Assembly: GCF_044324875.1 (NCBI RefSeq)
Contig: NZ_CP172185.1
Length of the DNA stretch: 64,000 bases
Strand: one strand, 5' to 3'
From: Escherichia coli
GTDB lineage: Bacteria; Pseudomonadota; Gammaproteobacteria; Enterobacterales; Enterobacteriaceae
Part shown: in pieces, positions 1 through 64,000 of the stretch
Numbering within the stretch: position 1 is the first letter of the stretch
How the letters are laid out: the number at the start of each line of letters is the position of its first letter
The notes under the pieces: model-generated
What the model saw: the letters and a program-made list of their open reading frames with translations, nothing else
Told to the model about the DNA's origin: nothing
Databases searched by the model: none
Position numbers and translations under genes: made by a program

Positions 1-1
1 T

Positions 2-262
2 TTCGGCATTCTGGGGATCAGCGGCATCGATAGCGACGGCTCGTTGCTGGAATTCGATTACCACGAAGTTCGCACCAAACGCGCTATTATTGAGAACTCG
101 CGCCACGTTATGCTGGTTGTCGATCACTCGAAATTTGGCCGTAATGCGATGGTCAATATGGGGAGCATCAGCATGGTTGATGCTGTCTACACCGACGCCC
201 CGCCGCCAGTAAGCGTCATGCAGGTGCTGACGGACCATCATATTCAACTGGAGCTGTGCTGA
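2..262 (+). CDS. glpR: DeoR-family repressor of the glycerol-3-phosphate regulon, C-terminal fragment (5' end outside window)
   Basis: Open frame entering from window edge, ending ...VLTDHHIQLELC with stop at 260-262; recognised as GlpR C-terminus; adjacent to rtcR as in E. coli. Confidence 0.7.
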   Translation, partial: FGILGISGIDSDGSLLEFDYHEVRTKRAIIENSRHVMLVVDHSKFGRNAMVNMGSISMVDAVYTDAPPPVSVMQVLTDHHIQLELC

Positions 263-1842
263 TCCTGCAAGGCTTCCCACGTCAGACCAAAACGCGCCAG
301 GTATTTGCGTAGCCGATCCGCGTCATTGACGCTGGCTTTGCCCTGGCGCGAAACGTCAAAAAGCTGGCGTCCGGCAGCAGAAAGTGACTTTGCCTGGCGG
401 CAGATGGCTATTACGTGTTCCAGTTGCAGTCGATCAAAGAGGTCGATGTTTTCTGCCTCAGCGCCCAGCAACGCCGGAAGCGCGGAGGGGCGACTCTCCT
501 GCCAGTTATAGCGCAGACGGTTTATCTCATCTTCTACGGTTTCCAGAGTAATGCGCCCGCTATCGGCAAAGGTTGCCATCCGCGTGACGCTGGCAGAAAG
601 TTCTCGAAAGTTACCGCGCCATGTTGCCTGGGGAGATGTCGCAAAAGCCAGCCAGGCGCGCCGTGCTTCGGTGTTCAAACGCACGCTGTCGCCAGTAAGC
701 GCGGCGTGGCGCTCCACTTCATAATCCAGGTTCGGTTCGATATCTTCCTGGCGCTGGCGCAGCCCCGGCAGGGTGAAGGTCCAGAGATTAATGCGTGCGT
801 ACAGGTCTTCGCGAAATTTGCCTTCGGCAACCAGCTGGCGCAAATCGCGCACCGTTCCGGCGATCAGCTGAAAATCACTGCTCACCTGGCGATCGCTGCC
901 AAATGGGTAAAAGGTTTTCTCTTCAATGGCTTTCAGCAACATCGCCTGTTCGTCTGCGCCCAGTTCGCCAATCTCATCAAGAAATAACATCCCGCCGTTG
1001 GCGCTGCGTAATAATCCTTCCCGCGACTCCCGCGCCCCGGTAAACGCGCCTTTCACATGACCAAACAGCGTCGACATGGCGGTATCGCCACGCAGGGTGG
1101 CGCAGTTCACTTCCACAAACGCGCCGCTAAACTGATGCCGCGCCTGTTTCAATTCAAAGATGCGTCGCGCCAGAAATGACTTACCCGCCCCGGTCGGGCC
1201 GTTGAGCAGGATCGGTGCGCGGGATTTAATCGCCACTTTTTCGATCTGCTCAATCATGCGGTTGAAGTGGGGGTTACGCGTGGCAATGCCGGATTTGAGG
1301 AAATCGAGGGTTTGCTGGCGTTCCTCGGCAAAGCGGCTGGCGATGGCGTTATAACGGCTTAAATCGAGATCGATAATCGTCACTTCACCTGCGCCGCGCG
1401 GTTGTTCTTTTTTGCGCGGTGGTGAAGATTGTATCAACCGGGCGGGTAGATAACGCGCTTCTGCCAGCAGAAACCAGCAAATCTGCGCGACGTGGGTACC
1501 GGTGGTGATGTGAATTAAATAGTCTTCTTTTTCTGGCTGGAACGCGTAACCACGGGCGAAATCATGCAGGCAGGCGTAGACCTCTTCGAAATCCCACGGG
1601 TTATGCAGTTCTATCTCAACGCCCACCACTTCTGTTTCTGGCGAAACGCTGGCGATATCGCGTTTAAGCGTTTCAAATAGCGAGCGCGAGCGGGCGTCAT
1701 GCAATAATTCCAGTCGATCGATGACCAACGATTCTTGCTGGCATAAACAAAGCGTCGGACGCCATTTCGACCAGCGCTGACTGCCGCGCCCGGCATAATC
1801 CAGCACCGTTCCGACAAAACCAAAAGCCACTGTTTTACGCAT
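244..1842 (-). CDS. rtcR: sigma54-dependent transcriptional activator RtcR
   Basis: 532-aa ORF; AAA+ core with Walker A GPTGAGKS and GAFTGA sigma54-contact motif; divergent from rtcBA. Confidence 0.9.
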   Translation of the reverse strand: MRKTVAFGFVGTVLDYAGRGSQRWSKWRPTLCLCQQESLVIDRLELLHDARSRSLFETLKRDIASVSPETEVVGVEIELHNPWDFEEVYACLHDFARGYAFQPEKEDYLIHITTGTHVAQICWFLLAEARYLPARLIQSSPPRKKEQPRGAGEVTIIDLDLSRYNAIASRFAEERQQTLDFLKSGIATRNPHFNRMIEQIEKVAIKSRAPILLNGPTGAGKSFLARRIFELKQARHQFSGAFVEVNCATLRGDTAMSTLFGHVKGAFTGARESREGLLRSANGGMLFLDEIGELGADEQAMLLKAIEEKTFYPFGSDRQVSSDFQLIAGTVRDLRQLVAEGKFREDLYARINLWTFTLPGLRQRQEDIEPNLDYEVERHAALTGDSVRLNTEARRAWLAFATSPQATWRGNFRELSASVTRMATFADSGRITLETVEDEINRLRYNWQESRPSALPALLGAEAENIDLFDRLQLEHVIAICRQAKSLSAAGRQLFDVSRQGKASVNDADRLRKYLARFGLTWEALQDQHSSS

Positions 1843-1976
1843 CTCTAGATATCCTTATAAAAGACGATATTTCATTATCGGTAAATTGGCTTTGCGGGAA
1901 ATCTCCGTTTACGGACGTAAAGATTTAATCTATTAAAAACAATAAATTAAAAAATTAAGCTGCTTATTTAATTTTC

Positions 1977-1992
1977 TGGCACGACGGTTGCA
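1977..1992 (+). promoter_or_regulatory. sigma54 (-24/-12) promoter of rtcBA
   Basis: TGGCAC-N5-TTGCA exact match to the sigma54 consensus about 40 bp upstream of the rtcB ATG. Confidence 0.7.
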
Positions 1993-2030
1993 ATTATCAG
2001 GACAGCAAACAACGAAAAGAGAAAAACAAA

Positions 2031-3257
2031 ATGAATTACGAATTACTGACCACTGAAAATGCCCCGGTAAAAATGTGGACCAAAGGCGTGCCGGTAGAGG
2101 CCGATGCGCGTCAGCAACTTATTAATACGGCGAAGATGCCGTTTATTTTCAAACATATTGCGGTAATGCCTGATGTACACCTGGGTAAAGGTTCCACCAT
2201 TGGTAGCGTGATCCCAACCAAAGGGGCGATTATTCCGGCGGCGGTGGGCGTGGATATCGGTTGTGGAATGAACGCGCTGCGTACCGCGTTAACGGCGGCA
2301 GACCTGCCGGAAAACCTGGCGGAGCTGCGTCAGGCAATTGAAACTGCCGTGCCGCACGGGCGTACTACCGGGCGTTGTAAACGTGATAAAGGCGCATGGG
2401 AAAACCCGCCTGTTAACGTCGATGCGAAATGGGCTGAGCTTGAAGCCGGTTATCAGTGGTTAACGCAAAAATATCCCCGTTTCCTTAACACTAACAACTA
2501 TAAACACCTGGGAACGCTGGGAACGGGTAACCACTTTATTGAAATCTGCCTTGATGAGTCGGACCAGGTGTGGATTATGCTGCACTCCGGTTCACGCGGA
2601 ATCGGTAATGCCATCGGAACTTACTTTATCGATCTGGCGCAAAAAGAGATGCAGGAAACGCTTGAAACATTGCCGTCGCGTGATCTGGCGTACTTTATGG
2701 AAGGTACGGAATACTTTGATGATTACCTGAAAGCCGTGGCCTGGGCGCAGCTTTTTGCCAGCCTTAACCGCGATGCGATGATGGAAAACGTGGTAACGGC
2801 GTTGCAGAGCATTACGCAGAAAACGGTCAGACAGCCACAAACGCTGGCGATGGAAGAGATCAACTGTCACCACAACTATGTGCAAAAAGAACAGCACTTT
2901 GGTGAAGAGATCTACGTGACGCGTAAAGGCGCGGTGTCTGCGCGTGCTGGTCAATATGGAATTATTCCCGGTTCGATGGGGGCGAAGAGCTTTATCGTCC
3001 GTGGGCTGGGAAATGAAGAGTCGTTCTGTTCGTGCAGCCACGGTGCCGGGCGGGTTATGAGCCGTACTAAAGCGAAAAAAATGTTCAGCGTGGAAGATCA
3101 AATTCGTGCCACCGCGCATGTGGAATGCCGTAAAGATGCCGAAGTGATCGACGAAATCCCGATGGCGTATAAAGATATTGATGCGGTGATGGCGGCACAA
3201 AGCGATCTGGTGGAAGTTATCTATACCCTGCGTCAGGTGGTGTGCGTAAAAGGATAA
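2031..3257 (+). CDS. rtcB: RNA-splicing ligase RtcB
   Basis: 408-aa ORF recognised as RtcB family; immediately followed by rtcA. Confidence 0.95.
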   Translation: MNYELLTTENAPVKMWTKGVPVEADARQQLINTAKMPFIFKHIAVMPDVHLGKGSTIGSVIPTKGAIIPAAVGVDIGCGMNALRTALTAADLPENLAELRQAIETAVPHGRTTGRCKRDKGAWENPPVNVDAKWAELEAGYQWLTQKYPRFLNTNNYKHLGTLGTGNHFIEICLDESDQVWIMLHSGSRGIGNAIGTYFIDLAQKEMQETLETLPSRDLAYFMEGTEYFDDYLKAVAWAQLFASLNRDAMMENVVTALQSITQKTVRQPQTLAMEEINCHHNYVQKEQHFGEEIYVTRKGAVSARAGQYGIIPGSMGAKSFIVRGLGNEESFCSCSHGAGRVMSRTKAKKMFSVEDQIRATAHVECRKDAEVIDEIPMAYKDIDAVMAAQSDLVEVIYTLRQVVCVKG

Positions 3258-4277
<1,020 letters not shown>

Positions 4278-4290
4278 TATAAAGATGTAA

Positions 4291-4314
4291 GCCGGATCCG
4301 ACGTATTATCCGGC
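4291..4314. terminator. hairpin between convergent rtcA and malT (candidate bidirectional terminator)
   Basis: gccggat-N10-atccggc inverted repeat in the 42-bp gap between two convergent stops. Confidence 0.35.
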
Positions 4315-4319
4315 TAAAC

Positions 4320-7031
<2,712 letters not shown>

Positions 7032-7533
7032 TCACTTCACTGTGGAAAATGAGGAAATATTATTTTTTTTGCGCTTCGTAATTAATGGTTATAAGGTCGG
7101 CCAGAAACCTTTCTAATGCAAGCGATGACGTTTTTTTATGTGTCTGAATTTGCACTCTGTCACAATTCCAAATCTTTATTAATGACTCACCTAAAACGAC
7201 GCTGATACAGCGTGAATGCTGGGTTGTACGGTATTTCCCTTATGTTCATCAGATTCATTTAAGCAAGGGTTTCTTCTTCATTCCTGATGAAAGTGCTATC
7301 TAAAAAGATGATCTTAATAAATCTATTAAGAATGAGATGGAGCACACTGGATATTTTACTTATGAAACTGTTTCACTCCTTTACTTAATTTATAGAGTTA
7401 CCTTCCGCTTTTTGAAAATACGCAACGGCCATTTTTTGCACTTAGATACAGATTTTCTGCGCTGTATGGCATTGATTTGCTGCTAATCCTGTGGTTTGCA
7501 CTAGCTTTAAGTGGTCGAGATCACATTTCCTTG

Positions 7534-7578
7534 CTCATCCCCGCAACTCCTCCCTGCCTAATCCCCCGCAGGATGAGG
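7534..7578 (+). promoter_or_regulatory. candidate MalT boxes in the malPQ promoter
   Basis: GGATGAGG at 7571-7578 and inverted ctcatcccc at 7534-7542, resembling the MalT box consensus, about 70-110 bp upstream of malP ATG. Confidence 0.45.
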
Positions 7579-7623
7579 AAGGTCAACATCGAGCCTGGCA
7601 AACTAGCGATAACGTTGTGTTGA

Positions 7624-10041
<2,418 letters not shown>

Positions 10042-10050
10042 GGAAGCTCG

Positions 10051-12132
10051 ATGGAAAGCAAACGTCTGGATAATGCCGCGCTGGCGGCGGGGATTAGCCC
10101 CAATTACATCAATGCCCACGGTAAACCGCAGTCGATTAGCGCCGAAACCAAACGGCGTTTGCTTGACGCGATGCATCAACGTACCGCCACGAAAGTGGCG
10201 GTAACGCCAGTCCCGAATGTCATGGTTTATACCAGCGGCAAAAAAATGCCGATGGTGGTGGAGGGCTGCGGCGAATATAGCTGGCTGCTGACCACCGAAG
10301 AAGGAACGCAGTACAAAGGCCATGTAACGGGGGGCAAAGCGTTCAATCTACCGACGAAGCTACCGGAAGGTTATCACACGCTGACACTCACCCAGGACGA
10401 CCAGCGCGCGCATTGCCGGGTGATTGTCGCCCCGAAACGCTGTTACGAACCGCAGGCGTTGCTGAACAAACAAAAGCTGTGGGGTGCCTGCGTTCAGCTT
10501 TATACGCTGCGATCGGAAAAAAACTGGGGTATTGGGGATTTTGGCGATCTCAAAGCGATGCTGGTGGATGTGGCAAAACGTGGCGGGTCGTTCATCGGTC
10601 TGAACCCGATTCATGCCCTCTATCCGGCAAATCCGGAAAGTGCCAGCCCATACAGCCCGTCTTCTCGCCGTTGGCTGAATGTGATTTATATCGACGTTAA
10701 CGCCGTCGAAGATTTCCATCTTAGCGAAGAGGCTCAGGCCTGGTGGAAGTTGCCGACCACGCAACAGACGCTGCAACAGGCGCGGGATGCCGACTGGGTC
10801 GATTACTCCACGGTTACCGCCCTAAAAATGACAGCATTACGAATGGCGTGGAAAGGTTTCGCGCAACGTGATGATGAACAGATGGCCGCGTTTCGCCAGT
10901 TTGTTGCAGAGCAAGGCGACAGCCTGTTCTGGCAGGCGGCGTTTGACGCACTACATGCCCAGCAAGTGAAAGAGGACGAAATGCGCTGGGGCTGGCCTGC
11001 ATGGCCAGAGATGTATCAGAACGTGGATTCACCAGAAGTGCGCCAGTTCTGCGAAGAACATCGTGATGACGTCGATTTTTATCTCTGGTTGCAGTGGCTG
11101 GCTTACAGCCAGTTTGCCGACTGCTGGGAGATAAGCCAGGGCTATGAAATGCCGATTGGCTTGTATCGTGACCTGGCCGTTGGTGTAGCAGAGGGTGGAG
11201 CAGAAACCTGGTGCGACCGGGAGTTGTATTGCCTGAAAGCGTCGGTTGGCGCGCCGCCGGATATCCTCGGCCCGTTGGGGCAGAACTGGGGATTGCCGCC
11301 AATGGACCCGCATATTATCACCGCGCGTGCCTATGAACCGTTTATCGAGCTGTTGCGTGCCAATATGCAAAACTGCGGCGCATTACGAATTGACCATGTG
11401 ATGTCGATGCTGCGTTTGTGGTGGATACCGTATGGCGAGACGGCGGATCAGGGCGCGTATGTACACTATCCGGTGGATGATCTGCTCTCGATTCTGGCAC
11501 TCGAAAGTAAACGTCATCGCTGCATGGTGATTGGTGAAGATCTCGGCACGGTACCGGTAGAGATTGTCGGTAAGCTGCGCAGCAGTGGTGTGTACTCCTA
11601 CAAAGTGCTCTATTTCGAAAACGACCACGAGAAGACGTTCCGTGCACCGAAAGCGTATCCGGAGCAGTCGATGGCGGTTGCGGCGACACACGACCTGCCA
11701 ACGCTGCGTGGTTACTGGGAGAGCGGGGATCTAACGCTGGGTAAAACCCTGGGGTTGTATCCGGATGAAGTGGTACTGCGCGGTCTGTATCAGGATCGCG
11801 AACTGGCGAAGCAAGGACTACTGGATGCTCTGCATAAATATGGTTGTCTGCCAAAACGTGCCGGGCATAAGGCATCGTTGATGTCCATGACTCCGACGCT
11901 GAATCGTGGCTTACAGCGCTACATCGCCGATAGCAACAGCGCCCTGTTAGGACTACAGCCAGAAGACTGGCTGGATATGGCGGACCCGGTAAATATTCCC
12001 GGCACCAGTTACCAGTATAAAAACTGGCGGCGCAAGCTCTCCGCAACGCTTGAGGCGATGTTTGCCGATGATGGCGTGAACAAGTTGCTGAAGGATTTGG
12101 ACAGACGGCGCAGAGCGGCAGCGAAGAAGTAG
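10051..12132 (+). CDS. malQ: 4-alpha-glucanotransferase (amylomaltase)
   Basis: 693-aa ORF 10 bp downstream of malP; recognised MalQ. Confidence 0.95.
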   Translation: MESKRLDNAALAAGISPNYINAHGKPQSISAETKRRLLDAMHQRTATKVAVTPVPNVMVYTSGKKMPMVVEGCGEYSWLLTTEEGTQYKGHVTGGKAFNLPTKLPEGYHTLTLTQDDQRAHCRVIVAPKRCYEPQALLNKQKLWGACVQLYTLRSEKNWGIGDFGDLKAMLVDVAKRGGSFIGLNPIHALYPANPESASPYSPSSRRWLNVIYIDVNAVEDFHLSEEAQAWWKLPTTQQTLQQARDADWVDYSTVTALKMTALRMAWKGFAQRDDEQMAAFRQFVAEQGDSLFWQAAFDALHAQQVKEDEMRWGWPAWPEMYQNVDSPEVRQFCEEHRDDVDFYLWLQWLAYSQFADCWEISQGYEMPIGLYRDLAVGVAEGGAETWCDRELYCLKASVGAPPDILGPLGQNWGLPPMDPHIITARAYEPFIELLRANMQNCGALRIDHVMSMLRLWWIPYGETADQGAYVHYPVDDLLSILALESKRHRCMVIGEDLGTVPVEIVGKLRSSGVYSYKVLYFENDHEKTFRAPKAYPEQSMAVAATHDLPTLRGYWESGDLTLGKTLGLYPDEVVLRGLYQDRELAKQGLLDALHKYGCLPKRAGHKASLMSMTPTLNRGLQRYIADSNSALLGLQPEDWLDMADPVNIPGTSYQYKNWRRKLSATLEAMFADDGVNKLLKDLDRRRRAAAKK

Positions 12133-12147
12133 TAGGGTGCGGTTGAT

Positions 12148-12168
12148 GCCGGATGCGATGCATCCGGC
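12148..12168. repeat. REP-type palindromic unit between convergent malQ and gntT
   Basis: gccggatgcgatgcatccggc hairpin. Confidence 0.55.
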
Positions 12169-12179
12169 AGTCAGTGTTA

Positions 12180-13496
12180 TCAAATCACCATATTCAGCAG
12201 CAGACAGCCTACCAGACCGCACACCGAGATAATGGTTTCCAGCATCGACCAGGATTTGATGGTCTCGCCGATAGTCAGGTTAAAGTACTCTTTGAACAGC
12301 CAGAAGCCCGGATCGTTCACGTGAGAGAAAATCACACTACCGGAACCAACCGCAATAACCATCAGCTCCGGGCTAACACCCGTCGTTGCAATCAGCGGTG
12401 CCGCGATACCACCCGCAGTGATTGCCGCAACGGTTGCGGAACCCAGCGCGATACGCAGTACGGCAGCAATCGACCAGGCCATCAGCAGCGGAGAAATGTT
12501 GGTTTCGTGCATCATGGAAGCAATGTATTTGTCCACGCCGCTGTCTACCAGCACCTGCTTGAACGCACCGCCACCACCGATAATCAACAGCATCATCGCA
12601 ATGATTTTGATGGAAGAAACCAGCGTGTCGTTAATCTGATCCATTGAACGACCACGGTTCAGACCAAAGGTGAACATCGCAATCAGTACGGCAATCAGCG
12701 TTGCCATTACCGGGTCACCGAGGAACTCCGCTACCGGCAGGAAAGCGTGACCTTTCGGCAGGATCATTTCGGCAATCGCACGCATCGCCATCAGCACTAC
12801 CGGCACCAGAGAGGTCCAGACGCTGACGCCAAAGCTCGGCATCTCTTCTTCGCTGAAGGTTTTCGCGCTGTACAGACCTTCCGGGATCGGCTTATCGATA
12901 CCTTTCAGCACGCGAGCGTAAACCGGACCGGCGAGAATCACGGTCGGGATTGCCAGAATAGTACCGTACAGCAGGGTTTTACCCATATCGGCATTGAAAA
13001 TGGTGGCAATCGCAGTCGGACCCGGATGCGGTGGCAGGAAGCCGTGGGTCACAGACAGTGCAGCCGCCATTGGTACACCAACATACAGCAGTGGAATATT
13101 CGCGGAAGCCGCGATGGTAAACACCAGCGGCAGCATCAGCACGAAACCCACTTCATAGAACAGGGCAAAACCAACGGTAAAACCGGTCAGTACCACCGCC
13201 CACTGGATGTGTTTTTTACCAAATTTAGCAATCAGCGTGGTGGCGATACGTTGTGCGCCACCACAGTCTGCCAGCATTTTGCCCAGCATTGCGCCAAAAC
13301 CCATGATCAGGGCAAGGCTACCGAGCGTTCCGCCGACACCGGCTTTGATGGAGCCAATAACTTTATCCAGCGGCATTCCTTGCATTAATCCAACAGCAAG
13401 CGCCACGAGGACGAGAGCGATGAAGCCGTTCATTTTGAAACGGATCATCAGGAGCAACAACAAGATTACACCGATAGCAACAATGACTAATGGCAT
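12180..13496 (-). CDS. gntT: high-affinity gluconate:H+ symporter
   Basis: 438-aa polytopic membrane ORF of the GntP family, recognised as GntT. Confidence 0.9.
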   Translation of the reverse strand: MPLVIVAIGVILLLLLMIRFKMNGFIALVLVALAVGLMQGMPLDKVIGSIKAGVGGTLGSLALIMGFGAMLGKMLADCGGAQRIATTLIAKFGKKHIQWAVVLTGFTVGFALFYEVGFVLMLPLVFTIAASANIPLLYVGVPMAAALSVTHGFLPPHPGPTAIATIFNADMGKTLLYGTILAIPTVILAGPVYARVLKGIDKPIPEGLYSAKTFSEEEMPSFGVSVWTSLVPVVLMAMRAIAEMILPKGHAFLPVAEFLGDPVMATLIAVLIAMFTFGLNRGRSMDQINDTLVSSIKIIAMMLLIIGGGGAFKQVLVDSGVDKYIASMMHETNISPLLMAWSIAAVLRIALGSATVAAITAGGIAAPLIATTGVSPELMVIAVGSGSVIFSHVNDPGFWLFKEYFNLTIGETIKSWSMLETIISVCGLVGCLLLNMVI

Positions 13497-13656
13497 GATT
13501 TACCTGGCCTTTCATTTGTTATGGGTAACGTCAATTTTCTGACGACAAACTCTAATTATCCCAATCGGGAACAGAGATATTGCGGCACCACGACTGATAC
13601 CCACTAAAACTAATTATTGTAGTCAGATGTCAGGAGTATGTTTGGTACCCACGTGA

Positions 13657-13672
13657 ATGATACGGGTAACAT
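13657..13672. promoter_or_regulatory. candidate GntR-type operator upstream of gntT
   Basis: Imperfect palindrome atgatacgggtaacat (12 of 16 positions symmetric) about 160 bp upstream of gntT start. Confidence 0.25.
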
Positions 13673-13797
13673 CCGGCGTTTGAGAATCACCAGAGCGGGG
13701 TAAATTTAAATTATGAGAGGTTGGTCATATTATCGCGGGGAAACGAAGGGAGGGATTTGCCAAAGCAATGCTGCGCCAACGTCTGGCTCATGTTCAA

Positions 13798-13856
<59 letters not shown>

Positions 13857-14432
13857 TTAGTAGTAGGAGTGCTCGCCGCGCTGGTGTTCGGTGAGATCGC
13901 GCACACCTTTCAGCTCCGGGAATTCGTTCAGCAGCTGCTTCTCGATCCCTTCTTTCAGCGTCACATCTACCATAGAACAACCGTTACAGCCGCCGCCAAA
14001 TTGCAGAATGGCGTAACCGTCTTCGGTGATTTCCATCAGCGAAACGCGACCACCGTGACCAGCAAGCTGTGGGTTGATCTGCGACTGCAGCATATACTCC
14101 ACGCGCTCCATCAGCGGTGCATCGTCTGCGACTTTACGCATTTTGGCGTTAGGCGCTTTCAGCGTTAACTGGGAACCCAACTGGTCTGTAACAAAGTCGA
14201 TCTCTGCATCTTCCAGGTAAGGAGCGCTTAACTCATCAACATACGCGGTCAGCAGGTCAAATTTCAGGGCAGTGTCGGTGGCTTCCACAGCGTCCGGCGG
14301 ACAATAAGAAACGCCACATTCAGCGTTAGGCGTGCCAGGGTTAATCACAAATACGCGGATTTGTGTCCCTTCTTCCTGATTTGCCAGCAGTTTGGCAAAG
14401 TGCGCTTGTGCAGCATCGGAAATACGGATCAT
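13857..14432 (-). CDS. nfuA: Fe-S cluster carrier protein NfuA
   Basis: 191-aa ORF; C-terminal Nfu domain with CNGC motif (GGGCNGCSM). Confidence 0.9.
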
Positions 14433-14490
14433 AGTAATGGCCTAATAGTTGACTATTTTAGTTGGTTATAATACGCCCATCATCGAGGCT

Positions 14491-15982
<1,492 letters not shown>

Positions 15983-16010
15983 GCAGCTTTTGAAATGGCG
16001 AGACAGAATT

Positions 16011-16184
16011 TTACTGACTCGCCGCAGCCAACTCTTCTTCTGACACCCCGGTAAAACGCATGATGTCCGCAAGAGGGACTCCGGATTACAGCATTCTTTT
16101 GGCGATATCCGGGGCTTCCAGGCGTCGATCCAATAAATAACCAATCAGGTAACTAATAAGATATTCTCTTTCTGCATCTGTCAT
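16011..16184 (-). pseudogene. degenerate duplicate of the rpnA C-terminal (RpnS-like) module with an in-frame stop
   Basis: Minus-strand translation MTDAEREYLISYLIGYLLDRRLEAPDIAKRML-stop-SGVPLADIMRFTGVSEEELAAASQ aligns with the rpnA C-terminus MTIAERL...[32 protein letters not shown]; nucleotide similarity visible by eye. Confidence 0.5.
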
Positions 16185-16201
16185 TAAAACCATCCTTTAC
16201 G

Positions 16202-16366
16202 TTATTGATGATTTATTTCAGCAAGGTCTTCAACCGTCAGGCTGGTAAATCGCAGAACGTCCTCAAGAGAGACTCCGGCATCCAGCATGGTTTTGGCAAT
16301 ATTTAGGGCGTTGGTACGTATACCTTTCTGAAACCCCTCTTGCCGCAATCTTTCCGCAATAGTCAT
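16202..16366 (-). CDS. candidate in-frame internal small protein (RpnS-like, 54 aa) nested in the 3' end of rpnA
   Basis: Internal ATG ([11 protein letters not shown]...) preceded by AAGGAGAG 6 nt upstream on the coding strand; same frame and stop as rpnA. Confidence 0.45.
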
Positions 16367-17095
16367 TAAACTCTCCTTGTGTTTCGGTGAACGTTCGGCA
16401 ACACCGTCGATAAAATCGTTAAAACGTACCGCATCGCCAGTTTGCAGTATGTAATTAAACAGCCCTTTGATTTGTCTGTCATTAGCGTATCCACTACTTA
16501 ATAAGCAGGCCATTTGCTCTACCAGCCCCATCAGGTCGCGTTGACGAATATGTTTTTGAATTAACTCCAGTAGTGCCATACGTCGGTGCTGCATGATTTC
16601 ATCATCAGGCATGACGGTGACATCAATCAGCGGAAATGCAGAGGCATAAAGCTGCCTTGCCAGGTTGGGATCGGCGAAACAATCAAGCCAACACAGCGAA
16701 TAGGGATAGGGGCTTTCAATACCGTGGTAAAACAACAATGGCACCACCATCGGCAAGGTTTTGTATCCGGCATCCAGGTGATTTTGCATTGCGGCAATGG
16801 CGTAGCGCATCATGCGAAATGCGATCAGTTTGTTTGAGGTGCTTTGATGTTCAATCAGACAATAGATGTATCCTGGTCCTTGTTCCGTTTTCACCGACCA
16901 CAGCACGTCGGAATAGCTTTCACGCAGATCGTCATCAATAAAGCTGCTCGACTCCAGCTTGAGGGTTTTCATATCACAGAGCGCGTGAATAGGTGCCGGT
17001 AAATGGAACGCAAGAAAATCGCGCGCCGTCTCCGGTTGGCGTAAAAAGAGTTTGAACAGCGCATCGTGTGGGGTGGAACTCTGCTTTTTGCTCAT
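16202..17095 (-). CDS. rpnA: Rpn-family recombination-promoting nuclease (transposase_31 / PD-(D/E)XK-like)
   Basis: 297-aa ORF recognised as YhgA/RpnA. Confidence 0.85.
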
Positions 17096-17240
17096 GGCGT
17101 TCCTTCACCTGTTGTTTGAATGCCGCGACTCTACGCGCCACTCCACACCTGTGCATTAGCGAGTTTTCATCCCTGCGAGACGCTTTCAGAGGAACTTGCG
17201 CCGTGCTGCAAGGGTTACATTTTTATGGAAAGTCGCACGC

Positions 17241-17276
17241 AAAAAAGCCCGGATGCAAACGCATACCGGGCTTTTC
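17241..17276 (-). terminator. rho-independent terminator downstream of feoC
   Basis: gcccgg...ccgggc stem followed by T-run on the minus strand, just after the feoC stop. Confidence 0.55.
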
Positions 17277-17297
17277 AAAACAGGTGATGGAGTATGG

Positions 17298-17534
17298 TTA
17301 ACGCAGCGCCCACCACTCGCGCAGGCAGGCTTTGCCTTCCGGGCAGCTTTTACAATTGCCAGAGAGGCAGCCGTCAGGTTCTTCCCGAATCCGCACGGCT
17401 TTGCCCATGCTTTCCAGCTGTTGCAGCATGGCGTTAATCATTGGCTGCGGGGTGTTCAATGTCTGGCTTATCTGGGCCGCTTCCATACGGCCCCGTAACG
17501 CCAGCAAATCACGCACCTGAATAAGTGAAGCCAT
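17298..17534 (-). CDS. feoC: ferrous iron transport protein FeoC
   Basis: 78-aa frame starting [11 protein letters not shown], overlapping feoB stop by 1 nt. Confidence 0.85.
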
Positions 17535-19855
17535 TAATGGCAATCACCGGTGGTGTTGGCTGCGCAGCAACTGCTTACCGACTTGCGCGTTGCCAGCAGT
17601 TCGATATCCACCCGGCTACGCGCGCGACGCAGCAAACCGATAACCACGATGTTAAACAGGATAACCGCCAGAATGCACACCAGGCTGTAAGTTGGATGCT
17701 GGCTGTAGCTGGCGACTTGATAGAACAATGTTGCCAGCGAGTAAGCGATATTCAGCCCCCACAGGATGGAGAAGCCCATCCAGCCACGGCTTGATTCACG
17801 GGCGATAGCACCCATCACCGAGATGCACGGTACGTACAGCAGGACGAAAATCAGGTAGCTGTATGCGGCAGCTGCACTACCGAATTTCTGATCCATCACA
17901 CCCATCGCCCCGGTACCCATTTCGCCGTCGCCTTTGCTCGCTTCAATCGGGTTCATCAGTACGCTAAGGCTGAAGGTGTCTTTCAGGCTCTGCCAGGTTT
18001 CATCTACCGCACTGAACAGCTCTTCACCGAGGTTAAATTCCGCCGGATTGAACTCTTCGTCCTGAATATTTTCTGCGGTGTAGAGGGTGTTGAGCGTACC
18101 CACCACCACTTCTTTCGCCATTGCGCCTGTAAACAGGCCAACCGTTGCCTGCCAGTTATCTTCATGCACGCCAATCGGCTTGAAGACTGGGGTGATCACC
18201 CGGCTGACGGAAGCCAGCGCCGAGTCGTTGATGTTATCGACGATTTTCCCGCTCAGAGAGAAGCTGTTGAAAGCACTCAGGAAAATGCTGACGATGATAA
18301 TCACTTTACCAGCACGCAGAACGAAGCCTTTCAGACGCTGCCAGGTCTGGATAATCAGGCTTTTAACGTGTGGTACATGGTAGACCGGCAGCTCCATGAC
18401 AAATGGCGTCGCTTCACCGCGCATGATGGTGTACTTGAGCATCAGGCCAGTCAGCACCGCCATCACGATACCGAGCATATACAGCGAGAAGACCGCCAGC
18501 GCACCGTTCTGCCCGAAGAAGGCAGCCGCGAATACGGCGAAGATAGCCAGACGCGCGCCGCAGGACATAAACGGTGCCATCATGATGGTCATCAGACGTT
18601 CACGCGGTGCATCAAGCGTACGTGCGCCCATTACCGACGGTACGTTACAACCGAAACCAACGATCAGCGGCACAAAGGATTTCCCCGGCAAGCCCAGCGC
18701 CTGCATCAGACGGTCCATCACAAACGCCGCACGCGCCATATATCCGGAGTCCTCGAGGAAGGAGAGGAACAGGTACATCATGCCGATCTGCGGCACCAGT
18801 GGCAGCACGGTGTTAATACCGCCGCCCAGGCCCTGGGCGAGGAAGATAGTCAGCCAGTCCGGGAAGTGGAGCGTGTAGCCAATCCACTGAATACCATGCA
18901 CAAACAGCGCCACGGAACCGACATCAAACAGCGGCTGTAACGCCCCGCCGATGTTGATAGCCAGCAGGAACATCAGGTACATCACAAAGAGGAAAATCGG
19001 CAGACCGAGGAAACGGTTGAGCACGATTTTATCTACCGCAGTGGTGAAACGGCTGGGTTCTGCCGTCAGGGTGTTGCTTACCACATCACAGATGGCAGCA
19101 ATGCACTGGTAACGCGCATCGGCAATGTGCAGCGCCGGATCGTCCATCTCATTACGCAGACGGGCGAGGGCGGCATCCAGATGCTGCGACGCTTCACCGG
19201 CGTAGGCGCGGCTGTAGATATCGCCTTCCAGCATTTGCAGGCCCAGCCAGCGACGTTGTTTCAGCGGGATGTCGGAAGGCATCACTTTTGCCAGTGAATC
19301 TGCTTCGTTGAGCAGCGGCTGTGCGTAATGCACCAGTTCCACATTCTCGTTAGCTTTATAGCGATCAATCGCCAGCTTGAGCGCTTCAATACCGCGACCA
19401 CGGGTTGAAACCAGCGGGATCACCGGGCAGCCAAGACGCGCCGACAGAGCATCAATTTCAATACGAATATTTTGCTTCTCGGCAATGTCGAGCATGTTCA
19501 GTGCCACGATGCAGGGAATGCCGAGTTCCAGCAGTTGCAGCGTCAGGTACAGGTTACGCTCAAGGTTAGACGCATCCACCACGTTAATCAGCAGGTCGGC
19601 GTCGCCACTCAGAATATAGTGACAGGCGATTTGCTCATCGAGCGAGGTCTGCGATGAGATGGTGGTCAGAGAATAGGTGCCGGGCAGGTCCACCAGCGTG
19701 ACCTGATGATCGGTGGTGGAGAATTGCCCTTCTTTACGTTCGACGGTAACGCCAGCCCAGTTACCTACACGCTGACGTGCGCCAGTGAGCTGGTTAAATA
19801 AGGTTGTCTTGCCAGAATTTGGATTACCAATTAAGCCAATGGTTAATTTTTTCAT
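17534..19855 (-). CDS. feoB: ferrous iron transporter FeoB (GTPase-permease)
   Basis: 773-aa frame from [21 protein letters not shown]; N-terminal G-domain then polytopic membrane domain. Confidence 0.95.
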
Positions 19856-19871
19856 TGTTGTTATCACCGTA

Positions 19872-20099
19872 TTAACAGGAAACCGCTTCCACTTCTAATA
19901 AGGCCAGATCTTTTTTGCGTAATACCAGGCTCACTCGACGGGTTTCGATATGAATGGGGTCGCCAAGTGGAGCGACGCGCACCACATTAAAAGAGGAGCC
20001 AGGTAACATGCCAAGAGAAAGCAGTTTTTGGCGATATGCCGGGCTGATTTCACGGGAAAAGCCAGTGATTTTCCACGCAGTATCTGGAGTGTATTGCAT
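19872..20099 (-). CDS. feoA: ferrous iron transport protein FeoA
   Basis: 75-aa ORF 4 bp upstream of feoB. Confidence 0.9.
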
Positions 20100-20206
20100 A
20101 GGTGCCTACTTGTTTCTCATTAACTGGATAACTACCTCATGGGGCGTTTGACAGCGACATGAGACCAGATGATTTGCCAACGAAGGAGAGATTAAATAAT
20201 CAACAA

Positions 20207-20225
20207 CACAATGATAATGAGAATG
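20207..20225. promoter_or_regulatory. candidate Fur box in feoA promoter
   Basis: aatgataatgagaat matches the Fur consensus core (GATAATGATAATCATTATC) at about 12 of 15 positions, about 110 bp upstream of feoA. Confidence 0.45.
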
Positions 20226-20288
20226 GTTTCTATCAGCAATACTTAAAATGTGTGCGAATGTTGGTTTGAATAATAATCTGACTCAATG

Positions 20289-20302
20289 TTGATGTGGCTC
20301 AA
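20289..20302. promoter_or_regulatory. candidate FNR/CRP-family half-site pair upstream of feoA
   Basis: TTGAT-gtgg-CTCAA resembles the FNR consensus TTGAT-N4-ATCAA. Confidence 0.25.
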
Positions 20303-20482
20303 GGTTATATCGCAGCGAAAATATAATTCGAATAGCGAATTACCAGGACTGGTTAATGTTTAATTAAGGTTTCAGTTGTTAATGAAGTGATAAATATTAA
20401 CGGGATATATTGAGAGTTTGGTTGTGGAATAAAAAGGCCGGAGATATTCTCCGGCACTTTTATGTCAGGCAAGGCGTTCGTT

Positions 20483-20515
20483 GCCAGATGCGGCGTGAAC
20501 GCCTTATCTGGTAGG
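20483..20515. repeat. REP element downstream of yhgF
   Basis: gccagatgcggcgtgaacgccttatctggtagg. Confidence 0.5.
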
Positions 20516-20538
20516 TTTACGTTTGTCTATCAGGGCGT

Positions 20539-22860
20539 TTAACGTTTTTTGCCCATTGCCGCCGCCAGCGCATCCATCATCGCGCTGTTACCGGCAGGCT
20601 GCGCTTCACGCCCACGCGGTTTGGCTGCCGGGCGGTTGTTTTGCGGGCGTTCATTACCGCCGCCGCGACGGGCGTTGGTTTCGCCAGGCTGCTCGTCCAG
20701 ACGCATAGTCAGGGCGATACGTTTACGCTGAAGATCGACTTCCAGCACTTTCACCTTCACAATGTCGCCCGCTTTCACCACGGTATGCGGATCTTCCACA
20801 AACTTATTCGACAATGAAGAGATGTGAACCAGGCCGTCCTGATGCACGCCGATATCGACAAACGCGCCAAAGTTGGTGACGTTGGTCACCGCGCCTTCGA
20901 GGATCATACCCGGTTGCAGGTCGTTCATTGTCTCGACGCCATCAGCAAACTGAGCGGTTTTAAATTCCGGACGCGGATCGCGACCCGGTTTTTCCAGCTC
21001 TTTGATGATGTCAGTTACTGTCGGCACACCGAATTTCTCATCAGTAAAGTCAGACGCTTTCAGGTTACGCAGCTCGCTGCTGTTACCCATCAGATCTTTC
21101 AGTGCCTGCTGTGTTGCTGCCAGAATGCGTTCCACCACCGGATAGGCTTCCGGGTGAACGGTAGAGGCGTCCAGCGGGTTATCGCCGTGGTTAATACGCA
21201 GGAAGCCCGCACATTGCTCGAAGGCTTTCGGCCCCAGACGGCTCACTTTCAGCAGTTGCTGACGGTTCTGGAACTGACCGTTCTCATCGCGCCAGGCCAC
21301 GATGTTTTGCGCCATCATGCGCGTCAGGCCCGCCACGCGAGTTAACAGCGGAACAGAAGCGGTGTTGAGATCGACGCCAACAGCGTTTACGCAGTCTTCT
21401 ACTACTGCATCCAGTTTGCGGGCCAGCTGCGTCTGGCTGACGTCATGCTGATACTGACCTACGCCGATAGATTTCGGATCGATTTTCACTAGCTCCGCCA
21501 GCGGATCTTGCAAACGACGGGCGATAGATACCGCGCCACGCAGCGAAACGTCGAGATCCGGGAACTCCTGCGCTGCCAGCTCGGAAGCCGAGTAAACCGA
21601 CGCGCCTGCTTCGCTGACGATCACTTTCTGCGCGGTCACTTTCGGGAACTGCTTCTGCACGTCGAGATAGAAACGCTCAGTTTCGCGGGAAGCTGTACCG
21701 TTGCCGATCGCCACCAGTTCAACATTATGCTTTTCACACAGGGCAGCAACGGTCATCGCTGCTTTTGCGGCTTGTCCGGTGTGCGGGTAAATGGTATCGG
21801 TCGCCACCAGTTTGCCAGTTGCATCGACCACCGCTACTTTTACCCCGGTACGCAGACCCGGATCGAGGCCCATCGTTGCACGCAGTCCGGCTGGGGCCGC
21901 CATCAGCAGATCGTGCAGGTTACGGGCAAAGACGTTGATTGCTTCATCTTCCGCGCGTTCGCGCACGGTGCCCATCAGTTCGGTTTCCAGATGCATCAGC
22001 ACCTTGATGCGCCACGTCCAGCTCACCACGCCTTTGCGCCAGCTATCCGCCGGGGCATTGTTCAGGCGCAGGCCGAGATGATCCATAATGATTTGCTCGC
22101 AATAGCTCTCTTTTGGCGGCTCATCGAACTGCGGATCGGCATTCAGCGAAAGTTGGAGTACGCCTTCGTTACGCCCACGGAACATCGCCAGCGCGCGGTG
22201 AGAAGGCACCGTTGACAGCGGTTCGTGATGATCGAAATAGTCGCGGAATTTCGCCCCTTCCTCTTCTTTACCACTCACCACCGTAGAAACCAAATGCGCG
22301 TTCTTCCACAGATAATCACGCACTTTCGCCAGCAGCGCGGCATCTTCGGCAAACCGTTCCATCAGGATATAGCGCGCGCCGTCCAGCGCGGCTTTGGTAT
22401 CTGCCACGCCTTTATCGGCATCAACATATTGTGCAGCGGCGACTTCTGGCGTGTGTGATGGAGAGCTCCACAGCAGGTCAGCCAACGGCTCAAGCCCTGC
22501 TTCAATGGCGATTTGCCCGCGGGTGCGGCGTTTAGGTTTGTAGGGCAGGTAGAGGTCTTCGAGTTCGGTTTTGCTTAGTGTGGCGTTGATGGCATTCGCC
22601 AGCTCGTCAGTGAGTTTGCCTTGCTCGGAAATGGACTTGAGGATCGCCTGACGTCTCTCTTCCAGCTCGCGCAGATAGCTCAGACGCGTTTCCAGATTAC
22701 GCAGCTGCGTGTCATCCAGACCGCCGGTGATTTCCTTACGATAACGTGCGATAAACGGCACGGTATTCCCTTCGTCAAGCAGGCGAACGGCAGCGTCAAC
22801 CTGTTCCGGGCGCGCCTGAATTTCACCCGCAATAATGCGGCAGAACGAATCATTCATCAT
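20539..22860 (-). CDS. yhgF: Tex-like transcription accessory protein (S1 RNA-binding domain)
   Basis: 773-aa ORF recognised as YhgF/Tex; C-terminal S1 domain and basic tail. Confidence 0.9.
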
Positions 22861-22956
22861 GGTTTGAGTTCATCTTTTCGGATCAAAAATCAGGGGATAG
22901 TTATACGGACTGGCTGGCAAAAATGCCAGCCATCGGCAGGAGGTTAAGACTCTTCC

Positions 22957-23433
22957 TTACGGTTTCACGTACTCGATAGCATTAACATACCAGCTCGCTT
23001 CCCCGGCAGGGGTATTGACCACCGCCAGGTCGCCCACCTCTTTTTTCAGCAATGCGCGAGCCATCGGGGAATCGATAGAGATGTAATCTTTACGGCCAAA
23101 AATTTCATCGTAGCCGACAATACGGAAACGGTGAGTCACGCCATCGTCGTTTTCAATCTCCACCCACGCGCCAAAAAAGACTTTGCCTTCCTGCTGCGGG
23201 GAGTAATCGACGATTTTGAGATTTTCCATGCATTTAGTGAGATAGCGCACGCGACGGTCGATTTCACGCAGACGCTTTTTATTATACTGATAGTCAGCAT
23301 TTTCGCTGCGGTCGCCCAGACTTGCAGCCCAGGTCACCTTTTTTGTGACCTCCGGGCGTTCTTCACGCCAGAGATAATTAAGCTCTTGTTTGAGTTTTTC
23401 ATACCCTTCCCGGGTAACCAGGGGCGTTTTCAT
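22957..23433 (-). CDS. greB: transcript cleavage factor GreB
   Basis: 158-aa frame from MKTPLVTREGYEKLKQEL; Gre-factor coiled coil plus FKBP-like domain. Confidence 0.9.
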   Translation of the reverse strand: MKTPLVTREGYEKLKQELNYLWREERPEVTKKVTWAASLGDRSENADYQYNKKRLREIDRRVRYLTKCMENLKIVDYSPQQEGKVFFGAWVEIENDDGVTHRFRIVGYDEIFGRKDYISIDSPMARALLKKEVGDLAVVNTPAGEASWYVNAIEYVKP

Positions 23434-23660
23434 CTCGTTGATTCCCTTTGTCTGTTTGATAATGCGCACATTGGGTATAACGTGATCATATCAACAGAAT
23501 CAATAATGTTTCGCCGAATAAATTGTATACTTAAGCTGCTGTTTAATATGCTTTGTAACAATTTAGGCTGAAATTCATACCAGATTTAGCTGGTGACGAA
23601 CGTGAGCTTTTTTAAGAATACACGCTTACAAATTGTTGCGAACCTTTGGGAGTACAAACA

Positions 23661-25729
<2,069 letters not shown>

Positions 25730-25743
25730 ATAAAACGGGAGGC

Positions 25744-25773
25744 GAAGGTGCCTCCCGTTTTGCTTTCTATAAG
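25744..25773. terminator. bidirectional rho-independent terminator between envZ and pck
   Basis: aaaacgggaggc-gaag-gtgcctcccgtttt hairpin flanked by A-run and T-run. Confidence 0.6.
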
Positions 25774-25805
25774 ATACTGGATAGATATTCTCCAGCTTCA
25801 AACCA

Positions 25806-27428
25806 TTACAGTTTCGGACCTGCTTCTACCAGCGCGGCACCCGCAGGGGTGTCGGTGTATTTATCGAAGTTGTCGATAAACAGTTTCGCCAGGGTTTCAG
25901 CTTTTTCCTGCCACTGTTCCGGAGAAGCGTAGGTATTACGCGGATCGAGGATCCTGGTGTCTACGCCCGGCAGTTCAGTTGGGATCGCCAGGTTAAACAT
26001 CGGCAAAGTGAAGGTTTCTGCGTTATCCAGCGAACCGTTGAGGATGGCGTCGATAATGGCGCGGGTATCTTTAATGGAGATACGTTTGCCAGTGCCGTTC
26101 CAGCCGGTGTTAACCAGATACGCCTGCGCGCCTGCCGCCTGCATACGTTTCACCAGCACTTCTGCGTACTGAGTCGGGTGCAGCGACAGGAATGCCGCGC
26201 CGAAGCAGGCAGAGAAAGTTGGCGTCGGTTCGGTGATGCCACGCTCAGTACCGGCCAGTTTGGCGGTGAAGCCAGAGAGGAAGTGGTACTGGGTTTGATC
26301 GGCCGTCAGACGAGAAACCGGTGGCAGCACACCAAAGGCGTCTGCGGTCAGGAAGATAACTTTCGTTGCGTGGCCCGCTTTGGAAACCGGCTTAACGATG
26401 TTATCGATGTGATAGATCGGATAAGAAACGCGGGTGTTCTCGGTTTTTGAACCATCATCAAAGTCGATAGTGCCATCTTCACGCACGGTGACGTTTTCCA
26501 GCAGCGCATCGCGACGGATAGCGTTGTAGATTTCAGGTTCCGCTTCTTTCGACAGCTTGATAGTTTTTGCGTAGCAGCCGCCTTCGAAGTTAAACACGCC
26601 GTCATCGTCCCAGCCGTGTTCGTCATCGCCAATCAGGCGACGTTTCGGGTCGGTGGAAAGGGTGGTTTTACCGGTGCCGGAAAGGCCGAAGAACACCGCA
26701 ACATCGCCTTTCTCGCCAACGTTGGCGGAGCAGTGCATAGAAGCGATACCTTTCAGCGGCAGCAGGTAGTTCATCATTGAGAACATCCCTTTCTTCATTT
26801 CGCCGCCGTACCAGGTGCCGCCAATCAGCTGCATGCGCTCGGTCAGGTTAAACGCCACGAAGTTTTCGGAATTCAGACCCTGTTCTTTCCACTGCGGGTT
26901 AGTGCACTTCGCGCCGTTCATAACGATAAAGTCTGGTTTGAAACCTGCCAGCTCTTCATCGCTCGGGCGAATAAACATGTTTTTGACAAAATGCGCCTGC
27001 CAGGCCACTTCGGTGATGAAACGGACGGAAAGACGAGTATCCGGGTTCGCACCACAGAAAGCGTCGACAACGAACAGACGTTTGCCGGAAAGCTGTTTGG
27101 TCACCAGGCTTTTCAGATGCTGCCAGGTTTCCGGAGAGAGAGGTTTGTTGTCGTTCTTACCTTTGCCTTTGTCTGCCCACCAGAAAGTATCGCGAGTGGT
27201 ATCGTCACGGACGATATACTTATCTTTTGGTGAACGACCGGTGAAGATCCCGGTATCGACGGCAACGGCACCCAGATTAGTTAACACCCCGCGCTCATAA
27301 CCTGTCAGGCTCGGATCGAGCTCTTCCTGATACAGCAGGTCGTAGCTTGGGTTGTAAACGATATCATGTACGTCACTGATACCATAAGCCTCGAGTTCTT
27401 GCGGGGTCAAACCATTGTTAACGCGCAT
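25806..27428 (-). CDS. pck: phosphoenolpyruvate carboxykinase (ATP)
   Basis: 540-aa frame from [17 protein letters not shown]; kinase P-loop GLSGTGKTT. Confidence 0.95.
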
Positions 27429-27806
27429 TTCACTGCTCCTTAGCCAATATGTATTGCCTGAATAGTAAAGTCTTTTTGGGGGTGTTAACCGCGACAAGGC
27501 TCATAGATTTACGTATCTGGAGAAATTCATATTTGACAAAAAACTCCGTGATTCCTGTCACGAAACGGTTGCTATTATCGCAGAAATAGCATTTTAGGTG
27601 TGGAAAATGTTCTTAAAAGGTTAAATCTTGGTTTATATGGCGGGAATATTGTGAGTGGAATCGCATTCCGGAATGAAATTGATGCAAATTCAATCGGTAA
27701 AGTATCGATTCACCACGCTAACTTTTTTTGATTATTTTCTGAAAAAAGCAAAATACTACGGCCCGGATGCGATAATTAACCCACGTTTTGATTCTGGATA
27801 ACTAAC

Positions 27807-29531
27807 ATGGATAACGTTGAACTTTCACCCGCAACACGCTGGGGGATGATTGCTACCGGATTACTTCAGGGTCTGGTTTGCTACCTACTGATCGCCTGGC
27901 TTGCCGGAAAAAATCTCAGTTGGATTGTTTATGGCGTGCCTGCGACCGTCGCGTTTTCATCCGTTTTACTCTTCTCCGTGATCTCCTTTAAACAGAAGCG
28001 CCTTTGGGGATGGCTGGCGCTGGTGTTTATTGCCACGCTAGGGATGAGCGGTTGGCTAAAGTGGCAAATTGATGGCATGAACCCCTGGAGAGCTGAAAAG
28101 GCGCTTTGGGATTTTGGCTGCTATCTGCTGCTGATGGCAATGTTGTTGCTACCGTGGATACAACAAAGCCTTCGCATCCGCAATGACAGTAGCCGCTATC
28201 GCTATTTTTACCAGTCAGTATGGCATAACGTACTTATATTACTGGTGATTTTTCTCGCCAATGGCCTGACATGGCTGGTACTTTTACTGTGGGGCGAGTT
28301 GTTTAAACTTGTTGGCATCACGTTTTTCAAAACGATCTTTTTTGCAACCGACTGGTTTATTTATCTCACGTTAGGTCTGGTTACCGCACTGGCGGTGATC
28401 CTCGCGCGTACACAGTCACGTTTAATCGACTCTATTCAAAAGTTGTTCACGTTAATCGCCACGGGGTTGCTGCCGTTAGTATCATTGCTAACCCTGATGT
28501 TTATCATCACCCTGCCGTTTACGGGCCTGAGCGCGATTTCTCGCCACATTTCCGCCGCCGGGTTGCTGTTGACGCTGGCCTTTTTGCAATTGATCTTAAT
28601 GGCTATTGTCCGCGATCCGCAAAAATCGTCACTTCCCTGGACGGGGCCGTTGCGTTGCCTGATTAAAACCGCTCTGCTGGCTGCTCCGCTGTATGTGTTC
28701 GTCGCCGCCTGGGCGTTATGGCTGCGGGTCGCTCAGTACGGCTGGACTGTCGACCGCTTGCAGGGCGCGCTGGCAGTGCTGGTGTTACTGGTATGGTCGC
28801 TGGGGTATTTTGTCAGTATCGTCTGGCGTAAAGGGCAAAACCCCCTTGTTCTTCAGGGCAAAGTGAACCTTGCGGTTTCGTTATTGGTGTTGGTAATACT
28901 GGTGCTTCTTAATTCTCCGGTGCTGGACAGTATGCGCATTAGCGTGAACAGTCATATGGCGCGTTATCAGAGCGGCAAAAACACGCCAGACCAGGTAAGT
29001 CTCTATATGCTCGAACAGAGCGGTCGCTATGGACGTGCGGCGCTTGAGTCGCTGAAAAGCGATGCCGGGTTTATGAAAGACCCGAAACGCGCGCGGGATC
29101 TGTTGATGGCGTTAGATGGAGAGCAACATCTTCAGCAACAGATATCGGAAAAAGTATTAGCCGAAAATGTGTTAATTGCCCCTGGTTCTGGTAAACCGGA
29201 TGCGACATTCTGGTCGGCCTTAATCCAGGATCGCTATAACGTGATGACCTGTATTGAAAAAGACGCCTGCGTACTGGTCGAGCAAGATCTGAATAGTGAT
29301 GGCAGGGCAGAGCGGATCCTCTTTGCCTTTGATGATGAAAGATACATTGTCTATGGCTTTGATCCTGACAAGAAAGAATGGCAAGAGCTTACGATGAGTT
29401 TACTTCCGCGTGATATAACGAAAGAAAAATTACTCACAGCTGCGAAGGATGGAAAACTGGGAACGAAGCCTAAAGCGTGGCGCGATCTTGTAGTGGATGG
29501 TGAAAGGCTGGATGTGAATCTGAATGAGTGA
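27807..29531 (+). CDS. yhgE: uncharacterised polytopic inner-membrane protein with hydrophilic C-terminal domain
   Basis: 574-aa ORF; about 10 hydrophobic segments in first ~400 aa, then soluble ~170-aa C-terminus. Confidence 0.8.
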
Positions 29532-29562
29532 CAAAGCGCATCAGGTGTATTAGTCGTAAAAT

Positions 29563-29586
29563 CCGGCAGAGCTCTCTCTGCCGGAC
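29563..29586. terminator. hairpin between convergent yhgE and hslO
   Basis: tccggcagag-ctct-ctctgccgga inverted repeat. Confidence 0.5.
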
Positions 29587-29593
29587 ATACTCA

Positions 29594-30472
29594 TTAATGA
29601 ACTTGCGGATCTGCCGGGGACGCGTTGTTGCGGATTTCAGCAATATCCATCGCATTGAACAGATAGTGGTTACCGCAGTAATCGCAATGCATGTCAATTT
29701 CGCCATCTTCCGCCAGGATGCTATCGACTTCTTCATCCGGCAGCGTTTTTAGCGCGTCGGCGCAACGTTCACGCGAGCAGGTGCATTTGAACTCCACATC
29801 CTGCGGATCGTAAACCGTCACCTCTTCTTCGTGATACAAACGCCACAACACTTCGTTTGCCGGTAAGGTCAACAGTTCTTCGGTTTTGATGGTTTCGGTT
29901 AGCGTCGCCAGGTGGTCAAAGTCGTCCTGCTGGGCATTTTGCGCAGGCATTACCTGCAACAACATACCGCCTGCAGCCGGTTTGCCGTCTACGTCGCCGG
30001 TGCGAATAAAAAGGCGCGTCGGCAGCTGTTCAGAACGCATAAAGTAATCTTCCAGGCAGGCCGCCAGGGTATCACCTTCCAGACCCACCACGCCCTGATA
30101 GCGTTCACCTTCGCTTGGGGTGATGGTGATCACCACGTAACCATTGCCGACCAGCGTTTTCAGGTCGGCATTTTCTGGAATTTCTCCCTGCACGCGCGCT
30201 ACACCGCGCATCTGCTGGTTGTTGTTACCGTTAATAACCGCCAGATTCATCGGACCGTCGCCTTGCAGCTGTACGGTGATATCACCATCAAACTTCAGCG
30301 TAGCGGTTAACAGGCTGGTCGCAACCAGCAGTTCTGCCAGCACGTTTTTAACGGGTTGCGGATAATCGTGATTCTCAAGGATCTGTTGCAGGGTTTCCGA
30401 AACGGTTACCAGTTCGCCGCGCACGGCAAAGTTTTCAAACAGATAGCGATGTAATTGGTCATGTTGCGGCAT
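29594..30472 (-). CDS. hslO: redox-regulated chaperone Hsp33
   Basis: 292-aa frame; C-terminal zinc centre CTCSRERC...CDYCGNHY. Confidence 0.9.
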
Positions 30473-30496
30473 AATCATCTCTCTTGCAGGTGACAG

Positions 30497-30898
30497 TTAT
30501 TCACTGTCGCCGTGTTTAAATCGTAACAGGTCGCGGCGCTCTTTTTTGTCCGGGCGTCGGTCCGGGTGCGGCATGGTTAAGGCATTAAGTTTACGTGCCA
30601 GCGCCATTTTTTCGCGTTTCTCTACACTTTCCGCAGTCTCTTCATACAGCAAGGCTGCCTCGCTGGCGGGGCGACGCTGTTCAGTAATCGCCTTTACAAT
30701 CACCGTGCGTTCGTCATTTCCCTGGCGCAGAGTGAGCGTGGCATTCAGCTCGACGATTTTGCTCGGCTTGCTGCGCTGCCCGTTGTAATGCACCTTACCG
30801 CCTTCAATCATTTCACGGGCCAGCGCGCGGGTTTTATAAAAACGGGCAGCCCATAGCCATTTATCCAGTCGAACCTCAACAGCAGGTTTTTCTTTCAT
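30497..30898 (-). CDS. hslR: ribosome-associated heat-shock protein Hsp15 (S4 domain)
   Basis: 133-aa ORF upstream of hslO. Confidence 0.9.
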   Translation of the reverse strand: MKEKPAVEVRLDKWLWAARFYKTRALAREMIEGGKVHYNGQRSKPSKIVELNATLTLRQGNDERTVIVKAITEQRRPASEAALLYEETAESVEKREKMALARKLNALTMPHPDRRPDKKERRDLLRFKHGDSE

Positions 30899-30908
30899 GG
30901 CGTCTCCT

Positions 30909-31577
30909 TCACATTAGCGAGGGGATCAGGCGGCGGTAGTCATTCAGTGACGGATGGCGTTGATACTGTTTCTCGGCAATCCCGGAATCAGGATTAGTCA
31001 CGCCGAGGCAGTAACGAATACCAAATTGCGCGGCAGCATCGAGAATCGCTTCGCTGTCATCAATAAACAGCGTTCTTTCAGCTTTCAGACCCGTAGCTTC
31101 GGCCACCGCATGCCATAACCGCTGATCCTCTTTCGGATAACCAAATGTGTGGGTGGAAAGTAATAAATCAAGGTGTGCGTCCAGACCGGTATGCTCAAGT
31201 TTTACCGCCAGGTTGTGCGGATGAGCATTGGTGAGCAAAATTCGCTGCTTACCGCTGGCTTTCAGTGCCTCAAGAAACGGAATGGTATCTTCACGCAGTA
31301 CGGCACGCGGTCCCATCTCGGTGGTCATCGCACAGATATCCAGACCCAGTTGCTCACTCCAGTAATCAAGACAGTACCAGTTTAGCGTATGCTGTACGTC
31401 GTGATATTGCTGGCGCATATATTCCATCGCTTCCTGTGGCGTAACCCCGTTTTTCGCGCCCCATGTTTCAGGCACCAGCTTTTGCCAGAAATAGTTATCG
31501 AAGGCGAGGTCGAGCAACGTGCCGTCCATATCCAGCAGAACGGTATCTACGTCCTGCCAGGCAATGTTGATATGCAT
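30909..31577 (-). CDS. yrfG: HAD-superfamily purine nucleotidase
   Basis: 222-aa frame from MHINIAWQDVDTVLLDMDGTLLD; HAD motif I DMDGT. Confidence 0.85.
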   Translation of the reverse strand: MHINIAWQDVDTVLLDMDGTLLDLAFDNYFWQKLVPETWGAKNGVTPQEAMEYMRQQYHDVQHTLNWYCLDYWSEQLGLDICAMTTEMGPRAVLREDTIPFLEALKASGKQRILLTNAHPHNLAVKLEHTGLDAHLDLLLSTHTFGYPKEDQRLWHAVAEATGLKAERTLFIDDSEAILDAAAQFGIRYCLGVTNPDSGIAEKQYQRHPSLNDYRRLIPSLM

Positions 31578-31641
31578 GAGGGAAATCTCCAGAGTGAAGC
31601 AATTTGCGCGACAGGGTAGCATAACCTGCCGCGCAAACGTG

Positions 31642-33777
31642 TTATTCGATAAGGCTTTCTGAAGGGGTGATCAGTTGCGGGTTCAGGCAGCTTTCATAAT
31701 AGGCCTGAATCTTCATCATGCGAGTACGATGACGCTGGTAACGACGCCAGGCCTGTACGCCATTATAAATGGCGCTACCCAGCATCGTCAGTAGCAGCAG
31801 TGTGGTGCTGAGATAGCGCCACAGGCCGGAACGATCCGGGATCGGATGAAGGCCTATATGCTGCGTACCATTGGCGTCAGTGAAGATTTTTGTGACGATA
31901 CCTTCGGCGTTAAACGGCGTATGCATCAGCATTTGTGCCAGTTTCTGGAAAGCGTTCCACTGTTCTTGCGGCGGGTAGTCGTAAAGTGATGCCGAAGGCC
32001 AGGGCTGATCAACAAAATCGCTGCCTTCGTCGCTGACAATCAGGAATCCACCGGGAGCCGGACTGTTTAGTGATTGTGCCGCTCGCGCCGTTTCATGCGT
32101 GATAAACGGCGCGGTGGAGGTTGCCACCAGGTTATCCAGTGATTCCGCACTCACCGGGCGTAATAACACATTCACGCCATCGAGTTTCCCGGCGTTGGCG
32201 CGTTTTACCAGCGCGTCCCAGTCTTTACTGTTGCCGAGATTGACCAGCGCATTTTTCAGTCGCACACAGTCATCTTTGGCATAACACAGATCCGCTGTCT
32301 TCAGTACTATGTCGCCAAAATCATCAAGCAATACCATGCCGGATTTTTGAATTGCTGAACGTAATGAGGCGCTGACGCGAGATTCATCTTCCGGTTTAGG
32401 GTGCAGCTGGCGATTAACTGCTTCGGTCAATGCCGTCGCTTTGTTGACCAATTCAGATTCTGGTAATGGCAATGAGCGGGCGTCATTCCAGATGATCTGC
32501 GAGCAGTCAAACGGTAAAAAAGGTGAGTTGGTTTTCGCGCTCCAGGTACCGGAAGTGCGAATATTACACATTCCCGTACCGCTAATACGCAATGTATCGC
32601 CAACCCGCACGCCAGCGTCAGCCAGTTGTTTCACGCTGGTGGCTTCAATGGTCTGCGCGCCTTTCATCCACGAGAGGGTGAATTTCAGCGGCATATCCAG
32701 CGGGATCCAGAATAACAGCATAAACAGCACCAGTAGCGAGCCCGCAGCGATAATCGTACTGCGCAGCCAGTGCTGTAACGGAAAGTTTTTTACTTCATCA
32801 TGGAGCGAAAGATATCGCCCCTGACGCACTACGTGGCGGTCGAGATAGATATCGATATCGGTTTGTTGACCGAGATCCTGAGCAATGTATGGCTGCCAGT
32901 GTGCGGGGTAGACCAGGTCGATAATACCGAGTGAAATATTGTTGATCTGTTCCTGATCGTTTTCGCCAAACAATCCCCAACGACGGGGTGTACCGCGCAG
33001 ACAATGAATTTCCCGCAGGGAGGATTTTGCCGGGGGCGCGAATAGCCCCCACAGACCTGCGCCCAGCAGCAGTAACGCGCCGCCTGCCAGCCACGGAACA
33101 AATACATCCGGGGTAATCAGGCAGAAAAAGAACATTAGGAATGAGGCGACAATCAGCAACGCTTCACGCAGCCCGCGCGGACGACTTAGCGCATACTCTT
33201 CGTGCGTTTCTTTGCGAATATTGAGTAGCTCGATTTGCTCACTCTCTTCCCCGCGAATCGACGCCTGTGTTGACGGAACAGGTTGCAAGGCATAGCCGCG
33301 AGTTTCCTGCATGTACTCCTGCAGCGTATGACCGTTGAGTGAAATAACCAGCGGCAGCGAATCGGTATGAATCAGTTCAACGGTATTCTCATCGTTGATG
33401 TACTGCTCCCAGAAAGGGGGCAGGTGGACTTCTACCGAATCGAGGTAGTAACGCCATTTATTCGGATCGTCGGTAGAGATGCCGTAACGCGTGATAGCGT
33501 GTGTCAGCATCATGACGTTGTTGCTTTCGGCATTCAGCGCCAGAGAGATCGGTGCCGCGCTGGCTCCCGTTGGGCCAGGCACCTGTAATACCTGCGTCAG
33601 GCTCTCAAGATAATTTTCAACGGCGCTATGTTCTTCAGGTGTGAGTTTACGCGTTTGCGCATCCGCGAAGGCGTTGGTCCAGGGCAGCTGACGCCGTCTG
33701 GATCGCACTTTTATCAGCCATCCCGCAAGTAGTGAGCAGGCCAGCAAAGCAGCTAAAAAAATCACAATGGTGCTCAT
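31642..33777 (-). CDS. igaA: inner-membrane attenuator of the Rcs phosphorelay IgaA
   Basis: 711-aa ORF recognised as YrfF/IgaA. Confidence 0.9.
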   Translation of the reverse strand: MSTIVIFLAALLACSLLAGWLIKVRSRRRQLPWTNAFADAQTRKLTPEEHSAVENYLESLTQVLQVPGPTGASAAPISLALNAESNNVMMLTHAITRYGISTDDPNKWRYYLDSVEVHLPPFWEQYINDENTVELIHTDSLPLVISLNGHTLQEYMQETRGYALQPVPSTQASIRGEESEQIELLNIRKETHEEYALSRPRGLREALLIVASFLMFFFCLITPDVFVPWLAGGALLLLGAGLWGLFAPPAKSSLREIHCLRGTPRRWGLFGENDQEQINNISLGIIDLVYPAHWQPYIAQDLGQQTDIDIYLDRHVVRQGRYLSLHDEVKNFPLQHWLRSTIIAAGSLLVLFMLLFWIPLDMPLKFTLSWMKGAQTIEATSVKQLADAGVRVGDTLRISGTGMCNIRTSGTWSAKTNSPFLPFDCSQIIWNDARSLPLPESELVNKATALTEAVNRQLHPKPEDESRVSASLRSAIQKSGMVLLDDFGDIVLKTADLCYAKDDCVRLKNALVNLGNSKDWDALVKRANAGKLDGVNVLLRPVSAESLDNLVATSTAPFITHETARAAQSLNSPAPGGFLIVSDEGSDFVDQPWPSASLYDYPPQEQWNAFQKLAQMLMHTPFNAEGIVTKIFTDANGTQHIGLHPIPDRSGLWRYLSTTLLLLTMLGSAIYNGVQAWRRYQRHRTRMMKIQAYYESCLNPQLITPSESLIE

Positions 33778-34096
33778 GCTTTCCCCATCTTACTTAGTCT
33801 GTCAGGCGTGGTCAGTCGCACCGGACACAAAACATGATTCTGCGGTTGGCTATCGGCAAGCGTGGAGTTTAACTTGAGCATCATTAAGCACATCACAGTA
33901 ACCGCTGATCATAGCAAACCCTCTGAAGGCGGAATATCAGCAAATTCCTGGAGTTATTTCAACCTATTGACTTTTAATTTGATTTGAGGACGATTATTTA
34001 TTAAGTTACATAAATGTAAATAACATGCAATTCACATTGCCGAAAGCGTGTCCTATATCGCACAATAACCGCTGATTTCACAGCATAGATCCCACG

Positions 34097-34657
34097 ATGA
34101 GCAAATCATTACAAAAACCCACCATTCTGAATGTTGAAACTGTAGCCCGTTCCCGACTGTTTACCGTCGAAAGCGTGGATCTGGAGTTCAGCAATGGCGT
34201 GCGGCGTGTTTATGAACGAATGCGTCCAACCAACCGGGAAGCAGTGATGATTGTGCCGATTGTGGACGATCACCTGATCCTGATCCGCGAATACGCAGTG
34301 GGAACTGAATCCTACGAATTAGGTTTTTCGAAAGGATTAATTGATCCGGGTGAAAGCGTCTTCGAAGCCGCGAACCGCGAGCTAAAAGAAGAGGTGGGAT
34401 TTGGTGCGAACGATCTGACTTTTTTGAAGAAGCTCAGCATGGCACCGTCTTACTTTTCCAGCAAAATGAATATCGTGGTAGCGCAAGATCTCTACCCGGA
34501 ATCGCTGGAAGGCGATGAGCCAGAGCCGCTACCACAGGTGCGCTGGCCGCTGGCGCATATGATGGATTTGCTGGAAGACCCTGACTTCAACGAAGCGCGT
34601 AATGTCAGCGCGCTGTTCCTCGTGCGCGAATGGTTGAAAGGGCAGGGGCGGTTGTAA
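34097..34657 (+). CDS. nudE: ADP-sugar/nucleoside diphosphate hydrolase NudE
   Basis: 186-aa ORF; Nudix box GLIDPGESVFEAANRELKEEVG. Confidence 0.9.
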   Translation: MSKSLQKPTILNVETVARSRLFTVESVDLEFSNGVRRVYERMRPTNREAVMIVPIVDDHLILIREYAVGTESYELGFSKGLIDPGESVFEAANRELKEEVGFGANDLTFLKKLSMAPSYFSSKMNIVVAQDLYPESLEGDEPEPLPQVRWPLAHMMDLLEDPDFNEARNVSALFLVREWLKGQGRL

Positions 34658-34670
34658 ATGCGTGAAGTTT

Positions 34671-34696
34671 GCCTGATGCATAATGCTTATCAGGCC
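34671..34696. repeat. REP-like palindromic unit downstream of nudE
   Basis: gcctgatgcataatgcttatcaggcc. Confidence 0.5.
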
Positions 34697-34798
34697 TGTG
34701 CGGCTCCTGCAATATATTGATTTTTCTAGATGTTGCTAGACGGGTAAAGTGTTCACGCCGTATCCGGTATAAACAAAGTGCACTTTGTCAGCAAACTT

Positions 34799-34822
34799 AA
34801 AAAGGCGCTGAAGCGCCTTTTT
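34799..34822. terminator. bidirectional rho-independent terminator between nudE and mrcA
   Basis: aaaaaggcgc-tgaa-gcgccttttt. Confidence 0.6.
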
Positions 34823-34824
34823 AA

Positions 34825-37377
34825 TCAGAACAATTCCTGTGCCTCGCCATTATCGATAATGGTCGTTCCCACCTCGTGCACCGCCTGTTGTGTCGGCTGC
34901 GTACCTTCGATGAAATACTCTTCGCGGCTGTTGCCACCATTAGCTAACTGCCCGGTGCTGCGATCGATATTCACCGTCACAATACCCGGCGGCGGCGTCA
35001 GCGGCTGCTCCGGCACACCTTCAAGAACGGCTTTCATATAAGCGTCCCATGCAGGCTGGGCACTCTTGGCACCGCCTTCGTAACCTGAGATCTGATCTTT
35101 AATCGCTCCGGAAGCCGTTGTATGACCGAGATTACGACGGTGATCATCAAAGCCAATCCAGACCGAGGTCACAACGCCCGGACCGTAACCCGAAAACCAC
35201 GCATCTTTCGAACTGTTAGTGGTACCGGTTTTCCCGCCGATATCGCGACGCTGCAAATCACGACCTGCACGCCAGCCGGTACCCTGCCAGCCTGGCTCAC
35301 CAAAGATATTGGTGTTCAAAGCACTCTTAATCAGGAATGCCAGCGGAGTGTTGATGACGTGCGGTGCGTACTCCTGCGCGCCAGTCTTCGCCACTAACGC
35401 CTGATTTGCCTGCTCCAGCTGCGGCATTGGCACAGAAACATTCTGCTGCTCGCGGGAGATAGCGACATCTTCAACATCGTTATTTTCCAGCACGTTCGAT
35501 TTCTGCGTATCACCGTAAATTACCGGAATATCGCATTCCGGGCAGGCTACTTTCGGTTTCGCTTCGAAAATCACGCCGCCCTGATCGTTTTCAATTTTGC
35601 TGATAAACCACGGGTCCACCAGGAAGCCGCCGTTCGCCATGACCGCGTAGCCGCGCGCCACCTGCATTGGGGTGAATGACGCTGAACCCAGCGCCAGCGA
35701 TTCGGTGTGGACAATGTTTTGCGCCGGGAAGCCGAAGCGTTGCAGATATTCTGCAGCGTAGTCGACGCCCATCGCCCGCATTGCGCGTACCATCACCACG
35801 TTTTTCGACTGGCCCAGTCCCTGACGTAAGCGAATTGGACCAGCATATTGTGGCGGCGAGTTTTTCGGCTGCCAGTCAGAACCGGCACCTGCGTCCCAGC
35901 GAGAAATTGGCACATCGTTCAACATACTTGCCAGCGTCAGACCTTTATCCATCGCCGCGGTGTAGAGGAACGGTTTGATGTTGGAACCCACCTGACGCAG
36001 TGCCTGGGTGGCGCGGTTAAACTTGCTCTGATTGAAATCAAAGCCACCGACCAGCGCCATAACGGCACCGTTTTGCGGATTGATCGACACCAGCGCCGAG
36101 TTCACTTCCGGCACTTGTGCCAGCCACCAAGCATCGCCAACCTGACGAACCCAGATTTGCTGACCCGTTTGCAGAACATCGGTCACTTTACGCGGCGTCG
36201 GTCCCTGCTGAGTATCCGAACGGTAAGGACGCGCCCAGCGAACGCCTTCCATACTCAATGCGACGGTCGACCCGTCCGCCAGCATCGCCGTCGCTTCCTG
36301 AGGATTGGCGCTGGTGACTGCGGCAGGTAGCAGAGGACCATAGGTCGGCAGCGCCTTCAACGTATCGGTAATCTTGTTGTTATCCCACGCCGACTCGCCC
36401 ACTTTCCACAGCACATTTGCCGGGCCGCGATAGCCGTGGCGCATGTCGTAGTCCAGCACGTTATTACGTACCGCCTGCTGTGCGGCCTGCTGCACTTTGC
36501 GGGTGATGGTGGTGTAAATGCGATAACCGTCTTCATAGGCACTTTCGCCATAACGGTTATACATCTCCTGGCGCACCATTTCGCTCAGGTACGGCGCAGA
36601 GAAAGCAATCTCCGGCGCGTGATAGTTAGCGTTAATCGCCTCAGTGCGTGTCTGATCGAACTGTTGCTGGGTGATATACCCTTCATCCAGCATCCGCGAC
36701 AGTACGACGTTACGCCGCGCGACGGCACGATCCATTGAGTAGAGCGGATTAAAGGTGGAAGGCGCTTTCGGCAGCCCGGCTATCACCGCCATTTCGTTCA
36801 GCGTCAGTTGGTCGACCGTTTTACCGAAATAGACTTGTGCCGCAGCACCGACACCATAGGCGCGGTAACCGAGGTAAATCTTGTTCAGATAAAGCTCGAG
36901 GATCTCGTCTTTCGTCAGCAATTGTTCAATGCGAATCGCGAGGAAGACTTCCTTAATCTTACGCATCAGCGTGCGTTCTGGACTGAGGAAGAAGTTTCTC
37001 GCCAGCTGCTGGGTAATGGTACTCGCCCCTTGTGACGCGTGGCCGGAGAACAGCGCCACACTTGCCGCACGGAAGATCCCCACCGGGTCAACGCCGTGAT
37101 GCTCGTAGAAGCGGCTGTCTTCCGTCGCGATAAAGGCTTTCACCATCTCCGGCGGGATTTGATCCAACGTAACCGGAATACGACGTTTCTCACCGTATTG
37201 AGCGATCAGCTCGCCATCGGCGCTGTAAATCTGCATCGGAATTTGCAGGCGAACATCTTTTAATGTCGCCACATCCGGCAGTTGTGGCTCGATGTAGCGG
37301 TATAGGCCATAAATCGAGCCTGCTCCCAGCAGAATGCAACAGACTGCAAGGATCAAAAAATACTTTACGAACTTCAC
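34825..37377 (-). CDS. mrcA: penicillin-binding protein 1A (bifunctional transglycosylase/transpeptidase)
   Basis: Frame 34825-37401; start assigned to GTG at 37377 (VKFVKYFLILAV) giving 850 aa. Confidence 0.9.
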   Translation of the reverse strand: MKFVKYFLILAVCCILLGAGSIYGLYRYIEPQLPDVATLKDVRLQIPMQIYSADGELIAQYGEKRRIPVTLDQIPPEMVKAFIATEDSRFYEHHGVDPVGIFRAASVALFSGHASQGASTITQQLARNFFLSPERTLMRKIKEVFLAIRIEQLLTKDEILELYLNKIYLGYRAYGVGAAAQVYFGKTVDQLTLNEMAVIAGLPKAPSTFNPLYSMDRAVARRNVVLSRMLDEGYITQQQFDQTRTEAINANYHAPEIAFSAPYLSEMVRQEMYNRYGESAYEDGYRIYTTITRKVQQAAQQAVRNNVLDYDMRHGYRGPANVLWKVGESAWDNNKITDTLKALPTYGPLLPAAVTSANPQEATAMLADGSTVALSMEGVRWARPYRSDTQQGPTPRKVTDVLQTGQQIWVRQVGDAWWLAQVPEVNSALVSINPQNGAVMALVGGFDFNQSKFNRATQALRQVGSNIKPFLYTAAMDKGLTLASMLNDVPISRWDAGAGSDWQPKNSPPQYAGPIRLRQGLGQSKNVVMVRAMRAMGVDYAAEYLQRFGFPAQNIVHTESLALGSASFTPMQVARGYAVMANGGFLVDPWFISKIENDQGGVIFEAKPKVACPECDIPVIYGDTQKSNVLENNDVEDVAISREQQNVSVPMPQLEQANQALVAKTGAQEYAPHVINTPLAFLIKSALNTNIFGEPGWQGTGWRAGRDLQRRDIGGKTGTTNSSKDAWFSGYGPGVVTSVWIGFDDHRRNLGHTTASGAIKDQISGYEGGAKSAQPAWDAYMKAVLEGVPEQPLTPPPGIVTVNIDRSTGQLANGGNSREEYFIEGTQPTQQAVHEVGTTIIDNGEAQELF

Positions 37378-37496
37378 TGGAAATTTCCCATTTAGTTTCA
37401 TTTGGGCAGTTTATAAACAAACGCGCGGTAGTATAAAGGCAAGCCAGACGCATTGATATACCCGTCAGAGTGACGGGTGATAAGGAGATCATCACA

Positions 37497-38276
37497 ATGG
37501 CATTTAAGATCTGGCAAATTGGTTTGCATTTACAACAGCAAGAAGCGGTAGCGGTTGCTATCGTGCGGGGCACAAAAGAATGTTTTTTGCAACGCTGGTG
37601 GCGGTTGCCGCTGGAGAACGACATAATCAAAGATGGGCGGATTGTTGATGCGCAGCGGCTGGCTAACACGTTGTTACCGTGGAGTCGCGAACTGCCGCAG
37701 CGTCATCACATTATGTTGGCGTTTCCCGCCAGTCGCACATTACAGCGGTCATTTCCACGCCCGTCGATGTCCCTTGGTGAGCGGGAGCAAACGGCCTGGC
37801 TGTCCGGGACGATGGCCCGCGAGCTGGATATGGATCCGGACTCCCTGCGCTTCGATTACAGCGAAGACTCACTCAGTCCCGCCTATAACGTGACTACCGC
37901 GCAAAGCAAAGAGTTGGCAACGCTGCTTACTCTGGCAGAAAGGTTGCGTGTTCATGTTAGCGCGATCACCCCGGATGCCAGTGCATTACAGCGATTCCTG
38001 CCTTTTTTACCTTCTCATCAGCAATGTCTGGCCTGGCGTGATAACGAACAGTGGCTGTGGGCGACGCGCTATCGCTGGGGGCGCAAACTGGCGGTGGGGA
38101 TAACTAGCGCGAAGGAGCTGGCGGCAGCGTTATCCGTTGATCCCGAAAGCGTCGCGATATGTGGCGAAGGCGGATTTGATCCCTGGGAGGCCGTTTCTGT
38201 TCGTCAGCCGCCGCTACCGCCGCCAGGTGGAGACTTTGCCATCGCGCTGGGGCTGGCGCTTGGGAAGGCGTACTGA
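37497..38276 (+). CDS. hofM: PilM-like type IV pilus/DNA-utilisation assembly protein
   Basis: 259-aa frame from MAFKIWQIGLHL; first gene of five overlapping genes. Confidence 0.8.
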   Translation: MAFKIWQIGLHLQQQEAVAVAIVRGTKECFLQRWWRLPLENDIIKDGRIVDAQRLANTLLPWSRELPQRHHIMLAFPASRTLQRSFPRPSMSLGEREQTAWLSGTMARELDMDPDSLRFDYSEDSLSPAYNVTTAQSKELATLLTLAERLRVHVSAITPDASALQRFLPFLPSHQQCLAWRDNEQWLWATRYRWGRKLAVGITSAKELAAALSVDPESVAICGEGGFDPWEAVSVRQPPLPPPGGDFAIALGLALGKAY

Positions 38277-38815
38277 TGAACCCGCCAATTAATTTTTTGC
38301 CCTGGCGACAGCAACGCCGGACCGCTTTTCTTCGTTTCTGGTTGCTGATGTTCGTTGCGCCTCTGCTGCTGGCTGTCGGGATAACGCTAATACTGCGTCT
38401 GACAAGCAACGCCGAAGCACGCGTAGACACCGTTTTGCTTCAGGCGGAACAACAACTCGCCCGCAGCTTACAGATAACGAAACCACGTTTGCTGGAACGC
38501 CAGCAGTTACGCGAACAGCGTTTGCAAAGGCAGCTCCAGCGACAATTTACCCGTGACTGGCAATCTGCGCTGGAAGCACTGGCGGCGCTTTTACCCGAAC
38601 ACGCCTGGCTGACAACGATAAGCTGGCAGCAGGGAACGCTGGAGATCAAGGGGCTGACAACAAGCATTACCGCGTTAAACGCACTAGAAACGTCACTCCG
38701 CCAGGATGCTTCTTTTCATCTCAATCAGCGGGGGGCCACGCAGCAGGATACGCAGGGACGCTGGCAATTTGAGTATCAGTTAACAAGAAAGGTTAGCGAT
38801 GGACATGCTCTTTGA
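38276..38815 (+). CDS. hofN: PilN-like DNA-utilisation protein
   Basis: 179-aa ORF, ATGA overlap with hofM stop; single N-terminal TM helix. Confidence 0.8.
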   Translation: MNPPINFLPWRQQRRTAFLRFWLLMFVAPLLLAVGITLILRLTSNAEARVDTVLLQAEQQLARSLQITKPRLLERQQLREQRLQRQLQRQFTRDWQSALEALAALLPEHAWLTTISWQQGTLEIKGLTTSITALNALETSLRQDASFHLNQRGATQQDTQGRWQFEYQLTRKVSDGHAL

Positions 38816-39239
38816 CTGGTGGTTCGTCGCATCACCCCGCCTCCGCCAGCTTTGCTGGGCAGTCTGGTTGCTGGTGTTAGTTACGCTCATTTTTCTGTCA
38901 TCGACACACCAGGAAGAGAGCGACGCATTAATTCGACTACGGGCGAGTCATCACCAGCAGTGGGCCGCACTGTATCGCCTGGTAGACACCACTCCCTTCA
39001 GCGAGGAAAAAACGCTGCCCTTTTCGCCACTGGATTTTCAGTTATCCGGCACGCAACTGGTTTACTGGCATCCATCCGCGCAGGGAGGTGAGTTGGCGTT
39101 GAAAACGCTGTGGGAAGCAGTGCCATCGGCATTTACACGGCTGGCAGAGCGCAACGTCAGCGTGAGCCGTTTTTCGTTAAGCGTGGAAGGTGATGACCTT
39201 TTGTTCACGCTACAACTGGAGACGCCGCATGAGGGTTAA
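38799..39239 (+). CDS. hofO: PilO-like DNA-utilisation protein
   Basis: 146-aa ORF overlapping hofN. Confidence 0.8.
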   Translation: MDMLFDWWFVASPRLRQLCWAVWLLVLVTLIFLSSTHQEESDALIRLRASHHQQWAALYRLVDTTPFSEEKTLPFSPLDFQLSGTQLVYWHPSAQGGELALKTLWEAVPSAFTRLAERNVSVSRFSLSVEGDDLLFTLQLETPHEG

Positions 39240-39633
39240 ACGCTGGTTGTTGGCAGGTATTGCATTGTGCCTTTTAACCGGTATGCGTGACCCTTTTAAA
39301 CCGCCGGAAGATCTATGCCGGATTAGCGAACTTAGCCAGTGGCGCTATCAGGGGATAGTAGGGCGAGGCGAGCGCATCATCGGTGTAATAAAAGACGGGC
39401 AAAAGAAATGGCGACGGGTGCAGCAAAACGATGTGCTGGAAAACGGTTGGACAATTTTACAGCTGACGCCAGACGCACTAACGCTGGGAACCGGGACAAA
39501 CTGCGAACCGCCACACTGGTTGTGGCAACGGCAAGGAGATACAAATGAAGCAATGGATAGCCGCACTACTGTTGATGCTTATACCCGGCGTACAGGCGGC
39601 AAAGCCGCAAAAAGTGACGCTGATGGTGGATGA
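39229..39633 (+). CDS. hofP: PilP-like DNA-utilisation lipoprotein
   Basis: 134-aa frame from MRVKRWLLAGIALCLLTG (lipoprotein-like signal). Confidence 0.75.
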   Translation: MRVKRWLLAGIALCLLTGMRDPFKPPEDLCRISELSQWRYQGIVGRGERIIGVIKDGQKKWRRVQQNDVLENGWTILQLTPDALTLGTGTNCEPPHWLWQRQGDTNEAMDSRTTVDAYTRRTGGKAAKSDADGG

Positions 39634-40783
39634 CGTTCCGGTAGCTCAGGTGTTGCAGGCGCTGGCTGAACAGGAGAAGTTGAACCTGGTCGTGTCGCCA
39701 GACGTCAGCGGTACGGTGTCGTTACATCTAACAGATGTTCCCTGGAAGCAGGCACTACAAACTGTAGTAAAAAGCGCCGGACTGATAACGCGGCAGGAAG
39801 GCAACATTCTCTCGGTGCATTCCGTTGCCTGGCAGAATGACAATATCGCCCGTCAGGAGGCGGAGCAGGCGCGGGCGCAGGCAAATCTGCCGCTGGAAAA
39901 TCGCAATATTACTCTGCAATACGCCGACGCCGGAGAGCTGGCGAAAGCGGGGGAGAAGCTACTGAGTGCCAAAGGGAGTATGACCGTCGATAAACGCACC
40001 AATCGCCTTTTGCTGCGAGATAACAAAGCGGCGTTAAGCGCGCTTGAACAGTGGGTAGCGCAAATGGATCTGCCGGTCGGGCAGGTTGAGCTGTCGGCGC
40101 ATATTGTCACCATTAATGAAAAAAGTTTGCGTGAGTTAGGCGTGAAATGGACGTTGGCTGATGCGCAACAAGCTGGTGGCGTTGGGCAAGTCACCACGCT
40201 TGGCAGCGACCTCTCCGTAGCGACGGCGACAACGCATGTCGGTTTTAACATTGGACGCATCAACGGACGTTTACTGGATCTTGAGCTTTCCGCGCTCGAA
40301 CAAAAACAGCAGCTGGATATTATCGCCAGTCCGCGTCTGCTTGCCTCACATCTTCAGCCTGCCAGCATTAAACAGGGGAGCGAAATTCCATATCAGGTTT
40401 CCAGCGGGGAAAGTGGCGCGACGTCGGTGGAATTTAAAGAGGCCGTCCTGGGGATGGAAGTTACGCCCACGGTGTTACAAAAAGGTCGCATCCGGCTGAA
40501 ATTACACATCAGCCAGAACGTTCCGGGGCAGGTGCTACAGCAGGCCGATGGCGAAGTGTTGGCGATTGATAAGCAGGAGATCGAAACGCAGGTCGAGGTC
40601 AAAAGCGGAGAAACGTTGGCGCTGGGCGGCATTTTTACCCGTAAAAATAAATCGGGTCAGGATAGCGTACCGTTGCTTGGCGACATTCCCTGGTTCGGGC
40701 AATTATTTCGTCATGACGGAAAAGAAGATGAACGACGCGAGTTAGTGGTGTTTATCACGCCACGACTGGTTTCCAGTGAGTAA
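39545..40783 (+). CDS. hofQ: outer-membrane secretin (PilQ/ComE-like)
   Basis: 412-aa ORF with signal peptide and secretin C-terminal domain. Confidence 0.9.
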   Translation: MKQWIAALLLMLIPGVQAAKPQKVTLMVDDVPVAQVLQALAEQEKLNLVVSPDVSGTVSLHLTDVPWKQALQTVVKSAGLITRQEGNILSVHSVAWQNDNIARQEAEQARAQANLPLENRNITLQYADAGELAKAGEKLLSAKGSMTVDKRTNRLLLRDNKAALSALEQWVAQMDLPVGQVELSAHIVTINEKSLRELGVKWTLADAQQAGGVGQVTTLGSDLSVATATTHVGFNIGRINGRLLDLELSALEQKQQLDIIASPRLLASHLQPASIKQGSEIPYQVSSGESGATSVEFKEAVLGMEVTPTVLQKGRIRLKLHISQNVPGQVLQQADGEVLAIDKQEIETQVEVKSGETLALGGIFTRKNKSGQDSVPLLGDIPWFGQLFRHDGKEDERRELVVFITPRLVSSE

Positions 40784-41183
40784 ACAGCCGTAAAAGCGGT
40801 AATGTTTTTACGCTGAACATGTTTCATCTATTTGACGCGCGCAGGTATTTAGCATACAAGGAGTACCGATTTGAGAGTTGGTGCTCTTCGCTGCCTGCGT
40901 TCCATGATGATGATTTATCATTCAGGCGGCATTTTGCTGTCTTTTTTACGCTAATCTTACCCGGTGATTTATCGCCAGAGCGGTGGTAGCAAGGCAGCGC
41001 GCTTGCAGCGACCAGATATGCAGAGGGATGGGTGATTTATTCAGTTGCCAAACCCGCTGGAGTATTGAGATAATTTTCAGTCTGACTCTCGCAATATCTT
41101 ATGAGGTTTCAGTTCATGTCCTGCGGCGCTCTCTGAGCGAAGCGGGTTTATCATTAACGAATAGTCTTAGTAGTACCGAAAAA

Positions 41184-41705
41184 ATGGCAGAGAAACGCAA
41201 TATCTTTCTGGTTGGGCCTATGGGTGCCGGAAAAAGCACTATTGGGCGCCAGTTAGCTCAACAACTCAATATGGAATTTTACGATTCCGATCAAGAGATT
41301 GAGAAACGAACCGGAGCTGATGTGGGCTGGGTTTTCGATTTAGAAGGCGAAGAAGGCTTCCGCGATCGCGAAGAAAAGGTCATCAATGAGTTGACCGAGA
41401 AACAGGGTATTGTGCTGGCTACTGGCGGCGGCTCTGTGAAATCCCGCGAAACGCGTAACCGTCTTTCCGCACGTGGCGTTGTCGTTTATCTTGAAACGAC
41501 CATCGAAAAGCAACTTGCACGCACGCAGCGTGATAAAAAACGCCCGTTGCTGCACGTTGAAACACCGCCGCGTGAAGTTCTGGAAGCGTTGGCCAATGAA
41601 CGCAATCCGCTGTATGAAGAGATTGCCGACGTGACCATTCGTACTGATGATCAAAGCGCTAAAGTGGTCGCAAACCAGATTATTCACATGCTGGAAAGCA
41701 ACTAA
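41184..41705 (+). CDS. aroK: shikimate kinase I
   Basis: 173-aa frame from [21 protein letters not shown] (P-loop). Confidence 0.95.
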
Positions 41706-41761
41706 TTCTGGCTTTATATACACTCGTCTGCGGGTACAGTAATTAAGGTGGATGTCGCGTT

Positions 41762-42850
41762 ATGGAGAGGATTGTCGTTACTCTCGGGGAACGTAGTTAC
41801 CCAATTACCATCGCATCTGGTTTGTTTAATGAACCAGCTTCATTCTTACCGCTGAAATCGGGCGAGCAGGTCATGTTGGTTACCAACGAAACCCTGGCTC
41901 CTCTGTATCTCGATAAGGTCCGCGGCGTACTTGAACAGGCGGGTGTTAACGTCGATAGCGTTATCCTCCCTGACGGCGAGCAGTATAAAAGCCTGGCTGT
42001 ACTCGATACCGTCTTTACGGCGTTGTTACAAAAGCCGCATGGTCGCGATACTACGCTGGTGGCGCTTGGCGGCGGCGTAGTGGGCGATCTGACCGGCTTT
42101 GCGGCGGCGAGTTATCAGCGCGGTGTACGTTTCATTCAAGTCCCGACGACGTTGCTGTCGCAGGTCGATTCCTCCGTTGGCGGCAAAACTGCGGTCAACC
42201 ATCCCCTCGGTAAAAACATGATTGGCGCGTTCTACCAGCCTGCTTCAGTGGTGGTGGATCTCGACTGTCTGAAAACGCTTCCCCCGCGTGAGTTAGCGTC
42301 GGGGCTGGCAGAAGTCATCAAATACGGCATTATTCTTGACGGTGCGTTTTTCAACTGGCTGGAAGAGAATCTGGATGCGTTGTTGCGTCTGGACGGTCCG
42401 GCAATGGCGTACTGTATTCGCCGTTGTTGTGAACTGAAGGCAGAAGTTGTCGCCGCCGACGAGCGCGAAACCGGGTTACGTGCTTTACTGAATCTGGGAC
42501 ATACCTTTGGTCATGCCATTGAAGCTGAAATGGGGTATGGCAATTGGTTACACGGTGAAGCGATCGCTGCGGGTATGGTGATGGCGGCGCGGACGTCGCA
42601 ACGTCTCGGGCAGTTTAGTTCTGCCGAAACGCAGCGTATTATAACCCTGCTCACGCGGGCTGGGTTACCGGTCAATGGGCCGCGCGAAATGTCTGCGCAG
42701 GCGTATTTACCGCACATGCTGCGTGACAAGAAAGTCCTTGCGGGAGAGATGCGCTTAATTCTTCCGTTGGCAATTGGTAAGAGTGAAGTTCGCAGCGGCG
42801 TTTCGCACGAGCTTGTTCTTAACGCCATTGCCGATTGTCAATCAGCGTAA
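41762..42850 (+). CDS. aroB: 3-dehydroquinate synthase
   Basis: 362-aa ORF recognised as AroB. Confidence 0.95.
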
Positions 42851-42941
42851 CAACAAGAAAGGTCAGGCCGCTTATCAAGCGGTCTATTAGCTTCAGGTTA
42901 ATTGCAACGTGGTAAGCATTAACCTTTTAGTGGGGTGTTAA

Positions 42942-44228
42942 ATGGATGAATTCAAACCAGAAGACGAGCTGAAACCCGATCCCAGCGATCGTCGTACTGG
43001 TCGTTCTCGTCAATCTTCTGAACGTTCTGAGCGTACTGAACGTGGCGAACCGCAGATCAATTTTGATGATATTGAACTTGATGACACTGACGATCGCCGT
43101 CCGACTCGTGCGCAAAAAGAGCGCAATGAGGAACCGGAACTCGAAGAAGAAATTGACGAATCCGAAGATGAAACCGTGGATGAAGAGCGCGTAGAGCGTC
43201 GTCCGCGTAAGCGCAAAAAAGCAGCCAGTAAACCCGCTTCTCGTCAGTATATGATGATGGGCGTCGGCATTCTGGTTCTCCTGCTGTTGATTATCGGTAT
43301 CGGTTCTGCGCTAAAAGCCCCCTCGACCTCTTCCAGCGATCAAACCGCGTCTGGCGAGAAGAGTATTGATCTTGCTGGCAATGCGACCGATCAGGCGAAT
43401 GGCGTGCAGCCAGCACCGGGAACCACGTCTGCGGAAAATACTCAGCAGGATGTATCTCTGCCGCCGATCTCTTCTACGCCGACTCAAGGGCAAACCCCGG
43501 CGGCAACGGATGGTCAACAACGTGTTGAAGTGCAGGGTGACCTGAACAATGCGCTGACCCAGCCACAAAATCAGCAACAGTTGAACAATGTGGCGGTCAA
43601 TTCCACGTTGCCGACTGAACCCGCGACGGTCGCGCCTGTTCGCAATGGCAATGCATCGCGTGACACGGCGAAAACGCAAACCGCTGAACGTCCGGCCACC
43701 ACGCGTCCAGCTCGTCAGCAGGCGGTGATTGAACCGAAAAAACCGCAAGCAACCGTGAAAACGGAACCGAAGCCGGTAGCTCAGACGCCGAAGCGTATTG
43801 AACCAGCTGCTCCTGTGGCGAGCGCGAAGGCACCGGCTGCGACCTCTACGCCAGCACCAAAAGAGACCGCAACTACGGCTCCAGTACAGACGGCATCCCC
43901 GGCGCAAACCACGGCAACACCAGCCGCTGGAGGGAAGACCGCAGGTAATGTTGGTTCGTTGAAATCGGCACCGTCCAGCCATTACACTCTGCAGCTGAGC
44001 AGTTCCTCTAACTACGACAACCTGAACGGTTGGGCGAAGAAAGAGAATCTGAAAAACTACGTTGTCTATGAAACGACGCGTAATGGTCAGCCGTGGTATG
44101 TCCTGGTTTCTGGCGTGTACGCTTCGAAAGAAGAGGCGAAAAAAGCGGTATCTACATTGCCAGCAGATGTCCAGGCCAAAAACCCGTGGGCGAAACCGCT
44201 GCGTCAGGTACAGGCCGATCTGAAGTAA
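42942..44228 (+). CDS. damX: cell-division protein DamX (SPOR domain)
   Basis: 428-aa ORF; acidic N-terminus, single TM, long Q/P/A/T-rich linker, C-terminal SPOR domain. Confidence 0.9.
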
Positions 44229-44334
44229 TCAAGGTTATCTCCCGCAATGGTTTATCATCGCGGGAGTTGCCTGAAGCGCTGGATGCTGTCGGAGCTTTCT
44301 CCACAGCCGGAGAAGGTGTAATTAGTTAGTCAGC

Positions 44335-45171
44335 ATGAAGAAAAATCGCGCTTTTTTGAAGTGGGCAGGGGGCAAGTATCCCCTGCTTGATGATATTAAA
44401 CGGCATTTGCCCAAGGGCGAATGTCTGGTTGAGCCTTTTGTAGGTGCCGGGTCGGTGTTTCTCAACACCGACTTTTCTCGTTATATCCTTGCCGATATCA
44501 ATAGCGACCTGATCAGTCTCTATAACATTGTGAAGATGCGTACTGATGAGTACGTACAGGCCGCACGCGAGCTGTTTGTTCCCGAAACAAATTGCGCCGA
44601 GGTTTACTATCAGTTCCGCGAAGAGTTCAACAAAAGCCAGGATCCGTTCCGTCGGGCGGTACTGTTTTTATATTTGAACCGCTACGGTTACAACGGCCTG
44701 TGTCGTTACAATCTGCGCGGTGAGTTTAACGTGCCGTTTGGCCGCTACAAAAAACCCTATTTCCCGGAAGCAGAGTTGTATCACTTCGCTGAAAAAGCGC
44801 AGAATGCCTTTTTCTATTGTGAGTCTTACGCCGATAGCATGGCGCGCGCAGATGATGCATCCGTCGTCTATTGCGATCCGCCTTATGCGCCGCTGTCTGC
44901 GACTGCCAACTTTACGGCGTATCACACAAACAGTTTTACGCTTGAACAACAAGCGCATCTGGCGGAGATCGCCGAAGGTCTGGTTGATCGCCATATTCCA
45001 GTGCTGATCTCCAATCACGATACGATGTTAACGCGTGAGTGGTATCAGCGCGCAAAATTGCATGTCGTCAAAGTTCGACGCAGTATAAGCAGCAACGGCG
45101 GCACACGTAAAAAGGTGGACGAACTGCTGGCTTTGTACAAACCAGGAGTCGTTTCACCCGCGAAAAAATAA
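44335..45171 (+). CDS. dam: DNA adenine methyltransferase (GATC)
   Basis: 278-aa ORF; catalytic DPPY motif. Confidence 0.95.
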
Positions 45172-45188
45172 TTCTCAAGGAGAAGCGG

Positions 45189-45866
45189 ATGAAACAGTAT
45201 TTGATTGCCCCCTCAATTCTGTCGGCTGATTTTGCCCGCCTGGGTGAAGATACCGCAAAAGCCCTGGCAGCTGGCGCTGATGTCGTGCATTTTGACGTCA
45301 TGGATAACCACTATGTTCCCAATCTGACGATTGGGCCAATGGTGCTGAAATCCTTGCGTAACTACGGCATTACCGCCCCTATCGACGTACACCTGATGGT
45401 GAAACCGGTCGATCGCATTGTGCCTGATTTCGCTGCCGCTGGTGCCAGCATCATTACCTTTCATCCAGAAGCCTCCGAGCATGTTGACCGCACGCTGCAA
45501 CTGATTAAAGAAAATGGCTGTAAAGCGGGTCTGGTATTTAACCCGGCGACACCTCTGAGCTATCTGGATTACGTGATGGACAAACTGGATGTGATCCTGC
45601 TGATGTCCGTCAACCCAGGTTTCGGCGGTCAGTCTTTCATTCCGCAAACACTGGATAAACTGCGCGAAGTACGTCGTCGTATCGACGAGTCTGGCTTTGA
45701 CATTCGTCTGGAAGTGGACGGTGGCGTGAAGGTGAACAACATTGGCGAAATCGCTGCGGCGGGCGCAGATATGTTCGTCGCCGGTTCGGCAATCTTCGAC
45801 CAGCCAGACTACAAAAAAGTCATTGATGAAATGCGCAGTGAACTGGCAAAGGTAAGTCATGAATAA
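45189..45866 (+). CDS. rpe: ribulose-phosphate 3-epimerase
   Basis: 225-aa ORF recognised as Rpe. Confidence 0.95.
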
Positions 45867-46617
45867 GTTTGAAGATATTCGCGGCGTCGCTTTTGATCTC
45901 GATGGTACGCTGGTGGACAGTGCTCCTGGCTTGGCTACCGCAGTAGATATGGCGCTGTATGCGCTGGAGTTGCCCGTCGCAGGTGAAGAACGCGTTATAA
46001 CCTGGATTGGTAACGGCGCAGATGTTCTGATGGAGCGCGCATTGACCTGGGCGCGTCAGGAACGTGCGACTCTGCGTAAAACAATGGGTAAACCGCCCGT
46101 TGATGACGACATTCCGGCAGAAGAACAAGTACGTATTCTGCGTAAACTATTCGATCGCTACTATGGCGAGGTTGCCGAAGAGGGGACGTTTTTGTTCCCG
46201 CACGTTGCCGATACGCTGGGCGCATTGCAGGCTAAAGGCCTGCCGTTGGGCCTGGTCACCAACAAACCGACGCCGTTCGTCGCGCCGCTGCTGGAAGCCT
46301 TAGATATCGCTAAATACTTCAGCGTGGTGATTGGTGGTGATGATGTGCAAAACAAAAAACCGCATCCGGACCCGCTGTTACTGGTGGCTGAGCGGATGGG
46401 AATTGCTCCACAACAGATGCTGTTTGTTGGCGACTCACGCAATGATATTCAGGCAGCAAAAGCGGCAGGTTGCCCATCAGTTGGCTTAACCTACGGATAT
46501 AACTACGGCGAGGCTATCGATCTCAGCCAGCCTGATGTAATTTATCAGTCTATAAATGACCTTCTGCCCGCATTAGGGCTTCCGCATAGCGAAAATCAGG
46601 AATCGAAAAATGACTAA
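45859..46617 (+). CDS. gph: phosphoglycolate phosphatase
   Basis: 252-aa ORF; HAD motif [10 protein letters not shown]; overlaps rpe stop. Confidence 0.95.
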
Positions 46618-47614
46618 GCCCATCGTTTTTAGTGGCGCACAGCCCTCAGGTGAATTGACCATTGGTAACTACATGGGTGCGCTGCGTCAGTGGGTAAACA
46701 TGCAGGATGACTACCATTGCATTTACTGTATCGTTGACCAACACGCGATCACCGTGCGCCAGGATGCACAGAAGCTGCGTAAAGCGACGCTGGATACGCT
46801 GGCCTTGTATCTGGCTTGTGGTATCGATCCTGAGAAAAGCACCATTTTTGTTCAGTCCCACGTACCAGAACATGCGCAGTTAGGCTGGGCACTGAACTGC
46901 TATACCTACTTCGGCGAACTGAGCCGCATGACGCAGTTTAAAGATAAATCTGCGCGTTATGCCGAGAACATCAATGCTGGTCTGTTTGACTATCCGGTGC
47001 TGATGGCAGCGGACATCCTGCTGTATCAAACTAATCTGGTACCGGTGGGTGAAGACCAGAAACAGCACCTGGAACTGAGCCGCGATATCGCCCAGCGTTT
47101 TAACGCGCTGTATGGCGAGATCTTTAAAGTGCCGGAGCCGTTTATTCCGAAATCTGGCGCGCGCGTAATGTCGCTGCTGGAGCCGACCAAAAAGATGTCC
47201 AAGTCTGACGATAACCGCAATAACGTTATCGGCCTGCTGGAAGATCCGAAATCGGTGGTGAAGAAAATCAAACGCGCGGTCACCGACTCCGACGAGCCGC
47301 CGGTAGTTCGCTACGATGTGCAGAACAAAGCGGGCGTTTCCAACCTGCTGGATATCCTTTCTGCGGTAACGGGCCAGAGCATCCCGGAACTGGAAAAACA
47401 GTTCGAAGGCAAGATGTATGGTCATCTGAAAGGCGAAGTGGCTGATGCCGTTTCCGGTATGCTGACTGAATTGCAGGAACGCTATCACCGTTTCCGCAAT
47501 GACGAAGCCTTCCTGCAACAGGTGATGAAAGATGGCGCGGAAAAAGCCAGCGCACACGCTTCCCGTACGCTAAAAGCGGTGTACGAAGCGATTGGTTTTG
47601 TGGCGAAGCCGTAA
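46610..47614 (+). CDS. trpS: tryptophan--tRNA ligase
   Basis: 334-aa ORF; class I aaRS KMSKS motif. Confidence 0.95.
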
Positions 47615-47629
47615 TTTAACATTAATGCC

Positions 47630-47656
47630 AAAAACCGGGGAAACCCGGTTTTTTTA
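47630..47656 (+). terminator. rho-independent terminator of the dam-trpS operon
   Basis: ccgggg-aaa-cccgg stem followed by TTTTTTT. Confidence 0.65.
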
Positions 47657-47724
47657 TCCTCTTTTTGTAATAATCCGAAAAAATGTGAAGCGCCTCGCCG
47701 TTTCCACATCTCGCAGTTGCCACT

Positions 47725-47746
47725 TATCTTCATTTTTATGAAGATA
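47725..47746. promoter_or_regulatory. perfect 9-bp inverted repeat (candidate operator) upstream of yhfZ
   Basis: tatcttcat-tttt-atgaagata, ending 29 bp before the yhfZ ATG. Confidence 0.4.
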
Positions 47747-47774
47747 TAAATATTCATTTTATTGAAAATTTACT

Positions 47775-48680
47775 ATGCGTCGAACGTTTATCAAAAAAGA
47801 AGGCGTCGTCATCACGACACTGGCCCGTTATTTGTTGGGTGAAAAGTGCGGTAATCGACTGAAAACCATAGATGAGCTGGCAACTGAATGCCGTTCATCC
47901 GTTGGCCTGACGCAGGCCGCGTTGAAAACGCTGGAATCAAGCGGAGCGATACGGATTGAACGCCGTGGGCGCAATGGCAGTTATCTGGTCGAGATGGATA
48001 ACAAAGCATTGCTGACTCATGTGGATATCAACAACGTGGTATGTGCGATGCCCTTGCCCTATACCCGTTTGTACGAAGGCCTGGCGAGCGGATTGAAAGC
48101 CCAGTTCGATGGCATTCCTTTTTACTATGCGCATATGCGCGGCGCGGATATTCGCGTGGAGTGTTTACTTAACGGCGTGTATGACATGGCGGTTGTTTCC
48201 CGACTGGCGGCGGAAAGTTATCTCACGCAAAAAGGCTTATGCCTCGCGCTGGAGTTGGGGCCGCACACCTACGTTGGCGAGCACCAGTTGATTTGCCGTA
48301 AAGGCGAGTCCGCAAACGTGAAGCGCGTGGGGCTGGATAACCGTTCGGCGGATCAGAAAATCATGACCGATGTCTTTTTTGGCGATAGTGATGTGGAACG
48401 TGTCGATCTCTCTTATCACGAGAGTTTACAACGCATTGTTAAAGGCGATGTTGATGCGGTGATCTGGAACGTGGTGGCGGAAAACGAACTGACCATGCTG
48501 GGATTAGAAGCGACGCCGCTCACAGACGATCCGCGATTTTTACAGGCCACCGAAGCCGTGATCCTGACGCGAGTCGATGATTACCCAATGCAACAATTGC
48601 TGCGTGCAGTTGTTGATAAACAGGCCCTGCTTGCCCATCAACAACGAGTGGTCAGTGGGGAACAGGAACCCAGTTATTAA
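47775..48680 (+). CDS. yhfZ: putative HTH transcriptional regulator of the yhf cluster
   Basis: 301-aa ORF recognised as YhfZ. Confidence 0.8.
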   Translation: MRRTFIKKEGVVITTLARYLLGEKCGNRLKTIDELATECRSSVGLTQAALKTLESSGAIRIERRGRNGSYLVEMDNKALLTHVDINNVVCAMPLPYTRLYEGLASGLKAQFDGIPFYYAHMRGADIRVECLLNGVYDMAVVSRLAAESYLTQKGLCLALELGPHTYVGEHQLICRKGESANVKRVGLDNRSADQKIMTDVFFGDSDVERVDLSYHESLQRIVKGDVDAVIWNVVAENELTMLGLEATPLTDDPRFLQATEAVILTRVDDYPMQQLLRAVVDKQALLAHQQRVVSGEQEPSY

Positions 48681-48696
48681 ACGAAAGGCATCTGAA

Positions 48697-48807
48697 ATGG
48701 AAACCAGACTCAACCTGCTTTGCGATGCAGGCGTTATTGATAAGGACATCTGCAAAGGCATGATGCAGGTCGTCAACGTACTGGAAACTGAGTGTCATCT
48801 ACCGGTG
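48697..48807 (+). pseudogene. yhfY: 5' fragment (37 codons) of PRD-domain gene yhfY, interrupted by IS insertion
   Basis: ATG at 48697 with upstream AAAGG; frame METRLNLLCDAGVIDKDICKGMMQVVNVLETECHLPV runs into the IS end. Confidence 0.75.
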
Positions 48808-48880
48808 TGCGTATTCCGCTCTATTCGATCACGGATTGGCATCGAAGTCCGATCAGCGATTCGCATCCATTCGATCAACC
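48808..48880. repeat. IS21-family terminal repeat block (istB-proximal end)
   Basis: Reverse complement of the other end aligns over the tcgatc motif; repeated cgatcacggattggcatcg / cgatcagcgattcgcatcc units. Confidence 0.6.
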
Positions 48881-48906
48881 GGGAACTTAACTTTTTCTAC
48901 CGCTTT

Positions 48907-49662
48907 TTAACGCGTTTTTTCGCTGCTTTCCACTACCGGGGGATTTTTCCTCAGTGACTCTCCCTGAAGGACCACTCGGTGTGAGTTATGTACCAGTCTG
49001 TCCAGGATGGCATCTGCTGTTGTTGGGTTCTCCATCAGACCATGCCATTTATCTACCGGGAACTGGCTTACCACTATCGTGCTGCTTTGTCCGTAACGAT
49101 CCTCTATGAGCTCCAGAAGGTCATTACACTGGGCGTTACTTAACTGTTCCAGCCCCAGATCGTCCAGGATTAGAACCTGTATTTTTTGCAACTGTTTCAG
49201 ATATTTCAGCCAGCTGCCATCAACACGTCCCTGAGCCAGTTGTTCCAGTAATCGCCCGGTTCTACAGTACCGGACGCTGTGTTTCTGTCGACATGCCTGT
49301 TCGCCCAGCGCATTGGCTATCCAGCTCTTGCCACATCCTGTCGGACCGGTTATCAGCAGGTTTTTCCTGTGGGTTATGTAGTGGCCGTTCAGCAGTTCTC
49401 TCATCTGTTCAGCCCGCAGACCTCTTGAGGCCGGATAGCGCAGCCCTTCCGGTGTTGCCTGGTATTTCAGGCCGGCATTTTTTCTCAACCGTGCCACACG
49501 GCTGTTTTCCCTGCTCAGAAGCTCGTCATCAACCAGCAGCGTCAGCCTTTCCTCGAACGACAGTTCGTCGTAGGTCTGAGGCGTTTCCCGCTGCCGTATC
49601 AGGCTCCCGGCCATCGCCGGGAGTTTCAGTTGGGTCAGTTTGTTTAACAGGTTATCACTCAT
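48907..49662 (-). CDS. istB: IS21-family transposition helper ATPase IstB
   Basis: 251-aa frame from MSDNLLNKL with AAGGA RBS; Walker A GPTGCGKSW; start overlaps istA 3' end. Confidence 0.85.
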   Translation of the reverse strand: MSDNLLNKLTQLKLPAMAGSLIRQRETPQTYDELSFEERLTLLVDDELLSRENSRVARLRKNAGLKYQATPEGLRYPASRGLRAEQMRELLNGHYITHRKNLLITGPTGCGKSWIANALGEQACRQKHSVRYCRTGRLLEQLAQGRVDGSWLKYLKQLQKIQVLILDDLGLEQLSNAQCNDLLELIEDRYGQSSTIVVSQFPVDKWHGLMENPTTADAILDRLVHNSHRVVLQGESLRKNPPVVESSEKTR

Positions 49663-49678
49663 ACTGTTGTTCCTTCTG

Positions 49679-51214
49679 TCAGTGGTAGTAGCCCGGACCA
49701 CGCAGGTTTTCATGCTCTGAAGCATATGCCGGATGTTGTTCGCCCTGGCGGGATAATGGAAGCTCCAGGTTCTCCCGATGGTGACGCAGCAGATTGTCGA
49801 TAAAGCGTCTGTCAGGGGCGTTATAGTGCAGGGCAACGTAACAGGCCTTTTCCAGCCGTTCCGGGCCGTATTTTTTCTGAAGTGCCAGCAGCCCCAGAAC
49901 TGCACGATAAGCCAGTTCCGGATGGGGTTTTGCCTTCAGCATGGATTCAACCACCCGGCCTGTGGACGGGCCCGTACGTTTTCCCTGCTCGATCAGGCGT
50001 TCCGGTGTCCATGTCCCGTGCTGCCGGTGGCGCTCTGGCATGTGAAGCGGATTGGTTGTGTGTTTATATTCATGTGTGCTGCGCGGATGTTGCGCCACAC
50101 ACTGCCCCTTGTGCCAGAGCTGTACCACCGACTGCCCCGCCTTCAGTGACAGACGCTGACCGACCAGTTCGTGTGGAACGGAGTACCAGTGACGGGCATA
50201 TTCAACGTGGTAGTCAGGGCCAACCTTCACAGCTTTGTATTCCGTGTATTCATAAGGTGCCAGAGGCAGCGGAGAGAGTGCTGGCGCATCCAGTATGCGG
50301 AAGCGTTCTGCACGGGTTTGATTGCCGTACCCCTTCATTGGCCGGTTATTCATGTCTGTCAGTAACTCCCTAAGGCGCGCATTCAGCGCCCTGAGCGTGT
50401 GGAAGGTTTCATTACGGATGCGGGCAAGAAGCCATCGTTCAACGATGAGGACGCCGTTTTCTGCTTTTGGTTTATCTTTAGGTTTGCGTGGTCGGGCCGG
50501 GATGATAACCGTGCCATAGTGCTCAGCCAGTGCCTGATAACTGTCGTTGATGACAGGCTCATATCGATCGGCCTTTTTCACTGCGCTTCTGAGGTTATCG
50601 GGGATGAGCAGCTTCGGTACGCCGCCCAGGAAGGTCAGGCAACGGCTGTGGGCATTTAACCATGACATCATGTCCTGACCTTCGCACGCTTCAACGTAGG
50701 TATAGTTGGACGCCCCCATTACGGCCACGAAGATTGCCACGCGGCGTATCTCACCGGTGTCCGGATTAATAACAGGAACCGTAGGACCACAGAAGTCGAT
50801 AAAAAGCTTTTCGCCGGCACGATGCTCCTGGCGCATGGAGAGACGTCGCGTTTTTTTCCACTCCCGGTAGCAACGGCAGAAGTGCGAGTATCCCATCGCT
50901 TTGTTACCCGCCTGTGCCTTGTATTCCATCCACAACAGTTGCCGCGTCACACCTGGTTTTCTCATTTCCGTATCGAAGTACAACATGTCAGGCATTACAA
51001 GCTCTGATGCAAAGGTGTCTTTGGGCGGAAAAATGAGTTTCTCCAGCGTGTCATGGGATATATCAGCAGGTAATGGCCATGACAGAGAAGAGGCTTTGAA
51101 GCGGGCAAGAACCTCAAAAACGGTTGAGGCGCTGATGTGTAACGTCAGTCCGATACAACGGTTAGTCAGCTTCTTGTCGAACTTGAGCTGAAGGATCTTA
51201 AAACAGGTTTCCAT
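49679..51214 (-). CDS. istA: IS21-family transposase IstA
   Basis: 511-aa frame from METCFKILQ with AGGAG 5 nt upstream; DDE-integrase region with IstA-like RPRKPKDKPKAENGV motif; longer ORF-track start would lie in the terminal repeats. Confidence 0.8.
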   Translation of the reverse strand: METCFKILQLKFDKKLTNRCIGLTLHISASTVFEVLARFKASSLSWPLPADISHDTLEKLIFPPKDTFASELVMPDMLYFDTEMRKPGVTRQLLWMEYKAQAGNKAMGYSHFCRCYREWKKTRRLSMRQEHRAGEKLFIDFCGPTVPVINPDTGEIRRVAIFVAVMGASNYTYVEACEGQDMMSWLNAHSRCLTFLGGVPKLLIPDNLRSAVKKADRYEPVINDSYQALAEHYGTVIIPARPRKPKDKPKAENGVLIVERWLLARIRNETFHTLRALNARLRELLTDMNNRPMKGYGNQTRAERFRILDAPALSPLPLAPYEYTEYKAVKVGPDYHVEYARHWYSVPHELVGQRLSLKAGQSVVQLWHKGQCVAQHPRSTHEYKHTTNPLHMPERHRQHGTWTPERLIEQGKRTGPSTGRVVESMLKAKPHPELAYRAVLGLLALQKKYGPERLEKACYVALHYNAPDRRFIDNLLRHHRENLELPLSRQGEQHPAYASEHENLRGPGYYH

Positions 51215-51337
51215 AGTGCTCCTGGATTTTCTCTTTCTGGACATTGACGTCTCCACTGGTTTAAACACGGCAATGGAGACTGTGGTGAAAAGAGTTAATT
51301 CCCGGAGTGACTGGCAGGATGCCAATCAATGATCGGA

Positions 51338-51445
51338 AGCATGCCAAATCGTGATCGATTGTGATGCCAAACTGTGATCGGAGATGGATGCCAAATCATG
51401 ATCGATTCGAATGCCAAACTGCGATCGATTCAGATGCCATTTTGC
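51338..51445. repeat. IS21-family terminal repeat block (istA-proximal end) with about 5 iterated ~22-bp units
   Basis: gcatgccaaatcgtgatcgatt / gatgccaaactgtgatcgg / gatgccaaatcatgatcgatt / gaatgccaaactgcgatcgatt / cagatgccattttgc. Confidence 0.7.
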
Positions 51446-51446
51446 A

Positions 51447-51704
51447 CCGGTGCGCAGCGAGCAAGGAATGATGGCGATGACACATATGGCGAGCGCACTG
51501 ATGCGCAGTCGCCGTGGTGAAGAAATAGAGCCGCTGGACGCCGAATTGCTGGCAGAACTGGCGCAATCCAGCCACTGGCAAGCCGTTGTGCAATTGCATC
51601 AGGTATTGTTGAAGGAATTTGCACTGGAAGTTAACTCGTGTGAAGAAGGCTATTTGCTGGCCAACCTTTATGGATTATGGATGGCCGCGAACGAAGAGGC
51701 CTGA
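51447..51704 (+). pseudogene. yhfY: 3' fragment (83 codons) of yhfY separated from its 5' part by the IS
   Basis: Frame RSEQGMMAMTHMASALMRS...WMAANEEA is in phase with the 5' fragment once the IS and one copy of accggtg are removed. Confidence 0.75.
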
Positions 51705-51787
51705 AGCTCACTACAAATCCACGTCGCATATCTTAAATATTCAAAAAAATGAATATTTGATTCAAGGAACAGAAACGAGGCAACAAG

Positions 51788-64000: not shown

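Follow-up and report, generated by a model that had tools for sequence, protein, structure and literature searches.

The 64 kb stretch of Escherichia coli DNA analysed here, referred to below as the window, carries the two genes of an RNA repair operon, rtcB and rtcA, and, divergently oriented from them, the gene for their sigma-54-dependent activator, rtcR. The gene order is glpR-rtcR / rtcB-rtcA-malT, and positions 1-4400 are 100% identical to E. coli strain 135, whose RefSeq annotation names a glpR-family regulator, rtcR, rtcB, rtcA and malT over this region. The promoter, the activator and the operon are already known, having reportedly been described since 1998 by Genschik et al., and are found here in a non-K-12 strain. 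All the features considered are collected in Table 1.

Table 1. Genes and control elements of the rtc locus, in window coordinates.
Feature	Position	Strand	Remarks
rtcR, sigma-54 activator, 532 aa	244-1842	-	CARF-type RtcR domain, AAA+ domain, C-terminal helix-turn-helix
Conserved block TAGATATCCTTATAAAAGACGATATTTCATTATCG	1846-1880		Candidate RtcR enhancer; overlaps the rtcR ribosome-binding region
Probable IHF site AAACAATAAATTA	1937-1949 (-66 to -54)	+	One mismatch to WATCAANNNNTTR; 40 nt before TGGCAC
Sigma-54 -24/-12 promoter core TGGCACGACGGTTGCA	1977-1992	+	Sole exact match in the window
Inferred transcription start C2003 (+1)	2003	+	Published prediction and ApC/ATP priming
rtcB leader	2004-2030	+	Conserved CAACGAAA at 2010-2017; weak Shine-Dalgarno-like AAGAG at 2017-2021
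rtcB, RNA ligase, 408 aa, first gene of the operon	2031-3257	+	Pfam PF01139, 8e-134; RefSeq annotation
rtcA, RNA 3'-terminal phosphate cyclase	3258-4277	+	Pfam PF01137, 1.3e-78
Hairpin AGCCGGAT-N10-ATCCGGCT	4290-4315		Read from the sequence, between convergent rtcA and malT

From the perspective of its domains, RtcR combines a regulatory RtcR/CARF domain (Pfam PF06956, residues 2-185, 1.3e-85) with a sigma-54 activation domain (Sigma54_activat, PF00158, 5.5e-51). The Walker A motif GPTGAGKS occupies residues 215-222, Walker B residues 285-290, and the GAFTGA motif residues 265-270, encoded at 1033-1050 on the minus strand. Both this motif and the complete layout of activator, sigma-54 promoter and RNA repair operon had been proposed in an earlier, sequence-only reading of the window; the motif is present as stated, and the layout holds in full, with rtcR on the minus strand, rtcB and rtcA on the plus strand and their identities confirmed by Pfam. 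Within the operon, the rtcB stop codon and the rtcA start abut at the junction GGATAA/ATGATG, which places the rtcA ATG at 3258 or 3261, the second of these being the start used in the K-12 annotation. The hairpin downstream of rtcA may, tentatively, mark the end of the operon; the consensus terminator scan made no call at 4290-4315.

Conserved elements of the rtcR-rtcB spacer

The -24/-12 consensus TGGCAC-N5-TTGCA has a single exact match on the two strands of the window, TGGCACGACGGTTGCA, at the position given in the sequence-only reading, which the motif scan thus bears out. Its GG and GC doublets fall at 1978-1979 and 1990-1991, respectively, within the fixed spacing TGGCAC-N5-TTGC, and the TTGCA element spans 1988-1992. 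A longer form of the sigma-54 core consensus is YTGGCACGrNNNTTGCW, and the site agrees with this as well; the five bases further upstream (TTTTC) agree with the consensus at the last position only. The core is intergenic and on the plus strand; 38 nt separate its end from the rtcB ATG (2031), and it lies 134 nt from the divergent rtcR start.

The chance level of the motif was estimated from shuffles of the window that preserve dinucleotides. Exact matches arise in these at a mean of 0.13 per window, with at least one match in 13 of 100 shuffles, while an exact match on the right strand within the 188-nt spacer has, by our own arithmetic, a chance expectation of about 2e-4. Since no match with exactly one mismatch occurs in the 64 kb window, and the total with up to two mismatches (27, of which 26 have two) is at the chance level of 28.4 expected, the exact site alone stands above the chance background.

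The motif recurs well beyond E. coli. A survey of RtcR loci taking one genome per species yielded 28 loci, 26 of them encoding a near-full-length RtcR relative, and ranged from Escherichia species, through Gamma- and Betaproteobacteria, to Verrucomicrobia and Desulfobacterota (four phyla). Of the 26 loci, 21 carry a -24/-12-type motif upstream of rtcR and on the strand opposite to it, counted in relatives as TGGCA(C/T)-N7-nGC when it matched no fewer than 8 of the 11 consensus bases; its distance from the rtcR start codon, measured in 15 lineages, ranges over 121-167 nt. The genes that follow the motif differ by taxon and include rtcB-rtcA, rtcA together with a long ORF outside the Pfam scan, or rsr (encoding Ro60) with YrlA Y RNAs and then rtcB. 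When the first long downstream ORF was scanned in ten loci, it encoded RtcB, RtcA, Ro60 or a Band_7/SPFH protein in nine, and gave no family match in the other. The Band_7/SPFH protein precedes rtcB in three loci, and is itself preceded by tRNA-like genes in two.

At closer range, an alignment of 14 spacer sequences from Escherichia, Klebsiella, Intestinirhabdus and Superficieibacter reveals just two conserved blocks, between which the sequence is scrambled among genera. The first is the promoter block, TCTGGCACG-nn-GGTTGCAAT, at 1975-1994, in which TCTGGCACG-nn-rGTTGCAA is invariant in all 14 sequences (r is G in 13 and A in Superficieibacter) and the base that follows is T in 13 rows and A in K. 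oxytoca. The second is TAGATATCCTTATAAAAGACGATATTTCATTATCG, against the rtcR start. The sequence-only reading had delimited the control region as 1900-2031, a span that does include the promoter core but misses part of the region, as this second block lies outside it.

Candidate sites for RtcR and IHF

The block adjoining rtcR contains the imperfect dyad GATAT-N4-TTATC at 1866-1879, which in Intestinirhabdus and Superficieibacter becomes a perfect GATAA-N4-TTATC, and a further GATA/TATC at 1848-1853. Among 15 lineages, 23 GATAA/TTATC half-sites fall in the 65 nt adjoining rtcR versus four in the remaining spacers, a number reached by none of 2000 shuffles in a test that ignores shared ancestry. 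The GATA/TATC elements are also spaced by about 10 bp, at -142, -132, -122 and -112 in one Pseudomonas and at -129/-127, -111 and -101 in the window. On the protein side, the C-terminus of RtcR follows the pattern LSxAGRxLFxxSRxxKxxxNDADRLRKYL, which is kept across phyla, and such a conserved helix-turn-helix fits a conserved half-site. These comparisons suggest that the 1846-1880 block probably holds the RtcR enhancer, with the dyad at about -130 as the leading candidate.

A more specific proposal can be made, to which we give slightly less than an even chance. It holds that the enhancer consists of GATAA/TTATC half-sites set about one helical turn apart against the rtcR start (1848-1879, about -155 to -124), that it is conserved from Enterobacteriaceae to Verrucomicrobia and Desulfobacterota, and that RtcR bound there also represses rtcR. 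Repression would follow from the overlap of the half-sites with the rtcR ribosome-binding region and a possible -10 element. The latter stems from a relaxed scan, which returned a weak rtcR promoter candidate composed of a -10-like GATAAT at 1879-1874 on the minus strand and a poor -35, TTTCCC; its assignment as the rtcR -10 is tentative.

This same overlap supplies other possible causes for the conservation of the block. It might be kept for the promoter, leader and ribosome-binding site of rtcR, the enhancer lying elsewhere, for instance at the TTTACG-GA-CGTAAA palindrome (1908-1921). The block does adjoin the rtcR start codon, positions 1851-1856 read on the minus strand as a good Shine-Dalgarno sequence, AAGGAT, and the -10-like GATAAT falls within the block, while the palindrome has perfect 6-bp arms and a centre about 88 nt before C2003. 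Such an explanation is nevertheless the less likely one. The GATAA/TTATC half-sites recur beside rtcR in distant phyla, with a phasing of about 10 bp, despite differing ribosome-binding and promoter sequences, and the strongly conserved helix-turn-helix of RtcR suits them. The right arm of the palindrome, in turn, is already lost within Escherichia, being absent from E. albertii, E. whittamii and the cryptic clade strain Escherichia sp. MOD1-EC7003, and nothing resembling the palindrome exists in Klebsiella, Intestinirhabdus or Superficieibacter. It was consequently rejected as the main enhancer candidate, and the direct repeat TTTACG... (1834/1908) was dropped together with it. Moreover, an enhancer and rtcR signals may coexist in one block.

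Between the block proposed here for RtcR and the promoter lies an AT-rich spacer (1922-1975), which encloses the candidate site for IHF. WATCAANNNNTTR is present without mismatch in Iodobacter, Accumulibacter and three Pseudomonas, where it precedes TGGCAC by 41-42 nt, and in Superficieibacter, where the distance is 30 nt; the Escherichia version, at 40 nt, has one mismatch. As single-mismatch matches are easily found in a region so rich in AT, the one in the window is not decisive, and the comparison is no more than suggestive of IHF binding at 1937-1949.

Regarding earlier knowledge of these sites, a 2016 review listed the enhancer sequence of RtcR as not known (PMC4987338), and a broader literature search returned nothing relevant on an RtcR binding motif. 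The rtc IHF site and UAS are named in a 2022 study, the accessible text of which gives no sequence for either (PMC9650030). The proposed enhancer motif, a candidate derived from comparative analysis, is the only part of this work that goes beyond the accessible literature. The comparative footprint suggests where RtcR and IHF may bind, which could aid the design of rtc reporters and studies of RNA-damage signalling.

Transcription from the rtcBA promoter

Published experiments bear directly on the promoter core, as the same sequence has been studied in K-12. The K-12 17-mer CTGGCACGACGGTTGCA is the sigma-54 ChIP-seq site OS35, assigned to rtcB with a fold-above-threshold score of 17 and carrying an experimentally confirmed flag in EcoCyc (PMC4591121). 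The dependence of rtcBA expression on RtcR and sigma-54 is established (PMC5175333, PMC9650030, PMC3844500), and RtcR-dependent induction occurs in response to RNA damage signals (PMC5175333, PMC7790460, PMC9650030), the signal for RtcR being, according to the literature, tRNA fragments with 2',3'-cyclic phosphate ends. A fragment of 175 nt upstream of rtcB suffices for RtcR-dependent reporter expression (PMC5175333); it corresponds to 1856-2030 of the window and takes in the 1866-1879 dyad. In Salmonella, sigma-54 binds the counterpart TGGCACGCTGGTTGCAAT, which lies ahead of rsr-yrlBA-rtcBA, and is required for its activity; a constitutive activator induces the operon 71-fold (PMC3844500). 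Together with OS35, the published dependence on RtcR and sigma-54 supports the control of rtcBA by RtcR that had been suggested from the sequence.

Two publications allow the transcription start to be located. Bonocora et al. (PMC4591121) predicted a start 19 nt downstream of the centre of the motif, with 28 nt from there to rtcB, which, converted to the window, leads from a centre at 1984 to C2003 (2031 - 2003 = 28). In the work of Kotta-Loizou et al. (PMC9650030), ApC served as the -1/+1 primer on the native promoter and ATP as the label, a combination compatible with A2002-C2003-A2004. The prediction and the priming both point to C2003, thereby setting the start 12 nt downstream of the C in the GC doublet and in agreement with the -12 element at 1988-1992, on which the sequence-only reading had made its proposal depend. 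Transcription would accordingly begin at about C2003, giving a leader of 28 nt. An element of this leader, CAACGRAA (2010-2017), is kept in four enterobacterial genera. No Rfam family matched positions 1-7200 at E <= 1, and a leader RNA element or riboswitch was discarded on these grounds.

It may be asked how much of rtcBA expression passes through this promoter. Although its core matches the consensus, the native rtcBA promoter was reported as very weak in vitro, its -24/-12 region having been exchanged by the authors for that of nifH, and certain inducing conditions raise rtcBA without RtcR, possibly via other promoters (PMC9650030). The weak Shine-Dalgarno-like sequence of rtcB points the same way. 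A real but weak sigma-54 promoter, with much of the expression arising from RtcR-independent promoters or changes in mRNA stability, is nonetheless improbable. A scan of 1700-2200 detected no sigma-70-like promoter on either strand, so that a sigma-70 promoter for rtcB was dropped; the reporter with only 175 nt upstream of rtcB needs RtcR (PMC5175333); the Salmonella operon is induced 71-fold by a constitutive activator (PMC3844500); and the strong conservation of the core argues that this is the main control point. A fortuitous match, or a site that recruits sigma-54 polymerase without being the rtcBA promoter, could appeal to the 13 shuffles with at least one match and to the many sigma-54 sites of unknown function, chiefly intragenic, reported by Bonocora et al. 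(PMC4591121), and has a negligible probability for a site that is unique, intergenic, correctly oriented 38 nt before rtcB, invariant in four enterobacterial genera amid a scrambled spacer, repeated opposite rtcR in four phyla and accompanied by published RtcR- and sigma-54-dependent expression.

The core at 1977-1992 is thus almost certainly the known promoter from which sigma-54 and RtcR drive the RNA-repair operon rtcBA of E. coli. For the control of rtcBA the promoter itself brings nothing new, the site having already been mapped by ChIP-seq. Its value here is that of a clean positive control, in which sequence alone was enough to recognise correctly a real sigma-54 promoter, one with experimental support, together with its activator.

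Proposed mechanism and related systems

These elements can be assembled into a scheme. The present analysis contributes the promoter motif with its uniqueness and conservation, the identities of the genes and the motifs of RtcR; the literature supplies the occupancy by sigma-54, the dependence on RtcR, the start site and the signal, and we infer the exact enhancer and IHF positions. The sigma-54 RNA polymerase would settle on the GG and GC doublets as a closed, inactive complex. RtcR, encoded divergently at 134 nt, would bind an enhancer in the part of the spacer nearest to rtcR, for which the 1866-1879 dyad is the likeliest candidate, and bending of the AT-rich DNA, either by IHF at 1937-1949 or intrinsically, would enable it to reach the polymerase. 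In the resting state, the N-terminal CARF domain is expected to hold the AAA+ domain inactive; binding of the RNA damage ligand to CARF would release this restraint, upon which RtcR would oligomerise and hydrolyse ATP, and its GAFTGA loop would open the promoter complex. Transcription from about C2003 would then produce the leader, rtcB and the translationally abutting rtcA.

Among known systems, the closest is the promoter rtcBp of E. coli K-12 with its RtcR (Genschik et al. 1998; Engl et al. 2016; Bonocora et al. 2015), which represents the same locus in another strain, with the same gene order glpR-rtcR / rtcB-rtcA-malT. The whole 4.4 kb locus is about 95% identical to that of K-12. Between MG1655 and the window, the spacer is identical from 1944 to the rtcB start, including CTGGCACGACGGTTGCA, and shows six small differences, all upstream of 1944, namely one 1-nt indel adjoining the rtcR start and one in the AT-rich tract, plus four substitutions. 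These spare the promoter core, the GATAT-N4-TTATC dyad and the candidate IHF core, except for an A in place of G at 1943, which is an N position of the IHF consensus.

The rsr promoter of Salmonella Typhimurium, which drives rsr-yrlBA-rtcBA, is likewise arranged divergently from RtcR, and its core, TGGCACGCTGGTTGCAAT, is nearly identical to that of the window, TGGCACGACGGTTGCAAT. The two differ in what follows the promoter, as rsr (Ro60) and two Y RNAs are interposed before rtcBA in Salmonella, whereas rtcB comes directly in the window. The Salmonella type of layout is also present in Intestinirhabdus and Superficieibacter.

Finally, the pspF/pspABCDE system of E. coli, controlled by PspF, IHF and sigma-54, offers a parallel in overall architecture, as it too combines a divergently encoded activator with an enhancer lying upstream, DNA bending by IHF and a -24/-12 promoter. 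A parallel with psp has also been drawn for feedback by the operon's own products (PMC9650030). The activators differ in their regulation: PspF is devoid of a regulatory N-terminal domain and is restrained by PspA, while RtcR has a CARF domain. PspF sites overlap the promoter of pspF itself, and the sites proposed here for RtcR would similarly overlap that of rtcR.

Sequence diversity and loss of the rtc locus

From the perspective of its conservation, the rtc chromosomal locus is unusually diverse for E. coli: positions 1-4400 of the window share only about 95% identity with K-12 across 4.4 kb (96.8% in the rtcR-rtcB spacer), and more than half of the genomes fall within the 90-95% identity band. 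Additionally, the spacer has no match in about 570 of the 5426 complete E. coli genomes searched. Strain GN03590 is one example of these spacer-less genomes, in which about 3.2 kb are deleted between glpR and malT, and the sole remnants left between these two genes in such examples are pseudogene stubs of rtcR and rtcA. Genomes carrying this deletion lack the entire regulated rtc system, including its promoter. A different disruption is found in strain LB858871, where two IS1 copies flank a split rtcB; as the homology to the window starts at position 1979, within the -24 element, IS1 has severed the promoter from its upstream region.

Features of the rtc locus and of the loci compared with it (L handles denote loci of other genomes, in their own coordinates)
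Feature	Position	Strand	Basis or remark
~3.2-kb rtc deletion	window 244-4277; L031 1744-2530		genome comparison
IS1-disrupted rtcB locus, LB858871	L030 5129-7936		corresponds to the window from 1979 on
Hairpin, 8-bp stem, AGCCGGAT-N10-ATCCGGCT	window 4290-4315		inside rtcA-malT gap
tRNA-like genes	L009 2065-2210; L008 1781-1853	- (both)	Rfam, ARAGORN
Leader compared across genera	window 1993-2030; L005, L006, L024 upstream of rtcR		

Small elements upstream of the promoter, at the rtcA start and in the rtcA-malT gap

A small perfect palindrome, TTTACG-GA-CGTAAA (1908-1921), is centred about 88 nt upstream of the inferred transcription start C2003, and a second copy of TTTACG lies across the rtcR start codon (1834-1839). 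The palindrome is kept in E. coli; in the spacer alignment, its right arm is absent from E. albertii, E. whittamii and the cryptic-clade Escherichia sp. MOD1-EC7003. Within the operon, two neighbouring ATGs for rtcA (3258 and 3261) directly follow the rtcB stop codon (window 3255-3263), and the K-12 RefSeq annotation uses the second, giving a protein of 338 rather than 339 aa. Convergent rtcA and malT are separated by a 42-nt gap, whose hairpin may act as a bidirectional transcription terminator; a consensus terminator scan did not call it.

RNA-related genes behind the promoter in other bacteria

Two of the compared loci, those of Pseudomonas sp. GD03944 and Candidatus Accumulibacter, carry tRNA-like genes immediately 3' of the sigma-54 promoter, followed by a gene for a Band_7/SPFH protein and then by rtcB. 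Rfam scores these genes as tRNAs at 60 and 51 bits; ARAGORN identifies one tRNA-Met (CAT) and one tRNA with an odd anticodon loop. Finally, Intestinirhabdus and Superficieibacter share the promoter of the window and have a homologous leader, behind which lie rsr (encoding Ro60), two or three YrlA Y RNAs and then rtcB. In K. oxytoca, a short rsr-like start (MANLLQFRS...) is all that remains of rsr before rtcB. This arrangement in relatives, together with the K. oxytoca stub, suggests that rsr-yrlBA was deleted from the Escherichia lineage and that the leader was retained.

Follow-up and report, generated by a model that had tools for sequence, protein, structure and literature searches.

A probable nonsense-inactivated, stand-alone RpnS gene downstream of rpnA in Escherichia coli

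RpnS proteins arise by translation from start sites within rpn genes and act as inhibitors of the full-length nuclease, which is toxic (Zhong et al. 2023, PNAS, PMC10400941). For RpnA-S of E. coli K-12 the internal start has been demonstrated by experiment, and the specificity of RpnS proteins depends on the number of four-residue repeats in helix 1 (PMC10400941). A stand-alone second copy, rpnSs, lies downstream of rpnE, where it is called ypaA and its synthesis has been demonstrated, and, in some strains, downstream of rpnC; such copies have been lost by deletion or by fusion with an rpn N-terminal domain (PMC10400941). The main text of Zhong et al. does not name rpnA among the genes with an Ss copy (PMC10400941).

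We analysed a stretch of 64,000 nucleotides of E. coli DNA (contig NZ_CP172185.1; hereafter the window) in which rpnA, ending in its in-frame RpnA-S unit (unit 1), is followed by a second unit of the same type (unit 2). We consider it quite likely that the second unit is a vestigial, nonsense-inactivated gene of the rpnSs type, which could be named rpnA-Ss, and thus a dead or dying spare antitoxin gene. As in the pairs rpnE-ypaA (rpnE-Ss) and rpnC-rpnC-Ss, unit 2 is a stand-alone RpnS copy directly downstream, on the same strand and with its own start; it is related to the unit upstream of it, varies in its four-residue helix-1 repeats, and appears to have been lost in other lineages through fusion to the rpn N-terminal domain. 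It differs from these pairs in being linked to rpnA and in carrying, nearly fixed in E. coli, a TAA codon that leaves helix 1 alone. Its repeats are also of another kind, being hydrophobic (YLIS/YLIG/YLLD), whereas the type that has been described is "one hydrophobic plus three charged or glycine".

The gene order around the stretch is gntX, bioH (plus strand), rpnA (minus strand), feoC, feoB, both in the list of open reading frames and in an identical annotated record (NZ_CP082355.1). The rpnA gene is annotated as such in that record, and its product scores 675 bits against the NCBIfam RpnA equivalog model, for which the cut-off is 583. The bioH and rpnA stops are separated by 219 nt, and this spacer is 100% identical to that of E. 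coli strain VCSW5. The features are as follows.

15212..15982, plus strand: bioH, convergent with rpnA and ending 28 nt short of the unit-2 stop (list of open reading frames and annotation)
16011..16085, minus strand: unit-2 tail, 24 in-frame codons and a TAA behind the nonsense codon, for helices 2 and 3; orthologous to the 3' end of K-12-type rpnA
16086..16184, minus strand: unit-2 head, a 32-codon ORF closing with the derived TAA (16088-16086), for helix 1 of an RpnS-type protein
16128..16163, minus strand: three tandem four-residue (12-nt) repeats, YLIS-YLIG-YLLD, in unit-2 helix 1 (sequence reading)
16185..16201, minus strand: 17-nt spacer from the rpnA stop to the unit-2 ATG, with AAGGA at 16197-16193 (sequence reading)
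16202..16366, minus strand: unit 1, the in-frame RpnA-S unit, 54 codons and a stop, homologous to the K-12 RpnA-S start
16128..16333, minus strand: 206-nt segment missing from the K-12-type rpnA allele (pairwise and multiple alignments; ends uncertain by about 4 nt within a GGGG microhomology)
16202..17095, minus strand: rpnA, recombination-promoting nuclease (the RpnA-L toxin), 297 codons (ORF)

The internal ATG of unit 1 is at 16366-16364, with the SD sequence AAGGAG at 16378-16373. In unit 2, the AAGGA lies 8 nt 5' of an ATG at 16184-16182, which opens a frame of 32 codons (MTDAEREYLISYLIGYLLDRRLEAPDIAKRML) ending at TAA 16088-16086; the tail codons (SGVPLADIMRFTGVSEEELAAASQ) then run in the same frame to a closing TAA at 16013-16011. 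The sequence-only reading had described this minus-strand arrangement of a 32-codon ORF, a stop, further codons and a second stop, with an AAGGA before the ATG at 16184, and inspection of the sequence bears out both the reading and its coordinates. A 35-codon version starting from the ATG at 16193 was rejected, as it overlaps the SD sequence and does not use the homologous start. The 17-nt spacer is common to 19 of the 21 two-unit loci examined, and the remaining two, L007 (CGTTAAGG) and L094 (AAGGATAG), are each one base off. A scan of positions 15850-16700 predicted neither an intrinsic terminator nor a sigma-70 promoter. Since none is predicted between rpnA and the unit-2 ORF, the two are probably co-transcribed.

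The counterparts of positions 15983-16201 are unevenly annotated. They are blank in most RefSeq genomes, while PGAP calls the stretch a pseudogene in some ("transposase; internal stop; missing N-terminus").

Unit 2 is homologous to unit 1. Local nucleotide alignment of unit 2 with the last 199 nt of rpnA, the comparison to which the sequence-only reading had tied its claim of a diverged repeat, gave a score of 58, far over the 500 shuffled controls (16.1 +/- 2.1, maximum 30). At the protein level the score was 82, compared with 20.8 +/- 4.2 for 2000 shuffles (z = 14), and the two units are 48% identical in amino acid sequence. The likeness extends over the SD sequence and the start (AAGGAGAGTTTAATGAC in rpnA, AAGGATGGTTTTAATGAC in unit 2). 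The repeated unit is therefore the whole RpnS cassette, comprising SD, ATG, three helices and stop, and not the coding tail alone. In keeping with an rpnSs gene, unit 2 has its own SD sequence and ATG, lies on the same strand directly downstream of rpnA, and begins at a start homologous to the internal start of RpnA-S.

When the nonsense codon is restored to give a 57-residue ORF, residues 23-57 match residues 15-49 of RpnA-S in the Protein Data Bank (7TH0) with E = 4e-12, and unit 2 matches positions 258-292 of the NCBIfam RpnA model with E = 1e-10. The 32-residue product alone matched no NCBIfam model. A Pfam-A scan of the restored 57-mer gave no significant match, the library evidently being without HTH_Rpn_C (PF27070); assignment to that family rests on a precomputed table for the intact orthologues, together with the PDB and NCBIfam matches.

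We searched for orthologues with a protein query in which the stop codon had been replaced. Proteins of 57 residues assigned to HTH_Rpn_C (P0001-P0010) came from E. ruysiae and from some assemblies under the name E. coli. Their intact 57-codon genes lie 17 nt downstream of an rpnA of 297 or 293 codons, between feoC and bioH, colinear with the window. In this respect unit 2 resembles the stand-alone small proteins with DUF4351 (PF14261) or HTH_Rpn_C domains, such as these intact orthologues with their precomputed PF27070 assignment; it differs in that the copy in the window has an internal stop. The sequence-only reading had offered the 32-codon ORF as a possible functional orphan small protein. 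The ORF is no orphan gene in its own right but the 5' part of a 57-codon gene, which E. ruysiae and other Escherichia have intact at the same position.

The intact loci and E. albertii have CAA (Gln) as codon 33, where the window has TAA. The TAA is therefore a derived C-to-T change, and it disables the window copy relative to its intact orthologues: an ORF complete for the three-helix bundle is interrupted at this codon in the window and continuous in E. ruysiae and the other Escherichia orthologues. The two-unit spacer is present in 853 of 5426 complete E. coli genomes. We counted the TAA among them with a 55-mer set so that every 28-nt seed word spans the variable base, and found it in 852 of the 853 and the CAA version in none. 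In all 15 two-unit E. coli loci that were read directly, the TAA is accompanied by an intact SD sequence, ATG and 32-codon frame. Among E. coli carriers the TAA is essentially fixed.

Several related loci show further rearrangements. One assembly with an intact 57-codon gene (L090, GCA_000407765.1) has IS-like ORFs (HTH_28, rve_3) at 200-1460, between feoC and rpnA. The rpnA gene itself is inactivated in some strains: its N-terminus is missing in E. coli A20 (L003), it is frameshifted in E. coli VCSW7 (L094), and it is split into 200 and 109 residues in Logan SRR11484490 (L088). In E. coli E2348/69 (L099, NZ_CP059840.2), rpnA has 293 codons, with a 12-nt deletion (TNAL) in helix 1 of unit 1 and an S-to-P change; Zhong et al. 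(PMC10400941) tie four-residue changes in length of this kind to specificity.

Helix 1 of unit 2 also varies in repeat number. One allele of the truncated ORF (P0041) has 36 residues, with one extra YLIS repeat. In E. albertii (L093, CP034212.1, 2501-2737; P0012-P0014) most of rpnA is deleted, and the unit-2 repeats and tail follow in frame directly on RpnA residues 42-69; the three alleles differ by 0, 1 or 2 extra 27-nt YLISYLLDR units.

We modelled the restored 57-mer with AlphaFold2, using an alignment of 13 sequences (pLDDT 83.5). The model has helices at residues 3-33, 38-45 and 49-55, and its top PDB match is RpnA-S (7TH0). From the helices and this match, the nonsense codon 33 coincides with the end of helix 1. 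According to the model, the 32-residue product would thus consist of helix 1, the dimerisation helix, alone, with the helix-turn-helix part made up of helices 2 and 3 missing. The aligned parts of the restored ORF and of K-12 RpnA-S are highly identical, and the same three-helix bundle is predicted for both. In contrast to RpnA-S, which lies inside rpnA and shares its sequence with the C-terminus of the toxin, unit 2 is outside rpnA and truncated, and its helix 1 is 8 residues longer and very different. The three hydrophobic repeats YLIS, YLIG and YLLD give it little resemblance to helix 1 of the resident RpnA.

To describe how the two units evolve, we counted variable codons over 20 two-unit loci, 13 from E. 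coli and 7 from other Escherichia and metagenomes; these are counts and not tree-based estimates. Unit 1 had 8 synonymous and 0 non-synonymous variants (over 19 loci), and bioH had 92 and 37. Unit 2 had 8 synonymous and 23 non-synonymous variants, divided into 4 and 12 in the head (codons 1-32) and 4 and 11 in the tail. This differs from unit 1 (Fisher test, p = 2e-4) and from bioH (p = 6e-6), and is near the non-synonymous to synonymous ratio of about 3:1 that unconstrained sequence would give. For the E. coli TAA set by itself the counts are small, 5 synonymous and 7 non-synonymous variants, and codons 1-32 have 1 and 3 within E. coli. In the protein database there are many missense alleles of the 32-mer, the 36-residue allele described above, and about ten frameshifted alleles (P0011, P0015, P0039, P0044-47, P0051). 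The unit-2 copy thus looks to be evolving near-neutrally, a pattern that fits the view of the sequence-only reading that the stretch may be a decayed duplicate: a paralogue of the intragenic RpnA-S unit with an internal TAA. Lineages with the intact gene also have the non-synonymous excess, and some of it may come from diversifying selection on helix 1 and not from decay; Zhong et al. inferred that the helix-1 repeat region is strongly selected to vary (PMC10400941).

We did not take the open 32-codon frame as a sign of function, since a 96-nt ORF is expected to be open by chance at 2-3% divergence.

These results suggest the following history. The ancestral Escherichia locus would have consisted of rpnA with its intragenic RpnA-S and, 17 nt further on, a stand-alone 57-codon RpnS gene with its own SD sequence and ATG. 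In the E. coli lineage that kept both units, a C-to-T change would have turned codon 33 from CAA (Gln) into TAA, leaving a still translatable 32-residue peptide that corresponds to helix 1, with helices 2 and 3 cut off from the bundle. K-12 and most of the other E. coli would have lost 206 nt between GGGG microhomologies, so that unit 1, after its first 11 codons, runs in frame into the middle and tail of unit 2; the separate gene would have disappeared and rpnA would have gained a new C-terminus. The helix-1 stub may still be made, since the SD sequence, ATG and frame are intact in 15 of 15 loci, and we infer that the truncated product is non-functional.

The 32-residue peptide could on the other hand be functional. 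Translated in coupling with rpnA, it would pair with the dimerisation helix of RpnA-L or RpnA-S, either as a minimal antitoxin or to modulate how the nuclease is released. Its SD sequence (AAGGA, 8-nt spacing) and ATG are homologous to the validated start of RpnA-S, and helix 1 is the dimer interface of RpnA-S (PMC10400941). The ORF begins 17 nt past the rpnA stop with no terminator predicted between them, nearly all carriers (852 of 853) share the TAA allele, and the frame is open in each of the 15 loci read. Against this, helix 1 of unit 2 (EYLISYLIGYLLDRRLEAP) is strongly unlike that of the resident RpnA, and a single extra four-residue repeat is enough to abolish cross-inhibition (Zhong et al., PMC10400941). 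Codons 1-32 also have the non-synonymous excess given above, both across loci and within E. coli, as well as the many missense, repeat-number and frameshift alleles, and the 32-mer is without an NCBIfam match. We therefore regard a functional peptide as unlikely. A literature text search for the peptide sequence found no match.

A bolder form of the same idea, and to our minds an improbable one, is that the near-fixed TAA represents adaptive trimming, with a helix-1 peptide that is coupled to rpnA and acts on the assembly of RpnA-L and RpnA-S. If this were true, titration of RpnA-S or bridging of dimers by the peptide could, for instance, determine how readily this anti-phage toxin-antitoxin system is triggered, and the stranded tail would be kept as a recombination substrate for new rpnA C-termini, such as that of the K-12 allele.

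The reading of unit 2 as a vestigial rpnSs-type gene also bears on the K-12 allele of rpnA. The spacer was matched in 5373 of the 5426 complete E. coli genomes, and over its full length in only 853. In the remaining genomes only the bioH-proximal ~135 nt (15983-16117) match, at ~91%, and they do so inside the annotated rpnA. In the K-12 derivative S17-1, for example, rpnA has 292 codons and ends 28 nt from bioH. In K-12 and the majority of E. coli, the orthologue of the unit-2 tail is thus the true 3' end of rpnA itself. The 32-codon ORF is missing from K-12, the strain from which the published ribosome-profiling and tagging data come. The sequence-only reading had made its case depend on the spacer being conserved in closely related genomes. 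This does not hold for the head of unit 2, which is missing from about 84% of complete E. coli genomes, but the fusion allele explains the absence, and the feature is not spurious.

The junction can be followed in a metagenomic two-unit locus (L092, protein P0010), whose unit 2 reads ...YLLGEQSKALHIAKIMLESGV..., the exact K-12 middle segment, including a K-12-like EQSKALH, in an unfused state. Around the junction, unit 1 has ...CAGGAGGGG followed by TTTCAG, the L092 unit 2 has ...TTATTGGGG followed by GAACAATCC, and K-12 has ...CAGGAGGGG followed by GAACAATCC. The K-12 allele therefore corresponds to an L092-like one from which the 206 nt lying between two GGGG runs have been removed. The missing segment holds the unit-1 body with its stop, the spacer, and the unit-2 SD sequence, ATG and head; without it, codon 20 of unit 2 follows in frame on codon 11 of unit 1. 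A second, independent fusion of the two units occurs in P0018, like P0041 from metagenome and Logan contigs, where NALNIAK of one is joined to IMLESGV of the other; this join shows that unit 1/unit 2 fusions recur.

Distant Rpn orthologues align with unit 1 at their C-termini, as far as residue 295-296, which makes unit 1 the native end of rpnA. The unit-2 head with its YLIS repeats is present at the same locus in E. ruysiae and E. albertii. Because of these two observations and the recurrence of fusion in P0018, we infer that the two-unit state is the older and the K-12 state derived, a polarity that rests on parsimony and few outgroups, one of which, E. whittamii, carries the fused K-12-type tail. 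A contig scan with RpnA returned mostly distant paralogues (Photorhabdus, Xenorhabdus, Erwinia), with E. whittamii as the sole useful outgroup; the informative Escherichia loci came from protein look-ups. In the E. whittamii locus (L008, NZ_JACSQI010000009.1, ~3145-4500), an inserted element breaks rpnA after residue ~215; the element has a long ORF, transposase- or TnpB-like in appearance. On this polarity the C-terminus of K-12 RpnA, and hence the crystallised RpnA-S, is probably a chimera of the resident unit and the downstream copy.

Displaced "orphan" C-terminal toxin/immunity modules occur downstream of rhs and cdiA, and alleles of these genes differ by recombination between the resident and the downstream module. 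The rpnA locus is similar: a C-terminal module, either an earlier one or an alternative, follows closely on the gene, and here too alleles differ through recombination of resident and downstream modules. It is unlike them in that the module is an antitoxin or regulatory domain and not a toxin tip, and the evidence favours a deletion-fusion over displacement by an incoming module.

The opposite polarity would make the single-unit rpnA of K-12 ancestral, with the 206-nt piece inserted through recombination with a foreign rpn locus, so that the remnant would be the displaced original C-terminus, as with the displaced Rhs and CDI toxin tips. The K-12 type is indeed the majority, at about 84% of complete genomes, E. 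whittamii is also of this type, the boundaries of the 206-nt segment are sharp, and rpn genes are known to move horizontally (PMC10400941). Such an insert would, however, have to be a fragment of a two-unit array that already existed, since it would hold the 3' part of one RpnS unit, a spacer and the 5' part of another. The YLIS-repeat head at the same locus in E. albertii and E. ruysiae, the unfused unit 2 of L092 with the exact K-12 middle segment, the alignment of unit 1 to distant Rpn C-termini, and a junction in GGGG microhomology, as expected of a deletion, all speak against it as well, and we find an inserted segment hard to credit.

A resemblance between the units by chance or low complexity, without common ancestry, has only their shortness in its favour and can be dismissed in view of alignment scores 14 to 20 standard deviations over the nucleotide and protein shuffles, the match to 7TH0, and the colinear intact orthologues with a precomputed HTH_Rpn_C assignment.

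The feature is largely explained by published biology; the linkage to rpnA, the nonsense truncation in E. coli and the hydrophobic repeats set it apart. With unit 2 read as a vestigial rpnSs-type gene, rpnA can be added to the rpn genes with a present or former stand-alone RpnS copy on their downstream side, and the stretch should be marked uniformly as an rpnSs pseudogene in genome annotation. About one in six E. coli genomes (853 of the 5426 complete ones, including UTI89 and E2348/69) has a non-K-12 RpnA C-terminus together with the remnant, and the differing C-terminus affects the extrapolation of K-12 results to other strains. The most useful by-product is the reading of the K-12 RpnA C-terminus as a probable fusion of units 1 and 2. 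The locus offers a concrete, datable case in which the hypervariable antitoxin domain of an anti-phage toxin-antitoxin system appears to have been remodelled by short-homology deletion between tandem units.

Follow-up and report, generated by a model that had tools for sequence, protein, structure and literature searches.

The rpnA gene in the window, by which we mean the whole stretch of 64,000 nucleotides of Escherichia coli DNA that we analysed, contains a strong translation start signal within its own reading frame. This site is very probably the start of rpnA-S, with a 54-aa product that would serve as the cognate antitoxin of the strain's own RpnA-L through helix-1 binding to the identical tail of the long protein. 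The internal start is a re-discovery of the system described in 2023; the phenomenon was already known, having been established between 2019 and 2023. What the window adds is a non-K-12 tail allele, found in about 16% of complete E. coli genomes, that keeps the same start signal, together with a decayed second tail gene at the rpnA locus, parts of which recur in tails that other lineages express.

Results

The rpnA locus

The feoC-rpnA-bioH region of E. coli is present in the window in reverse orientation, with the following genes:

16202..17095, minus strand: rpnA, full-length reading frame of 297 codons (RpnA-L, 297 aa), a PD-(D/E)XK nuclease toxin that ends in a three-helix tail
15212..15982, plus strand: bioH

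Pfam Transposase_31 (PF04754) matched residues 8-209 of RpnA (E = 2.8e-91), and the NCBIfam RpnA equivalog NF007361 gave the window protein 675 bits against a curated cut-off of 583; this score and the feoC-rpnA-bioH synteny identify the gene as the RpnA orthologue specifically. Residues 1-254 differ from those of a K-12-like allele at 2 of 254 positions (E22D and N144K). The window protein keeps all of D11, D63, E82, Q84, R94 and D165, which were found by mutation to be functionally required in K-12 RpnA (Kingston 2017), and judged by its sequence the toxin looks functional. An RpnA 100% identical to the window's is encoded in the 4.9-Mb E. coli record NZ_CP134663.1, evidently a chromosome that has been filed among the plasmids, and the best full-locus DNA identity among the matches listed from the complete-genome collection was that of strain 7/2, at 99.5%. 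RefSeq records list rpnA alone at the locus; rpnA-S is not annotated, a reminder for annotation pipelines.

A start signal inside the rpnA frame

On the minus strand, codons 239-244 of rpnA read cac AAG GAG AGT TTA ATG and encode H239 K240 E241 S242 L243 M244. The start signal and the reading frame that it opens are as follows:

16373..16378, minus strand: internal Shine-Dalgarno (SD) sequence AAGGAG, formed by codons K240-E241 and separated from the internal ATG downstream by 6 nt
16366..16364, minus strand: internal ATG, codon M244 of the 297-codon rpnA
16202..16366, minus strand: rpnA-S, the internal ORF that M244 opens in frame and the rpnA stop closes, encoding a predicted antitoxin of 54 aa that matches PDB 7TH0

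The 6-nt spacer between AAGGAG and the ATG is AGTTTA, and the TAA stop at 16204..16202 on the minus strand is common to rpnA and the internal ORF. An earlier note on this DNA had described an ATG at codon 244 of 297, preceded at 6-nt spacing by an SD and opening a 54-aa product in frame with the C-terminal part of RpnA. The letters read just so on the minus strand, and the span that it gave, 16202..16390, takes in the SD, the ATG and the stop.

We computed anti-SD duplex energies for every internal in-frame ATG, 424 in total, of the 46 longest ORFs in the window that do not overlap. The M244 site paired most strongly of all 424, at -8.5 kcal/mol versus a median of -1.8 kcal/mol. The ATGs ranked second and third lie 23 and 48 codons inside mechanically called ORFs and are probably the true starts of their genes. 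Another in-frame ATG of rpnA, codon M195 (16513..16511, minus strand), reached -6.8 kcal/mol (rank 11 of 424) and would open a 103-aa product. We found no support in the literature for an M195 start, and this ATG is probably incidental.

A standard promoter and terminator scan of 15900..17300 returned no promoter-like site, and a relaxed scan gave one weak candidate inside rpnA:

16454..16482, minus strand: putative internal promoter (ATGACA, 17 nt, TTTAAT)

This candidate has 10 of 12 consensus matches and no A at -11. An internal TSS in K-12 rpnA has been reported from dRNA-seq (PMC10400941).

The small product and its K-12 counterpart

Zhong et al. (PNAS 2023, PMC10400941) showed M244 to be the codon at which translation of K-12 RpnA-S starts. 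Start-site profiling, which the earlier note had set as a test, does reveal initiation at the site in K-12, where Ribo-RET and Onc112 peaks mark the rpnA internal start (iTIS). An RBS/iTIS mutant carrying K240R, E241D and M244L, at the very codons that make up the SD and the start in the window, lost RpnA-S in K-12, and an SPA-tagged small product was lost in the M244L-bearing mutant (PMC10400941). All five rpn genes gave C-terminally tagged small proteins, RpnS, and RpnL was toxic when RpnS was absent (PMC10400941). RpnA-S blocked RpnA-L toxicity, SOS induction and in-vitro DNA cleavage, and the purified RpnA-L and RpnA-S formed a complex consistent with L2S2 that blocked cleavage; direct biochemical and genetic evidence for an antitoxin function covers RpnA-S, RpnB-S, RpnC-S and RpnP2-S (PMC10400941). 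The statement in the earlier note that Rpn genes encode short intragenic proteins countering the full-length nuclease corresponds to this result of Zhong et al. (2023, PMC10400941). In the later Rpn literature, we found nothing relevant beyond that paper and its commentary.

The structure of RpnA-S is a dimeric three-helix bundle, solved for the 49-aa K-12 form (PDB 7TH0; PMC10400941). When we searched the PDB with the sequence of the window RpnA, 7TH0 was the sole match, and its residue 1 aligned to M244 (E = 2.5e-9). An AlphaFold2 model of the 54-aa product (pLDDT 86) has helices at residues 3-29, 34-41 and 45-52, and its top fold match in the PDB was 7TH0 (probability 1.00, TM 0.65/0.74); the product is thus predicted to fold as the RpnS three-helix bundle. 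A Pfam-A scan of RpnA detected no tail domain, with only a chance-level match to GIDA_C_1st (E = 0.47), and precomputed annotations of the tail use the newer family PF27070, HTH_Rpn_C.

From -28 to +26 around the ATG, the window is identical in nucleotide sequence to the K-12-like allele (locus L002, whose tail is the 7TH0 sequence). Over a longer stretch of 333 nt, which starts 300 nt before the ATG and ends 33 nt inside the ORF, 325 positions are identical, and the 300 nt upstream of the iTIS are about 98% identical. The SD, the spacer and the ATG are the same, and the window site equates to the validated K-12 site; we infer that the 54-aa variant would behave like K-12 RpnA-S.

The 54-aa protein could be made but serve mainly another role, for example as an HTH DNA-binding autoregulator or by decoying a phage factor directed at the RpnA tail. 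Among the fold matches ranked under 7TH0, the model showed weak similarity to HTH domains of TrpR-like proteins and recombinases, and Zhong et al. reported an HHpred relationship of RpnS to HTH motifs and suggested that some Rpn proteins may have housekeeping roles (PMC10400941). The small ORF is also kept in nuclease-deleted rpnA alleles, which roughly 15% of E. coli genomes carry; this retention could point to a role that does not depend on the toxin. Orphan antitoxin remnants are, however, common as decay products of toxin-antitoxin loci, and in the nuclease-deleted rpnA remnants the retention of the iTIS and the tail is as expected for an orphan antitoxin. Given also the direct antitoxin evidence for the four RpnS proteins named above, we consider a mainly non-antitoxin role unlikely and keep to the antitoxin reading.

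Conservation of the start signal

The 55-nt iTIS segment is found at an identity of at least 90% in 5411 of 5426 complete E. coli genomes. We sampled 16 E. coli loci so as to span the identity range, and AAGGAG and the ATG were intact in 15 of them; the exception, L021, has AAGGTG in an rpnA remnant that is annotated as missing its N-terminus. We also took eight plasmid Rpn homologues by tblastn, with protein identities of 28-53%, from Serratia, Salmonella, Aliivibrio, Pantoea, an E. coli IncI plasmid, E. albertii, Vibrio vulnificus and Leptospira. In all eight, which are mutually related and do not amount to eight independent trials, a Met aligned to M244 (MT[ITV]A[EQ]), preceded at suitable spacing by GGAG or GAGG with pairing energies of -5.9 to -6.6 kcal/mol. 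Pairing as strong as this was seen at 4.7% of the internal ATGs in the window. Conservation of the SD in orthologues, the other test set by the earlier note, is therefore seen both within E. coli and in the distant homologues, and the Rpn homologues that retain the start signal range from Leptospira to Vibrio.

We weighed whether the SD-like hexamer and the Met are by-products of a conserved protein sequence (HKESLM, at the linker-tail boundary), with no separate protein initiated in this strain. AAGGAG does lie in frame as Lys-Glu and the Met opens a conserved helix (MTIAE) in all homologues; amino-acid constraint alone could preserve part of the SD/Met motif. However, the residues encoded by the SD vary among the homologues (KE, GD, EG, ED, EE), yet GGAG or GAGG persists at the nucleotide level. 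Since the residues change but the purine core is kept, selection appears to act on the RNA signal and not on the protein alone. Furthermore, the aligned Met has the best SD of any internal ATG of its gene in 8 of 8 homologues, experiments in K-12 have proven this same sequence to be a start, and the crystallised natural product (7TH0) begins at M244. Taken with these points, the by-product explanation is very improbable. Least credible of all, to the point of being almost certainly wrong, is that the SD-like sequence pauses elongation, or provides a folding checkpoint ahead of the tail domain, in rpnA-L translation and is not a start: pausing of elongating ribosomes by internal SD-like motifs has been proposed and is disputed, and it would not explain why an in-frame ATG invariably stands at the optimal spacing, why profiling with initiation inhibitors gives peaks and why the SPA-tagged product is lost in the M244L mutant. 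All three rival explanations are poorly supported against the K-12 experiments, and we retain M244 as the start of an antitoxin.

In about 824 of 5425 E. coli records, coverage of the rpnA locus falls short of 80%. In the sampled remnants L003, L004 and L021, internal deletions (window 16589..17060) remove the nuclease catalytic core, and the iTIS and the tail remain.

Allelic forms of the tail

The window tail allele is 54 aa long versus 49 aa in K-12, and about 40% of the tail positions differ. Part of the difference lies in helix 1:

16301..16333, minus strand: variable part of helix 1 (codons 255-265), where K-12 has EQSKALH and is 4 residues shorter

The HMMER alignment of the window tail with 7TH0 has a 4-residue gap in helix 1, where Zhong et al. 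place the repeat variation: they describe a 4-aa repeat variation of RpnA-S near H261, and L-S specificity set by the number of 4-residue repeats in this helix (PMC10400941). Helices 2-3 of the window tail are divergent from those of K-12 (which ends ...SEEELAAASQ), and the window form has one extra C-terminal residue. The allele of strain A25 is 50 aa long, with 4 residues fewer in helix 1 than the 54-aa window form. Between strains, helix-1 length varies in 4-residue steps, as seen from the window form, the A25 form and the gap against K-12. The O145 RM9872 tail allele is a 49-aa chimera. A 221-nt query specific to the window form (16110-16330) matched 895 of 5426 complete E. coli genomes, UTI89 included, with 853 matches at a coverage of at least 80%.

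A second tail gene and apparent tail swapping

The interval from the rpnA stop to bioH includes about 180 bp with no counterpart in K-12. This stretch holds a second tail sequence:

16011..16184, minus strand: pseudogene of a stand-alone second RpnS-like gene ('rpnA-Ss'), with its ATG at 16184, SD AAAGGA at 16198..16193 and TAA at 16088..16086

The ATG of rpnA-Ss lies 18 nt after the rpnA stop. The TAA falls at codon 33 and leaves 32 aa, and the full three-helix domain is not intact in the window. At the same position, some E. coli and E. ruysiae carry intact 57-aa homologues (L017-L019; HTH_Rpn_C, PF27070) with CAA for TAA, and the codon at the place of the window's TAA is CAA, GAA or TAT/TAC in the intact 57-aa homologues. 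Because the TAA cuts rpnA-Ss to 32 aa while the 57-aa homologues read through, it is a pseudogene of the stand-alone RpnS family in the window strain. PGAP annotates the same stretch in strain EC6868 as a pseudogene with an internal stop, and the RefSeq pseudogene call appears only in some records.

Helix 1 of rpnA-Ss contains three hydrophobic 4-residue repeats, YLIS, YLIG and YLLD (16128..16163, minus strand), whereas the published RpnS repeats are for the most part charged or glycine ones. The idea that these are charged repeats in a shifted frame or in reverse complement was rejected by hand, as the other frames contain stop codons. E. albertii proteins (P0011 and P0014) have an RpnA N-terminal fragment fused to the YLIx repeat region, with differing repeat numbers.

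The last 25 residues of rpnA-Ss are those of the K-12 tail bar one substitution (Leu to Val). By tail alignment, with the expressed rpnA tail of the window as tail 1 and rpnA-Ss as tail 2, the K-12 tail (L002) is tail-2-like from 'aagccct' onward; it is homologous to the downstream tail 2 and not to the window rpnA tail. The O145 RM9872 tail (L007) follows tail 1 up to 'cgatttacc', then tail 2. Since the K-12 and O145 tails differ in their breakpoints, there seem to have been at least two events of recombination or deletion between tail 1 and tail 2. We tentatively suggest, while thinking it somewhat doubtful, that the rpnA locus of the window lineage is a two-cassette arrangement in which the silenced tail 2 of rpnA-Ss might act as a donor, by homologous recombination or by deletion, that rewrites the expressed tail 1 of RpnA, and hence the pairing specificity of toxin and antitoxin; the K-12-type and O145-type alleles look like outcomes of this kind.

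In O145 RM9872, genes for an AbrB/MazE-family antitoxin and a PemK/MazF toxin are inserted between rpnA and bioH (L007 769..1258). The rpnA-bioH spot may be a small hotspot for toxin-antitoxin cargo.

Discussion

In the mechanism that we propose, ribosomes would initiate at M244 of rpnA (SD AAGGAG, 6-nt spacer), the message probably being a short one made from an internal rpnA promoter, and the product would be a three-helix protein of 54 aa with the same sequence as the C-terminal tail of RpnA-L. RpnA-S would dimerise through its long first helix and bind the matching RpnA-L tail, forming an L2S2 complex that would keep the PD-(D/E)XK DNA endonuclease inactive. The specificity of pairing would be set by helix-1 length, changing in 4-residue steps, and the toxin tail and the antitoxin would co-vary because both use the same codons. 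We regard rpnA-S as among the clearest bacterial gene-within-gene cases where the short product antagonises the long one, and rpnA/rpnA-S as defining an unusual toxin-antitoxin and defence architecture.

The plasmid homologue RpnP2 (RpnP2-LS) protects against some T-even phages; it is for this homologue, and not for the chromosomal RpnA, that antiphage activity was demonstrated (PMC10400941). By analogy with RpnP2, the window module may contribute to phage defence. Neither the long nor the short Rpn protein matched PADLOC-DB 2023, a library that predates or omits Rpn.

The decayed rpnA-Ss and the evidence for tail swapping may be the sole parts of this work that go beyond the published description. 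The main text of Zhong et al. mentions tail fusions generically and names rpnC and rpnE alone as second-RpnS cases, and that main text describes neither such a tail rewriting for rpnA nor a hydrophobic YLIx repeat variant (PMC10400941).

Comparison with known systems

The K-12 RpnA-L/RpnA-S pair (PDB 7TH0) shares with the window the feoC-rpnA-bioH locus, the SD, the spacer and the ATG at codon 244, as well as the nuclease part (2 of 254 positions differing) and the three-helix fold of the small product. It differs in the tail, which has 49 aa versus 54 in the window, where there is a 4-residue helix-1 insertion, divergent helices 2-3 and an extra C-terminal residue; the K-12-like tail survives in the window as part of a separate small gene interrupted by a nonsense codon. 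The rpnE/ypaA (rpnE-Ss) and rpnC/rpnC-Ss loci resemble the window in having a stand-alone second RpnS-like ORF, which in the window has its own SD, downstream of the rpn gene. In contrast to these, the window copy is inactivated by the TAA at codon 33 and has the hydrophobic YLIx repeats in helix 1.

Beyond the Rpn family, type II toxin-antitoxin systems such as MazEF likewise use a small protein antitoxin that binds and neutralises a toxic enzyme, and in them, too, orphan antitoxin remnants persist once the toxin is lost. Their antitoxin has a separate gene, whereas the Rpn antitoxin is an in-frame C-terminal isoform of the toxin, so that the tail and the antitoxin co-evolve obligatorily. Cas10d/Cas11d and ArcB-C are like Rpn in that a 3'-proximal in-frame iTIS gives a C-terminal domain as a separate polypeptide; however, their products cooperate or act independently, whereas the short product of Rpn antagonises the long one.

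Follow-up and report, generated by a model that had tools for sequence, protein, structure and literature searches.

We analyzed a 64-kb stretch of Escherichia coli DNA, here called the window, and focused on positions 20100-20538, which RefSeq annotation of the identical region and of K-12 MG1655 identifies as the 439-bp intergenic region between yhgF and feoA. The upstream neighbor is the coding sequence of yhgF (tex; 20539-22860, minus strand), which is annotated by RefSeq and whose product matches the Pfam families Tex_N, Tex_central, Tex_YqgF, HHH, and S1. On the other side lies the feoABC operon (17298-20099, minus strand), made up of feoA (19872-20099; Pfam FeoA), feoB (17534-19855; Pfam FeoB_N/Gate/FeoB_C), and feoC (17298-17534; Pfam FeoC), all on the minus strand and all in agreement with the RefSeq annotation. 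The intergenic region has a G+C content of 36% compared to 53% for the window as a whole, shows 100% identity to several complete E. coli genomes, and was detected in all but one of 5,426 complete genomes (5,425).

The same locus in K-12 carries the well-studied feoA promoter, feoAp (Kammler et al., 1993), which has been mapped genome-wide by Myers et al. (2013), Park et al. (2013), Beauchene et al. (2015), and Gao et al. (2023). Fur, FNR, and ArcA sites occur at the same relative positions in K-12 and in the window, and the two differ only at the strain level: both the Fur and the FNR motifs are identical, the stretch that runs from the FNR site down to the ATG of feoA has a single mismatch, located in the 5' UTR, a few SNPs (one of them in the spacer of the ArcA/OmpR motif) occur between the yhgF terminator and the FNR site, and a 17-bp indel is found beside the REP element. 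Because of this near-identity across the promoter, the published K-12 maps can be transferred directly to the window. For the promoter part, the K-12 NC_000913.3 coordinate equals 3560262 minus the window coordinate, and U00096.2 coordinates are shifted by 1978 relative to NC_000913.3, a value verified with two independent published site sequences.

For comparison across the Enterobacteriaceae, 63 loci were retrieved with a degenerate pattern for the conserved N-terminus of FeoA, and in all 63 the feoA ATG was found at the expected place. Phylogenetic footprinting was carried out on the 56 sequences, the window included, that had at least 400 bp of upstream DNA and an FNR-type anchor.

The yhgF-proximal end of the region is occupied by elements of the yhgF transcription unit. 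A single REP element (20483-20517, no strand assigned) lies just 3' of yhgF, starting 22 bp past the stop codon, and was identified by consensus match and by hairpin alignment. Its segment 20483-20512 agrees with a REP consensus at 27 of 30 positions, where no such match would be expected by chance, and the pairing of its stem is preserved by the compensatory change CCGG to CCAG / CCGG to CTGG. The K-12 RefSeq annotation lists no repeat feature at this position. Further downstream, a terminator scan and RNA folding both placed an intrinsic terminator of yhgF at 20428-20455 (minus strand), in which the hairpin GCCGGAGAATATCTCCGGC (20437-20455) is followed by the T-run CTTTTTATT (20455-20428 for the two together, read on the minus strand); the hairpin has an 8-bp stem with six G-C pairs and a 3-nt loop, followed by CUUUUUAUU. 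The 3' region of yhgF (20420-20545) folds with a free energy of -42.6 kcal/mol (z = -6.6 compared to shuffled sequences). Thus, the REP element and the hairpin that had been predicted downstream of yhgF are both real.

Next to feoA we infer a sigma-70-type promoter, with a -35 hexamer TTGCTG (20234-20239, minus strand), a 17-bp spacer, a -10 hexamer TATCAT (20211-20216, minus strand), and a start near 20205. The approximate transcription start site (20205, minus strand) was back-calculated from Park et al. (2013; PMC3798270), who gave the location of an ArcA site as -191 to -171 relative to the "mapped TSS"; counting from that site puts the start at U00096.2 position 3538079, which corresponds to window position 20205, and the -10 hexamer was assigned from its position relative to this implied start. 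No promoter was called in the region when it was scanned with the sigma-70 consensus, but this result is uninformative, as the scan demands four of six matches per hexamer and the -35 hexamer here matches at three of six. Across the footprint sample, the TTG of the -35 hexamer is kept in 53 of 56 species and the -10 TATCAT in 50 of 56, with TACCAT or TATTAT in the other six.

With a start at this position, the feoA 5' UTR would measure about 105 nt (20100-20204, minus strand). The original prediction had described the intergenic region as a 440-bp leader; this description did not hold, as only these ~105 nt are transcribed leader and the remainder consists of upstream regulatory DNA, the yhgF terminator, and the REP element. 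The length of the region could instead be due to a further functional RNA encoded there, such as a small RNA or a feoA leader with a riboswitch-like structure, and two Rfam families indeed gave matches below their gathering cut-offs: the REP-derived family naRNA4 (32.1 bits, cut-off 59.5) and STnc390 (26.9 bits, cut-off 50). However, naRNA4 matched the hairpin of the REP element and STnc390 that of the terminator, and both candidate small-RNA genes were therefore rejected. No Rfam family reached its threshold in the region, and none matched the feoA 5' UTR, which showed no structure beyond chance upon folding (z = 0.15 compared to shuffled sequences). Furthermore, the inferred 5' UTR is as short as 33 nt in some species and as long as 111 nt in others, and about 70 nt of it are absent in Enterobacter, Leclercia, and Lelliottia. 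We therefore consider an extra RNA very improbable and read the region as the end of the yhgF transcription unit followed by the feoABC promoter.

We then analyzed the Fur operator of this promoter. Fur sites were defined by the 19-bp consensus GATAATGATAATCATTATC, or by arrays of GATAAT-like hexamers in a 6-bp register, with a matrix score that exceeds a validated threshold. The predicted Fur box at 20210-20224 reads AATGATAATGAGAAT on the plus strand, has the core ATTATCAT, and is part of a larger operator (20204-20237, minus strand) that holds three phased 19-mers (20207-20225, 20213-20231, and 20219-20237), which match the consensus in 6-bp register at 13/19 (20207), 13/19 (20213), and 12/19 (20219) positions. 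Such phased matches are a hallmark of operators bound by Fur. A single consensus match is only weakly discriminating, with at least 13/19 reached at 15 positions in the window, and the phased-triple score and published information-theory scores were used in place of a count of single sites. By this measure the phased triple ranks first in the 64-kb window and has a probability of ~0.008 in composition-matched randomizations. The highest single score in the window, 15/19 at 52250, falls within the coding sequence of yhfX and was taken as a chance match.

Published data place Fur at the same DNA. Gao et al. (2023; PMC10164565) reported a Fur ChIP-exo peak, P104, at 3538047-3538080, which was present under iron-replete conditions only and corresponds to window positions 20237-20204. 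Chen et al. (2007) scored overlapping Fur sites of 13.4 and 10.9 bits, which correspond to window positions 20219 and 20225, with a genome-scan cut-off of 10 bits, and noted that footprinting of the exact Fur regions was lacking. Relative to the inferred start at 20205, the Fur box extends over -19 to -5 and the ChIP-exo peak over -32 to +2; the operator thus overlaps the core promoter, with the -10 hexamer inside it and the peak reaching from the -35 hexamer as far as the start. The operator block GATAnAAACCATTCTCATTATCAT is almost invariant in the 56 species, as is the block TTGnnGATAnAAACCATTCTCATTATCAT that comprises the -35 hexamer, the Fur box, and the -10 hexamer. Consistent with Fur acting at this site, feoA was repressed by Fur anaerobically in lacZ fusions (Beauchene et al., 2015; PMC4676285), and several E. 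coli strains showed differential expression of the Fur targets feoA and feoB (Gao et al., 2023).

We also observed a second, weaker cluster of Fur boxes further upstream, GAGTCAGATTATTATTCAAACCAAC (~20260-20290, minus strand), which the original prediction did not include. It consists of three 11/19 matches in 6-bp register, adjoins and slightly overlaps the FNR site, and has a moderately conserved AAATTAT core. A 10.5-bit Fur site scored by Chen et al. (2007) corresponds to window position 20278 and agrees with one of the two Fur boxes of Kammler et al. This cluster lies outside the Fur ChIP-exo peak.

The FNR binding site TTGAGCCACATCAA is located at 20289-20302 on the minus strand, the strand of feo, and the window reads TTGATGTGGCTCAA at these positions on the plus strand. 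We scored it with a symmetric position-weight matrix built from 62 other ChIP-bound sites (Myers et al., 2013), from which feoA was left out. The site reached 15.96 bits, above the median of the training sites (15.76 bits), and ranked first among all 14-mers on both strands of the 64 kb, the second-best scoring 12.3 bits; a score this high was reached in 0.5% of first-order Markov randomizations of the intergenic region. Its form, TTGAG-CCAC-ATCAA, agrees with TTGAT-N4-ATCAA at nine of ten half-site positions. Myers et al. (2013; PMC3688515) list the same sequence in their Table S6 at U00096.2 position 3537982 (window 20302-20289), at an FNR ChIP-seq peak, with a PatSer score of 14.6 and ln p of -13.13 relative to a threshold of -10.75; the peak itself (their Table S5, position 3537996, window 20288) lies 7.5 bp from the center of the site. 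They list feoA as FNR-activated in nitrate and found FNR-dependent expression to be absent in iron-replete glucose medium, which they explained by masking by Fur. Kammler et al. (1993) is the source to which the literature traces FNR activation of feo, and Beauchene et al. (2015) ascribed the anaerobic expression of feoA to ArcA and FNR.

The FNR site is conserved in the manner expected of a binding site. The best-scoring site upstream of feoA was of the FNR type in 56 of the 57 sequences with enough upstream DNA. On its left side, 48 species carry the half-site TTGAG and 8 carry TTGCG; on its right side, 40 carry ATCAA and 16 carry GTCAA. The N4 spacer occurs in 12 different forms among the 56 species. 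This combination of conserved half-sites and a variable spacer is the pattern expected of an inverted repeat bound by a protein.

Given that the intergenic DNA is AT-rich (36% G+C, 53% in the window) and that matches of 13/19 to the Fur consensus are fairly common, the two motifs might have arisen by chance and lack a regulatory role. Several results argue against this: each motif ranks first in the window when the suitable score is applied, with randomization P values of 0.005 for FNR and 0.008 for Fur, both coincide with ChIP peaks in vivo, and both are conserved in sequence and spacing across the 56 species while the flanking DNA has diverged. We thus regard a chance origin as hardly credible. 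Matrix scoring put both motifs above published thresholds, and Fur and FNR have been mapped at the motifs themselves, so that the two sites stand as originally predicted: the Fur box lies inside a ChIP-exo peak, exceeds the 10-bit cut-off, and belongs to the top-ranked phased triple, and the FNR site combines a ChIP-seq peak and a high PatSer score with the first rank by our own matrix. The accompanying proposal, that ferrous iron uptake is controlled by iron and anaerobiosis through this region, fits the published repression by Fur and the anaerobic expression linked to ArcA and FNR.

We next considered the position of the FNR site relative to the core promoter. With the start inferred from the -10 hexamer, the center of the site lies at -90.5 in 44 species and at -89.5 in 12. 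Activation by FNR is expected from -41.5 in class II promoters, and from -61.5 or helical repeats further upstream in class I promoters; -90.5 is near the -92.5 face, although it does not coincide with it. The distance from the site to the ATG varies by about 70 bp across species. As the position relative to the -10 hexamer is fixed while the length of the 5' UTR varies, the FNR site appears to be tied to the core promoter and not to the coding sequence, and its constancy across 56 species argues that the position matters. A center at -90.5 is rare: in the FNR literature, the site is at -41.5 in most activated promoters, and very few sites lie at -61.5 or further upstream.

The prevalence of -41.5 suggests another reading, in which FNR acts on another promoter, of class II, whose start would lie about 41.5 bp downstream of the site, near 20254, so that the operon would have two promoters. 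Two promoters have been reported for the feoABC operon of Yersinia pestis, the downstream one being the target of Fur, and in the window a TATTAT hexamer is present at 20275-20270. However, just 13 bp separate this hexamer from the FNR half-site, compared to the roughly 22 bp of a class II arrangement, and the position at which the -10 would be required (20266-20261) reads AACCAA, a poor match. In addition, the distance of the FNR site is fixed to the TATCAT -10 hexamer in the 56 species and not to any nearer -10-like element, and the supplementary table of Myers et al. (2013) gives a single feoA promoter. A second promoter is therefore quite improbable, and we favor a single feoA promoter with its start near 20205 and a distal FNR site.

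Upstream of the FNR site lies an ArcA direct-repeat site, TTGTTAATGAAGTGATAAATA (20376-20396, plus strand; Park et al., 2013, Tables S3, S4, and S6), listed at U00096.2 3537888-3537908 with 17.6 bits and located under an ArcA ChIP peak; in an arcA mutant, feoABC expression was 3.7-fold lower (Park et al., 2013). The OmpR candidate motif TTATCAnnnnnTTAACA occupies the same DNA, and purified OmpR shifted only the fragment that carried this motif (Gerken et al., 2020; PMC7315122). The common motif, TTATCAC-N4-TTAACA, is conserved across genera. The original prediction did not mention this ArcA/OmpR site.

Cross-genus conservation drew out two further blocks. The first, GAAACCTTAATTAAACATTAA, is a 21-bp block at 20352-20372 (minus strand) that is kept in Escherichia, Salmonella, Citrobacter, Klebsiella, and Raoultella and absent from the Enterobacter/Leclercia/Lelliottia type; in the literature consulted we found no assignment of this block to a regulator. 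The second, an RstA/OmpR-like TACA-N6-TACA block at 20246-20264 (minus strand), reads CCAACATTCGCACACATTT in the window and ACATTCCGTCACATTT in most genera, and is likewise conserved across genera. Gerken et al. (2020) proposed its motif as a candidate, but unphosphorylated OmpR did not shift a fragment that carried this motif only; for the Salmonella feo promoter, an RstA motif (TACA-N6-TACA) and binding of RstA have been reported.

The fixed and rare geometry of FNR, the response-regulator-like ACATTCCGTCACATTT block that lies between the FNR site and the -35 hexamer at about -59 to -41, and the conserved block at 20352-20372 raise the idea of an obligate composite promoter, in which activation by FNR would require a partner factor at about -50, of the RstA/OmpR type or another, and would not proceed through the standard class I or class II contacts. 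We mention this as an unlikely, though not negligible, possibility. The reading that we prefer is a promoter with several inputs, in which repression by Fur is superimposed on activation by FNR and ArcA, and we are highly confident that the intergenic region represents the end of the yhgF transcription unit together with this known feoABC promoter.

Comparison with known systems showed where this promoter is typical and where it departs from the norm. Classical Fur-repressed promoters, such as those of fhuA, fepA, and ryhB, carry the operator over the -35 and -10 hexamers. The feo operator resembles them in its overlapping 19-bp matches in 6-bp register over the core promoter and in its iron-dependent occupancy, and Fur-repressed promoters have been modeled as clusters of overlapping Fur sites (Chen et al., 2007). 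It differs from them in that the feo site is of moderate strength (13.4 bits compared to 20-27 bits for the strongest sites cited) and in that repression is visible only anaerobically, because the promoter needs activation by ArcA and FNR. With the class II FNR promoters (narG, nirB, and dmsA; -41.5), feo shares a site of the TTGAT-N4-ATCAA type, a comparable matrix score, and occupancy in vivo. In contrast to these promoters, the feo site is distal, at about -90.5, and its activation involves ArcA as well and is masked by Fur.

Among the feo promoters of other species, that of Salmonella enterica has the FNR site, the Fur/-10 block, and a TACA-N6-TCACA block in common with E. coli, with equal spacing. 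In place of the Salmonella RstA box, the E. coli RstA-like block reads CAACA-N5-CACACA and is not bound by unphosphorylated OmpR. The Y. pestis feo promoter, in contrast, has been reported to have no DNA similarity to that of E. coli and to be independent of Fnr and ArcA.

Taken together, these data suggest how the promoter may work. In the 5' to 3' direction of the minus strand, the region runs from the stop codon of yhgF through the REP element and the terminator to an upstream activating region with the ArcA and FNR sites, the inferred sigma-70 core, and the 105-nt 5' UTR. Published mapping on the identical K-12 sequence shows that, in vivo, Fe2+-Fur occupies 20204-20237, FNR occupies TTGAG-N4-ATCAA, and ArcA occupies the distal repeats. 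When iron is plentiful, Fur dimers would bind the three overlapping 19-bp matches in their 6-bp register, from -35 to -10, and block RNA polymerase, an arrangement that would amount to classical repression by promoter occlusion. When oxygen is absent, [4Fe-4S]-FNR at -90.5 and phosphorylated ArcA at -191 to -171 would increase transcription. FNR probably acts from its distal, class-I-like position via the C-terminal domain of the polymerase alpha subunit, a contact that we infer with caution because -90.5 is unusual for FNR activation. The weaker upstream Fur cluster, which adjoins the FNR site, could moreover let Fur interfere with FNR. The net outcome would be that ferrous iron uptake is induced anaerobically and turned off by iron.

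Control of feoABC by Fur, FNR, and ArcA is already known and is a textbook case of regulation by iron and oxygen in this species. The analysis thus adds no new biology to this system, and it reveals that true regulatory sites can be recognized from sequence alone. Its by-products are comparative: the unusual distal position of the FNR site is strictly conserved family-wide, and the promoter carries an upstream block at 20352-20372 that is conserved in several genera.

The FNR site of the feo promoter (20289-20302) held a fixed position relative to the inferred feoA start site across relatives. Its centre lay at -90.5 or -89.5 in all 56 sequences that carry an FNR-type anchor upstream of feoA, the set on which this count is based (retrieved feo loci L003-L065, together with 20205-20302 of the window). 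The spacing stayed constant while the inferred feoA 5' UTR ranged from 33 to 111 nt in the same sequences. At one further locus, L020, the FNR-type site was missing upstream of feoA. The FNR geometry of feo is therefore unusually distal as well as strictly conserved.

We also compared feoA upstream DNA between genera. A 21-bp block on the minus strand, GAAACCTTAATTAAACATTAA (20352-20372), which lies between the ArcA site (20376-20396) and the FNR site, was kept in Escherichia, Salmonella, Citrobacter, Klebsiella, and Raoultella; feo promoters of the Enterobacter/Leclercia/Lelliottia type were without it. The accessible literature names no regulator for this block; it may continue the ArcA repeats or be the site of another factor.

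On the yhgF side, this strain lacks 17 bases that stand next to the REP element in K-12 (20490-20535 of the window), and these include the inverted repeat CCTACG...CGTAGG; the K-12 RefSeq record annotates no repeat feature in the yhgF-feoA intergenic region. Because of this 17-bp indel, window coordinates are approximate for the Fur ChIP-exo peak P103 (U00096.2 3534739-3534772; Gao et al. 2023, PMC10164565), which falls inside the window in the ompR-greB intergenic region (~23495-23528) and was present under iron-replete and iron-starved conditions alike. The highest score of any single site in the window against the Fur consensus, 15/19, falls at 52250 within yhfX and is probably due to chance, since the site is inside coding sequence. 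The surrounding segment (52150-52370) reached a best identity of only 91% among 5,426 complete E. coli genomes, mostly 80-90%, unlike the feo intergenic region, which finds 100% matches in complete E. coli genomes. Thus, 52150-52370 is either an allele of unusual divergence or a recombinant segment.

Published anaerobic H-NS ChIP-chip peaks (U00096.2 3537506-3537770 and 3538104-3538618, corresponding to ~20514-20778 and ~19666-20180 of the window) lie on either side of the feo promoter and leave the core from FNR to Fur free. In the swine isolate E. coli PEC301 (locus L066), the promoter itself is interrupted by the IS30-family element ISApl1 (locus positions 2575-3549), inserted with the FNR site on one side and the -35 hexamer on the other, such that the core feo promoter is cut off from both the FNR and ArcA sites.

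What the first reader, a model, noticed from the sequence alone, without database searches (positions are those of the whole stretch)
27807..29531. yhgE: large membrane protein of unknown function between pck and hslO
The 574-aa ORF has about ten hydrophobic segments over roughly 400 residues followed by a ~170-residue hydrophilic C-terminal domain. It stands alone between a bidirectional terminator and a hairpin, so is probably monocistronic. I know of no assigned function.
Basis: inference. Interest (0 to 1): 0.3.

Follow-up and report, generated by a model that had tools for sequence, protein, structure and literature searches.

The report
yhgE: uncharacterised DUF4153 inner-membrane protein
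This is the known E. coli gene yhgE, a real inner-membrane protein whose function is still unknown; it fits no characterised transporter family or solved structure, and it evolves several times faster than its neighbours and is often lost in related bacteria.

Summary
The ORF at 27807..29531 (+), 574 aa, is real and is E. coli yhgE (b3402). It is present in 5425 of 5426 complete E. coli genomes and RefSeq calls it a "DUF4153 domain-containing protein".

- There are 11 transmembrane helices (residues 8-368), not about ten.
- The hydrophilic C-terminal domain is about 200 residues, not about 170.
- Upstream lies the 378-bp divergent pckA/yhgE promoter region, not a terminator.
- The downstream hairpin is hslO's terminator.

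New points from this work:
- The topology is N-in/C-out, so the C-terminal domain is periplasmic. It has a conserved Cys pair and an FG-GAP-like DxNxDGxxE loop.
- The most conserved residues sit at the periplasmic membrane interface.
- dN/dS is 0.09-0.16, against 0.01-0.09 for neighbouring genes, and no window exceeds 1.
- 41 of 80 Enterobacteriaceae species have pckA directly beside hslO with no yhgE match.
- Gene neighbourhood is not conserved outside the family Enterobacteriaceae.

Function remains unknown. My best guess, at low confidence, is a dispensable envelope protein that handles an anionic amphipathic ligand at the periplasmic leaflet.

The parts
27807..29531 (+). yhgE coding sequence (574 aa plus stop)
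   Evidence: ORF list. RefSeq annotation in 5425 of 5426 E. coli genomes. The N-terminus MDNVELS... is conserved in Escherichia, Citrobacter and Salmonella.
27828..28910 (+). Membrane domain: 11 transmembrane helices, residues 8-368, N-terminus cytoplasmic
   Evidence: Hydropathy gives 11 segments. The AF2 model has pLDDT 94.2 and pTM 0.88. K+R bias is 14.6 in even loops against 5.8 in odd loops, in 78 of 78 homologues.
27960..29051 (+). Pfam DUF4153 (PF13687) match, residues 52-415
   Evidence: E = 4.3e-30, 105.5 bits against a cut-off of 27, covering profile positions 3-372 of 373.
28725..28757 (+). Periplasmic loop between TM9 and TM10, R307-x2-Q-Y-G-W-T-x2-R317; the most conserved motif of the family
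   Evidence: R307 in 78/78, Q310 70/78, Y311 67/78, G312 77/78, W313 61/78, R317 77/78.
28929..29528 (+). C-terminal periplasmic domain, residues 375-574: helical subdomain 375-485 and beta-meander subdomain 488-568
   Evidence: AF2 models of the full protein and of the isolated domain, pLDDT 94.2 and 94.6. C-out topology. DUF7057 (PF23167) matches 17 of 50 homologous C-terminal domains, but not the query itself.
29250..29270 (+). Conserved cysteine pair C482 and C488 (inferred periplasmic disulfide)
   Evidence: Each is conserved in 72 of 78 homologues. The Cys count in the domain is 2 or 4 in 67 of 78.
29286..29312 (+). FG-GAP-like loop D494-L-N-S-D498-G-R-A-E502, between the first two beta strands
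27429..27806 (.). Divergent pckA/yhgE intergenic regulatory region; CRP site at 27650-27665
   Evidence: Sequence. CRP ChIP site TGTGAGTGGAATCGCA assigned to yhgE/pck in PMC4287617 and located here. The 90 bp nearest yhgE (27717-27806) are missing together with the gene in species that lack yhgE.
29563..29584 (-). Hairpin in the 62-bp yhgE/hslO convergent spacer; intrinsic terminator of hslO
   Evidence: 10-bp stem, -26.6 kcal/mol for the 76-nt context, z = -3.9. UUUU follows the stem only on the minus strand.

Best explanation
**Shown.** yhgE is a genuine, stand-alone chromosomal gene for a 574-residue inner-membrane protein of the uncharacterised DUF4153 family. It has eleven transmembrane helices. 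The N-terminus is cytoplasmic. The roughly 200-residue C-terminal domain is periplasmic. That domain has a helical part and a four-stranded beta meander, a conserved Cys482/Cys488 pair and an FG-GAP-like D-x-N-x-D-G-x-x-E loop. The protein belongs to no characterised transporter family, and its membrane fold has no counterpart among solved structures.

**Inferred.**
- The residues that stay fixed across the family form a belt at the periplasmic membrane interface. They are L165/F166, F174/F178, F184, F232/L236/P237/G240, R307-QYGW-R317, P371/D374 and Q383/R386.
- Almost no conserved charged residue sits inside the membrane core, and no conserved His/Ser/Lys/Cys catalytic set is visible.
- I therefore think the working site faces the outer leaflet of the inner membrane. 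There it would bind or hand over an anionic, amphipathic envelope molecule, such as a phospholipid or a polyprenyl-phosphate-linked or lipid-A-type molecule. Arginines would hold the phosphate and aromatic residues the hydrophobic or sugar part.
- The periplasmic domain would act as a cap or partner-binding module, possibly dependent on Ca2+.
- The role is accessory. Selection on the protein is purifying but several-fold weaker than on its neighbours, and the gene has been lost from the pckA-hslO site in about half of the Enterobacteriaceae species sampled.
For: **Identity and family**
-.
- The family is large and keeps the full-length architecture: 2048 50%-identity clusters, with matches spanning residues 5-571 down to 25% identity.

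**Topology**
- the K+R bias holds in 78 of 78 sequences, and Cys counts are even.

**Structure**
- pLDDT 94.2 for the full protein and 94.6 for the C-terminal domain.

**No known fold or family**
-.

**Conserved periplasmic-face residues**
-.
- FG-GAP-like loop and DUF7057.

**Purifying but relaxed selection in five clades**
- yhgE dN/dS is 0.086-0.164; neighbours are 0.014-0.085.

**Syntenic orthologues**
- Only 32-58% identical where PckA and HslO are 86-95% identical.
- pckA directly abuts hslO, with no yhgE match, in 41 of 80 species.

**Stand-alone gene**
- No conserved neighbours in the eight loci examined from outside Enterobacteriaceae (seven distinct contexts).

**Expression**
- 3.3-fold lower at the exponential-to-stationary transition in O157:H7 (PMC2241611).
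Against: - The ligand and the mechanism are inference from residue conservation and topology only. I could not inspect model coordinates, so a pocket is not demonstrated.
- No operon partner, phenotype or biochemical datum points to lipids or glycolipids.
- The published phenotypes are anecdotal and confounded: a long lag in one transposon mutant (PMC5996734), and a start-codon mutation that co-occurs with a cyaA stop in an ampicillin-tolerant line (PMC7394356).
- Conserved arginines in a periplasmic loop could equally serve structure or a protein partner.
- Secondary transporters also often lack detectable sequence repeats, so the missing repeat is weak evidence.
Confidence: 0.55

Rival explanations
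1. YhgE is a secondary transporter or channel for a small solute, as the old K-12 name 'putative transport protein YhgE' implies.
For: It is a polytopic protein with 11 TM helices. K-12 RefSeq still carries the name 'putative transport protein'. Novel transporter folds continue to be found.
Against: - No Pfam or NCBIfam transporter profile matches.
- No PDB sequence or profile match.
- No internal repeat by hhalign.
- Conserved residues sit at the periplasmic interface rather than in a mid-membrane polar site.
- There is no substrate-related neighbour gene in any context.
Confidence: 0.2
2. YhgE is mainly a target in a conflict: an inner-membrane protein used by phages, bacteriocins or contact-dependent toxins for entry. 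That would explain its fast divergence and frequent loss.
For: - dN/dS is about 3-9 times that of the neighbours' median in each clade, and the identity drop is very large.
- The gene shows presence/absence polymorphism even within genera.
- Touchon et al. 2009 list YhgE among E. coli hotspots of phylogenetic incongruence and suggest diversifying selection (PMC2617782).
- The periplasmic beta subdomain is the fastest part in Escherichia, with omega 0.39.
- Two homologues lie a few kb from T6SS or PAAR-toxin genes.
Against: - No region or 30-codon window reaches omega above 1; the maximum is 0.64.
- Variation among 88 Escherichia proteins is spread almost evenly over membrane, cytoplasmic and periplasmic parts.
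- The gene is retained in 5425 of 5426 E. coli genomes.
- No report of YhgE as a receptor turned up in the literature searched.
- PADLOC and PHROGs are negative.
Confidence: 0.1
3. YhgE is a sensor or regulatory membrane partner. Its periplasmic domain would detect an envelope signal and pass it to another protein through the membrane domain.
For: - It has a large periplasmic domain with a putative Ca2+-type loop.
- DUF4153 was once filed in the Cache sensor clan (PMC4822843).
- In Salmonella the pckA/yhgE region is an SprB target in the invasion regulon (PMC6726612 and PMC5013294).
Against: - There is no cytoplasmic output domain; cytoplasmic loops are 23 residues or shorter.
- DUF4153 was removed from the Cache clan as unrelated.
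- No conserved two-component or other signalling neighbour is present.
- Some homologues appear to lack the C-terminal domain, at 433-483 aa.
Confidence: 0.1
4. yhgE is a functionless or decaying gene that persists by chance.
For: Divergence is fast, about half of the sampled species have lost it, and many truncated fragments exist in databases.
Against: - dN/dS is 0.09-0.16 in five independent clades, which means purifying selection.
- The ORF is intact in essentially all E. coli genomes.
- The family has 2048 50%-identity clusters with invariant residues.
- The model is very confident, which needs a coherent co-evolution signal.
Confidence: 0.03

Closest known systems
Pfam DUF4153 (PF13687) / E. 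coli K-12 YhgE (b3402)
   Same: It is this family and this gene. The Pfam match is full length, and the position between pckA and hslO is identical.
   Different: Nothing differs. The window allele is 95.1% identical in protein to K-12, with 28 substitutions, 12 of them in residues 500-536.
Pfam DUF7057 (PF23167), C-terminal domain of some DUF4153 proteins
   Same: 17 of 50 homologous C-terminal domains, and the best profile hit (Tahibacter, P0404), carry it. It occupies the same position after the last TM helix.
   Different: The E. coli sequence itself does not reach any reportable score against PF23167. The family is also uncharacterised.
FG-GAP / integrin-type propeller blade with a Ca2+-binding hairpin loop
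   Same: The D-x-[ND]-x-D-G-x-x-[ED] loop lies between the first two strands of a four-stranded antiparallel sheet. There are weak FG-GAP_3 hits in 8 of 50 homologues and weak fold matches to ITFG2 and WD40 blades.
   Different: It is a single blade-like unit, not a propeller. No hit reaches Pfam's threshold, and Ca2+ binding is untested.
Polytopic enzymes and flippases acting on lipid-linked substrates at the periplasmic leaflet (WaaL, Wzy, ArnT/GT-C, MurJ/Wzx)
   Same: The general layout is shared: 10-14 TM helices plus periplasmic elements, and conserved arginines at the periplasmic interface. This is an analogy recalled from knowledge of those families.
Gram-positive YhgE/Pip phage infection protein
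   Same: Only the name, and the fact that both are membrane proteins.
   Different: They are unrelated. The NCBIfam scan returned no family at all, and no YhgE/Pip or ABC-2 profile was among the Pfam matches. Most papers found under 'yhgE' concern the Gram-positive protein or a Lactococcus pilin.

Membership tests
DUF4153 (PF13687) | Score above Pfam's gathering cut-off over the whole model | tested here: met
   105.5 bits against a cut-off of 27, E = 4.3e-30, profile positions 3-372 of 373. 72 of 78 homologues also match.
DUF7057 (PF23167) | Profile match in the C-terminal domain | tested here: inconclusive
   The query C-terminus has no match at E up to 10. However, 17 of 50 aligned homologous domains match, best E = 1.4e-9, so homology holds only by transitivity.
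FG-GAP repeat (PF01839 / PF13517) | Profile match at Pfam's threshold; repeats forming a beta-propeller | tested here: not met
   Only sub-threshold hits, in 8 of 50 homologues and none in the query. The model shows one blade-like sheet. The motif resemblance remains.
Characterised transporter superfamilies (MFS, APC/LeuT, MOP, RND, ABC, SulP and others) | Profile match or shared fold with a solved member | tested here: not met
Characterised transporter superfamilies (MFS, APC/LeuT, MOP, RND, ABC, SulP and others) | Internal structural or sequence repeat | tested here: not met
   hhalign of TM1-4, TM5-8 and TM9-11 against each other gives probability 7% or less. This tests sequence only; structural pseudo-symmetry could not be examined.
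GT-C glycosyltransferases / WaaL / Wzy | Shared fold, and acidic or His catalytic residues in an extended first periplasmic loop | tested here: not met
Cache / PAS-like extracytoplasmic sensors | Cache fold between two TM helices plus a cytoplasmic output domain | tested here: not met
YhgE/Pip phage infection protein (Gram-positive) | A YhgE/Pip or ABC-2 type profile match | tested here: not met
   The NCBIfam scan returned no family, and Pfam returned only DUF4153.
Anti-phage defence systems / phage proteins | PADLOC or PHROGs profile match | tested here: not met
   No family matched at E up to 1.

The most novel reading that the evidence does not exclude
DUF4153 is a membrane-protein fold with no solved representative. 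It would carry out a still-unknown envelope activity at the periplasmic leaflet, for example handling a lipid-linked or anionic lipid molecule with a Ca2+-dependent periplasmic cap. Its unusually fast divergence and repeated loss would reflect either adaptation to lineage-specific envelope chemistry or exploitation as an entry receptor by phages or toxins.
Probability: 0.2. Interest if true: 0.65.

Novelty: already known. Interest (0 to 1): 0.3.

Why it matters
yhgE is one of the remaining genes of unknown function in the E. coli core genome. This work turns "unknown membrane protein" into testable statements.
- The C-terminus is periplasmic, with a likely disulfide and a Ca2+-type loop.
- There is a short list of invariant periplasm-facing residues to mutate (R307, G312, R317, P371, Q383, R386, G409).
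- The fold is absent from the PDB, which makes it a worthwhile structural target.
- The evolutionary profile (weak constraint, frequent loss, stand-alone gene) predicts a conditional, accessory role rather than a housekeeping transporter.

If the fold turns out to carry a new envelope activity, it would annotate about 2000 protein clusters. Otherwise this is an ordinary, already catalogued y-gene.

Tried and rejected
**Fold and family searches**
Fold comparison is therefore limited to the PDB.
- PADLOC, PHROGs and NCBIfam gave nothing.
- Rfam on 25500-31000 gave only chance hits.
- The last two word-indexed protein searches added almost nothing. The C-terminal profile found only yhgE fragments, and the full profile found only 'DUF4153' names.

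**Locus and neighbourhood searches**
- The search for related loci with alignments A1 and A2 failed because no stretch was conserved enough. I anchored the genome scan on the conserved neighbour HslO instead.
- The search for conserved gene neighbours outside Enterobacteriaceae found none in eight loci (seven distinct contexts).

**Evolutionary tests**
- The internal-repeat test by hhalign was negative.
- Positive selection was rejected at region and window level, with a maximum omega of 0.64. Proper site models were not run.
- Horizontal acquisition was rejected: GC is 0.50 and GC3 0.56, like the neighbours. dS against K-12 equals that of the neighbours. Identity falls with species distance.
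- The empty-site junction analysis shows only that homology stops at the end of the conserved pckA regulatory region. It does not show a mobile cassette.
- My first Citrobacter pckA dN/dS value (0.41) was an artefact of an in-frame stop in L015. The corrected value is 0.019.

**Literature**
- The TraDIS supplement of Chaudhuri et al. 2013 held no retrievable yhgE entry.

Full report
**1. What is there**

The window holds an ATG-initiated ORF at 27807..29531 (+) of 574 codons. Megablast places the 2.5-kb region in 5425 of 5426 complete E. coli genomes. RefSeq annotates exactly this ORF as "yhgE: DUF4153 domain-containing protein". In K-12 it is b3402, still called "putative transport protein YhgE".

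The gene order in the window is ompR, envZ (+), pckA (-), yhgE (+), then hslO, hslR, yrfG, igaA (-).

- yhgE is divergent from pckA across a 378-bp intergenic region (27429-27806).
- That region contains the CRP site TGTGAGTGGAATCGCA at 27650-27665. PMC4287617 reports this site for yhgE/pck.
- yhgE is convergent with hslO across 62 bp.
The envZ/pckA hairpin at 25731-25762 is 2 kb away.
- The hairpin after yhgE (29563-29584, 10-bp stem, z = -3.9) is followed by a U-run only on the minus strand. It is therefore the hslO terminator.
- Base composition is native: GC 0.50 and GC3 0.56.

**2. Anatomy of the protein**

Hydropathy finds 11 hydrophobic segments between residues 14 and 373. An AlphaFold2 model built on 78 diverse homologues is very confident (pLDDT 94.2, pTM 0.88). 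It shows 11 transmembrane helices (residues 8-368) and a short amphipathic helix (173-180). The C-terminal domain consists of helices 375-485 and a beta part: strands 488-493, 502-507, 512-519 and 524-532, helix 539-547, and a hairpin at 561-568. The isolated domain folds the same way (pLDDT 94.6).

The positive-inside rule is unambiguous. Across the family, loops 0, 2, 4 ... 10 carry 14.6 Lys+Arg on average, against 5.8 for the odd loops, and this holds in 78 of 78 sequences. The N-terminus is therefore cytoplasmic and the C-terminal domain periplasmic. Consistent with an oxidising compartment, C482 and C488 are each conserved in 72 of 78 homologues, and the domain has 2 or 4 cysteines in 67 of 78.

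**3. Family and comparison with what is known**

- Pfam gives one match, DUF4153 (PF13687), E = 4.3e-30, covering residues 52-415.
- NCBIfam, PADLOC and PHROGs give nothing.
- The C-terminal domain of the query matches no Pfam model. However, 17 of 50 homologous domains match DUF7057, which is also uncharacterised.
- An exhaustive HMMER search finds 2048 clusters at 50% identity. Full-length matches (residues 5-571) persist down to about 25% identity, so the two-part architecture is old and conserved. Every source name seen is "DUF4153 domain-containing protein", "inner membrane protein" or "hypothetical".
- Sequence and profile searches of all PDB chains find nothing better than E = 0.05.
- Foldseek against the whole PDB finds no hit at E of 0.001 or below. 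The best are MurJ and WzxE at E about 0.35-0.8, with TM-scores of 0.12-0.15.
- No internal sequence repeat is detectable.

The membrane fold is unrepresented among solved structures. AFDB50 could not be searched.

DUF4153 once sat in Pfam's Cache clan but was shown to be unrelated (PMC4822843). The Gram-positive YhgE/Pip phage infection protein shares only the name.

**4. Where conservation sits**

Across 78 homologues the conserved core is TM5-TM11; TM1-4 and the C-terminal domain vary more.

Residues conserved in at least 80% of sequences cluster at the periplasmic ends of helices and in periplasmic elements:
- L165/F166 (end of TM5)
- F174/F178 (amphipathic helix)
- F184
- F232/L236/P237/G240/L241 (end of TM7)
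- the TM9-TM10 loop: R307 (78/78), Q310, Y311, G312 (77/78), W313, R317 (77/78)
- P371 (78/78) and D374
- Q383 and R386 in the helix that follows TM11
- G406 and G409 (78/78)

Conserved charged residues inside the bilayer are essentially absent, and no conserved His/Ser/Lys/Cys set suggests catalysis.

From this I infer, without having been able to inspect coordinates, that the functional surface faces the outer leaflet of the inner membrane. Arginines plus an aromatic belt fit an anionic amphipathic ligand.

**5. Evolutionary behaviour (not in the original finding)**

*Against K-12.* yhgE has the same dS as its neighbours (0.105, against 0.10-0.13 for ompR, envZ, pckA and hslO) but 33 non-synonymous changes. 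Its dN/dS is 0.244, against 0-0.034 for the neighbours. Twelve of the 28 amino-acid differences fall in residues 500-536.

*Against Atlantibacter hermannii.* The gene order is identical. Amino-acid identities are as follows:

| Protein | Identity to the window (%) |
|---|---|
| OmpR | 99.6 |
| EnvZ | 92.7 |
| PckA | 91.1 |
| HslO | 88.4 |
| HslR | 83.5 |
| YrfG | 80.2 |
| IgaA | 70.1 |
| YhgE | 33.2 |

*Across Enterobacteriaceae.* I anchored a genome scan on HslO and recovered the locus from 80 species. YhgE identity to the window is as follows:

| Group | YhgE identity (%) |
|---|---|
| Escherichia | 84-90 |
| Pseudocitrobacter | 61-70 |
| Citrobacter, Salmonella | 56-58 |
| Kluyvera | 53-54 |
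| Intestinirhabdus | 50 |
| Enterobacter, Leclercia, Lelliottia, Huaxiibacter | 42-47 |
| Cedecea, Siccibacter | 36-38 |
| Atlantibacter | 32 |

PckA, by comparison, is 87-99% identical over full-length matches and HslO 86-99%. Identity falls with species distance, which fits vertical descent.

*Pairwise Nei-Gojobori dN/dS within five clades*:

| Clade | yhgE | Neighbour genes |
|---|---|---|
| Escherichia | 0.164 | 0.014-0.058 |
| Citrobacter | 0.108 | 0.019-0.061 |
| Kluyvera | 0.146 | 0.022-0.085 |
| Enterobacter-like | 0.151 | 0.030-0.078 |
| Cedecea-like | 0.086 | 0.017-0.071 |

- No domain or 30-codon window exceeds 1. The highest values are 0.39 for the beta subdomain and 0.64 for a window, both in Escherichia.
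- Variation among 88 Escherichia proteins is spread almost evenly.
- This is weak purifying selection, not demonstrated positive selection. Touchon et al. 2009 listed YhgE among hotspots of phylogenetic incongruence and suggested diversifying selection (PMC2617782). My data neither confirm nor exclude site-specific selection.

*Loss.* In 41 of the 80 species there is no yhgE match and pckA starts 272-955 bp after hslO. These include E. albertii, Klebsiella, Raoultella, Buttiauxella, Kosakonia, Phytobacter and several Enterobacter, Lelliottia, Atlantibacter, Citrobacter and Pseudocitrobacter species. In E. albertii, homology to the window resumes 90 bp upstream of the yhgE start codon, so the gene and its proximal promoter are both missing. 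Presence and absence both occur within single genera, which indicates repeated recent loss. E. coli itself keeps the gene almost universally.

**6. Context elsewhere and literature**

In eight loci examined from outside Enterobacteriaceae (seven distinct contexts: Pragia and metagenomic Proteobacteria), the neighbours are all different. Where the upstream gene lies on the same strand, the gap is 98-318 bp. This argues for a stand-alone gene with no conserved partner.

The literature offers only incidental mentions:
- a CRP ChIP site and a GalR ChIP site;
- weak sigma-factor SELEX peaks in the hslO/yhgE spacer;
- a 3.3-fold decrease at entry into stationary phase in O157:H7;
- a transposon mutant with a long lag;
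- a start-codon mutation together with a cyaA stop in an ampicillin-tolerant evolved line;
- in Salmonella, membership of the SprB regulon via the pckA/yhgE region.

None of these assigns a function.

**7. Explanation and rivals**

*Shown.* This is a real, expressed-type gene for an 11-TM, N-in/C-out inner-membrane protein of the DUF4153 family. It has a periplasmic alpha/beta domain, belongs to no characterised transporter or enzyme family, and has no fold match in the PDB. It is weakly constrained, often lost, and stand-alone.

*Inferred (about 25% confidence for the specific mechanism).* It acts at the periplasmic leaflet on an anionic amphipathic envelope molecule, with the periplasmic domain as a cap or partner-binding module, possibly Ca2+-dependent.

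*Rivals.*
- A small-solute transporter with a novel fold (about 0.2).
- A receptor caught in a phage or toxin arms race (about 0.1).
- A sensor or regulatory partner (about 0.1).
- A decaying gene (about 0.03; contradicted by dN/dS well below 1).

**8. Verdict**

The finding is correct in substance, but it describes an already catalogued E. coli y-gene. It is ordinary as a genome feature and modestly interesting as a known unknown. The grounds for interest are a fold absent from the PDB, the clear topology with testable residues, and the atypically fast, loss-prone evolution.

Noticed in passing
L013 (E. albertii) 6877-7272; also L023, L029, L061, L087 and 36 other loci: yhgE is absent from the hslO-pckA interval in 41 of 80 Enterobacteriaceae species representatives. 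Each empty site has its own hslO terminator hairpin. Homology to the window resumes at about 27713-27717.
   Followed up: yes
window 27807-29531 compared with 23661-33777: yhgE dN/dS is several-fold higher than that of every neighbour in five clades. Its dS also tends to be higher than that of pckA and hslO (0.41 against 0.22-0.25 in Escherichia), possibly from low codon bias or recombination.
   Followed up: partly
L015 (Citrobacter youngae CCUG 30791), pckA codon 84: There is an in-frame TGA in pckA in this assembly, either a sequencing error or a pseudogene. It corrupted my first Citrobacter pckA dN/dS estimate.
   Followed up: partly
L003 868-4437 (Pragia fontium); L091 1-1859: Two yhgE homologues outside Enterobacteriaceae lie a few kb from contact-weapon genes: a PAAR-Pyocin_S toxin with four CdiI_5 immunity genes, and VipA/VipB/Hcp of a T6SS. 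This is probably coincidence.
   Followed up: no
proteins P0363, P0121, P0119, P0373, P0105: Truncated yhgE products of 199-444 aa represent clusters with 111-288 member sequences each. They may be frameshifted alleles in some E. coli/Shigella lineages or contig-end partials. Shigella flexneri variants of 542 aa also exist.
   Followed up: no
window 25731-25762: A strong 14-bp-stem hairpin sits between the convergent envZ and pckA genes.
   Followed up: yes
window 25806-27497 and 29594-30478: The mechanical ORFs of pckA (TTG at 27497) and hslO (ATG at 30478) extend upstream of the annotated starts (27428 and 30472).
   Followed up: yes
window 31642-33777 (igaA): igaA is the second fastest-evolving gene of the block: 70% amino-acid identity to Atlantibacter, against 80-99.6% for the other neighbours apart from yhgE.
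   Followed up: no
E. coli genome collection: One of 5430 matches to yhgE lies on a plasmid, and one genome (strain S14, H70) has two places with a partial copy.
   Followed up: no
window 27300-29800: The window's closest relative in the collection is E. coli strain MEW from an ivory gull (99.7%). Most E. coli are only 95-99% identical over this region, so the window carries a minority yhgE allele group.
   Followed up: partly

Follow-up and report, generated by a model that had tools for sequence, protein, structure and literature searches.

The 319-bp spacer between the divergently transcribed genes igaA and nudE of Escherichia coli is an ordinary, compact and largely known divergent promoter region. 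Taken as a whole, the picture that we consider probable is that it contains a published ArcA box, the core promoter of nudE and the start region of igaA, and that the two similar sequences lying in these start regions (copy A at igaA and copy B at nudE) resemble each other fortuitously or as a peculiarity of the E. coli lineage.

The window, that is, the whole stretch of DNA that was analysed, is 64 kb of E. coli sequence. Positions 33700-34200 were matched at an identity of at least 95% in 5425 of 5426 complete E. coli genomes, in which the segment is annotated as igaA and nudE. Since igaA (- strand) extends to 33777 and nudE begins at 34097, the spacer comprises positions 33778-34096. It differs from that of K-12 MG1655 at two bases, 33831 and 34054, and the coordinate conversion was checked against this genome (MG1655 v3 coordinate = 3560246 - x, where x is the window position).

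For the footprinting, the nudE locus was collected from 80 species of Enterobacteriaceae, in genera that include Escherichia, Citrobacter, Salmonella, Enterobacter, Lelliottia, Kosakonia, Raoultella and Kluyvera. The igaA-nudE spacers, 267-335 bp long and mostly of ca 320 bp, were excised and then aligned. Conservation in this alignment is sharply blocky. One block is the igaA ribosome-binding region, and the others are given below together with the remaining features of the locus.

31642-33777, - strand: igaA.
33894-33909, + strand: copy A of the repeat, CACAGTAACCGCTGAT; read on the - strand, it spans positions -8/-7 of the candidate igaA promoter, a G+C-rich discriminator and the predicted start region.
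33908-33916, - strand: candidate extended -10 promoter of igaA, TGcTATGAT, assigned from the conservation pattern; conserved as five isolated invariant columns.
33933-33962, - strand (towards igaA): second sigma-70-like match, TTGAAA, 18 bp, GATATT; 9/12 in the promoter scan.
33936-33947, no strand: conserved block ATCAGCAAATTC, kept in 73-80 of the 80 species at each column.
33957-33971: conserved block TTTCAA-N4-TTGAC.
33967-33972, + strand: TTGACT, with TTGAC in 80/80 species; back to back with TTGAAA on the opposite strand.
34003-34023, + strand (same orientation as nudE): ArcA box, AAGTTACATAAATGTAAATAA, a string identical to the entry of Park et al. 2013.
34005-34009 and 34016-34020: ArcA half-sites GTTAC and TGTAA, direct repeats, 11 bp centre to centre, read directly.
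34005-34020: conserved block GTT.C...TGTAAA.
34006-34019, no strand: palindrome TTACAT-AA-ATGTAA (TTACATAAATGTAA), read directly.
34037-34042, + strand: nudE -35 element TTGCCG, with an 18-bp spacer to CACAAT; TTGC (34037-34040) is a conserved block.
34061-34066, + strand: nudE -10 element CACAAT, at about -13 to -8; a conserved block, invariant in 80/80 species.
34061-34076, + strand: repeat copy B, CACAATAACCGCTGAT; core promoter of nudE, -10 hexamer to about +3.
34074/34075, + strand: nudE start, from the published -72 to -51 offset (PMC3798270) and the coordinate map; G34074 is a conserved column.
34097-34657, + strand: nudE.

The palindrome is the best documented element. A sequence-only reading of this DNA had placed it at 34003-34016, in a very AT-rich stretch, and had taken it for a regulator or nucleoid-protein site shared by both promoters. 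The symmetry is indeed perfect, the true position being 34006-34019, and the surroundings are AT-rich, with 25% G+C at 33950-34036 compared to 53% in the whole window. The 21-mer AAGTTACATAAATGTAAATAA that contains it is listed letter for letter as the yrfF_nudE ArcA box in Tables S1 and S4 of Park et al. 2013 (PLoS Genet, PMC3798270), with a score of 18.3 bits for the authors' position weight matrix (PWM) and direct-repeat (DR) scores of 8.86 and 10.95 bits. The box maps to 3526223-3526243 of MG1655 v3, which agrees with the published coordinates after the known genome-version offset.

According to the same study, the box lies within a ChIP-chip enriched region at 3524129-3524330 (old MG1655 coordinates; Table S1), a region detected by ChIP-chip only and not in the ChIP-seq replicates (PMC3798270). 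Expression of nudE is 2.6-fold up in the arcA mutant (Table S5), and the gene is among the directly repressed operons, with a lower anaerobic sigma-70 occupancy and the ArcA site lying between -72 and -51 relative to the mapped start of nudE (Table S6; PMC3798270). yrfF/igaA is absent from both Table S5 (expression) and Table S6 (directly regulated operons) of that work (PMC3798270). Of the proposed shared site, the regulator site thus stands and the regulator is ArcA, which responds to oxygen, with a documented effect on nudE only. The ArcA box upstream of nudE is already known from the literature, and its occupancy in vivo and its effect on nudE rest on Park et al. 2013.

The alignment agrees with this assignment. 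Two TGTTA-like direct repeats with 11-bp spacing and a high PWM score are found at 34003-34023, and the repeat cores are conserved in 80/80 species: G34005, T34006, T34007, C34009 and TGTAAA (34015-34020) are invariant, and the 21-bp segment keeps its length throughout, free of indels. The symmetry of the palindrome is kept far less. At position 34008 in the left arm, 39 species have A and 41 have G, with an invariant partner in the right arm; positions 34010 and 34011 vary as well, and in none of the 80 species does the invariant right arm change to compensate. The perfect 6+6 palindrome is present in only 19/80 species. A palindromic operator of a symmetric dimeric regulator is made unlikely by the arms that do not co-vary and by the mere 19/80 species with 6/6 complementary pairs. 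This pattern of conservation fits recognition of direct repeats and not of a palindrome, and the symmetry appears to be incidental within the ArcA box. Namely, the second direct repeat (DR2) is TGTAA instead of TGTTA, which makes the E. coli sequence accidentally a perfect palindrome.

A broader alternative was also considered, in which the palindrome is an operator of a symmetric dimer or a nucleoid protein besides or instead of ArcA, or in which TGTAAA serves as the -35 element (TTTACA) of an upstream promoter directed towards igaA. The perfect 6+6 symmetry in E. coli, the AT-rich stretch, the invariance of TTTACA in 80/80 species and a promoter-scan match on the - strand (TTTACA, 16 bp, AATAAT; 10/12) all speak for it. 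However, the arms do not co-vary and the symmetry is lost in 61/80 species, AATAAT is poorly conserved (48/80 species have A at position 2, and 31/80 have T at position 6), and the ArcA PWM score, the ChIP-chip signal and the arcA-dependent expression of nudE already explain the site. We therefore regard this alternative as quite unlikely.

Under the ArcA assignment, the site resembles the other two-repeat boxes of the regulon, such as that of pntA/ydgH (AAGTTAATTTAATGTTAAGTA; Park et al. 2013), in having TGTTA-like repeats spaced by 11 bp centre to centre. It also scores 18.3 bits with the authors' matrix, and it shares with them the location in a divergent intergenic region and the anaerobic repression of the adjacent gene. 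It differs in that DR2 is TGTAA and not TGTTA, and in that it was seen by ChIP-chip only. Another difference concerns the position: the site overlaps the RNA polymerase footprint in 52/66 repressed ArcA targets, whereas the nudE site, at -72 to -51, lies upstream of the footprint (PMC3798270). As the literature shows, phosphorylated ArcA binds the GTTAC and TGTAA half-sites and represses nudE ca 2.6-fold anaerobically, probably by hindering upstream contacts of RNA polymerase in the AT-rich DNA that precedes the weak nudE promoter.

That promoter coincides with copy B of the repeat. The two hexamers are properly spaced from the mapped start, as expected for a sigma-70 promoter. Conservation of the -35 element is complete for TTGC (80/80) and decreases over C34041 (76/80) and G34042 (68/80), and the start base G34074 is kept in 79/80 species. 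Copy B can be identified with the nudE core promoter because of the mapped start together with the 80/80 conservation of the -10 hexamer. Within copy B only this hexamer is conserved; the second half of the copy, AACCGCTGAT, forms the discriminator and the start region, and positions 34067-34076 vary freely between species. The weak promoter TTGCCG, 18 bp, CACAAT transcribes nudE from ca 34074, within copy B.

Some further observations concern the surroundings of this promoter. A 5+5 palindrome, GCAAT-TCAC-ATTGC (34027-34040), overlaps the -35 element; its right arm is invariant, and the bases of the left arm are kept in 60 (G), 78 (C), 54 (A), 75 (A) and 64 (T) of the 80 species. There is also an inverted pair, GCTATCGGCAA and TTGCCGAAAGC, at 33849-33859 and 34037-34047, which puts TTGCCG on both strands, once in the igaA leader and once as the nudE -35 element; the leader copy is moderately conserved (52-74/80). 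Downstream, Adams et al. 2021 (PMC7815308) list, in two data sets, a strong 3' RNA end that falls within nudE, at +85 (MG1655 3526061-3526064, - strand). It corresponds to window position ca 34181, at codon ca 29, with no U-tract after it, and suggests an abundant RNA of ca 108 nt that extends from the nudE start to this internal end.

On the igaA side, the assignment comes from the alignment. Between 33890 and 33922, the sole columns invariant in 80/80 species are A33908, T33912, A33913, C33915 and A33916, with columns 33914 and 33909-33911 being variable. Read on the - strand, these five columns give TGnTAnnnT, that is, TG at -15/-14, T at -12, A at -11 and T at -7. The candidate extended -10 sigma-70 promoter of igaA is supported by this pattern of invariance. 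The predicted start would be at ca 33899-33903, with a leader of ca 125 nt. The likeness to extended -10 promoters (TGnTATAAT) consists in just these positions being invariant in the 80 species, and, as in that class, there is no recognisable -35 element; the class is here assigned from conservation alone. The promoter of the igaA operon in Salmonella is reportedly the subject of a study by Garcia-Calderon et al. from 2009.

Copy A thus spans the -8/-7 positions, the discriminator and the predicted start region of igaA, and all of its columns except A33908 are variable among the 80 species. The conserved bases at its edge belong to the candidate igaA promoter, on the other strand. The orientation of copy A relative to the igaA promoter is the opposite of that of copy B relative to nudE.

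Insertion data can be compared with this prediction. Insertions of IS elements at -47, -43 and -20 of igaA switch Rcs on and give mucoid mutants (PMC3861542, PMC11541549). All three positions fall inside the predicted leader, which fits an igaA start located upstream of them. In experimental evolution, IS insertions upstream of igaA (window 33797-33824) are recurrent, and the resulting E. coli are mucoid, macrophage-evading or phage-resistant (PMC3861542, PMC5495878, PMC11541549). We also found a natural IS1 in the spacer of E. coli AR_0019 (NZ_CP024889.1), at 33941-33948 with the target duplication CAAATTCC. It lies upstream of the extended -10 motif, which is left intact, and it parts TTGAAA from GATATT; the insertion is tolerated.

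These two hexamers form the second sigma-70-like match towards igaA, in which TTTCAA (33957-33962) is nearly invariant and only 45/80 species retain the key T(-7), located at 33933. The neighbouring TTGACT at 33967-33972 has no conserved pattern of A at position 2 and T at position 6 located 16-18 bp downstream in the 80 species, and was rejected as a -35 element in the nudE direction for lack of a conserved -10 partner. Copy A was likewise rejected as a second promoter in the nudE direction: its CACAGT has no usable -35 element (TTGAGC at a 15-bp spacer), and in most species it reads CCCAGT, where the key A is missing. The block ATCAGCAAATTC and the TTTCAA-N4-TTGAC segment (together 33936-33971) are conserved across the 80 species beyond the elements accounted for. 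At about -35 to -46 from the predicted igaA start, they may be putative sites for a factor.

Other kinds of elements were also searched for. An Rfam scan of 33000-35000 gave no family with even a weak score in the spacer, and an sRNA or riboswitch located there was rejected on this ground. The RcsB box pattern TNRGANNNNTCYNA has 0 matches in the entire 64-kb window. By-eye comparison with the consensus sequences of sigma-32, sigma-E and sigma-54, and with the motifs of EvgA, TyrR, CRP, CpxR and PhoP, gave no fit in spacing or conserved bases, and these candidates were dropped.

As to the repeat itself, its existence can be confirmed. The ungapped core is 16 nt long, with 15/16 identities between CACAGTAACCGCTGAT (33894-33909) and CACAATAACCGCTGAT (34061-34076), and one gap of 2 nt lengthens the match to ca 25 nt (CACAGTAACCGCTGA--TCATAGCA vs CACAATAACCGCTGATTTCACAGCA). 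The length of ca 23 bp initially given for the repeat is supported by this gapped match, and the separation of about 170 bp by the actual spacing of 167 bp; of the two strings, the first (33891-33916) is exactly as quoted, and the second, quoted as 34060-34088, starts at 34059 (34059-34088).

Within the spacer the similarity is improbable by chance. A 15/16 match was reached in 2 of 2000 dinucleotide shuffles of the 319-bp sequence, and the gapped score is 29 compared to a null of 14.2 +/- 2.3 (p ca 0.001 within the spacer). The repeat is nevertheless only weakly significant because 64 kb had been scanned to find it, and 0.24 such pairs separated by at most 300 bp are expected by chance per 64-kb window. 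Three pairs are observed in the window; apart from the present one, they are part of a true tandem array at 51317-51439. There is no other close copy of the 16-mer anywhere in the window. The tandem array, an observation apart, consists of 4.3 copies of a unit of ca 23 bp (ATGCCAAACCGTGATCGATTCG), can also be seen as having a period of 47, and is intergenic, between a 548-aa ORF on the - strand and a 97-aa ORF on the + strand.

The decisive point is the conservation. The sequence-only reading, which took the copies for shared regulator sites, had named phylogenetic footprinting as the way to check this and repeats that are not conserved among close relatives as evidence against it. In the 80 species the repeat pair is not conserved, and copy A and the second half of copy B vary even among close relatives. 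The in-register identity between copies A and B is 15/16 in E. coli, 14/16 in its closest sister lineage (L004), 12/16 in E. albertii, 10-11/16 in three other Escherichia species, 6-10/16 in Citrobacter, Salmonella and Enterobacter, and about 4-5/16 in more distant genera, which is the level of chance. The gapped local score exceeds the null level in E. coli and L004 only, the median of the other species being 14 against a null of 13-14. An old tandem or segmental duplication of the 5' end of nudE was also considered. It is ruled out because the gapped score is null everywhere but in E. coli and L004; the similarity stops after ca 25 nt, and the relatives lack it.

Inside E. coli both regions are stable. 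Of 5420 matching records, 5408 show 100% identity over the copy A region, and in the copy B region most genomes differ from the window by one base in 50. This base is probably the T/G difference at 34054 that is seen relative to MG1655, which lies outside the repeat.

The near-identity of the copies is most likely a fortuitous or lineage-specific resemblance, since it is limited to E. coli and the sister lineage closest to it, involves freely evolving parts of the two promoters, and has opposite orientations relative to them. It may have been sharpened by a small number of substitutions or by a short conversion.

A stronger form of this last idea is that the repeat is functionless yet not pure chance, a template switch or gene conversion in the E. 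coli lineage having copied ca 16-25 bp from one start region to the other. Indeed, the A-B identity climbs stepwise towards E. coli, the extended gapped match exists in E. coli and L004 only, and at least four differences are specific to the lineage (33895 A, 34070 C, 34082 A and 34086 T), each of which raises the similarity. Such a series of states could reflect conversion, template switching or selection rather than chance. However, the same directional pattern is expected when the most similar pair is picked after the fact, a winner's curse by which recent changes look directional. Furthermore, a mismatch at 33898/34065 and the 2-nt gap persist between the copies, so that there is no clean conversion tract, and the ancestral in-register identity was already ca 9-12/16. 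A copying event of this kind is in our judgement rather unlikely.

The other alternative is functional, namely that copies A and B are paired operators of one E. coli-specific regulator that acts on both start regions and couples igaA to nudE. In its favour, the repeat is locally improbable, both copies are fixed in E. coli, and each overlaps a promoter start region, which is a typical position for a repressor. On the other hand, the pair is unconserved even within Escherichia (10-12/16), the half that the copies have in common, ACCGCTGAT, is the variable part at both loci, the window holds no further copies, and 0.24 pairs are expected in it by chance. In addition, a literature search found no published binding in the spacer apart from ArcA, and no single factor reported at both copies. 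Paired operators are thus very unlikely, and copies A and B probably do not serve one common regulator.

The region is similar to known divergent promoter regions that have a regulator site between back-to-back promoters. Here, the nudE promoter and the candidate igaA promoter face outwards at a distance of ca 170 bp and enclose a regulator site and AT-rich DNA. The difference is that a response to the regulator is shown for nudE only.

The overall importance of these results is small, as the functional palindrome is already part of the published ArcA regulon and the direct repeat fails the conservation test. As a by-product, the control region of igaA and nudE has been mapped base by base across 80 species. 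We consider it highly improbable that TGTAAA of the ArcA box doubles as an upstream igaA -35 element (TTTACA) or that the E. coli repeat is a real paired operator; if either were true, the respiration state or some factor would set the level of IgaA together with nudE. IgaA is essential and acts as the brake on the Rcs phosphorelay, which serves the envelope-stress response. It is this essential gene that the extended -10 promoter candidate concerns, and insertions upstream of it are recurrently adaptive.

Follow-up and report, generated by a model that had tools for sequence, protein, structure and literature searches.

A palindrome in front of Escherichia coli yhfZ as a likely member of a three-site operator set for the local regulator YhfZ

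Local repressors of the GntR type, such as FadR or FrlR from the adjacent frl operon, work as winged helix-turn-helix (HTH) dimers on A+T-rich inverted repeats, and the GntR subfamilies are defined by their effector domains, FadR, HutC, MocR, or YtrA. LysR-type regulators follow a different plan, in which an N-terminal winged HTH precedes a periplasmic-binding-protein (PBP) type II effector domain. The lambda operators OR1 and OR2 are tandem cooperative sites with a spacing of ~24 bp, and CRP recognises the consensus TGTGA-N6-TCACA with A/T flanks, its class I position being centred at -61.5. Here, we set against these systems a palindrome from a 64-kb window, that is, the whole stretch of 64,000 nucleotides of E. 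coli DNA that was analysed. Judged from comparative sequence analysis, this dyad is likely to be the promoter-proximal operator, O1, of a three-site set recognised by the local regulator YhfZ.

According to open reading frames and annotation, the genes of the window run in the order dam-rpe-gph-trpS-yhfZ-...-yhfS-frlR. A previous, sequence-only reading of this DNA had described a perfect 9-bp inverted repeat just before yhfZ, and its geometry holds exactly: TATCTTCAT-tttt-ATGAAGATA occupies positions 47725-47746, with arms at 47725-47733 and 47738-47746 on either side of tttt (47734-47737), and its end lies 29 positions before the yhfZ ATG (47775), as had been claimed. The pair immediately outside the dyad, T47724 and T47747, is non-complementary. 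The A+T-rich surroundings were likewise correctly described (73% A+T across the 75-bp region considered at the time), as was the location downstream of the trpS terminator. The trpS stop codon (47612-47614) is followed on the plus strand by an intrinsic terminator at 47630-47659, made up of a hairpin, AAAAACCGGG-gaaa-CCCGGTTTTT (47630-47653), with a G+C-rich stem of 10 bp and an RNA folding energy of -15.1 kcal/mol, and then a T run. This terminator, whose hairpin lies ~70 bp before the dyad, forms the upstream boundary of the yhfZ regulatory region. The sole Rfam hit, a sub-threshold one to BSnc120 on the trpS terminator (23.8 bits; gathering score, 114), was taken as chance.

Two statements of the sequence-only reading stand in part. 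The repeat had been called uncommon by chance; in dinucleotide shuffles scored for perfect dyads (arms ≥9 bp, spacer ≤10), such a dyad appeared in 0.4% of the shuffles of the 75-bp region and in 2.7% of those of the 160-bp intergenic region, placing the repeat beyond chance, but modestly so on sequence alone (P ~0.004 to 0.03). The window as a whole holds 14 such dyads against 2.9 expected, the majority being G+C-rich terminator or REP-like hairpins. Similarly, the description as a 9-4-9 repeat is true in this strain, but the conserved unit is 7-6-7, and the ninth pair is unconserved. The K-12 version of the dyad reads TATCTTCA-aattcc-TGAAGATA and has arms of 8 bp.

The picture of a single site, however, has to be given up, as the window contains three copies of a 20-bp motif, two of which had been missed. 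The conserved unit is ATnTTCA-N6-TGAAnAT (20 bp, 14 specified bases). O1, the core of the dyad, spans 47726-47745 (ATCTTCAtttttaTGAAGAT, to be read as ATCTTCA-ttttta-TGAAGAT) and is centred at 47735.5. O2 (47750-47769; ATATTCAttttatTGAAAAT, ATATTCA-ttttat-TGAAAAT; centre at 47759.5) is a direct repeat of O1 that lies 24 bp downstream of it and ends 5 nt before the yhfZ ATG. O3 (51737-51756; ATATTCAaaaaaaTGAATAT, ATATTCA-aaaaaa-TGAATAT) is located in the yhfY-yhfX intergenic region, with its centre 41.5 bp from the yhfX ATG (51788); it sits inside a second perfect 9-bp dyad, AAATATTCA-N6-TGAATATTT (51735-51758), and is unchanged in K-12. In O1, O2, and O3 alike, the half-sites are two-fold symmetric, with TTCA and TGAA starting 10 bp apart, about one helical turn, and a wider symmetry across the sites can be written as T-w-w-A-T-n-TTCA ... 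TGAA-n-A-T-w-w-A. Our motif scans took in the 64-kb window together with the fetched yhf loci. Within the 64 kb, exact matches to the 14 specified bases number three, all in yhf regulatory DNA, and the next best candidates carry at least two mismatches; the shorter core TTCA-N6-TGAA occurs four times in the window as compared with 1.17 expected.

Are these sites kept in other bacteria? Phylogenetic footprinting, which the sequence-only reading had put forward as a check, showed the dyad arms to be retained upstream of yhfZ, while spacer and flanks diverge. The sample comprised 80 orthologous yhfZ loci (898 kb), gathered via YhfZ protein alignment, from 18 genera: Escherichia, Citrobacter, Klebsiella, Pluralibacter, Trabulsiella, Enterobacter, Cedecea, Buttiauxella, Chimaeribacter, Superficieibacter, Lelliottia, Atlantibacter, Photorhabdus, Xenorhabdus, Serratia, Providencia, Vibrio, and Photobacterium. 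Of the 178 core matches in these loci, 109 precede yhfZ and 49 precede yhfX, 158 in all, with ~20 located elsewhere. The arms are kept 5′ of yhfZ in Escherichia, Citrobacter, Klebsiella, Trabulsiella, Cedecea, Buttiauxella, Serratia, Xenorhabdus, Providencia, Vibrio, and Photobacterium. When 35 distinct enteric promoter sequences were aligned without gaps and anchored at the ATG, TTCA and TGAA proved near-invariant, with variable spacers and flanks; for O1, the arms carry 1.73 and 1.85 bits per column, as compared with 1.38 for the spacer. The spacer is always 6 nt long and A+T-rich but free in sequence (ttttta, aattcc, tttaat, aaaaaa). Among enterics, the offset of O1 from the ATG is constant, as is that of O2 (-22), and the 24-bp distance between the two is exactly kept in all two-site promoters. 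Many yhfZ promoters have a single upstream site, namely those of Xenorhabdus, Serratia, Vibrio, and low-GC organisms; in Photorhabdus, O1 is degenerate and O2 is the sole site upstream of yhfZ, and in Vibrio halioticoli the left half-site is degenerate. The site before yhfX has an exact core in 49 orthologous loci and is represented by a one-mismatch version, ATATTCAaaaaaaTGATTAT (TGAT), in Cedecea, Buttiauxella, and Photorhabdus; before yhfX of Vibrio, neither an exact nor a one-mismatch site was found. In Pluralibacter gergoviae, the gene order is yhfY-yhfZ-yhfX and the site precedes yhfY, the first gene, indicating that it tracks the position of the promoter and not a particular gene. We consider it very probable that O1-O3 are functional protein-binding operators.

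Which protein would recognise them? The proposed binder is the product of yhfZ itself (47775-48680, plus strand), a gene for a winged-HTH regulator. YhfZ belongs to the YhfZ family by its Pfam and NCBIfam scores: HTH_41 matches residues 24-71 with 67.4 bits (cut-off 25), YhfZ_C residues 75-301 with 283.7 bits (cut-off 35), and NF041241 the protein with 373.9 bits (cut-off 260). PDB entry 2OZZ represents the C-terminal domain. The AlphaFold model (pLDDT 93) contains helices at residues 8-21, 32-38, and 43-55 and strands at 59-63 and 69-74, so that the DNA-binding domain consists of three helices and a two-strand wing (59-74), modelled at a pLDDT above 90. The predicted recognition helix is 43-55, opening at Val43, and the C-terminal part is predicted to adopt a PBP type II fold (AlphaFold, Foldseek). 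NCBI names YhfZ a GntR-family regulator. In the N-terminal 87 residues, a search at E ≤10 gave no match to the GntR profile PF00392, only HTH_41 and a weak HTH_24; GntR matches do occur in distant family members, P0143 (weak) and P0167 (precomputed), from which the relationship between YhfZ and GntR is probably remote rather than absent.

The YhfZ family, 727 clusters at 50% identity, is split by the start of the recognition helix into an S-V/L-G type, to which the E. coli protein belongs, and an (A/S/G)-R-G type, a division with which the half-site sequence appears to correlate. The motif is kept with YhfZ homologues of 29-37% identity, one of them from Fusobacteriota, and among distant homologues of the S-V/L-G type it lies 9-40 bp before yhfZ in all (L085, L086, L089, L093-L095, and Cetobacterium somerae). 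L085, L086, and L089, 34-37% identical to E. coli YhfZ, carry the TTCA motif just 5′ of yhfZ. L093, L094, and L095 encode Val-type proteins that were picked before their DNA was inspected, as a blind prediction, which held in three of three cases: ATnTTCA-N6-TGAAnAT is found 22-40 bp before yhfZ, and L095 contains two additional copies before a PRD gene. In Cetobacterium somerae (Fusobacteriota), whose helix starts with S-L-G, ATTTTCAaaaaaaTGAAAATT is located 33 bp before yhfZ. Helices of the Arg type (A/S-R-G), in turn, pair with TACA-N6-TGTA at the operon promoter. L083 has one such copy, AAAATACAaaattaTGTACATT, 29 bp before yhfZ, and in L087, whose yhfZ lies in the middle of the operon, two copies of AATATACAaaaaaaTGTATTTT precede the first gene; none of the 80 Val-type loci has TACA-N6-TGTA at its yhf promoters. 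The site of L090 is only approximate, L092 has a different dyad, ACCGTAT-N5-ATACGGT, and no comparable dyad was seen in L091, a G+C-rich homologue outside any yhf operon. The correlation between helix and half-site stands on two clear Arg-type loci and few lineages, is confounded with phylogeny, and is uncorrected for kinship. It is good circumstantial evidence for YhfZ as the binder, short of proof: on one and the same frame, a single base per half-site changes with the residue that starts the helix, which points to a linked regulator and not to a global factor.

The earlier suggestion that a dimeric HTH regulator, perhaps YhfZ, uses the dyad as its operator thus gains support from the footprint, from the winged HTH, and from the helix/half-site switch, and we consider it quite likely that YhfZ is the protein recognising O1-O3. 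Points against the three-site model are the degenerate sites in Photorhabdus and Vibrio halioticoli, the missing yhfX site of Vibrio, and the 24-bp spacing of O1 and O2, which amounts to a non-integral number of helical turns. The dyads might alternatively be bound by another protein: a specific regulator encoded away from the locus, or a factor of the global or nucleoid-associated kind, such as ArgR, Lrp, Fur, IHF, or H-NS. The sites are A+T-rich, as such global factors prefer, and the words TGAA and TTCA also occur in the consensus of ARG boxes and MetR sites; moreover, the DNA scanned was the window plus the yhf loci, and a wider set of sites could exist elsewhere. Against another binder speaks that the motif accompanies yhfZ into unrelated contexts and other phyla (Cetobacterium, low-GC organisms), in which one would not expect the global factors of enterobacteria, that the half-site switches together with the YhfZ recognition helix, and that a comparable site is absent from the remainder of the 64 kb. 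In addition, the order TTCA...TGAA is the reverse of that in the ARG box, TGAAT-N4-ATTCA, and the outer TATC...GATA reverses the GATAAT...ATTATC arrangement of Fur. By comparison with their consensus sequences, the ARG box, Fur box, and sites of the MetR, CRP, FNR, and LacI type were rejected as identities for the dyad, as their half-site orientation or spacing differs. Recognition by a protein other than YhfZ is in our estimation improbable.

A consensus promoter scan of 47400-48000 called no plus-strand sigma-70 promoter; two minus-strand matches overlapping the yhfZ start were regarded as A+T-rich noise. The transcription start site supplements of Kim et al. 2012 (PMC3415461) and of the Cappable-seq study (PMC4782308) contain nothing for yhfZ, yhfX, or nearby coordinates. 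With neither a scan call nor an entry in these sets, we infer the promoter position in E. coli, and with it the overlap of the sites with the core promoter, from geometry. A probable -35 element, TTGCCA (47717-47722, plus strand), has its TTG in more than 90% of the sequences and reads TTGACC in Serratia; O1 and O2 fall between this conserved -35-like TTG and the yhfZ ATG. Further upstream on the plus strand, at 47684-47699, we infer a CRP-like site, TGTGA-agcgcc-TCGCC, which is centred at 47691.5, 44 bp upstream of the O1 centre. Its left half is perfect and its right half matches at three of five positions, with AAA and TTT as flanks. In the ATG-aligned set of 35 enteric promoters, TGTGA (47684-47688) is invariant and TC.C and TTT are conserved, and TGTGA lies at unchanged distances from TTG (33 bp) and TTCA (45 bp) across E. 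coli, Xenorhabdus, and Serratia. Taking TTGCCA as the -35 element would put the centre of the CRP-like site at ~-61.5 and the transcription start near 47753; given this start, O1 would extend from about -28 to -7 and O2 from about -3 to +17, and the putative -10 element would be a weak one.

In this arrangement, with O1 between the -35 element and the ATG and O2 reaching to 5 nt before the ATG, two dimers would cover promoter and start. Low-GC homologues lend independent support to repression, as Cetobacterium has a consensus promoter, TTGACA-17-TATAAT, with the operator directly downstream of the -10 element, and L089 and L095 are similar. Repression is thus a reasonably likely effect of YhfZ at O1-O3. 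One could instead imagine YhfZ on these dyads as an activator, or as a LysR-like dual regulator. The winged HTH plus PBP-type-II architecture is common to YhfZ and LysR-type activators, and Foldseek aligns OxyR and CbnR over the full length; the core elements of the E. coli promoter are weak, as at activator-dependent promoters, and from the O1 and O3 centres it is ~40 bp downstream to the start codons of yhfZ and yhfX, respectively. The gap between O1 and the ATG, however, is occupied by O2, so that a start 40 bp past O1 would hit or pass the start codon. The consensus -35 and -10 elements that immediately precede the operator in low-GC homologues need no activator, and the TM-scores to LysR proteins are low (0.37-0.48), with no LysR Pfam domain found. 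We regard activation by YhfZ as less likely than repression and, taken for itself, as unlikely.

Under the preferred reading of YhfZ as a repressor, a mechanism can be sketched. A YhfZ dimer would contact two major grooves separated by one helical turn, with a recognition helix (43-55) in each. Bound at O1 and O2, such dimers would lie over the core promoter, the start region, and the region of translation initiation and so block RNA polymerase as well as the message start, leading to autorepression of yhfZ; at O3, a dimer would control yhfXW-php-yhfUTS, acting either on a promoter inside the operon or as a roadblock. Release from the DNA would presumably follow when the PBP-like C-terminal domain binds a small molecule akin to the substrate of the yhf pathway, and CRP at the conserved upstream site could add catabolite control.

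A different possibility is that the dyad does its work as RNA, with the 9-bp stem-loop serving as an attenuator, a stabiliser, an RNase site, or a device to sequester the translation start. RNA folding does yield -9.0 kcal/mol for O1 (z = -5.7) and -8.2 kcal/mol for O3 (z = -4.75), and an attenuator screen from 2010 named yhfZ, though that paper included the gene only through a BIME repeat of K-12, which is missing from this strain. The fold of O2 is weak (-3.6 kcal/mol), yet its conservation equals that of O1. A hairpin kept for its pairing should co-vary, and we compared complementarity at 122 distinct sites with the expectation from column composition: arm position 3 (the n of ATnTTCA) is complementary at a frequency of 0.27 against 0.26 expected, and the innermost pair, the ninth base pair in this strain, at 0.20 against 0.23. 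Variable symmetric positions therefore pair only as often as column composition provides, and the arm sequence itself, beyond its pairing, is conserved across phyla. Only two of the nine pairs in the O1 stem are G-C, no U tract follows the stem, the terminator scan makes no call at the dyad, and the dyad has no Rfam match. An intrinsic terminator or structured RNA at O1 was rejected for want of a terminator call, compensatory pairing, and an Rfam family. With conserved arms, variable spacers, and no base-pair co-variation at the arm positions, the symmetry appears to serve recognition by a protein rather than hairpin formation, and a role as RNA is very unlikely. That the palindrome is merely a functionless chance product is scarcely credible, for although short palindromes do arise in A+T-rich intergenic DNA and the shuffle probability of 0.4-2.7% is not extreme, this reading is contradicted by the conservation of the arms in 18 genera and beyond, next to DNA that has diverged, and by three copies in the window restricted to yhf regulatory regions.

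What might the operators control? Downstream of O3, yhfX-yhfW-php-yhfU-yhfT-yhfS (51788-57830, plus strand) are the presumed controlled genes, as delineated from open reading frames, Pfam, and the annotation of an identical strain and of K-12. In that order, they encode a PLP enzyme, a phosphomutase-like metalloenzyme, a phosphotriesterase-family hydrolase, a DUF2620 protein, the membrane protein YhfT, and an aminotransferase-like PLP enzyme. All 80 loci share a gene set around yhfZ that comprises yhfZ, yhfY, and yhfX and usually also yhfW, php, yhfU, yhfT, and yhfS. YhfY, a PRD-domain protein, is always adjacent to YhfZ; a seeming second yhfY copy (77% identical in tblastn) was traced to an alignment extension across the end of an IS element and is no duplication. 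An operon listing from 2015 gives php-yhfSTUWX as a separate unit, consistent with a separate control point at yhfX.

In our literature search, we found no report of a YhfZ operator, binding site, regulon, or inducer, nor of a function for the operon or its pathway. The practical value of the sites is that they offer a handle on yhfZ and the eight-gene yhf/php operon, a widely conserved but uncharacterised set of E. coli genes. With a 20-bp operator at three positions and a probable CRP site, what was a 'putative regulator' becomes directly testable: de-repression in a yhfZ mutant could show the role of the operon, and the operator-YhfZ pair might be harnessed as a biosensor for the inducing metabolite and hence for the substrate of the pathway. 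The apparent switch from Val to Arg in the protein and from TTCA to TACA in the DNA, moreover, offers a compact, testable case of regulator-operator co-evolution. More tentatively, the residue that opens the helix (Val/Leu versus Arg) could determine the second half-site base, giving TTCA or TACA within an invariant 4-N6-4 frame, the YhfZ family could constitute a distinct and widespread one-component class that combines a winged HTH with a PBP-type-II sensor, and YhfZ could, together with YhfY, place a phylogenetically broad catabolic operon (php, yhfW, yhfX, yhfS, yhfT, yhfU) under the joint influence of a metabolite signal and of the state of the phosphotransferase system or CRP; that all of this should hold jointly is doubtful.

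How, then, does the locus relate to the systems introduced at the outset? With LysR-type regulators, YhfZ shares the order of domains, and OxyR, CbnR, and ACIAD0746 are Foldseek matches to its full-length model, albeit at low TM-scores. Unlike them, YhfZ has a very short linker in the AlphaFold model instead of a long linker helix, its gene opens the operon and runs in the same direction as the other genes instead of being divergent, and its operators would lie over or downstream of the promoter and not at -65. Given that the protein has no HTH_1 or LysR_substrate match in Pfam, a short linker, and a non-divergent gene, we rejected its classification as a LysR-type regulator. The putative CRP site resembles class I sites in that its centre precedes the first base of the putative -35 element by 25.5 bp and in its A/T flanks, but differs from a canonical site in having one perfect half-site only. 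The resemblance to lambda OR1-OR2 lies in two similar dyads, O1 and O2, with centres 24 bp apart at one promoter, and the exact conservation of this distance in two-site enteric promoters suggests that dimers may cooperate pairwise; the proteins, however, are unrelated, and many yhfZ promoters make do with a single site.

The GntR-type local repressors remain for comparison. YhfZ would likewise be a winged-HTH dimer on an A+T-rich inverted repeat, with an operator at or near the promoter of a linked catabolic operon, a regulator gene under its own control (as proposed here for YhfZ), and a small-molecule sensor domain C-terminal to the HTH. In contrast to GntR proteins, however, its HTH falls into a separate family, HTH_41, with no match to PF00392, and its effector part is of the PBP type II (YhfZ_C) and not a FadR, HutC, MocR, or YtrA domain. 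To our knowledge, TTCA-N6-TGAA is not among the motifs of the GntR subfamilies. The proposed O1-O3 operator set had not been described in the literature we searched, but it is conventional in kind: control by a local HTH repressor at a palindromic operator is well known from textbooks, and the yhf locus would extend this group by one member without adding a new principle.

In the window strain, yhfT is intact but yhfY is disrupted at around codon 37 by an IS21-family element (48808-51446), which lies on the strand opposite to the operon, is flanked by a duplication of its target, CCGGTG (48802-48807 and 51447-51452), and carries istA (49679-51325; 548 aa) and istB (48907-49905; 332 aa). Copies assigned to the 'ISSso4 family' elsewhere in E. 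coli are 99.4-99.9% identical to it, and comparison with both Ecol_316 and K-12 showed the insertion in yhfY to be absent from these two strains. As the element sets yhfZ and yhfX apart, the downstream genes would rely on any promoter at O3, the predicted operator before yhfX (51737-51756), or within the IS itself. Ecol_316 shares a trpS-yhfZ region identical to that of the window, and its yhfT (positions 17224-18527 of the fetched locus L001) is annotated as a frameshifted pseudogene; the operon lesions thus differ between strains. Upstream of the IS, the sequence is nearly identical to that of Ecol_316 (2 differences), whereas downstream of it, the remainder of yhfY and the intergenic region accumulate 17 differences in ~300 bp (window 51459-51704 against L001 13250-13500). 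This differing divergence on the two sides suggests that a recombination boundary may lie close to the insertion.

In K-12, as in numerous further strains of E. coli, a REP/BIME-type insert of ~130 bp lies between the trpS stop codon and the terminator hairpin (9480-9620 in the K-12 locus L082). It is missing from the window strain, where the corresponding region is 47615-47630. It was on account of this K-12 repeat that a screen published in 2010 named yhfZ an 'attenuator' candidate. Apart from the dyads at the predicted operators, the window contains perfect inverted repeats whose arms are 9 bp or longer and closely spaced, among them those at 10182-10203, 12147-12169, 25733-25760, 29562-29585, 34797-34824, 57891-57917, and 58735-58762. 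These are G+C-rich for the most part and look like terminators or REP-type hairpins.

A predicted CRP-like site, TGTGA-N6-TCGCC (47684-47699), maintains a fixed spacing to both the putative −35 element of yhfZ and the predicted operator O1, and its TGTGA is invariant in enteric yhfZ promoters. Our literature search turned up no publication describing regulation of yhfZ by CRP.

The operator core, TTCA-N6-TGAA, also recurs at one coding position near the 3′ end of yhfY in several genera (e.g., cgcTTCAtgcaaaTGAAgagg; loci L007, L008, L009, L017, L019, L023, L027, L028, L030, and L035). There, it is devoid of the AT flanks seen at the predicted operators, and E. coli yhfY lacks the core at this position. 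It probably reflects coding constraint rather than a site.

Lastly, in two loci whose YhfZ homologues are of the Arg-type, their recognition helix opening with Arg, the operon promoters carry TACA-N6-TGTA dyads (L083, 1401-1414; L087, 122-135 and 189-202) in place of TTCA-N6-TGAA. Together, this suggests a specificity switch within the YhfZ family, wherein the exchange of one residue is matched by that of one base.

Follow-up and report, generated by a model that had tools for sequence, protein, structure and literature searches.

Insertion sequences of the IS21 family produce target-site duplications of 4-8 bp, according to ISfinder. Their long upstream gene codes for IstA, a DDE transposase whose N-terminal domains bind DNA, and they need both IstA and IstB in order to transpose. 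The prototype of the family, IS21 of R68.45, is said, after an account given by Berger and Haas in 2001, to be 2,131 bp long and usually to make 4-bp duplications, and a promoter is reportedly formed at the junction of its tandem copies. The model for the family is IS5376 of Geobacillus stearothermophilus, for which structures of IstA and IstB have been solved (PDB 8b4h, 8q4d, 8q3w and 5bq5). The duplications made by IS5376 are 5 bp long, and D124, D187 and E233 have been named as the catalytic motif of its IstA protein (PMC10122671). Within the terminal inverted repeats of IS21 elements, direct repeats are set at a spacing of 23 bp, and it is the 3'-terminal CA that transposases of this family attach to the target (PMC10122671).

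We describe here an IS21-family insertion sequence in a 64-kb stretch of Escherichia coli DNA, referred to below as the window. The element is 2,639 bp long, lies on the minus strand at positions 48808 to 51446 and has the termini 5'-TG...CA-3'; it is complete, ISSso4-like, and its ends were set by a comparison of 15 copies. Its sequence leaves us highly confident that this is an intact, probably active ISSso4-like copy that transposed into yhfY at codon 37/38, duplicating the 6 bp CCGGTG. The gene order istA-istB, the TG...CA ends and the presence of several terminal repeats are shared with IS21 of R68.45. With IS5376 the element shares the two-gene layout, a DDE triad that aligns residue for residue, the Mu-transpos_C_2 beta-barrel in IstA, an AAA+ IstB in which both Walker motifs are present, a terminal CA and direct repeats about 23 bp apart. 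The relationship to IS5376 is distant (phmmer E-values of 6e-14 for IstA and 4e-24 for IstB), and the two elements differ in several respects: IstA has 511 aa here and about 400 in IS5376, there are six istA-proximal repeats rather than two, and the duplication is mostly 6 bp but varies from 4 to 7 bp, whereas that of IS5376 is 5 bp.

Results

The two genes of the element lie on the minus strand. The istA gene occupies 49679 to 51214 (coding span 49682-51214, stop codon 49679-49681) and encodes a DDE transposase of 511 aa. Downstream of it on the same strand, at 48907 to 49662 (coding span 48910-49662, stop codon 48907-48909), lies istB, which starts 16 nt past the istA stop and encodes an AAA+ helper ATPase of 251 aa. 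The sequence between the TGA of istA and the ATG of istB is CAGAAGGAACAACAGT, so that an AAGGAA ribosome-binding site is found upstream of istB. IstA scored 284.7 bits over residues 9-317 against the NCBIfam model NF033546 (transpos_IS21), for which the curated cut-off is 160, and it contains the Pfam domains rve (131-245) and Mu-transpos_C_2 (316-387). In a phmmer alignment with IS5376 IstA (PDB 8b4h/8q4d), its residues D140, D206 and E252 stand opposite D124, D187 and E233, and they are predicted to form its catalytic triad. IstB scored 257.8 bits against NF038214 (IS21_help_AAA; curated cut-off 200) and matched Pfam PF01695 (IstB_IS21) with E = 1.2e-60; it can be aligned along its length with IS5376 IstB (PDB 8q3w, 5bq5), and its Walker A and Walker B motifs are GPTGCGKS (106-113) and LILDDLG (164-170). 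RefSeq gives the same two protein lengths, 511 aa and 251 aa, for base-identical copies. The initial annotation of a minus-strand pair composed of a 511-aa DDE transposase and a 251-aa Walker-A ATPase is thus borne out, with both proteins above the NCBIfam cut-offs for the family; it had held that a lack of similarity to IstA and IstB would overturn the assignment, and such similarity was found with NCBIfam and Pfam alike. A DDE IstA, a downstream IstB, TG...CA inverted repeats, internal repeats about 23 bp apart and a short duplication are all features of the IS21 family, and all are present here.

The ends of the element are related as imperfect inverted repeats, as had been proposed. Their gapped alignment over 62 nt contains 48 identical positions in 66 aligned columns and has a score of 22, a value that none of 2000 controls with one arm shuffled could reach (3.4 +/- 1.7, maximum 12). 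When the two ends were compared in register and ungapped, they gave 11 matches in 37, which 31% of random pairs equalled and which is chance level; the inverted repeat is therefore visible only with a gapped alignment. A 17-nt unit, ATGCCAAANNNTGATCG, occurs seven times in the 64-kb window with up to 2 mismatches, always within about 130 bp of the ends of the element: the right end has five occurrences, on the plus strand, and the left end has two, on the minus strand, and at the same threshold there are none elsewhere in the window. The istA-proximal end (IRL; 51318 to 51446, minus strand) is made up of a terminal repeat at 51433-51446 (...GATGCCATTTTGCA) and five subterminal repeats, which are copies of GATGCCAAAnnnTGATCG. 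In these six units the conserved ATGCC starts at 51319, 51341, 51364, 51388, 51411 and 51434, so that neighbouring units are 22-24 bp apart. The istB-distal end (IRR; 48808 to 48867, minus strand) consists of the terminal TGCGTATTCCGCTC along with the same repeat in two inverted subterminal copies, at 48825-48843 and 48849-48867. The multiple direct repeats in both ends are presumed to be binding sites for IstA.

The sequence ACCGGTG is present at 48801-48807 and again at 51446-51452, exactly where the initial annotation had placed it, and on this ground the element had been described as 2,638 bp long (48808-51445, ending in ...TTTTGC) within a 7-bp duplication. Comparison of 15 copies upholds the duplication and corrects both lengths. 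The ends across these copies are TGCGTATT...TTTTGCA, with the right end ...TTTTGCA in 15/15, and in 10 of the 14 copies that bear a duplication the left-flank base preceding it is not A. The A at 51446 must therefore be the last base of the element itself rather than part of the target, so that the element is 2,639 bp long (48808-51446) and the duplication is 6 bp, CCGGTG, with its left copy at 48802 to 48807 and its right copy at 51447 to 51452. The seventh matching base is, on this comparison, a coincidence between the target A at 48801 and the terminal A of the element at 51446. It may be said for the 2,638-bp element and its 7-bp duplication that ACCGGTG is literally the same on both sides, and that duplications of 7 bp do occur for this element; the uniform ends and the non-A flanking bases tell against them, however, and a copy lacking the terminal A would also be without the 3'-terminal CA. 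We consider those boundaries very unlikely indeed and reject the 7-bp duplication, because the 15-copy comparison gives the terminal A to the element. Of the 15 copies, seven have a duplication of 6 bp, three of 5 bp, three of 7 bp and one of 4 bp, and one has none. At 4-7 bp, the duplication length of this element may be unusually variable.

The element is inserted within yhfY, after codon 37. Codons 1-37 form the 5' part of the gene at 48697 to 48807, and codons 38-120 with the stop form the 3' part at 51453 to 51704, both on the plus strand. The product of yhfY is a PRD-domain protein. As it stands, the interrupted reading frame runs into the element and stops after 86 aa; when the element and one copy of the repeat are deleted in silico, an intact yhfY reading frame of 120 aa is regained, which is colinear with K-12 YhfY and aligns to it without gaps. 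Alignment of the flanks to an uninterrupted locus, which had been suggested as a check, thus gave a clean insertion with a duplication. The element had been assigned to the yhfZ-yhfX locus, and this was correct for the region, but yhfY itself is interrupted and the site is not one between genes. These junctions also bear on whether the insertion is an artefact of assembly in which a repeat contig was misplaced in yhfY. Collapsed IS contigs do occur, and one public assembly has the element alone as a 2,636-bp "plasmid", but a misplaced repeat would neither make a precise 6-bp target duplication nor leave a frame that closes perfectly once the element is removed, and an artefact of this sort seems to us exceedingly improbable.

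Taking the insertion in yhfY as genuine, we infer that it inactivates the gene. The 2.6-kb insert lies antisense to the operon and probably has a polar effect on yhfX, yhfW, php, yhfU, yhfT and yhfS downstream of it. The lengths of yhfZ, yhfX and yhfW are unchanged with respect to K-12, which, together with the existence of base-identical copies of the element elsewhere, suggests that the insertion is recent.

Of 5,426 complete E. coli genomes, 5,066 have the empty yhfY site and none has the occupied junction (left-junction query joining 400 bp of flank to 400 bp of the element; coverage at most about 53%), so the insertion is lineage-specific. The exact left junction, searched as a 38-mer, had no match in GTDB species-representative genomes. 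These searches agree with the earlier view that the insertion is absent from K-12 and specific to the strain. The window is colinear with K-12 from 3,560,109 to 3,498,728, and the element is the only gap of more than about 220 bp; it had been singled out as the only clear accessory element in the window, and it is indeed the only large insertion relative to K-12. Elements of the IS21 family are able to mobilise flanking DNA, and in principle the copy in yhfY might form an arm of some larger structure, a composite transposon or a genomic island. Against this, a second or partial copy is absent from the window, and both flanks are colinear core genome, common to K-12 and more than 5,000 genomes. 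On account of these flanks we reject the composite transposon or island, which has practically no chance of being correct.

Discussion

The element that has entered yhfY is already known: it is a common, named insertion sequence of the Enterobacteriaceae. We used as a proxy for ISSso4 the copy on the Shigella sonnei virulence plasmid pCFSAN030807_1 (NZ_CP023646.1), both of whose proteins are designated "ISSso4 family" in RefSeq. The window element has the same organisation, the same end sequences (TGCGTATTCC...GCCATTTTGCA) and the same protein lengths, 511 and 251 aa, as this proxy, and the identities are 96.3% for DNA, 499/511 (97.7%) for IstA and 244/251 (97.2%) for IstB. The 98 differences are evenly spread and include one 1-bp indel, the length being 2,639 bp here and 2,638 bp in the proxy. 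The isoform rule of ISfinder sets two thresholds, a nucleotide identity with the reference element of 95% or more and a transposase amino-acid identity of 98% or more. Measured against the RefSeq-annotated S. sonnei proxy, the nucleotide identity of 96.3% lies above the first of these and the IstA identity of 97.7% falls just below the second; "ISSso4-like variant" is the safe label because the amino-acid result is borderline. RefSeq, for its part, calls IstB of identical copies "ISSso4 family" and IstA only "IS21 family transposase". Unlike the S. sonnei proxy, the variant in the window is the form that occurs on chromosomes of E. coli and on conjugative plasmids. That form is called "ISSso4-like" or "ISSso4" in the literature, and one instance is the pSLK172-2 copy, described as "ISSso4-like" (PMC6052338), whose left end is 99.5% identical to that of the window element. 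The initial annotation had left the element without an IS name; judged by its 96.3% DNA identity to the RefSeq-annotated proxy, it is nameable as a close variant of ISSso4, the name resting on that proxy and one paper. By the amino-acid threshold, the 2,639-bp form may deserve a name of its own.

A near-full copy of the element is present in 225 of the 5,426 complete E. coli genomes, at up to 23 places in one genome, and on 232 plasmids; 376 of 506 matching plasmids are predicted to be conjugative. Chromosomes and plasmids of E. coli carry base-identical copies (2638/2638 of the queried span) at unrelated sites, and poultry isolates are the source of 11 of 20 perfect-match records. One might speculate that the 2,639-bp E. 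coli form is a distinct and now-expanding sublineage of ISSso4, and that its insertion in yhfY silences yhfZYXW-php-yhfUTS in a poorly sampled lineage; we put this forward tentatively, as a possibility that we think is rather doubtful.

A sigma-70 consensus scan of 48600-51700 found neither a minus-strand site upstream of istA nor an outward promoter towards yhfX. When the ends were modelled as abutted, as in a circle or a tandem junction (right end, spacer of 0-8 nt, left end), no promoter with at least 8/12 consensus matches spanned the junction, and a junction-promoter step of the IS21 type is therefore unsupported for this element: IS21 relies on its junction promoter, whereas none could be modelled here. 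The failure of the scan to find a promoter-like site ahead of istA is what one might expect of a dead relic that is no longer mobile. However, neither reading frame is truncated, the catalytic and Walker motifs are preserved, the two ends and the duplication are intact, and the base-identical copies at many other sites imply recent movement of this exact sequence. It is highly unlikely that the copy is a relic, and it is probably still active. By analogy with the described systems, IstA would bind to the 23-bp-spaced repeats in both ends and form a tetramer, pairing the two ends, while IstB, as an AAA+ ATPase, would bend the target DNA and both recruit and activate IstA. IstA would attach the terminal 3'-CA to the target at staggered points, and repair of the resulting staggered gaps would give rise to the target duplication.

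These observations have little import beyond annotation. The corrected boundaries of the element (TG...CA, 2,639 bp, 6-bp duplication) are useful for its mapping with short reads. The one new fact is the disruption of yhfY in this manner, for which the 5,426 complete E. coli genomes offered no parallel. The position of the insertion in yhfY could act as a lineage marker, and the insertion provides a naturally occurring and probably polar knock-out of the yhf cluster, which is uncharacterised.

An ISSso4-like element interrupts yhfY

The window is colinear with the K-12 MG1655 chromosome from 3,560,109 to 3,498,728, at 95.4-97.7% identity, and the only large gap in that alignment is an IS21-family insertion sequence (48808-51446, minus strand), the feature that the initial annotation had picked out as the only clear accessory element. 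At this site K-12 has the gene order trpS, yhfZ, yhfY, yhfX, yhfW, php, yhfU, yhfT, yhfS. The element was inserted after codon 37 of yhfY, the gene for a 120-amino-acid PRD-domain protein, and the interrupted gene now encodes 37 native residues and 49 element-derived residues. Deletion of 48808-51452 in silico gave a 120-amino-acid open reading frame that aligned with K-12 yhfY without gaps; this comparison with the uninterrupted locus bore out the clean insertion that had been proposed, with a duplication of 6 bp in place of the expected 7 bp.

The reconstructed empty site was found in 5,066 of 5,426 complete E. coli genomes, while the occupied junction was present in none of the 5,426 and in no GTDB species representative. 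The proposal that the element is strain-specific and missing from K-12 agrees with these data. The neighbouring genes are as long as in K-12 (yhfZ, 301 aa; yhfX, 387 aa; yhfW, 408 aa) and this, together with the site counts and the existence of base-identical copies elsewhere, points to a recent and lineage-specific insertion. Complete genomes of E. coli cover the host lineage poorly; the best identity among the 5,426 was 99.2% over the 12.8 kb of window 36000-48800 and 97.6% for the reconstructed 800-bp yhfZ-yhfX site.

Smaller differences from K-12 were also seen. About 217 bp at 16117-16334, absent from K-12, lie at the 3' end of an rpnA homologue (16202-17095, minus strand, 297 aa), where 16050-16115 and 16225-16300 resemble two diverged copies of one C-terminal coding piece. 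The trpS-yhfZ intergenic region contains 16 bp (47616-47632) where K-12 has about 146 bp (3,512,486-3,512,632), and the extra K-12 sequence is possibly a repetitive extragenic element.

Transposition genes and terminal repeats

Direct reading of 48600-51700 revealed two consecutive minus-strand open reading frames, istA (49682-51214, 511 aa counted from the first ATG) and istB (48910-49662, 251 aa), exactly the lengths and strand first reported. The assignment to the IS21 family was upheld by both proteins: IstA scored 284.7 bits against the curated cut-off of 160 for NCBIfam NF033546 (IS21 family transposase), and IstB 257.8 bits against 200 for NF038214 (IS21-like helper ATPase IstB). IstA has the Pfam domains rve (131-245) and Mu-transpos_C_2 (316-387), and its nearest solved relatives are structures of the IS5376 IstA transposase (PDB 8b4h and 8q4d). 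In the alignment the residues matched to D124, D187 and E233, the catalytic DDE motif of IS5376 IstA (PMC10122671), are D140, D206 and E252. IstB matches Pfam IstB_IS21 (E = 1.2e-60), aligns along its length with IS5376 IstB (PDB 8q3w, 5bq5) and has Walker A (GPTGCGKS, residues 106-113) and Walker B (LILDDLG, residues 164-170) motifs. An AAGGAA sequence precedes the istB start, which lies 16 nt beyond the istA stop.

The ends of the element are related as inverted repeats, as had been described: when the first 62 nt were aligned, with gaps, to the reverse-complemented last 62 nt, 48 of 66 columns were identical, a score reached by none of 2000 shuffles. Copies of the repeat unit GATGCCAAAnnnTGATCG occur at both ends. 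Six lie at the istA-proximal end with a spacing of 22-24 bp (conserved ATGCC starting at 51319, 51341, 51364, 51388, 51411 and 51434), and the opposite end has a terminal unit and two further units in inverted orientation; no unit with up to 2 mismatches was found outside the element ends in the 64-kb window. This layout agrees with that reported for IS21-family terminal repeats (PMC10122671), where the 23-bp spacing and terminal CA are also described.

Element boundaries and target-site duplication

The string ACCGGTG is present at 48801-48807 and 51446-51452, precisely where the initial annotation had placed it. We compared the junctions of 15 copies, namely that in the window, 13 others on E. 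coli chromosomes and a plasmid-borne one of Shigella sonnei, and all 15 start with TGCGTATTCC and end with GCCATTTTGCA. The final A belongs to the element, because, of the 14 copies with a duplication, 10 have a base other than A just before it in the left flank. The element is therefore 2,639 bp (48808-51446) with a 6-bp duplication, CCGGTG, and not 2,638 bp with one of 7 bp; the longer duplication was read because the target has a chance A at 48801. Duplications of 6 bp (n=7), 5 bp (n=3), 7 bp (n=3) and 4 bp (n=1) were found among the 15 copies. The one copy with no duplication (L014, NZ_CP087294.1, APEC E956, 201-2839) joins fragments of two different phage genes, for a terminase and a tail tape-measure protein, in a genome with 11 copies of the element, which suggests rearrangement by recombination between copies.

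Identity and distribution

The element matched 1,744 of the 5,426 complete E. coli genomes by megablast, with near-full copies in 225 and as many as 23 places in a single genome; perfect matches are at unrelated chromosomal and plasmid sites. In PLSDB a near-full copy is carried by 232 plasmids, mostly from Escherichia and also from Salmonella, Shigella, Klebsiella and Enterobacter, and 376 of the 506 plasmids that match the element are predicted to be conjugative. In RefSeq, IstB of the identical copies carries the name "IS21-like element ISSso4 family helper ATPase"; the ISfinder name ISSso4 is in routine use for both S. sonnei and E. coli. A copy in which both proteins are named ISSso4 is carried by the S. 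sonnei virulence plasmid pCFSAN030807_1; our element is 96.3% identical to it in DNA (IstA 499/511, IstB 244/251), the differences being evenly distributed along the element. "ISSso4-like" or "ISSso4 variant" is thus the safe name, judged from RefSeq-named copies.

Among the 20 records that hold a 100%-identical copy (H1-H20), 11 are from chicken or poultry isolates, a hint that this exact variant is in circulation among poultry-associated E. coli and the plasmids they carry. On a plasmid of strain SLK172 (H64) a left end 99.5% identical to that of the element adjoins an IS91-family transposase. One further record, deposited as a plasmid (E. coli ESDR8 'plasmid unnamed8'; L019, NZ_JBXSPU010000008.1, 1-2636), is a 2,636-bp linear contig of the insertion sequence alone. 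Its genome has the element at 12 chromosomal places and at three on one plasmid, and the contig most likely represents a collapsed repeat rather than a replicon.

Proposed mechanism and effect on the host

The element is intact, with genes encoding catalytic and Walker motifs, repeat-bearing ends, a target duplication and many identical copies elsewhere. By analogy with IS5376 (PMC10122671, PMC11208146), IstA would bind the end repeats, pair both ends as a tetramer and join the 3'-CA ends to the target, while IstB decamers would bend target DNA and recruit and activate IstA. No promoter-like site was found upstream of istA, nor was a promoter found across modelled abutted element ends. The function of yhfY is presumably lost, and a polar effect on the genes downstream is probable, as they are now cut off from the upstream promoter by 2.6 kb of untranslated antisense sequence. 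The plus strand of the inserted sequence has six terminator-like hairpins, compared with 3.2 +/- 1.7 in shuffles.

The finding is real, and its original interpretation is right in all essentials. The element itself is already known; its insertion site alone is new, and is of local value only.

Follow-up and report, generated by a model that had tools for sequence, protein, structure and literature searches.

An ISSso4-type IS21-family insertion in yhfY of Escherichia coli, with a presumed regulatory role for YhfY and possible partial polarity on the downstream yhf genes

In the window analysed here, 64,000 nucleotides of Escherichia coli contig NZ_CP172185.1 (assembly GCF_044324875.1), the small gene yhfY is present in two pieces with an insertion sequence (IS) between them. 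The locus raises the question of whether these pieces are the remains of a single intact gene, what kind of protein that gene encoded, and whether the insertion affects yhfY only or also the co-oriented genes that follow it. Table 1 gives the features on which the analysis rests.

Table 1. Features of the interrupted yhfY locus (positions in the window)
Feature	Position	Strand	Remarks
Palindrome 1, TATCTTCA-N6-TGAAGATA	47725-47746		candidate operator, upstream of yhfZ ATG
Palindrome 2, AATATTCA-N6-TGAAAATT	47749-47770		candidate operator, in tandem with palindrome 1, directly upstream of yhfZ ATG
yhfZ	47775-48680	+	GntR-type regulator, 301 aa, intact; NCBIfam NF041241 YhfZ_full, 373.9 bits; annotation
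yhfY 5' fragment	48697-48807	+	111 nt, codons 1-37, ending ...CTA CCG GTG
Target-site duplication, left copy	48802-48807		CCGGTG
IS21-family IS, ISSso4 type	48808-51446	-	2639 bp, 5'-TG...CA-3' termini, 100% identical copies elsewhere
Two subterminal repeats	48826-48866	-	ATGCCAA-N-GATCG type, end distal to istB
istB	48907-49662	-	helper AAA+ ATPase, 251 aa, intact; NF038214, 257.8 bits; PGAP
istA	49679-51214	-	IS21-family transposase (DDE), 511 aa, intact; NF033546, 284.7 bits; PGAP
Five direct subterminal repeats	51319-51427	+	ATGCCAAA-N4-GATCG, period ~23 bp, istA-proximal end
Target-site duplication, right copy	51447-51452		CCGGTG
yhfY 3' fragment	51453-51704	+	codons 38-120 (83 codons, 51453-51701), stop 51702-51704
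26-nt block TTAAATATTCAAAAAAATGAATATTT, palindrome AAATATTCA-N6-TGAATATTT	51733-51758		yhfY-yhfX gap; candidate operator/control site for yhfX
yhfX	51788-52951	+	full length
yhfW	52952-54178	+	full length
php	54175-55053	+	full length
yhfU	55064-55417	+	full length
yhfT	55429-56733	+	full length
yhfS	56745-57830	+	full length; beyond ~56950 by ORF only

By removing the element together with one of the two CCGGTG direct repeats that flank it, we recovered a yhfY reading frame of 363 nt (120 codons). The split into 37 and 83 codons in the same phase, as proposed by the sequence-only reading, proved exact in both coordinates and phase, and the joined fragments translate to the 120-aa protein it had quoted. 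Left as it stands, the frame of the 5' fragment continues into the IS up to a stop at 48955-48957, making an 86-aa fusion ORF. The comparison with an IS-free YhfY that the same reading had called for bears the reconstruction out. Over 9164 collinear bp, only two synonymous changes separate the IS-free close relative GCA_044682655.1 from the reconstructed window, thus its YhfY is identical to the reconstructed protein over all 120 aa. The annotated YhfY of E. coli 1190 and of O158:H23 are 98% and 96% identical to it, without gaps, and at the empty site both carry CCGGTG once (CATCTACCGGTGCGCAGC / ...GGTGTGCAGC). In 5066 E. coli genomes the empty site can be aligned end to end with the reconstruction. 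The "excision" of the IS is a conceptual reconstruction only; elements of the IS21 family are not known to leave a restored donor site when they transpose.

The inserted DNA is in all structural respects an ISSso4-type element, with istA followed by istB, TG...CA termini, subterminal repeats and a 6-bp target duplication; only its insertion site, codons 36-38 of yhfY, is particular here. Both proteins score above the NCBIfam cut-offs (160 bits for NF033546 and 200 bits for NF038214). The ends, set by comparison with other copies of the element, read TGCG...TGCA, with imperfect inverted ends and multiple subterminal repeats as in the IS21 family, the istB-side repeats being inverted copies of the istA-side set, and the duplication falls within the 4-8 bp of that family. 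Another copy (L004) ends in the same way and is flanked by a different 6-bp duplication, ATTGAC. Near-full-length copies, many of them 100% identical, occur in 225 genomes on E. coli chromosomes and plasmids, and since these sites are unrelated to one another the element is mobile, as expected of the family. The name ISSso4 is the NCBI PGAP label on IstB of identical copies and does not come from an ISfinder reference sequence. Given the identical copies elsewhere, the target-site duplication and flanking sequence collinear with the empty site, the insertion is not a chance arrangement, and the complete identity to other copies further indicates that it is recent.

What was lost with yhfY? In reference E. 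coli the gene at this position is annotated as "PRD domain-containing protein" or "hypothetical protein", whereas here it is interrupted. Pfam PF00874 (PRD) matches this YhfY at E=0.006 (17.3 bits), and among 41 YhfY homologues it reaches E<=0.001 in 3 and E<=0.1 in 28. Against TIGR03582, the EF_0829/AHA_3910 family of stand-alone PRD proteins, YhfY scores 27.6 bits, below the cut-off of 69.35, and so appears to be a distant relative of that family rather than a member. Its fold is a helical bundle as in PRD modules; it shares the all-helical fold and the size of LSEI_2718 (PDB 3nuf) and of PRD1 of LicT/GlcT, but at about 15% sequence identity and under the Pfam and TIGR03582 thresholds. Among YhfY homologues H48 (helix 40-58) is invariant and H86 (helix 79-90) near-invariant, and H48 aligns with the His of the 3nuf TNH motif, a conserved helix histidine. 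YhfY is PRD-like at the level of fold and is probably a stand-alone PRD module, with neither an RNA-binding CAT domain nor a DNA-binding domain. H86 and the conserved motif TH48MAxALMRSRRGE both lie in the 3' fragment. The 37-codon N-terminal stub retains the first two predicted helices only, and lacks helices 3-6 and with them both conserved histidines, a null allele. That yhfY is inactivated, as had been claimed, follows from an interruption after codon 37: the allele must be null. The description of YhfY as a likely regulatory protein is supported with the caveat that "regulatory" is read from the fold, and YhfY would act as an accessory in regulating the yhfZ / yhfXW-php-yhfUTS cluster. 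The searchable literature yielded neither experiments on YhfY, YhfZ or the cluster's transcription nor a functional study of yhfY/yhfZ/yhfX or yhfW/T/U/S.

The position of yhfY between yhfZ and yhfXW-php-yhfUTS, given earlier from the letters, agrees with annotation and synteny. All eight genes are co-oriented, with gaps of 16 bp (yhfZ-yhfY) and 83 bp (yhfY-yhfX), and in at least seven enterobacterial genera the order yhfZ-yhfY-yhfX is kept with a YhfY of 118-121 aa. The downstream genes differ from those of GCA_044682655.1 by one synonymous change up to ~56950, at the start of yhfS. The yhfY-yhfX gap showed no terminator-like site, which permits read-through from yhfY into yhfX. A search of this gap for a promoter, as earlier suggested, had a mixed outcome: no sigma-70 consensus or promoter was detected in the 83 bp, and a conserved palindromic block was. 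This 26-nt block is near-invariant in seven genera and ends 30 nt before the yhfX ATG, the remainder of the gap being unalignable; its core, TTCA-N6-TGAA, is common to the two palindromes upstream of yhfZ, which are themselves kept in the seven genera. A reading of the palindrome as an RNA hairpin is not favoured: the fold of the gap is barely stabler than shuffles (z = -1.95), and arm changes in three genera are uncompensated. An Rfam scan of 47000-53000 gave a sub-threshold chance match only. The near-invariance of the block and the related palindromes upstream of yhfZ point to separate control of yhfX, which probably has a regulated region of its own, marked by the palindrome at 51733-51758.

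Our preferred explanation, to which as a whole we assign a probability of about 0.9, combines a recent IS insertion and a null yhfY with an inferred regulatory role and partial polarity. An intact ISSso4-type IS21-family element has recently transposed into codons 36-38 of yhfY, duplicating CCGGTG, with its own genes oriented opposite to yhfY. The insertion would block any read-through transcription from the yhfZ promoter; with yhfX under its own control region, the downstream genes may lose proper regulation or part of their expression without being silenced. Both the operator function of the palindromes and the partial polarity are inferred. More tentatively, the two control regions may share the TTCA-N6-TGAA operator, bound by YhfZ, with a PTS-phosphorylatable PRD protein YhfY modulating YhfZ; this we think unlikely to be correct in full.

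Polarity on the downstream genes had been judged probable if they are co-transcribed from the yhfZ side; for yhfX-yhfS it is a possible rather than an established consequence of the insertion. Classical polar IS insertions in operons are known, for example IS1/IS2 in gal and lac, and here too an upstream gene in a cluster of common orientation carries the IS, with terminator-like hairpins in the long untranslated stretch that follows. A single operon yhfZ-yhfY-yhfXW-php-yhfUTS driven by the yhfZ promoter only, in which the insertion is strongly polar and the six downstream genes are silenced, would fit the common orientation and short gaps, and a yhfY-yhfX gap devoid of both terminator-like site and sigma-70 consensus. 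Read-through would moreover run into ~2.5 kb of IS sequence transcribed in antisense and left untranslated, in which terminator-like hairpins lie on the + strand at 49457 and 49957; by Rho-dependent polarity such RNA would bring it to a halt. No sigma-70 promoter directed out of the IS towards yhfX was found. However, the classical cases differ in that here a conserved control element stands between the IS and yhfX and that yhfY-yhfX co-transcription is only presumed. The near-invariance of the 26-nt block in seven genera and the core it shares with the yhfZ sites are typical of a second regulated promoter, and an operon table begins a unit at yhfX as its first gene (PMC4448311), although that listing may be a computational prediction. 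We regard the single operon as the less probable arrangement, if a substantial one. Alternatively, the palindrome could serve the one promoter at yhfZ as a distal operator or roadblock, and polarity would then be complete.

A second possibility is that this lineage can do without yhfY and perhaps without the entire yhf cluster, so that the insertion is a step of neutral decay with no phenotypic consequence. Among 5426 complete E. coli genomes, 348 have no such locus at all, and public protein sets hold several YhfY variants with independent frameshifts or truncations, but some of the truncated ones may be sequencing errors. The lack of damage besides the insertion would fit a very recent event on which selection has yet to act. 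Against this stand the retention of cluster order and YhfY length across the enterobacterial genera and the intactness of all downstream genes, and we consider neutral decay unlikely. That an assembler wrongly placed an IS copy into yhfY is highly improbable: in some strains a genome offers as many as 23 matches to this IS family, a source of confusion for short-read assemblies, and the same junction was covered by no genome among the 5426 complete ones of E. coli and matched exactly in no species-representative genome, but a perfect 6-bp duplication, exact IS termini and collinear flanks are the signature of real transposition, and mis-assembly does not produce a target duplication. Strain 3R, which matched the whole query at 100%, was rejected as a carrier of the same insertion; its IS sits in a dynamin-family gene, at a target that happens to start CCGG. 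Neither the 97-aa nor the 86-aa junction ORF had an exact match on record, and the 97-aa YhfY-like proteins returned by homology search are frameshift variants, not the IS-junction ORF.

The event itself, a known and active IS knocking out a small non-essential gene, is an ordinary and well-understood kind of mutation, part of routine genome plasticity. In annotation, yhfY should here stand as a pseudogene, and neither junction ORF (86 aa and 97 aa) should be called a gene. The strain is also a naturally occurring yhfY null, and its background has a near-identical counterpart free of the IS. Of greater use are the fold-level evidence that YhfY is a stand-alone PRD module and the strongly conserved operator-like palindromes upstream of yhfZ and yhfX, through which the control of the uncharacterised yhfXW-php-yhfUTS cluster can be approached by experiment. 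If control by YhfZ and YhfY through two regions were true, the IS-bearing strain and its IS-free relative would form a ready natural isogenic pair, which could reveal the regulation, and thereby the substrate, of the uncharacterised catabolic yhf cluster.

The yhfY gene starts at the ATG at 48697, 16 bp past the yhfZ stop, and runs for 37 codons (...CAT CTA CCG GTG, up to 48807) before giving way from 48808 to TGCGTATTCCGC...; it resumes at 51453 (CGC AGC GAG CAA...) and stops at 51702-51704. The intervening DNA is an ISSso4-type member of the IS21 family, a known IS. Its istA and istB are so annotated on identical copies in RefSeq genomes, the repeated subterminal motifs at both ends are typical of the family, and copies elsewhere match as far as window position 51446. 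Near-full-length copies occur in 225 E. coli genomes, many of them 100% identical, and the copy in GPEC1040 has identical termini with its own 6-bp duplication, ATTGAC. Two independent insertions, in L001 (a locus with another copy of the element) and in the window, have ACCGG at the target (TTACCGGG, CTACCGGTG; L001 8990-9000 / 11639-11643 against window 48800-48807), the third target ATTGAC being unrelated; this may reflect chance or a weak target preference.

Features of the interrupted yhf locus and of the inserted element (window coordinates)
Feature	Position	Strand	Remarks
yhfZ-yhfY-yhfX-yhfW-php-yhfU-yhfT-yhfS cluster	47775-57830	+	flanked by trpS and frlR
Tandem TTCA-N6-TGAA sites	47725-47746 and 47749-47770		just 5' of yhfZ ATG
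CCGGTG hexamer, left of element	48802-48807
IS21-family element	48808-51446	genes on -	2639 bp, starts TG, ends CA
Two inverted copies of ATGCCAAA-N4-GATCG	48826-48866		subterminal repeats
istB, helper ATPase	49662-48907	-	251 aa, well above curated NCBIfam cut-off
istA, IS21-family transposase	51214-49679	-	511 aa, well above curated NCBIfam cut-off
Five direct copies of ATGCCAAA-N4-GATCG	51319-51427		subterminal repeats
CCGGTG hexamer, right of element	51447-51452
Palindrome AAATATTCA-N6-TGAATATTT	51735-51758		yhfY-yhfX gap

Removal of the IS and one CCGGTG leaves 363 nt, the exact 120-codon frame that the sequence-only reading had described, and the encoded protein is the one it gave. This protein aligns without gaps to the annotated YhfY of the IS-free E. 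coli strains 1190 (98% identical) and O158:H23 (96%), whose empty sites carry a single CCGGTG, and 5066 complete E. coli genomes align over the full length of the reconstructed site (856 bp). As the best control, exact matches to the YhfX of the window led us to two IS-free contigs, L006 (GCA_044682655.1) and L007, whose yhfY departs from the reconstruction at a single synonymous base; across 9164 collinear bp, L006 1-9164 and window 45143-56951 show two differences, both synonymous. The boundaries, the empty sites and the comparison with L006 together establish that the insertion is real, simple and recent; the target duplication and exact termini make an assembly artefact very unlikely. The IS-yhfY junction was absent from complete E. 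coli genomes, species-representative genomes and recorded gene calls. Of the complete RefSeq E. coli genomes, even the best match reaches no more than 97.8% identity in the yhfY region and 99.4% in the 8.8 kb upstream, indicating that the window's lineage is absent from complete genomes. IS21 elements undergo copy-type movement via a tandem or junction intermediate and are not known to excise precisely. Reversion of yhfY would depend on the host deleting the DNA between the two 6-bp repeats, a rare event; as arithmetic, the restoration of the frame by excision holds.

The assignment of YhfY as a PRD protein is supported at the level of the fold, but its sequence scores fall below the family thresholds. 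The Pfam PRD profile matches YhfY at E=0.006 (among 41 homologues, 28 at E<=0.1 and only 3 at E<=0.001), and TIGR03582, the stand-alone PRD family EF_0829/AHA_3910, gives 27.6 bits, its cut-off being 69.35. The top two PDB entries for a profile of the 41 enterobacterial homologues are both PRD proteins, 3nuf (the stand-alone LSEI_2718) and the AtxA PRD1 region; 3nuf and AtxA PRD proteins also appear among the low-rmsd Foldseek matches, with E-values that are not significant. PRDs of the LicT/BglG type carry two phosphorylatable histidines on two different helices. In YhfY, H48 (within the invariant motif TH-MA-ALMRSRRGE) and H86 lie on separate helices, the arrangement that would be expected of such residues, and a regulatory role for YhfY is plausible. 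The IS breaks the protein between helices two and three, leaving a stub without H48 and H86, and the allele is thus null. Gene callers are likely to annotate two junction ORFs wrongly as genes: one of 86 aa (48697-48957, +), joining the 5' stub to 49 IS codons, and one of 97 aa (51411-51704, +), whose ATG lies in the IS end in frame with the 3' part of yhfY and ahead of which no outward promoter was detected at the IS end.

The sequence-only reading also took the insertion to be probably polar on the downstream genes, if these are co-transcribed from the yhfZ side. Full polarity from a single yhfZ promoter seems to us somewhat doubtful. The yhf genes, every one full length downstream of yhfY, all share one orientation, the 83-bp yhfY-yhfX gap has no terminator-like site, and any yhfZ transcript would have to pass through roughly 2.5 kb of IS sequence, transcribed antisense and left untranslated, in which terminator-like hairpins lie at 49457 and 49957. 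Against this, yhfX is the start of a unit in one operon listing, which may itself be a prediction (PMC4448311), and the gap holds a conserved palindromic block (51733-51758) whose core matches two sites before yhfZ. A sigma-70 consensus was not detected in the gap, nor one reading out of the IS. The 64-kb window has four copies of the TTCA-N6-TGAA core (0.8 expected), three of them at the yhf locus. We compared E. coli with Citrobacter, Cedecea, Salmonella, [Enterobacter] lignolyticus, Dryocola and Buttiauxella, all six fetched loci keeping the yhf gene order. The 26-nt block TTAAATATTCAAAAAAATGA(A/T)(T/G)ATTT is near-invariant in all seven genera while the remaining gap is unalignable, and both yhfZ-proximal palindromes are likewise near-invariant amid intergenic DNA that cannot be aligned. 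Since one arm is altered (TGAT) in three genera with no compensating change in the other, and the RNA fold of the gap is only marginally stable, we read the block as a putative protein-binding DNA site, for which YhfZ is the obvious candidate. The three palindromes, of which we found no description in the searchable literature, are thus a candidate shared operator, with YhfZ possibly its regulator. On our reading a regulated control region belonging to yhfX itself is probable, and the insertion would then remove a read-through contribution and the YhfY input without silencing the operon. Further upstream, trpS is followed by a strong hairpin with a T-run (AAAAACCGGGGAAACCCGGTTTTTTT, 47620-47660) that looks like its terminator; yhfZ has been listed among genes with BIME-type repeats upstream (2010 paper, PMC2965389).

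Loss of yhfY may be tolerated, as 348 of the 5426 complete E. coli genomes have no yhf locus and several YhfY variants in public data are frameshifted. Many public variants (P0094, P0100, P0104, P0112-P0114, P0119, P0120) are broken at a near-identical place (LLAELAQSSHW, codons about 70-76, window 51549-51570) where the DNA has short CTGGC/CCAGCC repeats, and could reflect real, recurrent pseudogenisation or sequencing errors. In a Yersinia sp. locus (L010, GCA_052217145.1, 6001-7841) the yhfY homologue adjoins only a yhfW-like phosphopentomutase gene, without yhfZ, yhfX or php-yhfS alongside, perhaps what is left of the cluster or a minimal form of it.

Nothing on the function of YhfY, YhfZ or the yhf cluster turned up in the searchable literature. 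A known IS in a known gene, with insertional inactivation and possible polarity, is a textbook phenomenon, and the finding is correct but ordinary; more may come of the conserved TTCA-N6-TGAA sites, of placing YhfY among PRD proteins by its fold, and of having a near-isogenic relative that lacks the IS.
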